Origin: an uncultured Myxococcota bacterium
GTDB lineage: Bacteria; Myxococcota; JAJVIH01; CAZXXB01
Length of the DNA stretch: 26,379 nt
Direction of reading: 5' to 3'
NCBI GenBank assembly: GCA_964644185.1
Contig: CAZXXB010000019.1
Coordinates: 1 to 26,379, forward strand
Shown here: positions 1-26,379 of the stretch, in pieces
Layout of the letters: every line of letters begins with the position of its first letter
Numbering within the stretch: position 1 is the stretch's first letter
The notes under the pieces: model-generated
What the model saw: the letters and a program-made list of their open reading frames with translations, nothing else
What the model was told of the DNA's origin: nothing
Databases searched by the model: none
Made by a program: the position numbers and the translations under genes

Positions 1-219
1 GTGTGGACGCCGTCGCAGATACGGGCGGCGCATGAGGTTGCAGGGGCGATGGGGGTGACGCCGGGGCAGTTGTCGCTTGCGTGGTTGCTCGACCATGGGG
101 CGGTGTCGAGCGTGATCACGGGTGCGACGAGCGAGGCGCAGGTGACGGAGAACATTGGTGCGGTCGAGGTGACGATGGCGCCCGCGTTGCGTGCAGAGCT
201 TGATGAGCTGTTTGGGTAA
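1..219 (+). CDS. Aldo/keto reductase, C-terminal end (gene runs off the 5' edge of the window)
   Basis: TPGQLSLAWLL...VSSVITGATSEAQVTENIGA matches the AKR C-terminal NADPH-binding segment (QxALAWLL...IPGAxxxxQxxEN). Stop TAA at 217-219. Confidence 0.75.
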   Translation: MWTPSQIRAAHEVAGAMGVTPGQLSLAWLLDHGAVSSVITGATSEAQVTENIGAVEVTMAPALRAELDELFG

Positions 220-246
220 GAGAAGGGTACGTGAGAAGGGTACGTG
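220..246. repeat. Perfect 13-bp tandem duplication GAGAAGGGTACGT x2
   Basis: 220-232 and 233-245 are identical and start at the base after the AKR stop codon. Confidence 0.9.
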
Positions 247-293
247 GTGGGTGTCGCGGGCGATGCGGCAACCGTGAGATGTGACGAGGCGGC

Positions 294-1694
294 ATGTATT
301 TACCGATGATGACAGAGCGGCTTGTCCGCATTGCGCGCGGGGCATCGGTGAAAGACACGGGGCCGTTCAAGCTGTTTTTGCAGACGACCGACCGTTGCAA
401 CCTTCGGTGTCCATCGTGTGGGTATACGGATGACCCGCCGACGAACACGGAAAAAGAGTTGCCGGAGTCGCGGCTCGTGGAGATTGTGGAGGAGGCGGCG
501 GAGCTTGGGGTTGAGCACGTGTATCTGGGTGGTGGCGAGGTGTTCATGCGCAAGCGCGAGACGCTTGCCGTGATGGAGCGGGTGAAGGCGTGTGGGATGG
601 CGGGTGATTTGACGACGAATCTGACGCTGCTCGATGAGGGTGATTTGGGGCGCATCGCGGCGATGGGTTGGGATGTGATGTGCGTGAGTCTCGACGCACC
701 GAATGCGGCGCTGAATGATTATTTGCGTCCACCGGCGTCGTTTCGACGCATCGAGCGGGGGTTGAAGACGCTTGCGCGGTTGACGAACGGGTTTGCGAAG
801 CGTGGGCCGCACGTGAAGCTCGACCTTGTGCTGTCGCGGATTAATCTTCCGGCGTTGCCTGATTTCGTGAGGTACGCGGCAGAGCTTGGGGTGCGTGAGG
901 TGTGGGTGAACGCGATATTGCCGATTTCGCGGCAGTATGAGGCGTTGAAGCTGCGTGACCCCGACTATGCGCTGCTGCGTGATTTGCTTCCGCGAGCGGT
1001 TGAGTTGGCCGATGAGGCGGGGCTGATTCACAACCTCGATTCGTTTTATCGGGAAGATTTCGTGCGGAACGCTTCGGGCAATGTGGGGGCGTTGTTGCGG
1101 GCCGATGTGGATGTGCCGAAAGCGGGCGAGGTGGCGTGGCGCAAGAGTTTGTCGCGCAACGTGCTGGGGGCGGCGTGTTATGCGCCGCTGTCGCTGATGG
1201 TGGTGTATCCGGATGGGGTGGTGGCGCCGTGCTGGATGCATGACAACGGCAAGCGCGACAACGTGCGTGAGAAGAGTTTGCGGGCGATTTGGGAGGGTGA
1301 GGCGTTTGACGAGGTGCGGAAGTTTTTTGCGGGTGGGGGTGTGGCGTCGTATTGCGAGCGGTGTTGTTACGGGCAGATTTTTATCAATCGGGTTGATCGC
1401 GCGCGGGCGTATGCGGCGGGGGGTGATTATGCGGCGGCGGAGGTGACGATTGGGTCGGTGCTCGAGCTTGTTCCACGTGACCCTGAGCTGCTGGCGTTGC
1501 TGCTGGTGACGGTGACGGCGTTGCGTGGCGTAGAGGCGGCGCGTGAGGCGTATGTGGCGCACGAGCAGCGGCACGGCGTGCGGGTGTCGTTGTCGTGGGT
1601 GCGCGAGCAGATCATCGAGCGTGACATTGTTGGTCGGGCGCGCGACCTGCTTGAGTTGACGATACCCGACCCACACACGGCGCGCGCGGCGTAG
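294..1694 (+). CDS. Radical SAM protein with SPASM/twitch domain and a C-terminal TPR-like helical extension
   Basis: CNLRCPSC (CxxxCxxC), GGGE motif, VSLDA, then CYAPLSLMVVYPDGVVAPCW...CERCC (auxiliary Fe-S ligands), then ARAYAAGGDYAAAEVTIGSVLELVPRDPE (TPR-like). Confidence 0.88.
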   Translation: MYLPMMTERLVRIARGASVKDTGPFKLFLQTTDRCNLRCPSCGYTDDPPTNTEKELPESRLVEIVEEAAELGVEHVYLGGGEVFMRKRETLAVMERVKACGMAGDLTTNLTLLDEGDLGRIAAMGWDVMCVSLDAPNAALNDYLRPPASFRRIERGLKTLARLTNGFAKRGPHVKLDLVLSRINLPALPDFVRYAAELGVREVWVNAILPISRQYEALKLRDPDYALLRDLLPRAVELADEAGLIHNLDSFYREDFVRNASGNVGALLRADVDVPKAGEVAWRKSLSRNVLGAACYAPLSLMVVYPDGVVAPCWMHDNGKRDNVREKSLRAIWEGEAFDEVRKFFAGGGVASYCERCCYGQIFINRVDRARAYAAGGDYAAAEVTIGSVLELVPRDPELLALLLVTVTALRGVEAAREAYVAHEQRHGVRVSLSWVREQIIERDIVGRARDLLELTIPDPHTARAA

Positions 1695-1700
1695 GCGCGT

Positions 1701-1726
1701 GGGCTGGTGAGGGCGAGGGCGTCGGG
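1701..1726 (+). other. Putative G-quadruplex-forming motif (G3N7G3N3G3N4G3)
   Basis: GGG ctggtga GGG cga GGG cgtc GGG, 6 nt after the radical SAM stop codon. Sequence pattern only. Confidence 0.4.
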
Positions 1727-1851
1727 CACTTGCACGCGGGGCAAGTCACCGCTACAACGCAGCCCCAAATTTTTTTGAGCGGAAGTGCCGCGCCGTGCGG
1801 TGATTTCGCGACGGTTTTGCCTGTGGGCGCGCTGCCCGATTGAGGTTTACG

Positions 1852-2838
1852 ATGGCTGACGAGAACAAGAAGTCGAACCCTTTGCCCGTGTTCATTCTGG
1901 GTACGATGATCGCGGGCGCGTTCTTCGCGCTGCTGTTCTGGGCGAAGACGAACATCGACAGCCGCGACCAGGCGTTGGCGATTGCCGAGATGCAGACCGA
2001 CTTTGAGTTTCAGTCGGCGTTCGTGCGGACGACTCCGGACGACAGCAAGTATGGCGAAGAGGTGCGGCAGTTGCTGTCGCGGTACTTCCGCAAGCTTGAT
2101 GAGACGTACAAGGCGCAGGGCAAGACGGTTGACCTGAACTGGTGGGTGAACAAGTGGGATGCGGAGAAGGCGAGCGGCAAGATGGATGAGAAGAAGGCCG
2201 CGAAGGAAGACGATTTTAAGGCGGCGTACAACCTGTCGCGTGATCTTTTCGAGAAGATGCGCGACGGCGAGTATTATCCGGTCAAGACGTTTGGGGCGGG
2301 TGGTATTCGGCTCGACGTGTTGAAGATCGCGGTGGAAGAGTTTGAGGGGCAGAAGGTGATCGCGTGGGATTACGCGCTGTGGGGAGCGTATGGCAGCAGC
2401 GCGTGCGCGTTTCAGGCGGCGATGTACACGAAGGAGATGCTTGAGCGGCTTGCGAAAGACAAGGCGCTTGCCGAGGCGGCGGCGCAGAAGGGCGAAGAAG
2501 TGCAGAAGACGGCGGATATGAAGGTTGGCGAGAAGCGGACCGATACGCTGTCGATGTCGATGACGGGTACGTGCGACCCGGTGCTGGGCGTGGCGCAGCC
2601 GAGCGACTATGTGAAGGAGTTTCCGCCGCATGTGCAGATTGGCAAGCTGGTGCTGCCGATGTTGCCGAACGAGACCGAGCAGTTTGACCTGACGTTCACG
2701 TTCAAGCGCGCGGGTTTGACGGGGTCGTATAGCCTTCCGTGGGAGTTGAAGAACCTCGCGATTGACGCGTCGTGGAAGTTGCCGCCGGGGCAGTGGAAGG
2801 CGGAAGAGAAGAAGATCGAGACGGTCGAGTACGAGTGA
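1852..2838 (+). CDS. Hypothetical protein with a single N-terminal transmembrane anchor
   Basis: ATG at 1852 preceded by GAGG (1842-1845). Hydrophobic PVFILGTMIAGAFFALLFW followed by a long soluble domain. Codon usage fits a well-expressed native gene. Confidence 0.8.
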   Translation: MADENKKSNPLPVFILGTMIAGAFFALLFWAKTNIDSRDQALAIAEMQTDFEFQSAFVRTTPDDSKYGEEVRQLLSRYFRKLDETYKAQGKTVDLNWWVNKWDAEKASGKMDEKKAAKEDDFKAAYNLSRDLFEKMRDGEYYPVKTFGAGGIRLDVLKIAVEEFEGQKVIAWDYALWGAYGSSACAFQAAMYTKEMLERLAKDKALAEAAAQKGEEVQKTADMKVGEKRTDTLSMSMTGTCDPVLGVAQPSDYVKEFPPHVQIGKLVLPMLPNETEQFDLTFTFKRAGLTGSYSLPWELKNLAIDASWKLPPGQWKAEEKKIETVEYE

Positions 2839-2866
2839 GGCGCGCGTGAGGGTGAGGGTGGGGTGG

Positions 2867-2896
2867 CCCGCGCGCGCGAATTCGACGGCGCGCGGG
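2867..2896. other. GC-rich stem-loop (9-bp stem, 12-nt loop) downstream of the hypothetical gene
   Basis: CCCGCGCGC (2867-2875) is the reverse complement of GCGCGCGGG (2888-2896). No U-tract follows. Confidence 0.4.
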
Positions 2897-3047
2897 TGTC
2901 GTAATGTTGTCACATGAGCGGGCTTATGCGACGCTGAAGTCACGATCTTCGAGCGCGTGGGGACGCGTGCGCAGATGAGTGGACGGTAACGATTGTGGCG
3001 CGACCGTGTCGGGGTGGTCGCGCTGCGTGTGCGTGTGCGCAAACAGC

Positions 3048-3779
3048 ATGAGAACCGGGGTTATCTCCGACATTCACGGCAACGTCGATGCGCTTGAGGC
3101 GGTCTTGCGCGAGATGAGCCGTCACCGACTGGATCGCATCGTATGTCTTGGCGATGTGGTGGGGTATGGGGGCGCGCCCGACGAGAGCTGTCGGCTGGTG
3201 CGGCAGCATTGCATGGTATGCCTTCTGGGCAACCACGATGCGGCGGTGACGGGGCGGATGGACTACACGTTTTACTACGAGGCGGCGCGGCAGTCGCTCG
3301 ACTGGACGCGGTCGGTGCTGACCGACGATAACCTCGTGTGGCTTGCGAATCTGCCCTACGAGGTGCGGCTCGACACGATTCATCTGGTGCATTCGAGCCC
3401 CGTTGACCCACCCGCTTTTGAGTATGTGTACCTGCCAGAGCACGCGACGAAGCTGATACCTCATGCGCGGGCGTTTTCAGACGTGACGTTCATCGGGCAC
3501 TCGCACCTGTGTCGGGTGTTTGCGTACACGGGGGGTGTGATGGAGGAGATTGAGAAGGCGCAGTTTCGGTTGCGTCAGGCCGACAAATACGTGGTGGCGG
3601 TGGGCAGCGTGGGGCAGCCGCGCGATTATGATCCGCGGGCGGGGTTTGTGATTTTTGATGAGGGGCTGCGCGAGATTTCGTTTTATCGGGTGGAGTATCC
3701 GGTCGAGCGGGCGGCGCAGCGGATTGTGGATGCGGGGTTGCCGCCGAACTTTGCGCGGCGGCTGCATTTTGGTGTGTGA
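3048..3779 (+). CDS. Calcineurin-like metallophosphoesterase (YfcE/MJ0936-like)
   Basis: ISDIHGN, LGDVVGYG, GNHD, GHSH and GSVGQPRD motifs. Start moved to ATG 3048 (MRTGVISDIHGN) because the upstream 23 codons look non-coding. Confidence 0.9.
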   Translation: MRTGVISDIHGNVDALEAVLREMSRHRLDRIVCLGDVVGYGGAPDESCRLVRQHCMVCLLGNHDAAVTGRMDYTFYYEAARQSLDWTRSVLTDDNLVWLANLPYEVRLDTIHLVHSSPVDPPAFEYVYLPEHATKLIPHARAFSDVTFIGHSHLCRVFAYTGGVMEEIEKAQFRLRQADKYVVAVGSVGQPRDYDPRAGFVIFDEGLREISFYRVEYPVERAAQRIVDAGLPPNFARRLHFGV

Positions 3780-3863
3780 GAGCAGGTGTGTGAGCGGGCG
3801 TGTACGCGGCTCGGGGTGGGCACGTTTCGATTCGAAGCCCTCGAACTTCTGAATGGGAAGAAA

Positions 3864-4439
3864 CTACTTTGCGGGCAGGCCCTCGGCGTATTCGCTGATG
3901 GCCTGACGTTGCTCGCGGGTGAAGCGGAAGTTGGCGTTGCAGAGTCTGCCGCCGATGCGTTTGGCGGCGGCGAGCTTGCGGAACTCGGAGGCTTCCATGC
4001 GGGCGGTGATGGTCTGGATGAAGCCGACGCCGCGGGGTTCGTCGCGGTAGGTGGTGTCGAGCACGGAGACGGGCTTTTCGTCGGCGACGAAGGCGACGCC
4101 GTGGCAGTCGCGGTAGATGGGTTTGATGGCGTCGGTGGTGAAGACGAAGCGGACGAGGTGGTGCTCTCCGCCGAAGCTGACGACTTTGGTTTCGAGCCAG
4201 TGTTTGATGCCTGCGGCGCGGTCGGCGTACTGGTCGGTGGTGATGACCATGTTGGTGATGGCGTAGGTCTCGATGCCGGTGCCGTAGTCGGTGCCGCGCC
4301 CGATGTAGGGTGCGGTCGAGCAGGCGGCGAGCAGGGCGGAGAAGAGGCCGGTGAAGAGGGTTGCGCAGGCAGGGGCGCGCGCGCTGCGACGCGAGGTTTT
4401 GGTTGCTGTGCCGATCATGTGGTGTTCAAACCACGGCAT
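3864..4439 (-). CDS. Hypothetical lipoprotein (start at 4439 or 4418)
   Basis: Basic N-region (KTSRRSAR), hydrophobic LFTGLFSALLAA and lipobox LAA-C, followed by a globular-looking domain. Lies 37 bp downstream of the co-oriented VWA gene. Confidence 0.7.
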   Translation of the reverse strand: MPWFEHHMIGTATKTSRRSARAPACATLFTGLFSALLAACSTAPYIGRGTDYGTGIETYAITNMVITTDQYADRAAGIKHWLETKVVSFGGEHHLVRFVFTTDAIKPIYRDCHGVAFVADEKPVSVLDTTYRDEPRGVGFIQTITARMEASEFRKLAAAKRIGGRLCNANFRFTREQRQAISEYAEGLPAK

Positions 4440-4476
4440 TGGCGTGCGGGCAAGAAAGCGGAAGTGAGAGAGAGGG

Positions 4477-6693
4477 TTATTCGGTGACGGGGCTGGGGGT
4501 TGATTGTCCGGCGTCGTTGGCGCCCCAGCAGATGATGTTTTTGCCTTTGTCGAGGGCGCAGGCGTGGGCGCCACCCGAGGTGACGGCGATGGCTTCTACG
4601 CGGGGTGGGGTGGCCTGTTCGGCGGCGTTTGAGCCCCAGCAGGCGACACGGCCACCCAGCTCGCGAATGGCGCAGCCGAAGTCTCCACCCGCGCTGACGG
4701 CGGTGAAGTCGCCGGTGGGGGCGGTGGATTGGTCGAGCTGGTTTGCGCCCCAGCAGAGCACGGCGCCGTCGGTTGTGAGTCCGCAGGTGTGGGTGTTGCC
4801 GGCGGCGAGTTCGACGAAGGTTGCCGACGGGATGGTGGCTTCGGCGGCGGTGCCTTTGCCGAAGCAGACGGCGCGACCATCTTCGTCGAGGGCGCATGCG
4901 TGTCCGAAGCCGGTGACGATGTCGGTGAACTTGCCGCGAGGTGGTGTGAGAGCGCCGAGCACGGCCCCCCAGCAGACGATGGCGCCGTCGCCAGAGCGGA
5001 TGGCGCAGGTGTCGCTGAAGCCGGCGCTGACGCGTGTGTAGATGCCGACGGGTGGGGTCGACTGGCCTTTGTCGTTGGCACCCCAGCAGGTGATGGCGGC
5101 GCCGCCGGCGTCGGCTTTTTGCAGGGCGCAGGTGTGTTGGGCACCGGCGCTGAGCTGGGTGAAGAGGGTGGCGGGTGGGTCGGCCTGTTCGCTGCGGTTG
5201 TCGCCCCAGCATGAGGCCGAGCCGTCGGTGAGTAGCGCGCAGGTGTGCTGGCCGCCGGCGGTGATGGCGTCGATTTCGCTGCATGTGCCGGTATTGCCGC
5301 AGAGTTCTCCGGTTGAGCAGAAGCCGCAGGCGTCGCCGAAGACGCTGTCGGGGCCGCAGTTGCGCTCGCCGCAGGGGTTCGCGAGCAGCTCGGGGTCGCA
5401 GCCTGCGATTTCGCCGGTGAGTTCACTGGCGTCGTAGGCGAGGCGTTTTGAGGTGATGATACCTTTGTAGTTGACGCGGATGGTGACGGTGGCGTCGCCG
5501 CGTGCGACGGGGGTGCAGATGCCGGCGACGTAGTTGCTGGCGGCGACCTGCTCGACGGCTGTCGCGACATTGGTGAAGGCACCTGCGAGGTCATCGACGT
5601 CGTCGACGTAGACGAAGGTGCGGGGTGACGAGGCGAGCTCACGCAGGCGGCTCTCGTCGTAACGTCCGCGGATGCCGACGCTGAAGATCGAGGCTTCGGA
5701 TTGCTGTTTTTTGGCGAGGGCTTCGCTGCGCAGTTCGACGTCGTCACCGGCTTCGTGGACGCCGTCGGTGATGATCATCATGAATTGTTCGATGACGTCT
5801 GTTGCGTCGTCTTGCTGGATGGTTTTGAAGTGGTCGAGGGCGGCGATGTAGGCGCCGTAGAGGTCGGTCGTGCCACGTCCACCGGTTTGGAGGAGTCTAC
5901 CGAGGGCGGCGTTGAGGTCGTCGGTGTTGGAGGTGAAATCTTGCACGAGTTCGAGTGCGTCGGGGCGACCGAAGGCGAAGATCGCCATTTTGTGTTTTTT
6001 GCCGATGGGGGGGAGGGTGACGAGTTGTTCGACGAATTTTGCGGCGCCCTGCACGACCTTTTCGGCGTTGTCGGAGTCGAAGATGGAGTCGGACATGTCG
6101 AGGGTGAGGATGGTGTAGAGTTCGTAGCGGTTGCGGGGGCCGACGCCCGAGCGTCCGCCGCCTTCGAGGCTGTCGTTGAAGTCTTCGTTTTTGACGTCGT
6201 TGATGACCGAGAAGGCTTCGGGGGGCAGGGTGGGCAGGGGTTCGCCCTCGCAGCCTAAGACGCGGAAGCGGACTTGCAGGTTGGCGGGTGGGGTCTGGCG
6301 CAGCGACTGGCGATCGATGGTGATGCAGGTGGGCAGGTCGTCGTCGTCGTTGCTGTCGTTGTCGTCGTCGTCGTCGTCGGTGGCGTCGTCGTTGTCGTCG
6401 TCGTCATCGTCGTCGGGGATGGCGGTGTCGTTGGCGGTGTCGCTTGCGGTGTCTTGTCCATCGACGTTGGGGATGTCGTTGGGGTCGTCGATGCTGCCGT
6501 CGCCGCAGGTGGCTGCGGTGAGGGTGAAGAAGGCGACGAGGGCGAGCGCGGCGCGTGTGGCGCGTGTGGCGGCGCCGGACGTCGCAGGGCTCGTGGGAGC
6601 AGAACCGGCGTGAGCAGAACCGGTTTGAGCAGGGCTGGATTGATTAGAATGTGAGAGACCGGCGAAACCGGTAAAGCGGATACCCATCATCAT
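4477..6693 (-). CDS. Exported, probably lipid-anchored protein: Asp-rich linker, VWA domain, Cys-rich spacer and seven RCC1-like repeats
   Basis: Signal ALALVAFFTLTAAT-C. MIDAS DMSDS plus TTDLYGA and IITDG. Spacer CGERNCGPDSVFGDACGFCSTGELC. Seven repeats of the type (I/L/V)xAGxxHxCAL...CWGxN. Start uncertain; ATG 6693 chosen. Confidence 0.85.
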   Translation of the reverse strand: MMMGIRFTGFAGLSHSNQSSPAQTGSAHAGSAPTSPATSGAATRATRAALALVAFFTLTAATCGDGSIDDPNDIPNVDGQDTASDTANDTAIPDDDDDDDNDDATDDDDDDNDSNDDDDLPTCITIDRQSLRQTPPANLQVRFRVLGCEGEPLPTLPPEAFSVINDVKNEDFNDSLEGGGRSGVGPRNRYELYTILTLDMSDSIFDSDNAEKVVQGAAKFVEQLVTLPPIGKKHKMAIFAFGRPDALELVQDFTSNTDDLNAALGRLLQTGGRGTTDLYGAYIAALDHFKTIQQDDATDVIEQFMMIITDGVHEAGDDVELRSEALAKKQQSEASIFSVGIRGRYDESRLRELASSPRTFVYVDDVDDLAGAFTNVATAVEQVAASNYVAGICTPVARGDATVTIRVNYKGIITSKRLAYDASELTGEIAGCDPELLANPCGERNCGPDSVFGDACGFCSTGELCGNTGTCSEIDAITAGGQHTCALLTDGSASCWGDNRSEQADPPATLFTQLSAGAQHTCALQKADAGGAAITCWGANDKGQSTPPVGIYTRVSAGFSDTCAIRSGDGAIVCWGAVLGALTPPRGKFTDIVTGFGHACALDEDGRAVCFGKGTAAEATIPSATFVELAAGNTHTCGLTTDGAVLCWGANQLDQSTAPTGDFTAVSAGGDFGCAIRELGGRVACWGSNAAEQATPPRVEAIAVTSGGAHACALDKGKNIICWGANDAGQSTPSPVTE
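6337..6414 (-). repeat. (GAC)n-type microsatellite encoding a 26-aa stretch with 20 Asp
   Basis: DDDDDDDNDDATDDDDDDNDSNDDDD; read on the + strand as gtc runs. Confidence 0.9.
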
Positions 6694-6848
6694 CTTGGCC
6701 CTCGCGGCGACATCATCCGGCACGAACATCAACGAAGCGGCACGTGGGCGCGGTTGGCGCGCCACGGCAGAGATAACACAAGTCACGGTAGAGTGTGTCA
6801 CACGGCGCACATGCGTCAAGTAACTGACGCGAATTAGTTTGCGGTGGG

Positions 6849-7523
6849 CTAGAGCAGCTTGTGGCGGGTGAGCAGGGCGGCGACCTCGGCGAGCGGAAGG
6901 CCGACGACGTTGAGGTATGAGCCCTCGACGGTGTCGATGAGCGCGCCTCCGGCCCCCTGGATTCCGTATCCGCCGGCTTTGTCGAAGGGTTCACCTGTGG
7001 TGATGTAGCGTTCGATTTCGTCGGCGGTGAGGTTGCGCATGCGCACGCGAGTGACGACGGTGAGGGTATCCCACGCGGGGGCGAGGTGGGCGTAGTGGGG
7101 GTCGCTGGTGTCGAGGCTGGCGAGGGGCGCGGCAGAGTGGGCGAGGGGGTGCAAGAGGGCGACGCCGGTCGTGACGGTGTGGGTGCGGGCAGAGAGCAGG
7201 GCGAGGGTGACGCGGGCGTGGTCGGGGTCGGCGGGTTTGCCGAGGACGTTGCCGTCGAGCGCGACGACGGTGTCGGCGCCGAGAATGAAGGCGTCGGGGT
7301 GGGCGGCGTGGATGGCGTGGGCTTTTTCAAAGGCGAGTCGGGTTGCGTAGGCGTCTACGCGCTCGCCGCGGTGCTGGGTCTCGTCGATGCCGGCGCTGTG
7401 GATGGTGAAGCGGGCGCCGAGAAAGGTGAGCAGATCGCGGCGGCGAGGCGAGCCTGAGGCGAGCACGAGGGGTTTCGTCGCGGTGTCGTGTGGGGTGGTG
7501 TCGCTTTTCTTTTGGTCGCTCAT
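6849..7523 (-). CDS. maf: Maf family nucleoside triphosphate pyrophosphatase (YhdE-like)
   Basis: LVLASGSPRR, GADTVV, GKP, KAGGYGIQG and NVVGLP motifs. The R/T/Q residues match the YhdE subgroup. Confidence 0.93.
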   Translation of the reverse strand: MSDQKKSDTTPHDTATKPLVLASGSPRRRDLLTFLGARFTIHSAGIDETQHRGERVDAYATRLAFEKAHAIHAAHPDAFILGADTVVALDGNVLGKPADPDHARVTLALLSARTHTVTTGVALLHPLAHSAAPLASLDTSDPHYAHLAPAWDTLTVVTRVRMRNLTADEIERYITTGEPFDKAGGYGIQGAGGALIDTVEGSYLNVVGLPLAEVAALLTRHKLL

Positions 7524-7626
7524 GGCCCAAGGTTAGCGCCGTTGCTCGTCGCGCACCACATGCGCGCGGGGTTGGTGTTTTTTGGGTCGCAGACGCACGC
7601 TTTTGCGTGCGGCATGAAGTGATGGA

Positions 7627-9360
7627 ATGTTGATGAGTTTTTTGTCTCGCCTCGTATCGAATTCGTATCGTCTCACTGCTTACGGCCTGCGTCGCGCGGT
7701 GTCGTCGTTGCGGCGGCAGCGGCGGGTGTTCACGCGGGTGCGGCTGCATGGTCCGCTGAATTGGGTGACGGTTCCGCAGCAGCGGTTTGGGGCGCGGGCG
7801 CATCAGCCATCGCTTGTGGAGCTGGAAGAGTTGTTGCGCGACCTTGCGACGGTGCCGTCGCTCGATGGGGTCGTGTTTGAGATTGATGGGGTGTCGGCGT
7901 CGCTCGATCGGGCGCTTGAGGCGGCGCGGTTGATTCGGGGGTTGAAGGGTTCGGGCAAGAAGACGATTGCGGTGATGGTGGGGCGGGGCACGCGTGAGTA
8001 TGTGATTGCGTCGGCGTGTGACCGGGTGCTGTTGTCGCCGGGGTCGGGGTTGTCGCTTTTGGGGGTGGGGGTTGAGTCGAACTACTATCGTGATCTGCTC
8101 GACAAGGTGGGGGTGAAGGTCGAGGTGTATCGGGCGGGCAAGTTCAAGAGCGCGATGGAGCCGTTTATCGCGAACGAGCCGTCGGAAGAGGCGCAGATGG
8201 CGGTGGGGGCGGTGCTCGACACGGCGTATGCGGCGACGGTGGATGCGATTGCGGCGCATCGGCATGTGACGGGTGAGGTGGCGAAGGGGTGGGTTGATGG
8301 GGGGCCTTACACGCGTGATGAGGCGATTGAGGCGAAGCTCGTCGACGGGGTGGCGCACCCTGACTTGCTGGCCGAGACGCTTCCGCCGCCTGACAACGGT
8401 GCGAAGTTTGCGCAGGCGGCGCGGGTGCGGGGGCTCGCGCGCAGGGCTCCACCGATGGTGCCGTTGCGAGGTCGGGCGAGCGCTGTTGCGGTGCTGCATC
8501 TTTCGGGGATGATTGTGCAGAGCGCGAGCGACATGGGGCCGTTTGGTCGCAACGTGATTACGTGGGCGCAGACGCGCAAGTTGTTGCGGTCGCTGAAGAA
8601 AGACGACTCGATTGGGGCGCTTGTCGTGTGGATCGATTCGGGTGGTGGCGATGCGCTGGCGAGCGAGTTGATCTACGGGCAGTTGCGCGACCTCGATTTG
8701 AAAAAGCCGGTGGTGGCGTACATGGACAGGGTGGCGGCTTCGGGAGGGTATTTTATTGCGGCGGGGGCGCGGCAGATTTGGGCGGCGCCGAACACGGTGA
8801 CGGGCAGCATTGGGGTGTTTCGTCCGCGTCCGGTGGCGAGTGGGTTGTATGAGAAGCTGGGGGTGCACACGCACGGGATGTCGCGGGGTGCGGGGGGTGG
8901 GTTGCGGTCGGTGCATGCGCTCGATGAGCGTGATGCGGCGCGGGTGCAGGCCGAGGTGGATGCGATTTACAGGCAGTTTCTGACGTGCGTGGCCGAGTCG
9001 CGGAAGATGACGGTGGATGCGGTGGATGCGGTGGCGCAGGGGCGCATTTTTAGTGGGCGCGACGCGAAGGTGGTGGGGCTCGTTGATGCGCTGGGGACGT
9101 TTGATGAGGCGGCGCGAGAGGCGGCGCGGCTCGGTGGTGTGGGGCTCGTGGGTGGTGAGGTTCCGCTTGCGATGGTGATGCCGCGGATGCCGTTTCTTTC
9201 GCGGGTGATGGGGGTGTTTGGTCAGGCCGATGTGGCGCGCGTGGCGGTCGAGGCGCTGGGGGTTGATGCCGAGGTTGCGGCGTTGCCGTGGCTCTTGCGG
9301 CGCAACGCGACGCTGGCGTTGTGGCGCGGGTTTGATGTTGGGGGTGACGGGGGCGAATGA
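7627..9360 (+). CDS. sppA: Signal peptide peptidase SppA (S49, long two-domain form)
   Basis: GKFKSAMEPF (general-base Lys), DSGGG, VAASGGY (nucleophile Ser), TGSIGV, AQGRIFSG and GLVDALG. Confidence 0.9.
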   Translation: MLMSFLSRLVSNSYRLTAYGLRRAVSSLRRQRRVFTRVRLHGPLNWVTVPQQRFGARAHQPSLVELEELLRDLATVPSLDGVVFEIDGVSASLDRALEAARLIRGLKGSGKKTIAVMVGRGTREYVIASACDRVLLSPGSGLSLLGVGVESNYYRDLLDKVGVKVEVYRAGKFKSAMEPFIANEPSEEAQMAVGAVLDTAYAATVDAIAAHRHVTGEVAKGWVDGGPYTRDEAIEAKLVDGVAHPDLLAETLPPPDNGAKFAQAARVRGLARRAPPMVPLRGRASAVAVLHLSGMIVQSASDMGPFGRNVITWAQTRKLLRSLKKDDSIGALVVWIDSGGGDALASELIYGQLRDLDLKKPVVAYMDRVAASGGYFIAAGARQIWAAPNTVTGSIGVFRPRPVASGLYEKLGVHTHGMSRGAGGGLRSVHALDERDAARVQAEVDAIYRQFLTCVAESRKMTVDAVDAVAQGRIFSGRDAKVVGLVDALGTFDEAAREAARLGGVGLVGGEVPLAMVMPRMPFLSRVMGVFGQADVARVAVEALGVDAEVAALPWLLRRNATLALWRGFDVGGDGGE

Positions 9361-9415
9361 AAGAGGCGGGTGAGGCGCACTAGCCGAGTGGCGGATGAAC
9401 GGCTAGAGTCGCGCC

Positions 9416-10837
9416 ATGGCGCGCATACTCGTTGTCGATGACGAACCATCTCTTCGCGAAGTGCTGACGATTGCCCTTGAGGGCGACGGGCACGATGTTG
9501 CGCAAGCTGAGAGCGTGACGGCGGCGCTTTCCGCGTGGCGCGATGCCTCGGTGCCGTTTCCGCTCGTGATTTCGGATTTGAAGCTGCCGGACCGTTCGGG
9601 GCTCGATTTGCTGGCCGAGGTGAAGCATCGGGCTCCCGGCACGGAAGTTATCATCATTACGGCGTTTGCGACGGTTGAGACGGGCATCGAGGCGATGAAG
9701 CTTGGCGCGTACGATTACGTGATCAAGCCGTTCAAGATTGAAGAGATGCGGGCGCTGGTGACGAAGGCGCTCGAGAAGACGCGGATCGTTGAAGAGAATC
9801 GGACGCTGAAGGCCGAGCTTGCGGGGCGGTATCAGTTTGGCAGTTTGCTGGGTTCGAGCCCTGAGATGCGGCGTGTGTTGCAGTTGCTTGAGCGTGTGGC
9901 GGATGCGCGGTCGACGGTGTTGATTCAGGGGCCGTCGGGTACGGGTAAAGAGCTTGCGGCGCGGGCGTTGCATTTCAACAGTGGGCGGCGGTCGCGTCCG
10001 TTTATTCCGGTGAATTGTGGGGCGATACCCGAGAACCTGATCGAGAGTGAGTTGTTTGGTCACGTGAAGGGGGCGTTTACGGGGGCCGAGCGTGACCAGC
10101 CGGGGCTGTTTCAATCGGCGGATGGGGGGACGGTGTTTCTCGATGAGGTGAGTGAGCTGCCGATGGCGATGCAGGTGAAGCTGTTGCGGGTGTTGCAGGA
10201 GCGGTCGGTGAAGCCGATTGGTGGTGCGCGTGAGTTGCCGGTGGATGTGCGCGTGATTGCGGCGGCGAATCGCGAGTTGTCGGTGATGGTGAAAGAGGGG
10301 TTGTTTCGCGAAGACCTGTTTTATCGGCTCAACGTGATACCGGTGTTCATGCCGCCGTTGTCGGAGCGGCGTGAGGATATTCCATTGCTGGTGAGTCACT
10401 TTTTGCGAAAGTTCGCGCGTGAGACGGGCGGTGGGCCGTATGAGTTGTCGCTGGAGGCGCTGGAGCATCTGATGAAGCTCGAGTATCGGGGCAACGTGCG
10501 CGAGCTTGAGAACATCATCGAGCGGGCGGTGGCGCTGGCTTCGGGCAAGCGGATAGGGCTTGAGGAGTTGCCGGGGGTGTATGCGCGTCCGACGACGGGT
10601 GAGGCGGGTTCGGCGGCGTTTGCGGTGCCGAGCGCGTCGCAGATGCAGCGGCAGCCGATTGATTTTAAGGCGGAGGTGGAGGCGTTTGAGCGGGCGTTGT
10701 TGCGCAATGCGCTCGAGGCGACGCGGGGGCACAAGACGAATGCGGCGGCGTTGCTGGGGTTGAAGTTTCGGGCGTTGCGCTACCTCATGAACAAGTACGA
10801 TTTTGGCGGTGCCGACGACGGCGACGACGAGAATTAA
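9416..10837 (+). CDS. Sigma-54-dependent response regulator (NtrC family, PilR-like)
   Basis: Receiver (ILVVDDE...ISDLKLP), Walker A GPSGTGKE, ESELFGH, intact GAFTGA, FLDE, FREDLFYRL, GNVRELEN and a C-terminal Fis-type HTH. Directly upstream of pilD. Confidence 0.92.
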   Translation: MARILVVDDEPSLREVLTIALEGDGHDVAQAESVTAALSAWRDASVPFPLVISDLKLPDRSGLDLLAEVKHRAPGTEVIIITAFATVETGIEAMKLGAYDYVIKPFKIEEMRALVTKALEKTRIVEENRTLKAELAGRYQFGSLLGSSPEMRRVLQLLERVADARSTVLIQGPSGTGKELAARALHFNSGRRSRPFIPVNCGAIPENLIESELFGHVKGAFTGAERDQPGLFQSADGGTVFLDEVSELPMAMQVKLLRVLQERSVKPIGGARELPVDVRVIAAANRELSVMVKEGLFREDLFYRLNVIPVFMPPLSERREDIPLLVSHFLRKFARETGGGPYELSLEALEHLMKLEYRGNVRELENIIERAVALASGKRIGLEELPGVYARPTTGEAGSAAFAVPSASQMQRQPIDFKAEVEAFERALLRNALEATRGHKTNAAALLGLKFRALRYLMNKYDFGGADDGDDEN

Positions 10838-10842
10838 CGCGG

Positions 10843-11841
10843 ATGTTTCCAGATGCGTCGTCAACGATTGTGGTCGAGCGTCCGTTTTTTCCACCGGGCG
10901 TGCTGGCGGTGTACGCGGGGGTCTGGTTTGGGGCGCTGGGTCTGCTGTTTGGCAGCTTTTTGAATGTGGTGATTGCGCGCGTGCCGATTGGGCGGTCGAT
11001 TGCGTATCCGGGGTCGGCGTGCCCGAAGTGCGGTGCGCCGATACGGTTTTACGACAACGTGCCGGTGCTCTCGTGGGTGTTTTTGGGGGCGAAGTGTCGG
11101 GCGTGCAAGACGCCTATCTCGGCGAGGTATCCGTTTGTTGAATTGCTGATGGGTATCTTTGCGCTGGGTGCGTACCGGATGACGGGGGTGTCGTGGCACT
11201 GGCCGTTTGTGTTTGCGTTTTGCTGTATCGCGGTGGCGCTGACGTTTATTGACCTTGACCACTGGCTGTTGCCGCATGAGTTGACGTGGCCGGGCATTGC
11301 GCTTGGGTTGATTTATCATGGCACGGTGGGGGCGTTGCCGTTGTGGGAATCTGTGGCGGGTGCGGTGGCGGGGTTTGGGGTATTGTGGCTGACCGATGAG
11401 GTGTTTTATCGGCTGACGGGCAAAGAGGGGATTGGCGAGGGCGACTTCTTTTTTCTGGCGATGATTGGGGCTTTTCTGGGGCTGCGGGGTGTGGCGGCGG
11501 TGGTGTTTCTGGCGTCGTTGCAGGGGGCGGTGATTGGGGTGGCGTTGCTCGCGATTCGCAAGGCGCGGGGTGACGGTGAGGGGGCGGGGGCGAAGGTAGA
11601 GGAGGCAGGGGCAGAGGGTCCGAAGGCAGAGGGTGAAGGGGCAGAGGGTGCGAAGGGAGATGGGGCAGGGGCAGAGGGTGATGGGGCAGAGGGTGATGGG
11701 GCAGAGGCAGAGGGCGATGCGTGGCAGCCGACGGCGCATCATGTTCCATTTGGGCCGTTTCTGGCGCTTGCGGCGATCGAGTGGCTGTTCTTCGGGCAGA
11801 CGATTTTCGACTGGTATTTTTACACCGTGCTGGCGCCGTAA
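10843..11841 (+). CDS. pilD: Type IV prepilin peptidase/N-methyltransferase (A24)
   Basis: GSFLNVVIARVP, two Cys pairs (CPKC, CRAC), FIDLDH and GEGD catalytic Asp motifs, C-terminal VPFGPFL. Confidence 0.93.
   Translation: MFPDASSTIVVERPFFPPGVLAVYAGVWFGALGLLFGSFLNVVIARVPIGRSIAYPGSACPKCGAPIRFYDNVPVLSWVFLGAKCRACKTPISARYPFVELLMGIFALGAYRMTGVSWHWPFVFAFCCIAVALTFIDLDHWLLPHELTWPGIALGLIYHGTVGALPLWESVAGAVAGFGVLWLTDEVFYRLTGKEGIGEGDFFFLAMIGAFLGLRGVAAVVFLASLQGAVIGVALLAIRKARGDGEGAGAKVEEAGAEGPKAEGEGAEGAKGDGAGAEGDGAEGDGAEAEGDAWQPTAHHVPFGPFLALAAIEWLFFGQTIFDWYFYTVLAP
11608..11712 (+). repeat. In-frame 15-bp tandem repeat in pilD (7 units, consensus GGGGCAGAGGGTGAT = GAEGD)
   Basis: Two perfect units at 11668-11682 and 11683-11697, with degenerate units on both sides at the same 15-bp period. 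Confidence 0.85.
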
Positions 11842-11868
11842 TGGTGGTTGCCCGCAGGGAGGGCGGCA

Positions 11869-13389
11869 GTGCCGAACCGCATCGGAATTCGCGCGTTGAT
11901 TGCGGCGAGCCTGTTTGCGGCGCTCATCGCGGCGTTGCCCGTGTTCTGGTTCATGCTGGCGCCGTCGCTGTCGCATGCGTTGGCGGCGCGGCATGCCGAT
12001 GCGGCGGTGCTGACGGCGCGGCTACTTGCGGCGACGGTGACGCGCGATGGGGCGGTGGGTGCGGGGCGTGTTGAGCTTGAGCGTGCGACACGGGCCGAGC
12101 TTGATCGGGTGACGCGCAAGGCGGGTGTGACGCGGTGGTGGTTTTCGGGTGCGGGGGGGCTGCCGCTCACGAGTCCATTGGCGTGGGACCCACGTGAAGA
12201 AGAGCGGGCGTTTGCGGCGTCGGCGCTTGAGCGAGGCGATGCGGTCGTGGGTCATGCGGGTGGGGGGCAAGCGGGTGTGGGTGGTGGTGGGCGGCGTGCG
12301 CTGCATGTGGCGTTGCCGGTGCGGCTCATTGGGGGCGAGACGGGGACGCTGCTCGTGGAGTTTGATCTTGCGGGGCTCGATGCCGAGATGTCGCGGCTGA
12401 CGCGCAACGCCGCGCTGGCGTCGCTTGCGGCGCTGATGCTGGCGGGGGTGCTGGCGGCGATTTTTCTGGCGCGGTTCGTGGCGTTGCCGATCTCGCGGAT
12501 ACGGGCGGCGATGGCGGCGGTCGAGCGGGGTGAGGTGGCGCGGGCGAGTACGGTGGGTCCGCGAGAGATTGCCGAGCTTGCGCGCGACCTCAACGCGATG
12601 GTCGAGACGCTGGCGACGCGGCAGAAGCGCATTGAGACGAAGATTGCCGAGCAGATACGCATCAACCGTGAGTTGCGTGAGGCGCAGGAGGCGATGTTGC
12701 GGGCCGAGACGCTGGCGTCGGTGGGGCGGCTTGCGGGGGGCGTGGCGCACGAGATTGGGAATCCGATTGGGGCGATCATTGGGTACACCGAGATGTTGCG
12801 TGACCCGACGTTGCCGCGTGAGGTGGCGGATGATTTTTTGCGGCGGATGGAAAGTGAGCTTGAGCGGATACGGGTGACGTTGCGGCAGCTCACCGATTTT
12901 TCGCGTCCGAAAGCGGCGGAGGTTGCGCCGACGGATGTCAACGGTTCGGTGCGGGCGACGGTCGAGCTTGCGCGGGTTGAAAAGCGGATGCGCAACATGC
13001 GTGTCGTGCTGACGCTCGATGAGGGGCTGATGGCGGTGGTCGCCGACGAGTCGGAGTTGCGTCAGGTGGTGCTGAATCTTGTGTTGAACGCGGCGGATGC
13101 GTGTGGTGGCGAGGGGGAGATTGCGATCACGACGGGGGTTGTCGAGGGGGTGCCGACGCTGACGGTGGCCGATGATGGTCCGGGTATTTCGGCTGAGAAC
13201 ATCGTGCGCATTTTCGAACCTTTTTTCACAACGAAGGGTTCGGGCAAGGGGTCGGGGGTGGGGCTTGCGATTTGTCGTCGGCTTGTCGAGTCGTGGGGTG
13301 GGCGCATCGATGTCGCGTCGCAGGTGGGGGGTGGTGCGCGGTTCGTGATTCGATTTGTTGGCGCGAAGGTTGCGGAGAACGCGGCGTAA
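11869..13389 (+). CDS. Membrane sensor histidine kinase with HAMP domain (PilS2-like position)
   Basis: Two hydrophobic segments, HAMP (REIAELARDLNAM), H-box AHEIGNP, N-box QVVLNLVLNA, DDGPGI, FEPFFTTK and GSGVGL. GTG 11869 follows GGAGG at 11858-11862. Confidence 0.92.
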   Translation: MPNRIGIRALIAASLFAALIAALPVFWFMLAPSLSHALAARHADAAVLTARLLAATVTRDGAVGAGRVELERATRAELDRVTRKAGVTRWWFSGAGGLPLTSPLAWDPREEERAFAASALERGDAVVGHAGGGQAGVGGGGRRALHVALPVRLIGGETGTLLVEFDLAGLDAEMSRLTRNAALASLAALMLAGVLAAIFLARFVALPISRIRAAMAAVERGEVARASTVGPREIAELARDLNAMVETLATRQKRIETKIAEQIRINRELREAQEAMLRAETLASVGRLAGGVAHEIGNPIGAIIGYTEMLRDPTLPREVADDFLRRMESELERIRVTLRQLTDFSRPKAAEVAPTDVNGSVRATVELARVEKRMRNMRVVLTLDEGLMAVVADESELRQVVLNLVLNAADACGGEGEIAITTGVVEGVPTLTVADDGPGISAENIVRIFEPFFTTKGSGKGSGVGLAICRRLVESWGGRIDVASQVGGGARFVIRFVGAKVAENAA

Positions 13390-13431
13390 CAGGATAACAT
13401 TGCTCTCTCGCAGCGCGCCCCCCGTTGCTCG

Positions 13432-14817
13432 GTGACCGTTATGGCAATCGCTACGTTTCGCAAAGTTCTCGTCGTCGATGACGAAACCAACATGCGGCAT
13501 ATGCTCGCGACGCTTTTGGCGCGCGAGGGGCTTGAGGTCGAGTCGGCGGCGTCGGGTGAAGAGGCGCTGACGCTGATTCGCACGGGGCGGTTTGATCTCG
13601 CGGTGACCGATATGCGGATGCCGGGGATGGGTGGGACGGAGCTTTTGAAGGCGGTGCGGGCCGAGGGGTGGCCGCTTCCGGTGATTGCGATGAGCGCGTA
13701 TGGCGATGACGACGCGGCGGTGTCGGCGGTGCGGGCGGGGGCATACGATTTCATCAGTAAGCCGTTCAAGTCGGCGGAGATCATGCTGTTGTTGCGCAAG
13801 GCCGAAGAGCGCGAGCAACTGCGGCGTGAGAATCGCACGTTGCGGGCGCGGCTCGAAGGGCAGCTTGGCGAGGGGCGCATCATCTACGCGAGCGACGCGA
13901 TGAAGCGGGTGCTCGAGATGGTGCACAAGGTGGCCGCGCACCCCACAACGGTGCTGGTGACGGGTGAGTCGGGTACGGGCAAAGAGTTGATTGCGCGCGA
14001 GCTGCATGCGCGAAGCGAGCGCAAGGGCGAGTTCGTGGCGGTGAACTGCTCGGCGATACCCGAGCACCTGCTGGAGAGCGAGCTGTTTGGGCATGCGCGG
14101 GGTGCGTTTACCGATGCGGTGCGCGACAAGCCAGGGCTGTTTGAGCTTGCGAACGGCGGGACGTTGTTTCTCGACGAAGTGGGCGACATGCCGGTGAGCA
14201 TTCAGGTGAAGCTGCTGCGGGTGTTGCAGGAGGGTGAGGTGCGGCGGGTGGGTGAGCATCGGTCGCAGAAGTTTGATGTGCGCGTGATTGCGGCGACGCT
14301 GCGTGACCTTGCGAAGTCGGTGGGTGAAGGAAAGTTTCGCGAAGACCTGTTTTATCGGTTGTCGGTGGTGCCGATTCATCTGCCGCCGCTGCGCGACAGG
14401 CTCGTGGACCTTCCATTGCTGGTGGATCGGTTTGTCGCGGTCTACAACGAGAAGCTGCGGCTCAACACCGAGGGGGTGACGCCGGGTGCGATGCGGGTGT
14501 TGATGCGGCACCCGTGGCCGGGCAACGTGCGTGAGCTTGAGAACACGATTCAGCGGGCGATGGTGCTGTCGCAGAGCGCGGTGTTGCACGAAGATGCGTT
14601 TGAGAACGCGTTTCAGAGGACGCGGGCGATCACGCAGGAGATTCTCGACGGGGATGATTTGTCGGTGAAGCGGATGACCGAGAAGATTGAGCGCGAGTTG
14701 ATACGGCGGGCGCTGACGCGGACGCGGGGCAATCGCACGCGGGCGGCGCAGTTGCTTGATTTGTCGCATCGGGCGCTGCTCTACAAACTCAAAGATTACG
14801 GCATCGACGATTTGTGA
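13432..14817 (+). CDS. Sigma-54-dependent response regulator (NtrC family, PilR2-like position)
   Basis: VLVVDDE, VTDMRMP, GESGTGKE, ESELFGH, GAFTDA, FLDE, WPGNVRELEN and an HTH. Start at GTG 13432 or ATG 13441. Confidence 0.92.
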   Translation: MTVMAIATFRKVLVVDDETNMRHMLATLLAREGLEVESAASGEEALTLIRTGRFDLAVTDMRMPGMGGTELLKAVRAEGWPLPVIAMSAYGDDDAAVSAVRAGAYDFISKPFKSAEIMLLLRKAEEREQLRRENRTLRARLEGQLGEGRIIYASDAMKRVLEMVHKVAAHPTTVLVTGESGTGKELIARELHARSERKGEFVAVNCSAIPEHLLESELFGHARGAFTDAVRDKPGLFELANGGTLFLDEVGDMPVSIQVKLLRVLQEGEVRRVGEHRSQKFDVRVIAATLRDLAKSVGEGKFREDLFYRLSVVPIHLPPLRDRLVDLPLLVDRFVAVYNEKLRLNTEGVTPGAMRVLMRHPWPGNVRELENTIQRAMVLSQSAVLHEDAFENAFQRTRAITQEILDGDDLSVKRMTEKIERELIRRALTRTRGNRTRAAQLLDLSHRALLYKLKDYGIDDL

Positions 14818-17800
14818 CGACCATGCCGAAGCCCGCGCGCGCAAAAGAGAGAACGAGGCAGAAGGGGGCGGTGCGGGCGTCGCGGGCGCGGGGTGTCGTG
14901 TCGCTCGTCGTGGTGCTGGCGATGCTTTTTGCGGCGACGGGGGGCGGGCTCTATGCGCTGTATCAGCACTACGTGGTGAAGAACCCGGGCAGTCACATCG
15001 AGCGCGAGACGATTCGCACGACGATTGGCAGCGAGACGCAGGTGTTTTACGCCGATGGGGTGACACCGATTGGTGCGCTGTTTGAGGGTGAGCATCGGTC
15101 GTGGGTGGGGTTTGATGAGCTGCCGAAGGCGTGGGTCGATGCGATCGTGGCGGCTGAAGACGCCGAGTTTTACGAGCATCACGGGTTTAGCCTGAGGGGG
15201 TTTGCGCGGGCGATGTGGACGAACTTCGTCGCGATGCGGCTCGTGGCGGGGGGCAGCACGATCACGCAGCAGACGGCGAAGAACCTTTATTATCGGCAGG
15301 GGCGGTCGGTCGAAGAGAAGCTGGTCGAAGCGTTGAATGCGCTGCGGCTCGAAGCACACTACACGAAGAACGATATCCTCGAGTTCTACGCGAACCAGTT
15401 TCACGTCAACGCCAATGGGCGCGGATTTGCGGTGGCGGCGCGGTACTTTTTTAATGCGACGGCGCATGAGCTTTCTGAGCGTGATGGGACGAACGCCGAC
15501 GACATTGACGACCTTGTGGCGTGCGCGTTTATCGCGGGCAGCGTGAAGGGGCCGTACCTGTATAATCCATTTGATGGGACGAAAGAGCAGCGCGAGCGGC
15601 GGGTGCAGCGGGCGACCGACCGGACGCGGTACGTGCTCGACCAGATGTTGCGGCATGGGAAGATTGATGCGGAGACGCACGCGAAGGCGTTGACGACGCC
15701 GATACCGTTTCGGCGGGGGCGGTTTCAGTTTCGACGTGACATCGTGCTCGATGCGGTGCGCGAGCAACTGGCGAGTGAGGGGTTTGGGTTGCTGCTGGCA
15801 AGTCACGGGATAGAGAACCCGGCGGTCGCGGGGTTGCGCATCGTGACGACGATTGACCCATTGTTGCAGCGGCGGGCGTACGCGGGGTTTCGGCGTGCGC
15901 TGGGTGAGGTGGGTGCGCTCATCGAGGCGAAGAACGCGGGTGTGTATGTTGAGAAGAGCGCGACGCCGACGCAGTTGCATGCGGGTGAGGCGCGCGAGTT
16001 TGCGGTGGTGGTGGGGACGGTCGAGCGGCACGCGAGCAACGGGGTGTGCGCGTCGCCAAAGGGCGGCGCGGCGGGCAAGGCGGTGGCGAAGAAGAAGCAG
16101 AGTGGCAAGGCGATTTGCGTGCGCGTGGGTGATCTCGCGGGGACGATTGATGCGGATGCGGTAAAGCACGCGGCGAGCATCGTGCGGCGGGCGGTGTCGC
16201 TGCGAGATTTCGTAGCGGCTGAGGCAGGCGATATCGAGGGGGTTTATGCGGCGTTGAAGCCGGGCGTGAATGTGCGGGTCGCGGTGAGCGCGGTGGGTGA
16301 AGACGAGCACCTGACGCTGACGCCGATTGCAGCGTCGGATTTGCAGGGGGCGACGATGATTTTGCGCGACGGCAAGATTCGCGCGCTGATTGGTGGCGAG
16401 AGCAATGCTGATTTCAATCGGGCGCTGTCGGCGAAACGGCAGTTTGGCTCGACGTTCAAACCGGCGCTGTATGCGGCGGCGCTGACGCTTGGGTATGGCA
16501 TCGCCGACAGGCTCGACAACCGGCGCGCGGCGTTTGGTTTTCAGCGCGATTTTTATCTTCCGCGACCCGACCATGTGAAACGTCCGCTCGATGTGTCGGT
16601 GGCGTTTGCGGGGGTGAAGAGTGAGAACCTTGCGACGGTGGCGCTGTTTTATCGGCTGACCGACAGGTTGAGCGATGAGCAGTTTGATGAGCTTGCCGAG
16701 TTGATGGGGATGAATCGCGGGGCGGGTGAGAGTGAAGAGGCGTACGCGAAGCGGATGCGTGATGAAGTGGGGTTGCTGGCGACCGATGCGGAGATCACGA
16801 GCGGTGTGTTTGAGCGGGTGAAGCGGGCGTATGCGACCGACCTTGCGTTTGAAGACCCGACGGGTGCGGAAGAGTTGGCGCGGCTTTTTTATGGACACGG
16901 TTTTGATGCGCGGGCGGCGAAGGTGCGGGGTGATGATGCCGAGGCAGCAGCGCAGCGGCGGATATTGCGGCACCACTTTTTGCGGCTCGAAGAGTTGGCG
17001 ACGGCGTTGCCGCTTGCGGCGGGTGCGGTGGCCGAGAAGTTTCGGGCGGGGGCGGCGATTGGTCCGGCGATTGCGCGGCGGTTTTTTGTGCGTGAGGGTT
17101 TCAAGCCCGAGGTGGTGATTACGCCGAGTGCGGGGCGTGGTGCGGTGAAGGGGCGAGGCGCGGGCGATGGTGAGCGTGATGGTGCGCGCGATGGTGATGG
17201 TGCGGGTGACGTGTCGTTTGCCGACAGGGTGTTTGGGGCGCTGGGTCTCGCTGGTGCGGGCAGCGGCGATGGTGCAGGTGCGCAGGGTGATGGTGCGCAG
17301 GGTGATGGTGCGCAGGGTGCGGGCGAAGCGGGTGCAGGTGCAGAGGGTGCAGGTGACGAGGGCGAGCGGGCAGACGACTCGGTGAGTGCGCTTTTGGCGA
17401 CGGCGCCTGAGCTTGCGTTTTCGACAGATGATCTCGAGGGGTGGCGTCCGTTGTCGGCGGATGAGTTGGCGAGCATCTTGCGGGTGTATGCGCCGGAGAA
17501 TCCGGAAGCGTTGCTGGGGTTGGCGCGGTTGAATGGGACGTTGCGCGTTGCGACGGTGCTGGCGCTGCGCGAGCGGGTAGAGGCGCAGGCGGGGGCGTTG
17601 ATGGCGGGGGGCAATCGGTATCGCAAAGAGGTGCTTTACGCGTTGACCGATTTTCGGGTGATGGTGGGGATGCGGTACTTTCAGCAGTTTTTGCGGGGGG
17701 CAGGTGTGTCGTCGGCGGTGCCGGCGGTGTTGTCGGCTCCGCTAGGGGCGGCGGATGTGACGCTGGCGGAGATGGCGCTGTTGTATCAGACGCTGGTGAC

Positions 17801-18584
17801 GGGGCGGCGGCATGGGTTTGCGCTTCCGCAGCAGGAGGGTGGGGTGGCGGAGGTGGCGCCGTATGCGTTGATTGAGCGGGTTGAAGACCGTGTGGGGCGG
17901 ACGCTGTATGCGGTGGAGGGTGAGAGCGAGCGGGTGTTGGCTGATGAGGTGACGCAGCCGATTGCGCGGATGTTGGCGTTGACGCCGTTGTATGGGACGG
18001 CGCGGCGGTTGTTGCGGGCGGAGTATGCGGTGCCGATGCATGCGAGTGACCCGGCGCGTGACCGGGTGTTGGCGCAGCTTTCGTTGAAGGCGATGGTGGG
18101 GGGCAAGACAGGTACGACGAACAGCTATCGCAACGCGGCGTTTGTGGGGTTTGTGCCGGCGCCGCCGTCGAAGGGTGCGTATGCCGATGCGGCAGAGAGT
18201 TTTATCGTGGCGGCGTATGCGGGGTATGACGACAACCGGCCGATGGTGCGTGGTTCACGGAAGATTTCGGGCGCGGCTGGTGGGATTCCATTGTGGGTTG
18301 AGGCGGCGAAGGCGGTGGCTCTCGCGTACCCGATTGGCGACAGGCTCGATGAGGCGGATGTGGGGTTTCTGGGGCCGAATGCGGTGCTTCCGCTGGCGGT
18401 GCCAGAGACGATGCGTGAGGTGGCGGTGAGTGCCGAGACGGGGCTTGTGCTTGATGAGGGGGCGACGACGACGGGGCAGGTGGTACTGGGTGCGGGTGCG
18501 GGGCCGACGCTGTGGGTTCCGCGGGGGGAGCATGATCGGGTGCTGTTCGCGCCGTTGCTTCCGCGTGGGTTCGTCGTCCAGTGA
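14814..18584 (+). CDS. Class A penicillin-binding protein (transglycosylase + transpeptidase, PBP1a-like) with large insertions
   Basis: N-terminal TM. GT51 motifs [22 protein letters not shown] and ILEFYAN. Transpeptidase motifs STFK (SxxK), SEN (SxN) and KTGT. Overlaps the previous stop by GTGA. Confidence 0.88.
17277..17351 (+). repeat. In-frame 15-bp tandem repeat in the PBP gene (GGTGCGCAGGGTGAT = GAQGD)
   Basis: Perfect units at 17277-17291 and 17292-17306, a near-perfect third unit, then two degenerate units. Confidence 0.85.
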
Positions 18585-18672
18585 CTTTTACTTTTTTGGG
18601 GGGATGTGGTGCGTGTTGCGCGGGTGAAGGGGCGCGGACGGTGTTCGGTGAGGTGTGTCGTTGGGGGGCGTT

Positions 18673-18762
18673 TGGCGGAGAGAGAGGGATTCGAACCCTC
18701 GGTACGCTTTCACGCACACACGCGTTCCAGGCGTGCGCCTTCAACCACTCGGCCACCTCTCC
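18673..18762 (-). tRNA. tRNA-Ser(GGA)
   Basis: GGAGAGG acceptor stem, anticodon arm GCACGC CT-GGA-AC GCGTGT, long variable arm, GTTCGAATC T-loop and encoded 3' CCA; 90 nt. Confidence 0.96.
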
Positions 18763-18776
18763 AGATGGCGCCCGCC

Positions 18777-18867
18777 GTGCGTTCGCCGACGCGGCTTATG
18801 TGCGTTCGCTGACGCGGTTACGTGCCTTCGCTGACGCGGTTTACGTGCCTTCGCTGACGCGGTTTGC
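18777..18867. repeat. Four-copy 22-23 bp tandem repeat in the spacer between the tRNA genes
   Basis: gtgcgttcgccgacgcggcttat / gtgcgttcgctgacgcggttac / gtgccttcgctgacgcggtttac / gtgccttcgctgacgcggtttgc at 18777, 18800, 18822 and 18845. Confidence 0.92.
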
Positions 18868-18874
18868 TTGTCGT

Positions 18875-18964
18875 TGGCGGAGAGAGAGGGATTCGAACCC
18901 CCGTCGGAGTTGCCCCCGAACTTGATTTCGAGTCAAGCGCCTTCAGCCGCTCGGCCATCTCTCC
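18875..18964 (-). tRNA. tRNA-Ser(CGA)
   Basis: GGAGAGA acceptor stem, anticodon arm CTTGA CT-CGA-AA TCAAG, long variable arm, GTTCGAATC T-loop and encoded CCA; 90 nt. Confidence 0.96.
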
Positions 18965-18996
18965 GTACCGCCGCGCCAGTGCCGCGCGGGGCAGCG

Positions 18997-19025
18997 CATA
19001 TGTCTCAACTCGCGGGCGTCGTCAA
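18997..19025 (-). promoter_or_regulatory. Candidate sigma70-type promoter for the tRNA-Ser pair
   Basis: On the minus strand, TTGACG-N17-CATATG followed by a GC-rich discriminator-like tract, about 30 nt upstream of tRNA-Ser(CGA). The -10 match is weak. Confidence 0.4.
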
Positions 19026-19039
19026 GAAGGTGTGGGGGG

Positions 19040-19297
19040 TCAGCTGGGCTTGGTGGCCATCATGCAGTCGGCAATGGCAACGAGGGCAAAGGCGGCGATG
19101 AGCAGGAGGATGACGGAGGCTACGAGGCAACCGCAGTTGAGTCGGCTTAGCGCTTCGGATTCTTCTCTGCGAATGCGCTGGCGGACTTCTTCGCGAAAGC
19201 GCTCTTCGGCTTCGATGCGTCGCTTTTCCGCGGGTGAGAGCACCTGTTCGAGCGAAGGCCGATTTCGGGGCGAGCGGGTGTTTGATTCGTTCGACAT
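19040..19297 (-). CDS. Small hypothetical membrane protein
   Basis: Charged helix LSPAEKRRIEAEERFREEVRQRIRREE followed by one hydrophobic segment CLVASVILLLIAAFALVAIA. Confidence 0.65.
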   Translation of the reverse strand: MSNESNTRSPRNRPSLEQVLSPAEKRRIEAEERFREEVRQRIRREESEALSRLNCGCLVASVILLLIAAFALVAIADCMMATKPS

Positions 19298-19404
19298 GGC
19301 GGTAAGTCACGCAGGTGAGACGGGCAGAATATGTCTTGCCGGGGGCGAGACGTAATCTGTCGCCGCATGACGGGAAGCTTTTCGTGAAAGCGAGGGCTCG
19401 TGTC

Positions 19405-19956
19405 ATGCGTCCGCTGTTTCCGGTGATTGAAAGCGACTTGCGGCTGTTGATGCAAGAAGAGTTGGCGCGCGATGTGCGCGAGGGGCGCGTGTATCGCAGC
19501 GTGCGGATATTTCCGGATTCGTTTGGGGCGTATCTCGACGACTTGCAGACGGCGGTTGGGGGTCTCACGGTGTACGAGTTTGCTGATGCGCTCGAACGGT
19601 TGATGGCGAAGCAGTATCGCGATCGGTATGGGCGTGTGTGGGCGACGCCGTGGGATGCGGCGTGGGTGCTGGCGGCGTGCGAGATGAACTTCTATTACAT
19701 GCGGGCTGTGTGTGCTGACGCGGTGAAATTTGGGCACCGGCACGTTGAGTTTGTGCGGTGGCGCGAGGTGCGGCAGGCGCGAACCGATGATCGGTGGAAG
19801 GAGGGTGATGTTGTGGTTGCGGCGGAGGCGTTGGCTTCATTGCGGGGGCGCGATCTCGCGGCGCAAGATCCGCTGGGCATCGCGCGCAAGCCGCACTCGG
19901 GGCTGACGCTGCGTGTGGGGTCGGCGCAGACACTTGCGGCGCGACGCGGGGGGTAG
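19405..19956 (+). CDS. Hypothetical protein
   Basis: ATG 19405 follows GAGGG. Normal amino-acid composition and native GTG/GCG codon bias; no motif recognised. Confidence 0.65.
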   Translation: MRPLFPVIESDLRLLMQEELARDVREGRVYRSVRIFPDSFGAYLDDLQTAVGGLTVYEFADALERLMAKQYRDRYGRVWATPWDAAWVLAACEMNFYYMRAVCADAVKFGHRHVEFVRWREVRQARTDDRWKEGDVVVAAEALASLRGRDLAAQDPLGIARKPHSGLTLRVGSAQTLAARRGG

Positions 19957-19968
19957 GCGTCTCAAGGC

Positions 19969-19998
19969 GGGCAAGGTGGGTGAGGTGGGTAACGTGGG
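19969..19998 (+). repeat. 9-bp periodic repeat forming a G3N6G3N6G3N6G3 putative G-quadruplex motif
   Basis: GGG caaggt GGG tgaggt GGG taacgt GGG, in the intergenic region. Confidence 0.6.
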
Positions 19999-20104
19999 TG
20001 AGAGGGCTTTGCGTGGAGCGCCGGGGCACGGCATACTCCGAAGTCTGGCTGCCAGTTGGCCCTGTCGACTTTTTCGGCGTTCGTTCGCCATGGACGGTTT
20101 TGCG

Positions 20105-21328
20105 ATGCGTAAGATTTTTCTCGCCCTCACGTGCTGCGTGCTCACGGTTTTTGCTGTTGCCTGCGAAGATGACACGCCGCCCGGTGAGACGAGCGTTGAC
20201 ACGGCGGGCACGGGCGACACGAGCGACACCGACAACGCGAGCGTCGCGTGCGTGAGCGATGTCGATTGCGGGTTTGGGTTTGTGTGCCGTCCGGAATTTG
20301 CGGGGGGCGAGAACCGGTGCATACCCGATGATGGCGGTGGCACGGGTGAGACTGACACTGGCGACACCGACACGGGTGGTGAGACGGGCGATACCGACAC
20401 GACGGGTGAGACGGGTGAGACCGACACGACGGGCGATGAGGTGACGTGTCGGGCGGTTGCCGATTGCGCGCCCGACCGCATTTGCGTCGTGGGTAAGTGC
20501 GAGTTGCCGACGACTTGTACGGTTGATTCGGCGCCGCAGGCTTGTCCGCTCGATCAGTTTTGCGACCCGTCGACGGGCACGTGCGTGAAAGAGAAGCTGT
20601 ACGATTGCGCGACCGACATCGAGTGCGAGGGGGTGAAAGACCCGGCTGGGTTTGAGACGCCGATTTGCGATCGCGACACGTACCGTTGCGTGGGGTGCCG
20701 CACGACGCAGGATTGCGACCCGACGAACCCTGAGAGTCCGAATTTTGATACGGCGTGCAACCCGAACCTGAATCGGTGCCAGCCGGTGTTTAGCTGCCGT
20801 CGCAAGACGGGGGGCAATGAGGGGTGCACGCAGGTGCCGGCGCCGCAGCTTTGCAACTACGAGACGGGGCTGTGTGGGCCTGAGGGGTGTGCGAACTCTG
20901 AGGCGAAGCCGTGTGCCGAGGAGAATCCGCTGACGCCGGTGTGCAATGAGAACAACGGCCTGTGCGTCCAGTGCGTGAACGATGCCGATTGCGCGGTGGG
21001 GTCGGTGTGCCGCAGCTTTGAGTGTCGCAGCTCGTCGCCAGATGATTGCGGCGGCACGTGCGGTGAGGGGCTGGTGTGCGCGGATGGGCTTTGCCAGAAC
21101 CCGAATGGCAAGGGGGTGGGTCAGGCGTGCAGTTTTAGCGGCGAGTGCAAGGCGGGGCTCGTGTGCGTGCCGGGGTTGCAGAAGTGCGAAGAGAAGTGCG
21201 CGCGCAATGCCGATTGCCCAGCGGGTGAGACGTGCGTGGCCGACCCGTCGGGTTCGGCGACGTTCTGTGATGCGGGCGGTGCGGGTGGCATCTGCTCGAT
21301 CTTCCCGATTCCGGGGTTGTGTCCGTGA
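20105..21328 (+). CDS. Cys-rich repeat lipoprotein
   Basis: Signal MRKIFLALTCCVLTVFAVA-C, T/G/D/E-rich linkers, and 46 Cys after the lipobox arranged as eleven 4-Cys modules plus a terminal pair (hand count). Start at 20105 or 20090. Confidence 0.85.
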   Translation: MRKIFLALTCCVLTVFAVACEDDTPPGETSVDTAGTGDTSDTDNASVACVSDVDCGFGFVCRPEFAGGENRCIPDDGGGTGETDTGDTDTGGETGDTDTTGETGETDTTGDEVTCRAVADCAPDRICVVGKCELPTTCTVDSAPQACPLDQFCDPSTGTCVKEKLYDCATDIECEGVKDPAGFETPICDRDTYRCVGCRTTQDCDPTNPESPNFDTACNPNLNRCQPVFSCRRKTGGNEGCTQVPAPQLCNYETGLCGPEGCANSEAKPCAEENPLTPVCNENNGLCVQCVNDADCAVGSVCRSFECRSSSPDDCGGTCGEGLVCADGLCQNPNGKGVGQACSFSGECKAGLVCVPGLQKCEEKCARNADCPAGETCVADPSGSATFCDAGGAGGICSIFPIPGLCP

Positions 21329-22176
21329 CCGCTGAGATCGTTCGAATTGAGAACGTCGAGCTGCATCTCGCGCATGCGGATGAGCTTGATTTGCAGTGGG
21401 TGGGGCGCGACGACCTGAAGCTGCAGCTTCATGCGGCGTGGATGAAGGTTCACGCGAGCGACCTTCCGTTGAATCCGCGATTGGTGGGTAAGCCGGGCGT
21501 GGGCAAGACGACGCTTGCGTATGCGGTGGCGCGCGAGTTGGGGCGGCCCGTGTATCTGTTTCAGGCGACGATGGATACGCGTCCGGAAGATTTGATTGTG
21601 ACGCCGGTGATTGGTGATGGGCAGAGGTTGCGTTACGTGGCGTCGTCGATTGTGACGGCGATGGTGAAGGGTGGTGTGGCGATTATTGATGAGGGGAATC
21701 GGATGAGTGAGAAGGCGTGGGCGTCGCTCGCGCCGTTGCTTGATCAGCGTCGGTATGTCGAGAGCATCGTGGCGGGGGTGAAGATCAAGGCGCACCCTGA
21801 TTTTCGTGTGTGCGCGACGATGAATGAAGACGCGAGCACGTTTGATTTGCCCGAGTACATTCAATCGCGGTTGCAGCCGCAGATTGTGATTGATTTTCCA
21901 GAGGCGGATGAGGAGCGGTCGATTCTGGCGCGTGCGGTGCCGTTTGCCGACGACGAGATACTTGATTACGTGGTGACGTTTTTGCAGAACGCGCATGGTG
22001 CGGATGAGCGGTACACGGTGCGCGATGGCGTGAATCTGACGCGGTATGCGTTGAAGCTGTCGCAGGCGGAGAAGGTTCCGCGTGAGGGTGAGTTGCACCG
22101 GGCGAAGCGTGCGGAGTTGTTGGCGCGTGCGGCGAAGATGATTCTTGGTGACGACGCGGAGGCGTATTTGCCGTAG
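21325..22176 (+). CDS. MoxR/CbbQ-NirQ-like AAA+ ATPase (AAA_5 type)
   Basis: Walker A GKPGVGKT, Walker B IIDEGN, sensor ATMN and arginine finger SRL. GTG start overlaps the upstream TGA (GTGA, 21325-21328). Confidence 0.88.
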   Translation: MTAEIVRIENVELHLAHADELDLQWVGRDDLKLQLHAAWMKVHASDLPLNPRLVGKPGVGKTTLAYAVARELGRPVYLFQATMDTRPEDLIVTPVIGDGQRLRYVASSIVTAMVKGGVAIIDEGNRMSEKAWASLAPLLDQRRYVESIVAGVKIKAHPDFRVCATMNEDASTFDLPEYIQSRLQPQIVIDFPEADEERSILARAVPFADDEILDYVVTFLQNAHGADERYTVRDGVNLTRYALKLSQAEKVPREGELHRAKRAELLARAAKMILGDDAEAYLP

Positions 22177-22195
22177 GGGGTGGAGTGATGGGGAA

Positions 22196-22621
22196 GTGAG
22201 CCTCGCACACCGCCATTCACACGTTCATCTGCTTGTGCACGTGGTGTTCAAAGTAAAGCATCGGCAGCCGACAATCGCGACGGCTGAGCAAGAGTTTTTT
22301 CTTCGCGGAGTGATAACGGCGCACTGCCACTCGATGGATGTCTGGGTCTGTGGTGCCGGGGCGGCGAGCGACCACCTGCATCTTTTGTTGCGCCTCAACC
22401 CGACGGTTGCGATCAGTGATCTCGTAGGTCAACTCAAAGGCAAGTCTGCGTGGTTGTGGAACAGAGAGCATGTCGATTGGCCGATGCTCAAATGGCAGGA
22501 CGGATACTGGGCTGAGACGGTGAGCCCGCGGGAGTTAGAGCGCGTGGCGGCGTATGTCGATCGACAACGCGAGCATCATGGACAGAATCGGCTCGCCGAA
22601 GAGTTCGAACCGGGGCCGTGA
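22196..22621 (+). mobile_element. tnpA: IS200/IS605-family HUH (Y1) transposase TnpA
   Basis: N-terminal HLLVHVVFKVKHR, HUH motif DHLHLL, LVGQLKGKS, WQDGY and catalytic YxxxQ (AAYVDRQREHH). Probable GTG start at 22196. Confidence 0.9.
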
Positions 22622-22675
22622 CGTGTGCCGCGCAAACGAGTCGCGCGGCAAGGATAGAAAGTTTGTCGGGGTCCC
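22622..22675 (+). repeat. REP-like hairpin repeat, copy 1 (54 bp)
   Basis: cgtg TGCCGCGC aaacgagtc GCGCGGCA aggatagaaagtttgtcggggtccc: perfect 8-bp stem, starting at the base after the tnpA stop. Confidence 0.9.
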
Positions 22676-22694
22676 GTTGCGAAAGGACGAGGGG

Positions 22695-22748
22695 CGTGTG
22701 CCGCGCAAACGAGTCGCGCGGCAAGGATAGAAAGTTTGTCGGGGTCCC
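22695..22748 (+). repeat. REP-like hairpin repeat, copy 2 (identical 54-bp direct repeat)
   Basis: Identical to 22622-22675, separated from it by 19 bp (period 73). Confidence 0.9.
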
Positions 22749-22830
22749 TCAGTGCTGGCGGGGTGCAGGGCAGTTGAGTGGGGGTGTCGGGTAGCGGGTT
22801 GATTTTGGTGAGGATGCGCGTGTCGAGGGG

Positions 22831-22864
22831 TTCCATCCTTGCCGCGCGACTTGTTTGCGCGGCA
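22831..22864 (-). repeat. REP-like hairpin repeat, copy 3 (inverted, 34-bp core)
   Basis: Reverse complement TGCCGCGCaaacaagtcGCGCGGCAaggatggaa matches copies 1 and 2 at 32 of 34 positions. Both mismatches fall outside the stem. Confidence 0.88.
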
Positions 22865-22885
22865 GACTGAGAGAGGGGGCTCAAC

Positions 22886-23797
22886 ATGTACGAGCAGAAA
22901 GACTTTGGGTCGGCGCGAGAGTTGATATCTTATCTCGTCTACGACGACGGCGCGCGTGCGGGCAGTAAGTTCGTGGGAGAGGAAGTAAGGTACTTCTATC
23001 GGGGTCAAGGCTGCGCCAGTTGGCAACTCACGCCAGCGGCTCATCGAAAATTGGACGCGAACGAGACACCGCAACAGCGCGTGGCGCGCGAAATCAAAGC
23101 AATGCGCGCGTTCCTGAATTTTGGTGCGTTACAAGGCTCCCCGCAGGTCTTTCCAGATTGGGGGATTGCGCTGTCGAGGTTGATGAAAGGCCCGGAGGTG
23201 ACGGCATGGCCGCCGCGTGAGTGGCTCAGTACGCTCGCCGTGATGCAGCACTGCGGCGTGCCCACGCGATTGCTTGATTGGTCGTTGTCACCCCTCGTTG
23301 CAGCGATGTTTGCGGTCTGGCAGTTCGCCAAAGATGCGGAGCGTCTCGTGGAGGGAGTGAAAGACGAGAAGGACCGCAGACTGTCCGTTTGGCTTTATGT
23401 TGCGCCGTTCAAGGATAACCTGTGGGTACTGAGGGACGACGCGTGGCCGCTCTACGGTTACGTCGCCGTTCCTGCAGCTGCTACGCCGCACCTGTGGCGT
23501 CAGCGGGGCTTGTTCACGCTGGTTCCGGAGATTGATGGCGCACCGAAGCCATGCATGACGTTGGACGAAATTGAAAAACTGACGACTAGTTTGGTGTCGC
23601 CGGAACTCACGCACTGCACGCTGCCATGGGAGCAGGCGAAAGAACTTTCGGAATTGCTAAAGCGTCACGGGACGTTTCTCTTCGACTTTTTTGAAGGGAA
23701 CCAAGGCGTCGTTGAGTACTTGCAGCATGAGGAGCGCCTCGAGAAAGCCCATACGTTACTTAGCAAAGACCGAGCTACGGGCGAACTCGGCGCTTGA
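22886..23797 (+). CDS. FRG domain-containing protein
   Basis: FYRGQ, QHCGVPTRLLDWSLSPLVAAMFA and QRGLFT correspond to the FRG family motifs (F/Y)RGQ, QHYGxPTRLLDW and QxGxF. Preceded by GAGAGGGGG. Confidence 0.88.
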   Translation: MYEQKDFGSARELISYLVYDDGARAGSKFVGEEVRYFYRGQGCASWQLTPAAHRKLDANETPQQRVAREIKAMRAFLNFGALQGSPQVFPDWGIALSRLMKGPEVTAWPPREWLSTLAVMQHCGVPTRLLDWSLSPLVAAMFAVWQFAKDAERLVEGVKDEKDRRLSVWLYVAPFKDNLWVLRDDAWPLYGYVAVPAAATPHLWRQRGLFTLVPEIDGAPKPCMTLDEIEKLTTSLVSPELTHCTLPWEQAKELSELLKRHGTFLFDFFEGNQGVVEYLQHEERLEKAHTLLSKDRATGELGA

Positions 23798-23813
23798 GTG
23801 GGCGAGCGAGCCC

Positions 23814-23972
23814 ATGGCGCTGAAGTTGAGCGATGACGAGTTGAGGCGGATTGATGAACTCAACGCGGCACCCGGGGAGCCGAGTCCGGCGCTGGTGAAA
23901 GCGTTGCGACGCGAGCGCGAGTTGAAGTGTGCGAATCACCTGCCCGTTGCCGATGAGGCGAAACCGAAGTAG
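23814..23972 (+). CDS. Putative 52-aa protein resembling the C-terminal half of DUF1778-type antitoxins
   Basis: MALKLSDDELRRIDELNAAPGEPSPALVKALRR, 16 bp after the FRG stop. The RBS is weak and the similarity was judged by eye. Confidence 0.4.
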   Translation: MALKLSDDELRRIDELNAAPGEPSPALVKALRRERELKCANHLPVADEAKPK

Positions 23973-24040
23973 AAGGCGCGGCTTCGCGTGCGCCGGGGGT
24001 GGGACCGCCCTTTGCCGCCGCGCGGAACAGGCAACGCGCC

Positions 24041-25495
24041 ATGCATCCAGACCTGGTAACGCACGAACATGACGAGACTGGCGAGGGCCGCAAGGTTCAC
24101 TTCGTCTCGCTCGGCTGTCCGAAAAACCGCGTCGATAGCGAGGTGATGGCGGCGCTCGCGCTGAAAGAGGGCTACACCCTCGCCGATGAGCCCGATGATG
24201 CCGAGGTGATCGTCGTCAACACGTGTGGGTTCATCGAGTCGGCGAAGAAAGAGTCGGTCGATACGATTCTTGAAATGGCGGCGATGAAGCAGAGCGGCAA
24301 GCTCGACACGCTGATCGTCACGGGGTGTTTGATTCAGCGGTATCCGAAGCAGCTTCCAGAGCTTTTGCCAGAGGTTGATCACTTTCTCGGGACGGCGCAC
24401 TTCAAAGAGTTGCCGGATATTCTTGGTGGGCGGTTGCGGGCGCGGATACGTGCGGGCGACCCGAATGATCGGCATACGCGCGACCCCGACAGCGTGCTTT
24501 ACAGCGCGGGGACTCCGCGCCTTTTGTCGGGTATCGGGCACAGCGCGTACATGAAGATCAGCGAGGGGTGCTCGCAGAAGTGTTCGTTCTGCTCGATACC
24601 GCTCATGCGTGGCACGCAGATGTCGCGGACGGTGGATGATCTGGTGGGTGAGGCGGAGGCGCTTGCGGCGCGGGGTGTGGTCGAGATCAACCTGATTGCG
24701 CAAGACCTGACGGGGTATGGGCACGACCTGACGCCGCGTGCGCACCTGTATGATTTGTTGCAGGGGCTGGCGGGGGTTGAGGGCATCGAGTGGGTGCGGA
24801 TGCTGTACGCGTATCCGCGGTCGTTTCCGCAAAAGTTGATTGATCTGATGGCGAACGAGCCGAAGATTGTGCCGTACCTCGACATGCCGTTGCAGCACAT
24901 TGATGATCGGATGTTGCGGTTGATGCGGCGTGGTGGCAGCGGCGACAAGATTCGTCGGTTGCTGCTCGACATCAAAGACGCGGTGCCGCAGATAGCGTTG
25001 CGGACGACGTTCATTGTTGGGTTTCCGGGTGAGACGCAGGAAGAGTTTGAGCGGTTGTGCGGGTTTGTTGAAGAGATTGAGTTCGCGCACATGGGGGTGT
25101 TTGGTTACAGCAAAGAGACCGACACGCCGGCTGGTGTGATGGAAGGTCAGTTGCCGAAGCGTGTGAAAGACGCGCGTGTGCGCAAGCTGATGAAGATTCA
25201 GCGAGGCATTTCGCGGCGGCGGATGAAGTCGCTCGTGGGTAGTGAGCAGGTGGTGATGCTCGACGGCAAGGCGCCCGAGAGCGAGCACATTCTGGTGGGC
25301 AGGCTTGCGACGCAGGCTCCGGATATTGATGGCGTCGTCTACATTGTGGACGGCATTGACCCCGCGCACCCGCCGAGACCCGGCTCGATTTTGAAGGCGC
25401 GCATCACCTCGGCAGGGGACTATGATCTCGTGGCCGAGATAGTTTCAAACGACGGGTCGCAGGGCTCGTACGCGTTAGAAGAGGCAGCAGCATGA
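24041..25495 (+). CDS. rimO: Ribosomal protein uS12 methylthiotransferase RimO
   Basis: SLGCPKNRVDSE, VNTCGFIESAKKES, VTGCL, KISEGCSQKCSFCSIP, LRTTFIVGFPGET and C-terminal TRAM (APDIDG...YDL). Start ATG 24041. Confidence 0.95.
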   Translation: MHPDLVTHEHDETGEGRKVHFVSLGCPKNRVDSEVMAALALKEGYTLADEPDDAEVIVVNTCGFIESAKKESVDTILEMAAMKQSGKLDTLIVTGCLIQRYPKQLPELLPEVDHFLGTAHFKELPDILGGRLRARIRAGDPNDRHTRDPDSVLYSAGTPRLLSGIGHSAYMKISEGCSQKCSFCSIPLMRGTQMSRTVDDLVGEAEALAARGVVEINLIAQDLTGYGHDLTPRAHLYDLLQGLAGVEGIEWVRMLYAYPRSFPQKLIDLMANEPKIVPYLDMPLQHIDDRMLRLMRRGGSGDKIRRLLLDIKDAVPQIALRTTFIVGFPGETQEEFERLCGFVEEIEFAHMGVFGYSKETDTPAGVMEGQLPKRVKDARVRKLMKIQRGISRRRMKSLVGSEQVVMLDGKAPESEHILVGRLATQAPDIDGVVYIVDGIDPAHPPRPGSILKARITSAGDYDLVAEIVSNDGSQGSYALEEAAA

Positions 25496-26379
25496 CGACG
25501 GTAGTAAGCAGCATCAAGACTTCGGCGCTCAAGATTTCGGATACGCTGGTGCGCCTCGCGATTGAGGTTCCGGCGCCGATGGTGTCGGGGCAGATCGACA
25601 ACGCGGTGAACAACATTGCGAAGCGGGCGAAGCTGCCCGGGTTTCGTCCGGGTAAGGTTCCGGCGTCGGTGATTGCGGCGAAGTATCGGCGCGAGATTGG
25701 CGAAGAGGTGCGCGAGCAGCTCGTGCAGCAGAGTTTTTCGCAGGCGCTGCGCGAGAACAGCGTGGTTCCGTTGATTACGCCGACGGTGGGCACGCTGCCG
25801 AACGTGGCGAAGGGTGAGGCGTTTTCGTTTGAGGTTGATGTCGAGGTGAAGCCGACGGTGACGCTGGGTGCGCTCGAATCGTTGACGGTGAAGACGCGGT
25901 CGACGGAAGTGAGCGAGAGCGATGTCGACGACGCGCTGTTGAAGTTGCGGCAGCGTCAGGGGGTGTTGAAGCCGGTTGAGGGGCGCGAGGTGGCGGCGCT
26001 CGATGACACGGTGACGGTGGCGATTGAGGGGAGCGAGAACGGCATGCCGATACCGGGCACGAAGGCCGAAGACGCGCAGATTGAGCTTGAGTCGAAGGTT
26101 GAGGCGGGCGAGCCGTTTGCGAAGCTGCGCGATGGTCTCGTGGGGATGAAGGTGGGCGAGTCGAAGACGATTGTGGTGGAGTATCCGGAAGATTTTCGCG
26201 ATGACGAGCTTGCGGGTCGGACGGTGAGCTATGCGGCGACGTTGAAGAAGATTTCGGTGCTGGAAGTTCCGGCGGCGGATGATGAGTTTGCGAAAGACCA
26301 GGGTCAGGGTCTGGAGACGCTGGCGCAGCTTCGCGAGAAGCTGGCGGAAGAGTTGCGTGAGGCGCGGGCGAAGGTTGAG
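25492..26379 (+). CDS. tig: Trigger factor, 5' part (runs off the 3' edge; missing from the ORF track)
   Basis: My translation: MTTVVSS...AKLPGFRPGKVP (ribosome-binding signature)...VEVKP...LVGMKVGESKTIVVEYPEDF...LAGRTV...ADDEFAK. ATG overlaps the rimO stop (ATGA). Confidence 0.95.
   Translation, partial: MTTVVSSIKTSALKISDTLVRLAIEVPAPMVSGQIDNAVNNIAKRAKLPGFRPGKVPASVIAAKYRREIGEEVREQLVQQSFSQALRENSVVPLITPTVGTLPNVAKGEAFSFEVDVEVKPTVTLGALESLTVKTRSTEVSESDVDDALLKLRQRQGVLKPVEGREVAALDDTVTVAIEGSENGMPIPGTKAEDAQIELESKVEAGEPFAKLRDGLVGMKVGESKTIVVEYPEDFRDDELAGRTVSYAATLKKISVLEVPAADDEFAKDQGQGLETLAQLREKLAEELREARAKVE

What the first reader, a model, noticed from the sequence alone, without database searches (positions are those of the whole stretch)
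22177..22864. IS200-type HUH transposase with a one-sided cluster of REP-like hairpins: a possible non-RAYT REP/REPIN-type system
Seen in the sequence: an intact Y1 TnpA (HLH, YxxxQ). Only 19 bp separate it from the upstream gene, with no hairpin there. Directly after its stop are two identical 54-bp units and, 82 bp further on, an inverted 34-bp copy. All three keep a perfect TGCCGCGC/GCGCGGCA stem, and the variants fall only in the loop and tail. Established: IS200/IS605 elements need a hairpin at each end, whereas REP/REPIN arrays are served by RAYT proteins. This protein looks IS200-like (HxVFxxKxR, WQxGY) rather than RAYT-like. Inference: a domesticated IS200-clade TnpA that spreads or maintains its own palindromic repeat family, or an IS caught amplifying its right end. 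The 4 nt at the 5' foot of the stem (CGTG, CGTG, AGTC) are candidate guide sequences.
Basis: partly seen in the sequence, partly recalled or inferred. Interest (0 to 1): 0.75.

Follow-up and report, generated by a model that had tools for sequence, protein, structure and literature searches.

The report
IS200-like transposase with own hairpin repeats
A single-copy, immobile-looking IS200-type HUH gene sits beside three copies of a palindromic repeat that also occurs elsewhere in the genome. This is the layout of REP/RAYT systems, but the enzyme comes from a branch of the family recorded in the literature as having no REPs.

Summary
An intact 141-aa Y1 HUH gene (GTG 22196 to stop 22621) starts 19 nt after an AAA_5 ATPase gene. 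It is followed by two identical 54-nt units and an inverted 37-nt copy, all with a perfect 8-bp stem.

The protein is neither a canonical IS200 transposase nor a RAYT. It carries the Y---Q--HH signature of Quentin et al. 2018 subclass 1.2. In a tree it falls outside both the IS200/IS605 reference clade and the RayT clade.

The hairpin is not confined to this locus:
- Three further solid copies lie at contig ends or scaffold gaps of this 392-contig MAG.
- One of them carries a compensatory stem change.
- Public runs show extra copies with other flanks.

The pattern is general. Two other Y1 genes in this genome each have their own repeat family. Of 30 homologous loci in the phylum, 16 carry repeated hairpins in their flanks, against 0 of 22 control regions. 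The families are dispersed, with 2 to 73 matches per genome.

Best reading: a REPtron-like domesticated class-1 Y1 enzyme with a small cognate REP/REPIN-like family. Enzyme activity is inferred, not shown. The proposed 5' guide tetranucleotides are not conserved. Bertels 2017 partly anticipated the idea with its "RAYT-like IS200 Group 3".

The parts
22196..22621 (+). Y1 HUH endonuclease/transposase-like gene: 141 aa, GTG start, TGA stop. Motifs: HVVFKVKHR (beta1), DHLH (HUH, H60/H62), WQDGY (W100), YVDRQREHH (catalytic Y120, Q124, HH). Short C-terminal tail ending EEFEPGP.
   Evidence: Pfam Y1_Tnp 72.8 bits; NCBIfam transpos_IS200 72.8 bits against a cut-off of 55; REP_Tyr_transpos 25 bits against a cut-off of 80; invariant columns R23, H60, H62, K81, W100, Y120; the Y1-family solved structures matched by sequence are all IS200/IS605 TnpAs.
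22177..22195 (+). 19-nt spacer between the AAA_5 ATPase stop (TAG 22174-22176) and the Y1 start. It contains GGAG (22183-22186). There is no hairpin and no room for an IS200-type left end.
   Evidence: no repeat or palindrome upstream; upstream gene is AAA_5, 69.9 bits.
22622..22675 (+). Repeat unit a. The hairpin is at 22626-22650 (8-bp stem, 9-nt loop) and is followed by the conserved tail AAGGATAGAAAGTT... The unit begins directly after the TGA stop.
22676..22694 (+). Unique 19-nt spacer between units a and b.
   Evidence: A run X1 unitig bridges 22652-22726.
22695..22773 (+). Repeat unit b. The hairpin is at 22699-22723. The unit is identical to a over 54 nt. Homology to dispersed copies (C175, C240) continues to about 22773, giving a full unit of about 75 nt.
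   Evidence: nhmmer match 22696-22773, E = 8.5e-19.
22831..22867 (-). Repeat unit c, inverted. The hairpin is at 22840-22864. The loop variant is AAACAAGTC and the tail is shortened (AAGGATGGAA).
   Evidence: (z = -3.3).
22695..22867 (.). REPIN-like doublet. Units b and c, in inverted orientation, can pair into a long hairpin of about 30 bp around a loop of about 110 nt.
   Evidence: MFE -69.6 kcal/mol for 22610-22885, z = -6.3; 0 of 200 shuffles fold as well.

Best explanation
This is a REPtron-like module built on a class-1 (IS200-like) Y1 HUH enzyme rather than a class-2 RAYT.

The gene is a fixed, single-copy chromosomal gene in a housekeeping neighbourhood. It has lost, or never had, the left-end hairpin it would need to move itself. 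Its product is inferred to recognise the 8-bp-stem/9-nt-loop hairpin in single-stranded DNA, for example on the lagging-strand template. There it would cut and rejoin DNA beside the hairpin using HUH H60/H62, Y120 and Q124. In this way it would mobilise, copy or maintain in trans a small lineage-specific family of roughly 75-nt hairpin-plus-tail units. Some of these units are arranged as inverted, REPIN-like doublets.

Shown here:
- the anatomy of the locus;
- intact catalytic motifs;
- the placement of the protein outside both IS200 and RAYT;
- dispersal of the repeat;
- a compensatory stem change in one copy;
- recurrence of the same gene-plus-own-hairpin layout at many homologous genes.

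Inferred: that this protein is the enzyme acting on these hairpins, which strand is active, where the cleavage sites lie, and any benefit to the host.
For: Not an IS:
- Only 19 nt separate the gene from the upstream AAA_5 gene, with no hairpin there.
- The genome holds one copy of this gene. The two other Y1 genes are 33% identical or weaker.
- The context is NtrC-like regulator, PBP-type transglycosylase, RimO-like enzyme and trigger factor.

Class of the protein:
- The Y---Q--HH and WQ motifs are present.
- 119 of the 150 best library hits share Y---Q--HH.
- In the tree, E. coli RayT plus the genome's RAYT-like gene form a far outgroup (SH-aLRT 99).
- Four named IS200/IS605 transposases form one clade (96), and that clade excludes the window protein.
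- Among Y1-family structures, PDB sequence hits are IS200/IS605 TnpAs only.

Dispersal of the repeat in the genome:
- nhmmer finds C175:4862-4933, C240:14-89 (the same copy as the C313 end) and C181:6415-6503, plus a marginal hit in C38.
- All solid copies sit at contig ends or N gaps and look intergenic.
- The C240 copy changes the top stem pair C-G to G-C.

Evidence from public runs:
- Run X1 lays 19 unitigs on the stretch.
- Summed word depth is 126-239 over 22610-22745, against 15.9 on the gene.
- Loose ends in X1, X2 and X3 show copies with other flanks.

Lineage-specific, as REPs are: no match in 40 relatives, in 185,579 species genomes or in JGI metagenome contigs.

Parallels within the same genome: the C171 Y1 gene (same class) and the C96 RAYT-like gene are each flanked by their own repeat family, with a few dispersed copies.

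Parallels in the window protein's own clade: the contigs of P0025 and P0032 carry hairpin arrays on both sides of the gene.

Parallels across the phylum:
- 16 of 30 homologous loci have at least 2 copies of one perfect hairpin (stem of 7 bp or more) within 500 bp. The figure is 0 of 22 for control regions 1-1.5 kb away.
- Flanking hairpins recur genome-wide. Counts below are sites or matches; reversed-pattern controls gave 0 throughout.
  - G020: 73 matches, many as inverted pairs about 190 bp apart.
  - G268: 16 sites, including compensatory variants.
  - G024: 14.
  - G030: 12.
  - G128: 6.
Against: - No biochemical or polymorphism evidence of mobility was obtained.
- The family is small in the assembly: 3 local and 3 solid dispersed copies. 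The depth excess in X1 is a sum over unitigs and is not a copy number.
- Repeats lie on one side only here, unlike canonical REPtrons and most homologous loci.
- No conserved 5' tetranucleotide such as GT[AG]G is present.
- One near-complete relative (G053) has the flanking repeat only at the gene, with no dispersal.
- Quentin et al. 2018 found no REPs for subclass 1.2.
- Control regions are more coding than the flanks, so that contrast is inflated.
- A second enzyme in the genome, such as the C96 RAYT-like protein, cannot be formally excluded as the one acting on these hairpins.
Confidence: 0.6

Rival explanations
1. Relic of an ordinary IS200-type insertion sequence. The element lost its left end to a deletion or to the neighbouring gene. 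The downstream units and the few dispersed copies are dead MITE/PATE-like right-end derivatives from a past burst. The gene is drifting and no longer acts on them.
For: The protein passes NCBIfam transpos_IS200. The hairpin directly follows the stop codon, as an IS200 right end would. The family is small. The C181 copy has a degenerate stem and a partial internal duplication.
Against: - The ORF is intact and keeps every catalytic residue and the full clade-typical C-terminus.
- The protein lies outside the canonical IS200/IS605 clade.
- No second copy of the gene exists.
- Units a and b are 100% identical, which implies recent copying.
- The same gene-plus-own-hairpin layout recurs at 16 of 30 diverged homologous loci and at two clade-mates. 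Independent decay would not produce this repeatedly.
Confidence: 0.22
2. The hairpins are unrelated to the Y1 gene. They would be regulatory or terminator-like palindromes, or repeats moved by another enzyme, that happen to cluster in this intergenic space.
For: The genome is rich in other intergenic repeats, for example ACGTATGAGGGCG (13 matches) and (GGGACCGGT)n (25 matches). It also encodes a RAYT-like protein on C96. REPs are known to stabilise upstream mRNA (established knowledge).
Against: - Three of about seven assembled copies lie within 250 nt of this gene in a 3.8-Mb genome.
- No T-run follows the stem, so it is not a canonical intrinsic terminator.
- Copies share about 45 nt of non-palindromic tail, so they are one repeat family.
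- The C96 gene has its own, different 106-nt repeats.
- Each homologous Y1 gene elsewhere has a different cognate hairpin.
Confidence: 0.1
3. Assembly artefact. The 73-bp duplication and the inverted copy would come from mis-assembly of a repeat in a fragmented MAG.
For: The MAG has 392 contigs, and the repeat coincides with contig ends and N gaps elsewhere.
Against: An independent run (X1) with strain-level SNPs reproduces every junction with overlapping unitigs, including the unique a-to-b spacer and the b-to-c spacer.
Confidence: 0.03

Closest known systems
REP/RAYT (TnpAREP) systems, 'REPtrons' and REPINs: E. coli RayT with REP/BIME; Pseudomonas RAYT with REPINs
   Same: A single-copy, non-mobile Y1 HUH gene sits next to clustered copies of a lineage-specific palindromic repeat. 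The repeat also occurs dispersed in intergenic DNA. Inverted doublets can form long hairpins. Several Y1 genes in one genome each have their own repeat family.
   Different: - The enzyme is class 1 (YxxxQ, with HH), not class 2 (YxxxNP). REP_Tyr_transpos scores 25 bits against a cut-off of 80.
- It is a distant outgroup to RayT in the tree.
- There is no 5' GT[AG]G foot.
- Repeats lie on one side only at this locus.
- The family has a handful to tens of copies, not hundreds.
Quentin et al. 2018 TnpAY1 subclass 1.2 (PMC6006769)
   Same: The Y---Q--HH signature and the WQ motif are present. Genomic copy number is low, IS200 terminal structures are absent, and the protein is close to but distinct from IS200 transposases.
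   Different: - The subclass was reported with 'REP: no' and as mostly Cyanobacteria and Bacteroidetes.
- The window protein has DHLH rather than DH[IV]H.
- It lacks the roughly 30-aa conserved C-terminal domain. It belongs to a clade with a short ...(W/F)EP tail. The genome's second copy, on C171, does have the long FDERYVWD-type tail.
- Hairpin repeat families are present here.
Bertels et al. 2017 'RAYT-like IS200 Group 3' (PMC5581495)
   Same: An IS200-family group with no duplicates and no plasmid copies, yet with abundant flanking 16-mers. This is the same qualitative behaviour as seen here.
   Different: Identity of that group with the Y---Q--HH group could not be checked, because no supplement is held. 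That paper gave no repeat anatomy, no hairpins and no REPIN-like doublets for the group.
IS200/IS605 insertion sequences (IS200, IS608, ISDra2) and their MITE/PATE derivatives
   Same: The Y1 HUH fold family, YxxxQ, and a hairpin just 3' of tnpA like a right end. The closest solved structures by sequence belong to this family.
   Different: There is no left-end hairpin, no tnpB and no multiple identical copies. The protein lies outside the reference clade. Inverted arrangement of flanking repeats at homologous loci is not an IS200/IS605 feature.
TIRYTs (terminal-inverted-repeat-associated tyrosine transposases; Di Nocera et al., as summarised in PMC6006769)
   Same: At several homologous loci (G128, G053, G268) the gene is bracketed by long inverted repeats of 57-218 nt, with moderately abundant related palindromic elements elsewhere.
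   Different: TIRYTs are mostly class 2.1 proteins with C-terminal HTH domains. The proteins here are short class-1 cores. The window locus itself has no upstream repeat.

Membership tests
IS200/IS605 insertion sequence (TnpAY1 subclass 1.1) | Y1 HUH transposase with HUH and YxxxQ motifs, passing the family HMM | tested here: met
   Pfam Y1_Tnp 72.8 bits; NCBIfam transpos_IS200 72.8 bits against a cut-off of 55. DHLH and YVDRQ are present.
IS200/IS605 insertion sequence (TnpAY1 subclass 1.1) | Subterminal hairpins at both the left and the right end of the element | tested here: not met
   Only 19 nt separate the gene from the upstream gene's stop. No palindrome or repeat lies upstream.
IS200/IS605 insertion sequence (TnpAY1 subclass 1.1) | Multiple near-identical gene copies per genome | tested here: not met
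   One copy of this gene is present. The other two Y1 genes are 33% identical or more distant. Caveat: the MAG is 89% complete and repeats can collapse in assembly.
IS200/IS605 insertion sequence (TnpAY1 subclass 1.1) | Phylogenetic placement with named IS200/IS605 transposases | tested here: not met
   The reference clade (SH-aLRT 96) excludes the window protein. This was a quick tree and the backbone support is weak.
RAYT / TnpAREP (class 2) | Y motif YxxxNP, and passing the REP_Tyr_transpos HMM | tested here: not met
   The motif is YVDRQREHH. NF047646 scores 25 bits against a cut-off of 80. RayT is a long-branch outgroup. No RayT structure appears among the PDB sequence hits.
RAYT / TnpAREP (class 2) | Gene flanked by cognate REPs (REPtron), typically on both sides | tested here: inconclusive
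   Three units lie downstream and none upstream. Homologous loci mostly have both sides.
RAYT / TnpAREP (class 2) | Conserved 5' GT[AG]G tetranucleotide at the hairpin foot | tested here: not met
   The 5' feet are CGTG, CGTG, AGTC, GGGG, GGGG and CAAG.
RAYT / TnpAREP (class 2) | Cognate palindromes dispersed in intergenic DNA of the same genome | tested here: met
   C175, C240/C313 and C181 carry copies, plus a marginal one in C38. Extra flanks appear in runs X1-X3. The copy number is low or uncertain.
TnpAY1 subclass 1.2 (Quentin 2018) | Y---Q--HH signature and WQ motif | tested here: met
   YVDRQREHH and WQDGY are present. 119 of the 150 nearest library proteins share the signature.
TnpAY1 subclass 1.2 (Quentin 2018) | Conserved subclass-specific C-terminal domain (about 30 aa) | tested here: not met
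   The window protein ends 13 aa after HH, with a clade-typical ...EEFEPGP tail. The C171 paralogue and the Persicobacter protein have the long ...F(D/N)E.Y.WD tail.
TnpAY1 subclass 1.2 (Quentin 2018) | Low copy number and no IS200-type ends | tested here: met
   There are 1-3 diverged copies per genome in 26 of 401 genomes of the phylum.
TnpAY1 subclass 1.2 (Quentin 2018) | No associated REP sequences (as reported) | tested here: not met
   Hairpin repeat families flank this gene and 16 of 30 homologous loci, and they are dispersed in several genomes.

The most novel reading that the evidence does not exclude
The Y---Q--HH class-1 Y1 proteins as a group may be a second lineage of REP/REPIN-maintaining domesticated transposases. 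The group includes a previously undescribed short-tailed '(W/F)EP' clade, to which this gene belongs. This lineage would be either an independent domestication of IS200 or the ancestral bridge between IS200 and RAYTs. Each gene would pair with its own small hairpin family. This would contradict the published 'no REP' assignment for subclass 1.2.
Probability: 0.45. Interest if true: 0.65.

Novelty: new variant of a known kind. Interest (0 to 1): 0.55.

Why it matters
REP/REPIN populations and their RAYT partners are the best-studied case of a transposase co-opted by its host. How often and from where this arose is an open question.

If a class-1, IS200-like enzyme of only 141 aa serves its own hairpin family, two things follow. 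REP association is not confined to the YxxxNP RAYT class. And the proposal by Bertels et al. of a single domestication, with an IS200-like intermediate, can be tested against the alternative of repeated domestication.

The system is also compact: a 25-nt hairpin, a tail of about 45 nt and a minimal Y1 core. That makes it a convenient substrate/enzyme pair for studying ssDNA hairpin recognition without a GTAG-type guide.

Tried and rejected
- Exact hairpin pattern in the own genome: only the three local copies. Looser blastn and nhmmer searches were needed to find the dispersed, diverged copies.
- Hairpin-plus-tail pattern in 185,579 species genomes and in JGI metagenome contigs: no match. With up to 3 mismatches in 40 relatives: no match.
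- Rfam on 22100-23000 at E <= 1: nothing.
- Word-indexed protein search: only the protein itself. The exhaustive search was needed.
- Empty-site/synteny test: no orthologue of the upstream AAA_5 gene in the three nearest genomes. No empty-site allele could be sought.
- A conserved AAA-ATPase-plus-Y1 gene pair was considered, because the P0025 contig also has an AAA+ gene upstream. It was rejected because the two ATPases are unrelated.
- Truncation of the C-terminus by the repeat unit that abuts the stop codon was considered. It was rejected because the tail matches the clade's normal end.
- Contigs of P0002 and P0043 had no retrievable DNA, and the P0012 contig was too short.
- The Bertels 2017 supplement is not held, so IS200 Group 3 could not be matched to the HH group.
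- A 16-mer census of the genome is dominated by poly-Asp coding repeats and poly-C runs, and did not single out this family.

Full report
**What is there**

The window is contig C19 of a 3.8-Mb, 63% GC MAG of 392 contigs, 89% complete.

- An AAA_5 ATPase gene ends with TAG at 22174-22176. After 19 nt, which include GGAG at 22183-22186, a 141-aa ORF starts at GTG 22196 and stops at 22619-22621.
- The next base opens a 54-nt unit at 22622-22675. It recurs 100% identical at 22695-22748.
- An inverted 37-nt copy (92% complementary) lies at 22831-22867. That is 18 nt before the ATG of an FRG-domain gene.
- Each copy has a perfect 8-bp stem and a 9-nt loop. Copy c differs by one loop base and in its tail.
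- Units b and c can pair into a long REPIN-like hairpin with z = -6.3.
- Rfam finds nothing in the region.
- The arrangement is not an assembly artefact. Overlapping unitigs of an independent public run (X1), carrying strain-level SNPs, reproduce every junction, including the unique a-to-b spacer.

**What the protein is**

- It matches Pfam Y1_Tnp (72.8 bits) and NCBIfam transpos_IS200 (72.8 bits, cut-off 55). It fails REP_Tyr_transpos (25 bits, cut-off 80).
- The Y1-family solved structures matched by sequence are IS200/IS605 transposases (2f4f, 2xm3, 2a6m; E about 1e-5). RayT is not among the hits.
- The HUH histidines (H60, H62), W100, Y120 and Q124 are in invariant or nearly invariant columns.
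- The Y motif reads YVDRQREHH. Y---Q--HH together with WQ is the signature Quentin et al. 2018 give for TnpAY1 subclass 1.2. They describe that subclass as a low-copy, non-IS sister of IS200 transposases and score it 'REP: no'.
- An exhaustive search finds 4391 relatives at E <= 1e-3, the nearest at 45% identity. Of the 150 best, 119 carry Y---Q--HH.
- In a quick ML tree, E. coli RayT and this genome's RAYT-like gene form a distant outgroup (99). Four named IS200/IS605 transposases form one clade (96). The window protein lies outside both, with P0002, P0025, P0032, P0043 and P0064.
- That clade has a short ...(W/F)EP tail instead of the subclass's long C-terminal domain. The long domain is present in the genome's second copy on C171.
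- The protein is therefore subclass-1.2-like, in a clade not described in that paper.

**Is it an IS?**

No left end is possible in 19 nt, and no palindrome lies upstream. The genome has only this copy. The other two Y1 genes are 33% identical or weaker. The neighbourhood is core chromosome: NtrC-like regulator, PBP-type transglycosylase, RimO-like enzyme and trigger factor.

**Is the hairpin a dispersed family?**

- The exact hairpin occurs only three times.
- blastn and an nhmmer profile find solid copies of the roughly 75-nt unit (hairpin plus conserved tail) at C175:4862-4933, C240:14-89 (the same copy as the C313 end) and C181:6415-6503. There is also a marginal hit in C38.
- Every solid copy abuts a contig end or an N gap. 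That is what a repeat does to a short-read assembly.
- All solid copies look intergenic.
- The C240 copy changes the top stem pair from C-G to G-C, C38 has a G-T wobble, and C181 is degenerate.
- In run X1, 19 unitigs lie on the stretch. Summed depth is 126-239 over the units, against 15.9 on the gene. Loose ends in three runs show copies with other flanks. This indicates more copies but is not a copy number.
- The family is lineage-specific. There was no match in 40 relatives, in 185,579 species genomes or in JGI metagenome contigs.
- The conserved flank is the 3' tail, which is the 5' flank on the other strand. Dispersed copies are preceded by a G-run.

**Is the gene-hairpin link specific?**

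Within the same genome:
- The C171 Y1 gene (same class) has its own hairpin: three copies around the gene, an inverted variant, and one exact copy elsewhere on C26.
- The RAYT-like C96 gene is bracketed by its own 106-nt repeats, with partial copies on four other contigs.

In the window protein's own clade:
- The two contigs with usable flanks (P0025, P0032) carry hairpin arrays on both sides of the gene.

Across 401 genomes of the phylum:
- Homologues occur in 26 genomes, at 1-3 diverged copies each.
- 16 of 30 loci have at least 2 copies of one perfect hairpin within 500 bp, against 0 of 22 control regions. The controls are more coding, so the contrast is inflated.
- Several loci are bracketed by long inverted repeats of 57-218 nt.

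The flanking hairpins recur elsewhere in those genomes. Reversed-pattern controls gave 0 throughout.

| Genome | Matches or sites | Note |
|---|---|---|
| G020 | 73 matches | many as inverted pairs about 190 bp apart |
| G268 | 16 sites | includes compensatory stem variants |
| G024 | 14 matches | |
| G030 | 12 matches | |
| G128 | 6 matches | |
| G053 | 2 matches | only the pair at the gene |

**Interpretation**

The best-supported reading (about 0.6) is a REPtron-like module. A fixed class-1 Y1 HUH enzyme would act in trans on a small, lineage-specific family of hairpin-plus-tail units. This is analogous to RAYT/REP, but the enzyme comes from the IS200 side of the family. Activity, the active strand and the cleavage sites are inferred.

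The main rival (about 0.2) is a dead IS200 with MITE-like right-end relics. It fits the small family. It does not fit the intact gene, the identical a and b units, or the recurrence of the layout at many diverged homologues.

An unrelated palindrome cluster (about 0.1) and an assembly artefact (about 0.03) are unlikely.

**Relation to the literature**

Bertels et al. 2017 noted a 'RAYT-like IS200 Group 3' with no duplicates and abundant flanking 16-mers. They raised the possibility of a single domestication. Quentin et al. 2018 defined subclass 1.2 but found no REPs. I found no later paper on this subclass in the library.

This finding is therefore a new variant of a known kind. It gives concrete repeat anatomy, and a recurrent association, for a class recorded as having no REPs. 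Its guide-sequence detail and its degree of novelty are not.

Noticed in passing
G000 contig C171 (L001:400-1731): A second Y---Q--HH Y1 gene (L001 684-1133, with the long FDERYVWD-type tail). It has its own hairpin (CCTGCGGC/GCCGCAGG stem): two 64-nt units upstream, an inverted variant just downstream and a third copy further on. One exact copy lies on C26.
   Followed up: partly
G000 contig C96 (L003:959-2070): A RAYT-like Y1 gene (L003 1387-1887, Y...NP-type motif, Pfam 22 bits). It is bracketed by two 106-nt repeat units on each side, with inverted arms. Partial copies lie on C352, C245, C297 and C173, mostly near contig ends.
   Followed up: partly
window 22886-23797: The FRG-domain gene matches PADLOC candidate defence family PDC-S15 (77 bits). 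In run X1, two alternative unitigs leave position 22898 (depths 6.9 and 9.5, against 15.9 upstream), and one diverges after 22960. The region just past the repeat cluster is therefore strain-variable.
   Followed up: partly
proteins P0003, P0004, P0006-P0011 and others: Many of the best library hits are proteins of 270-300 aa with two Y1 stretches, that is, tandem fused Y1 domains. These are covalent 'dimers' of an enzyme that normally works as a dimer.
   Followed up: no
G000: C240:1-170, C313:1-110 and other contig ends: Other dispersed intergenic repeats accompany some hairpin copies: ACGTATGAGGGCG (13 matches) and (GGGACCGGT)n-like tracts (25 matches, 17 of them within 300 nt of contig ends). 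This suggests BIME-like mosaic elements.
   Followed up: partly
G000 genome-wide: The most frequent 16-mers are poly-C/G (232) and GAC/GAT trinucleotide runs encoding poly-Asp linkers. The poly-C/G count could be biological tracts or a sequencing artefact.
   Followed up: no
window 19913-21328: A 471-aa Cys-rich, Asp/Thr/Gly-repeat secreted-looking protein with no Pfam match lies directly upstream of the AAA_5 gene and overlaps it by 10 nt.
   Followed up: no
L030 (G128:C1:12340-13410), L034 (G053:C2): Homologous Y1 genes are bracketed by very long inverted repeats: 218-nt arms at 97% in G128 and about 220 nt in G053. In G053 the repeat occurs nowhere else in a 4-contig genome, so the gene is TIR-bracketed without a dispersed family.
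   Followed up: partly
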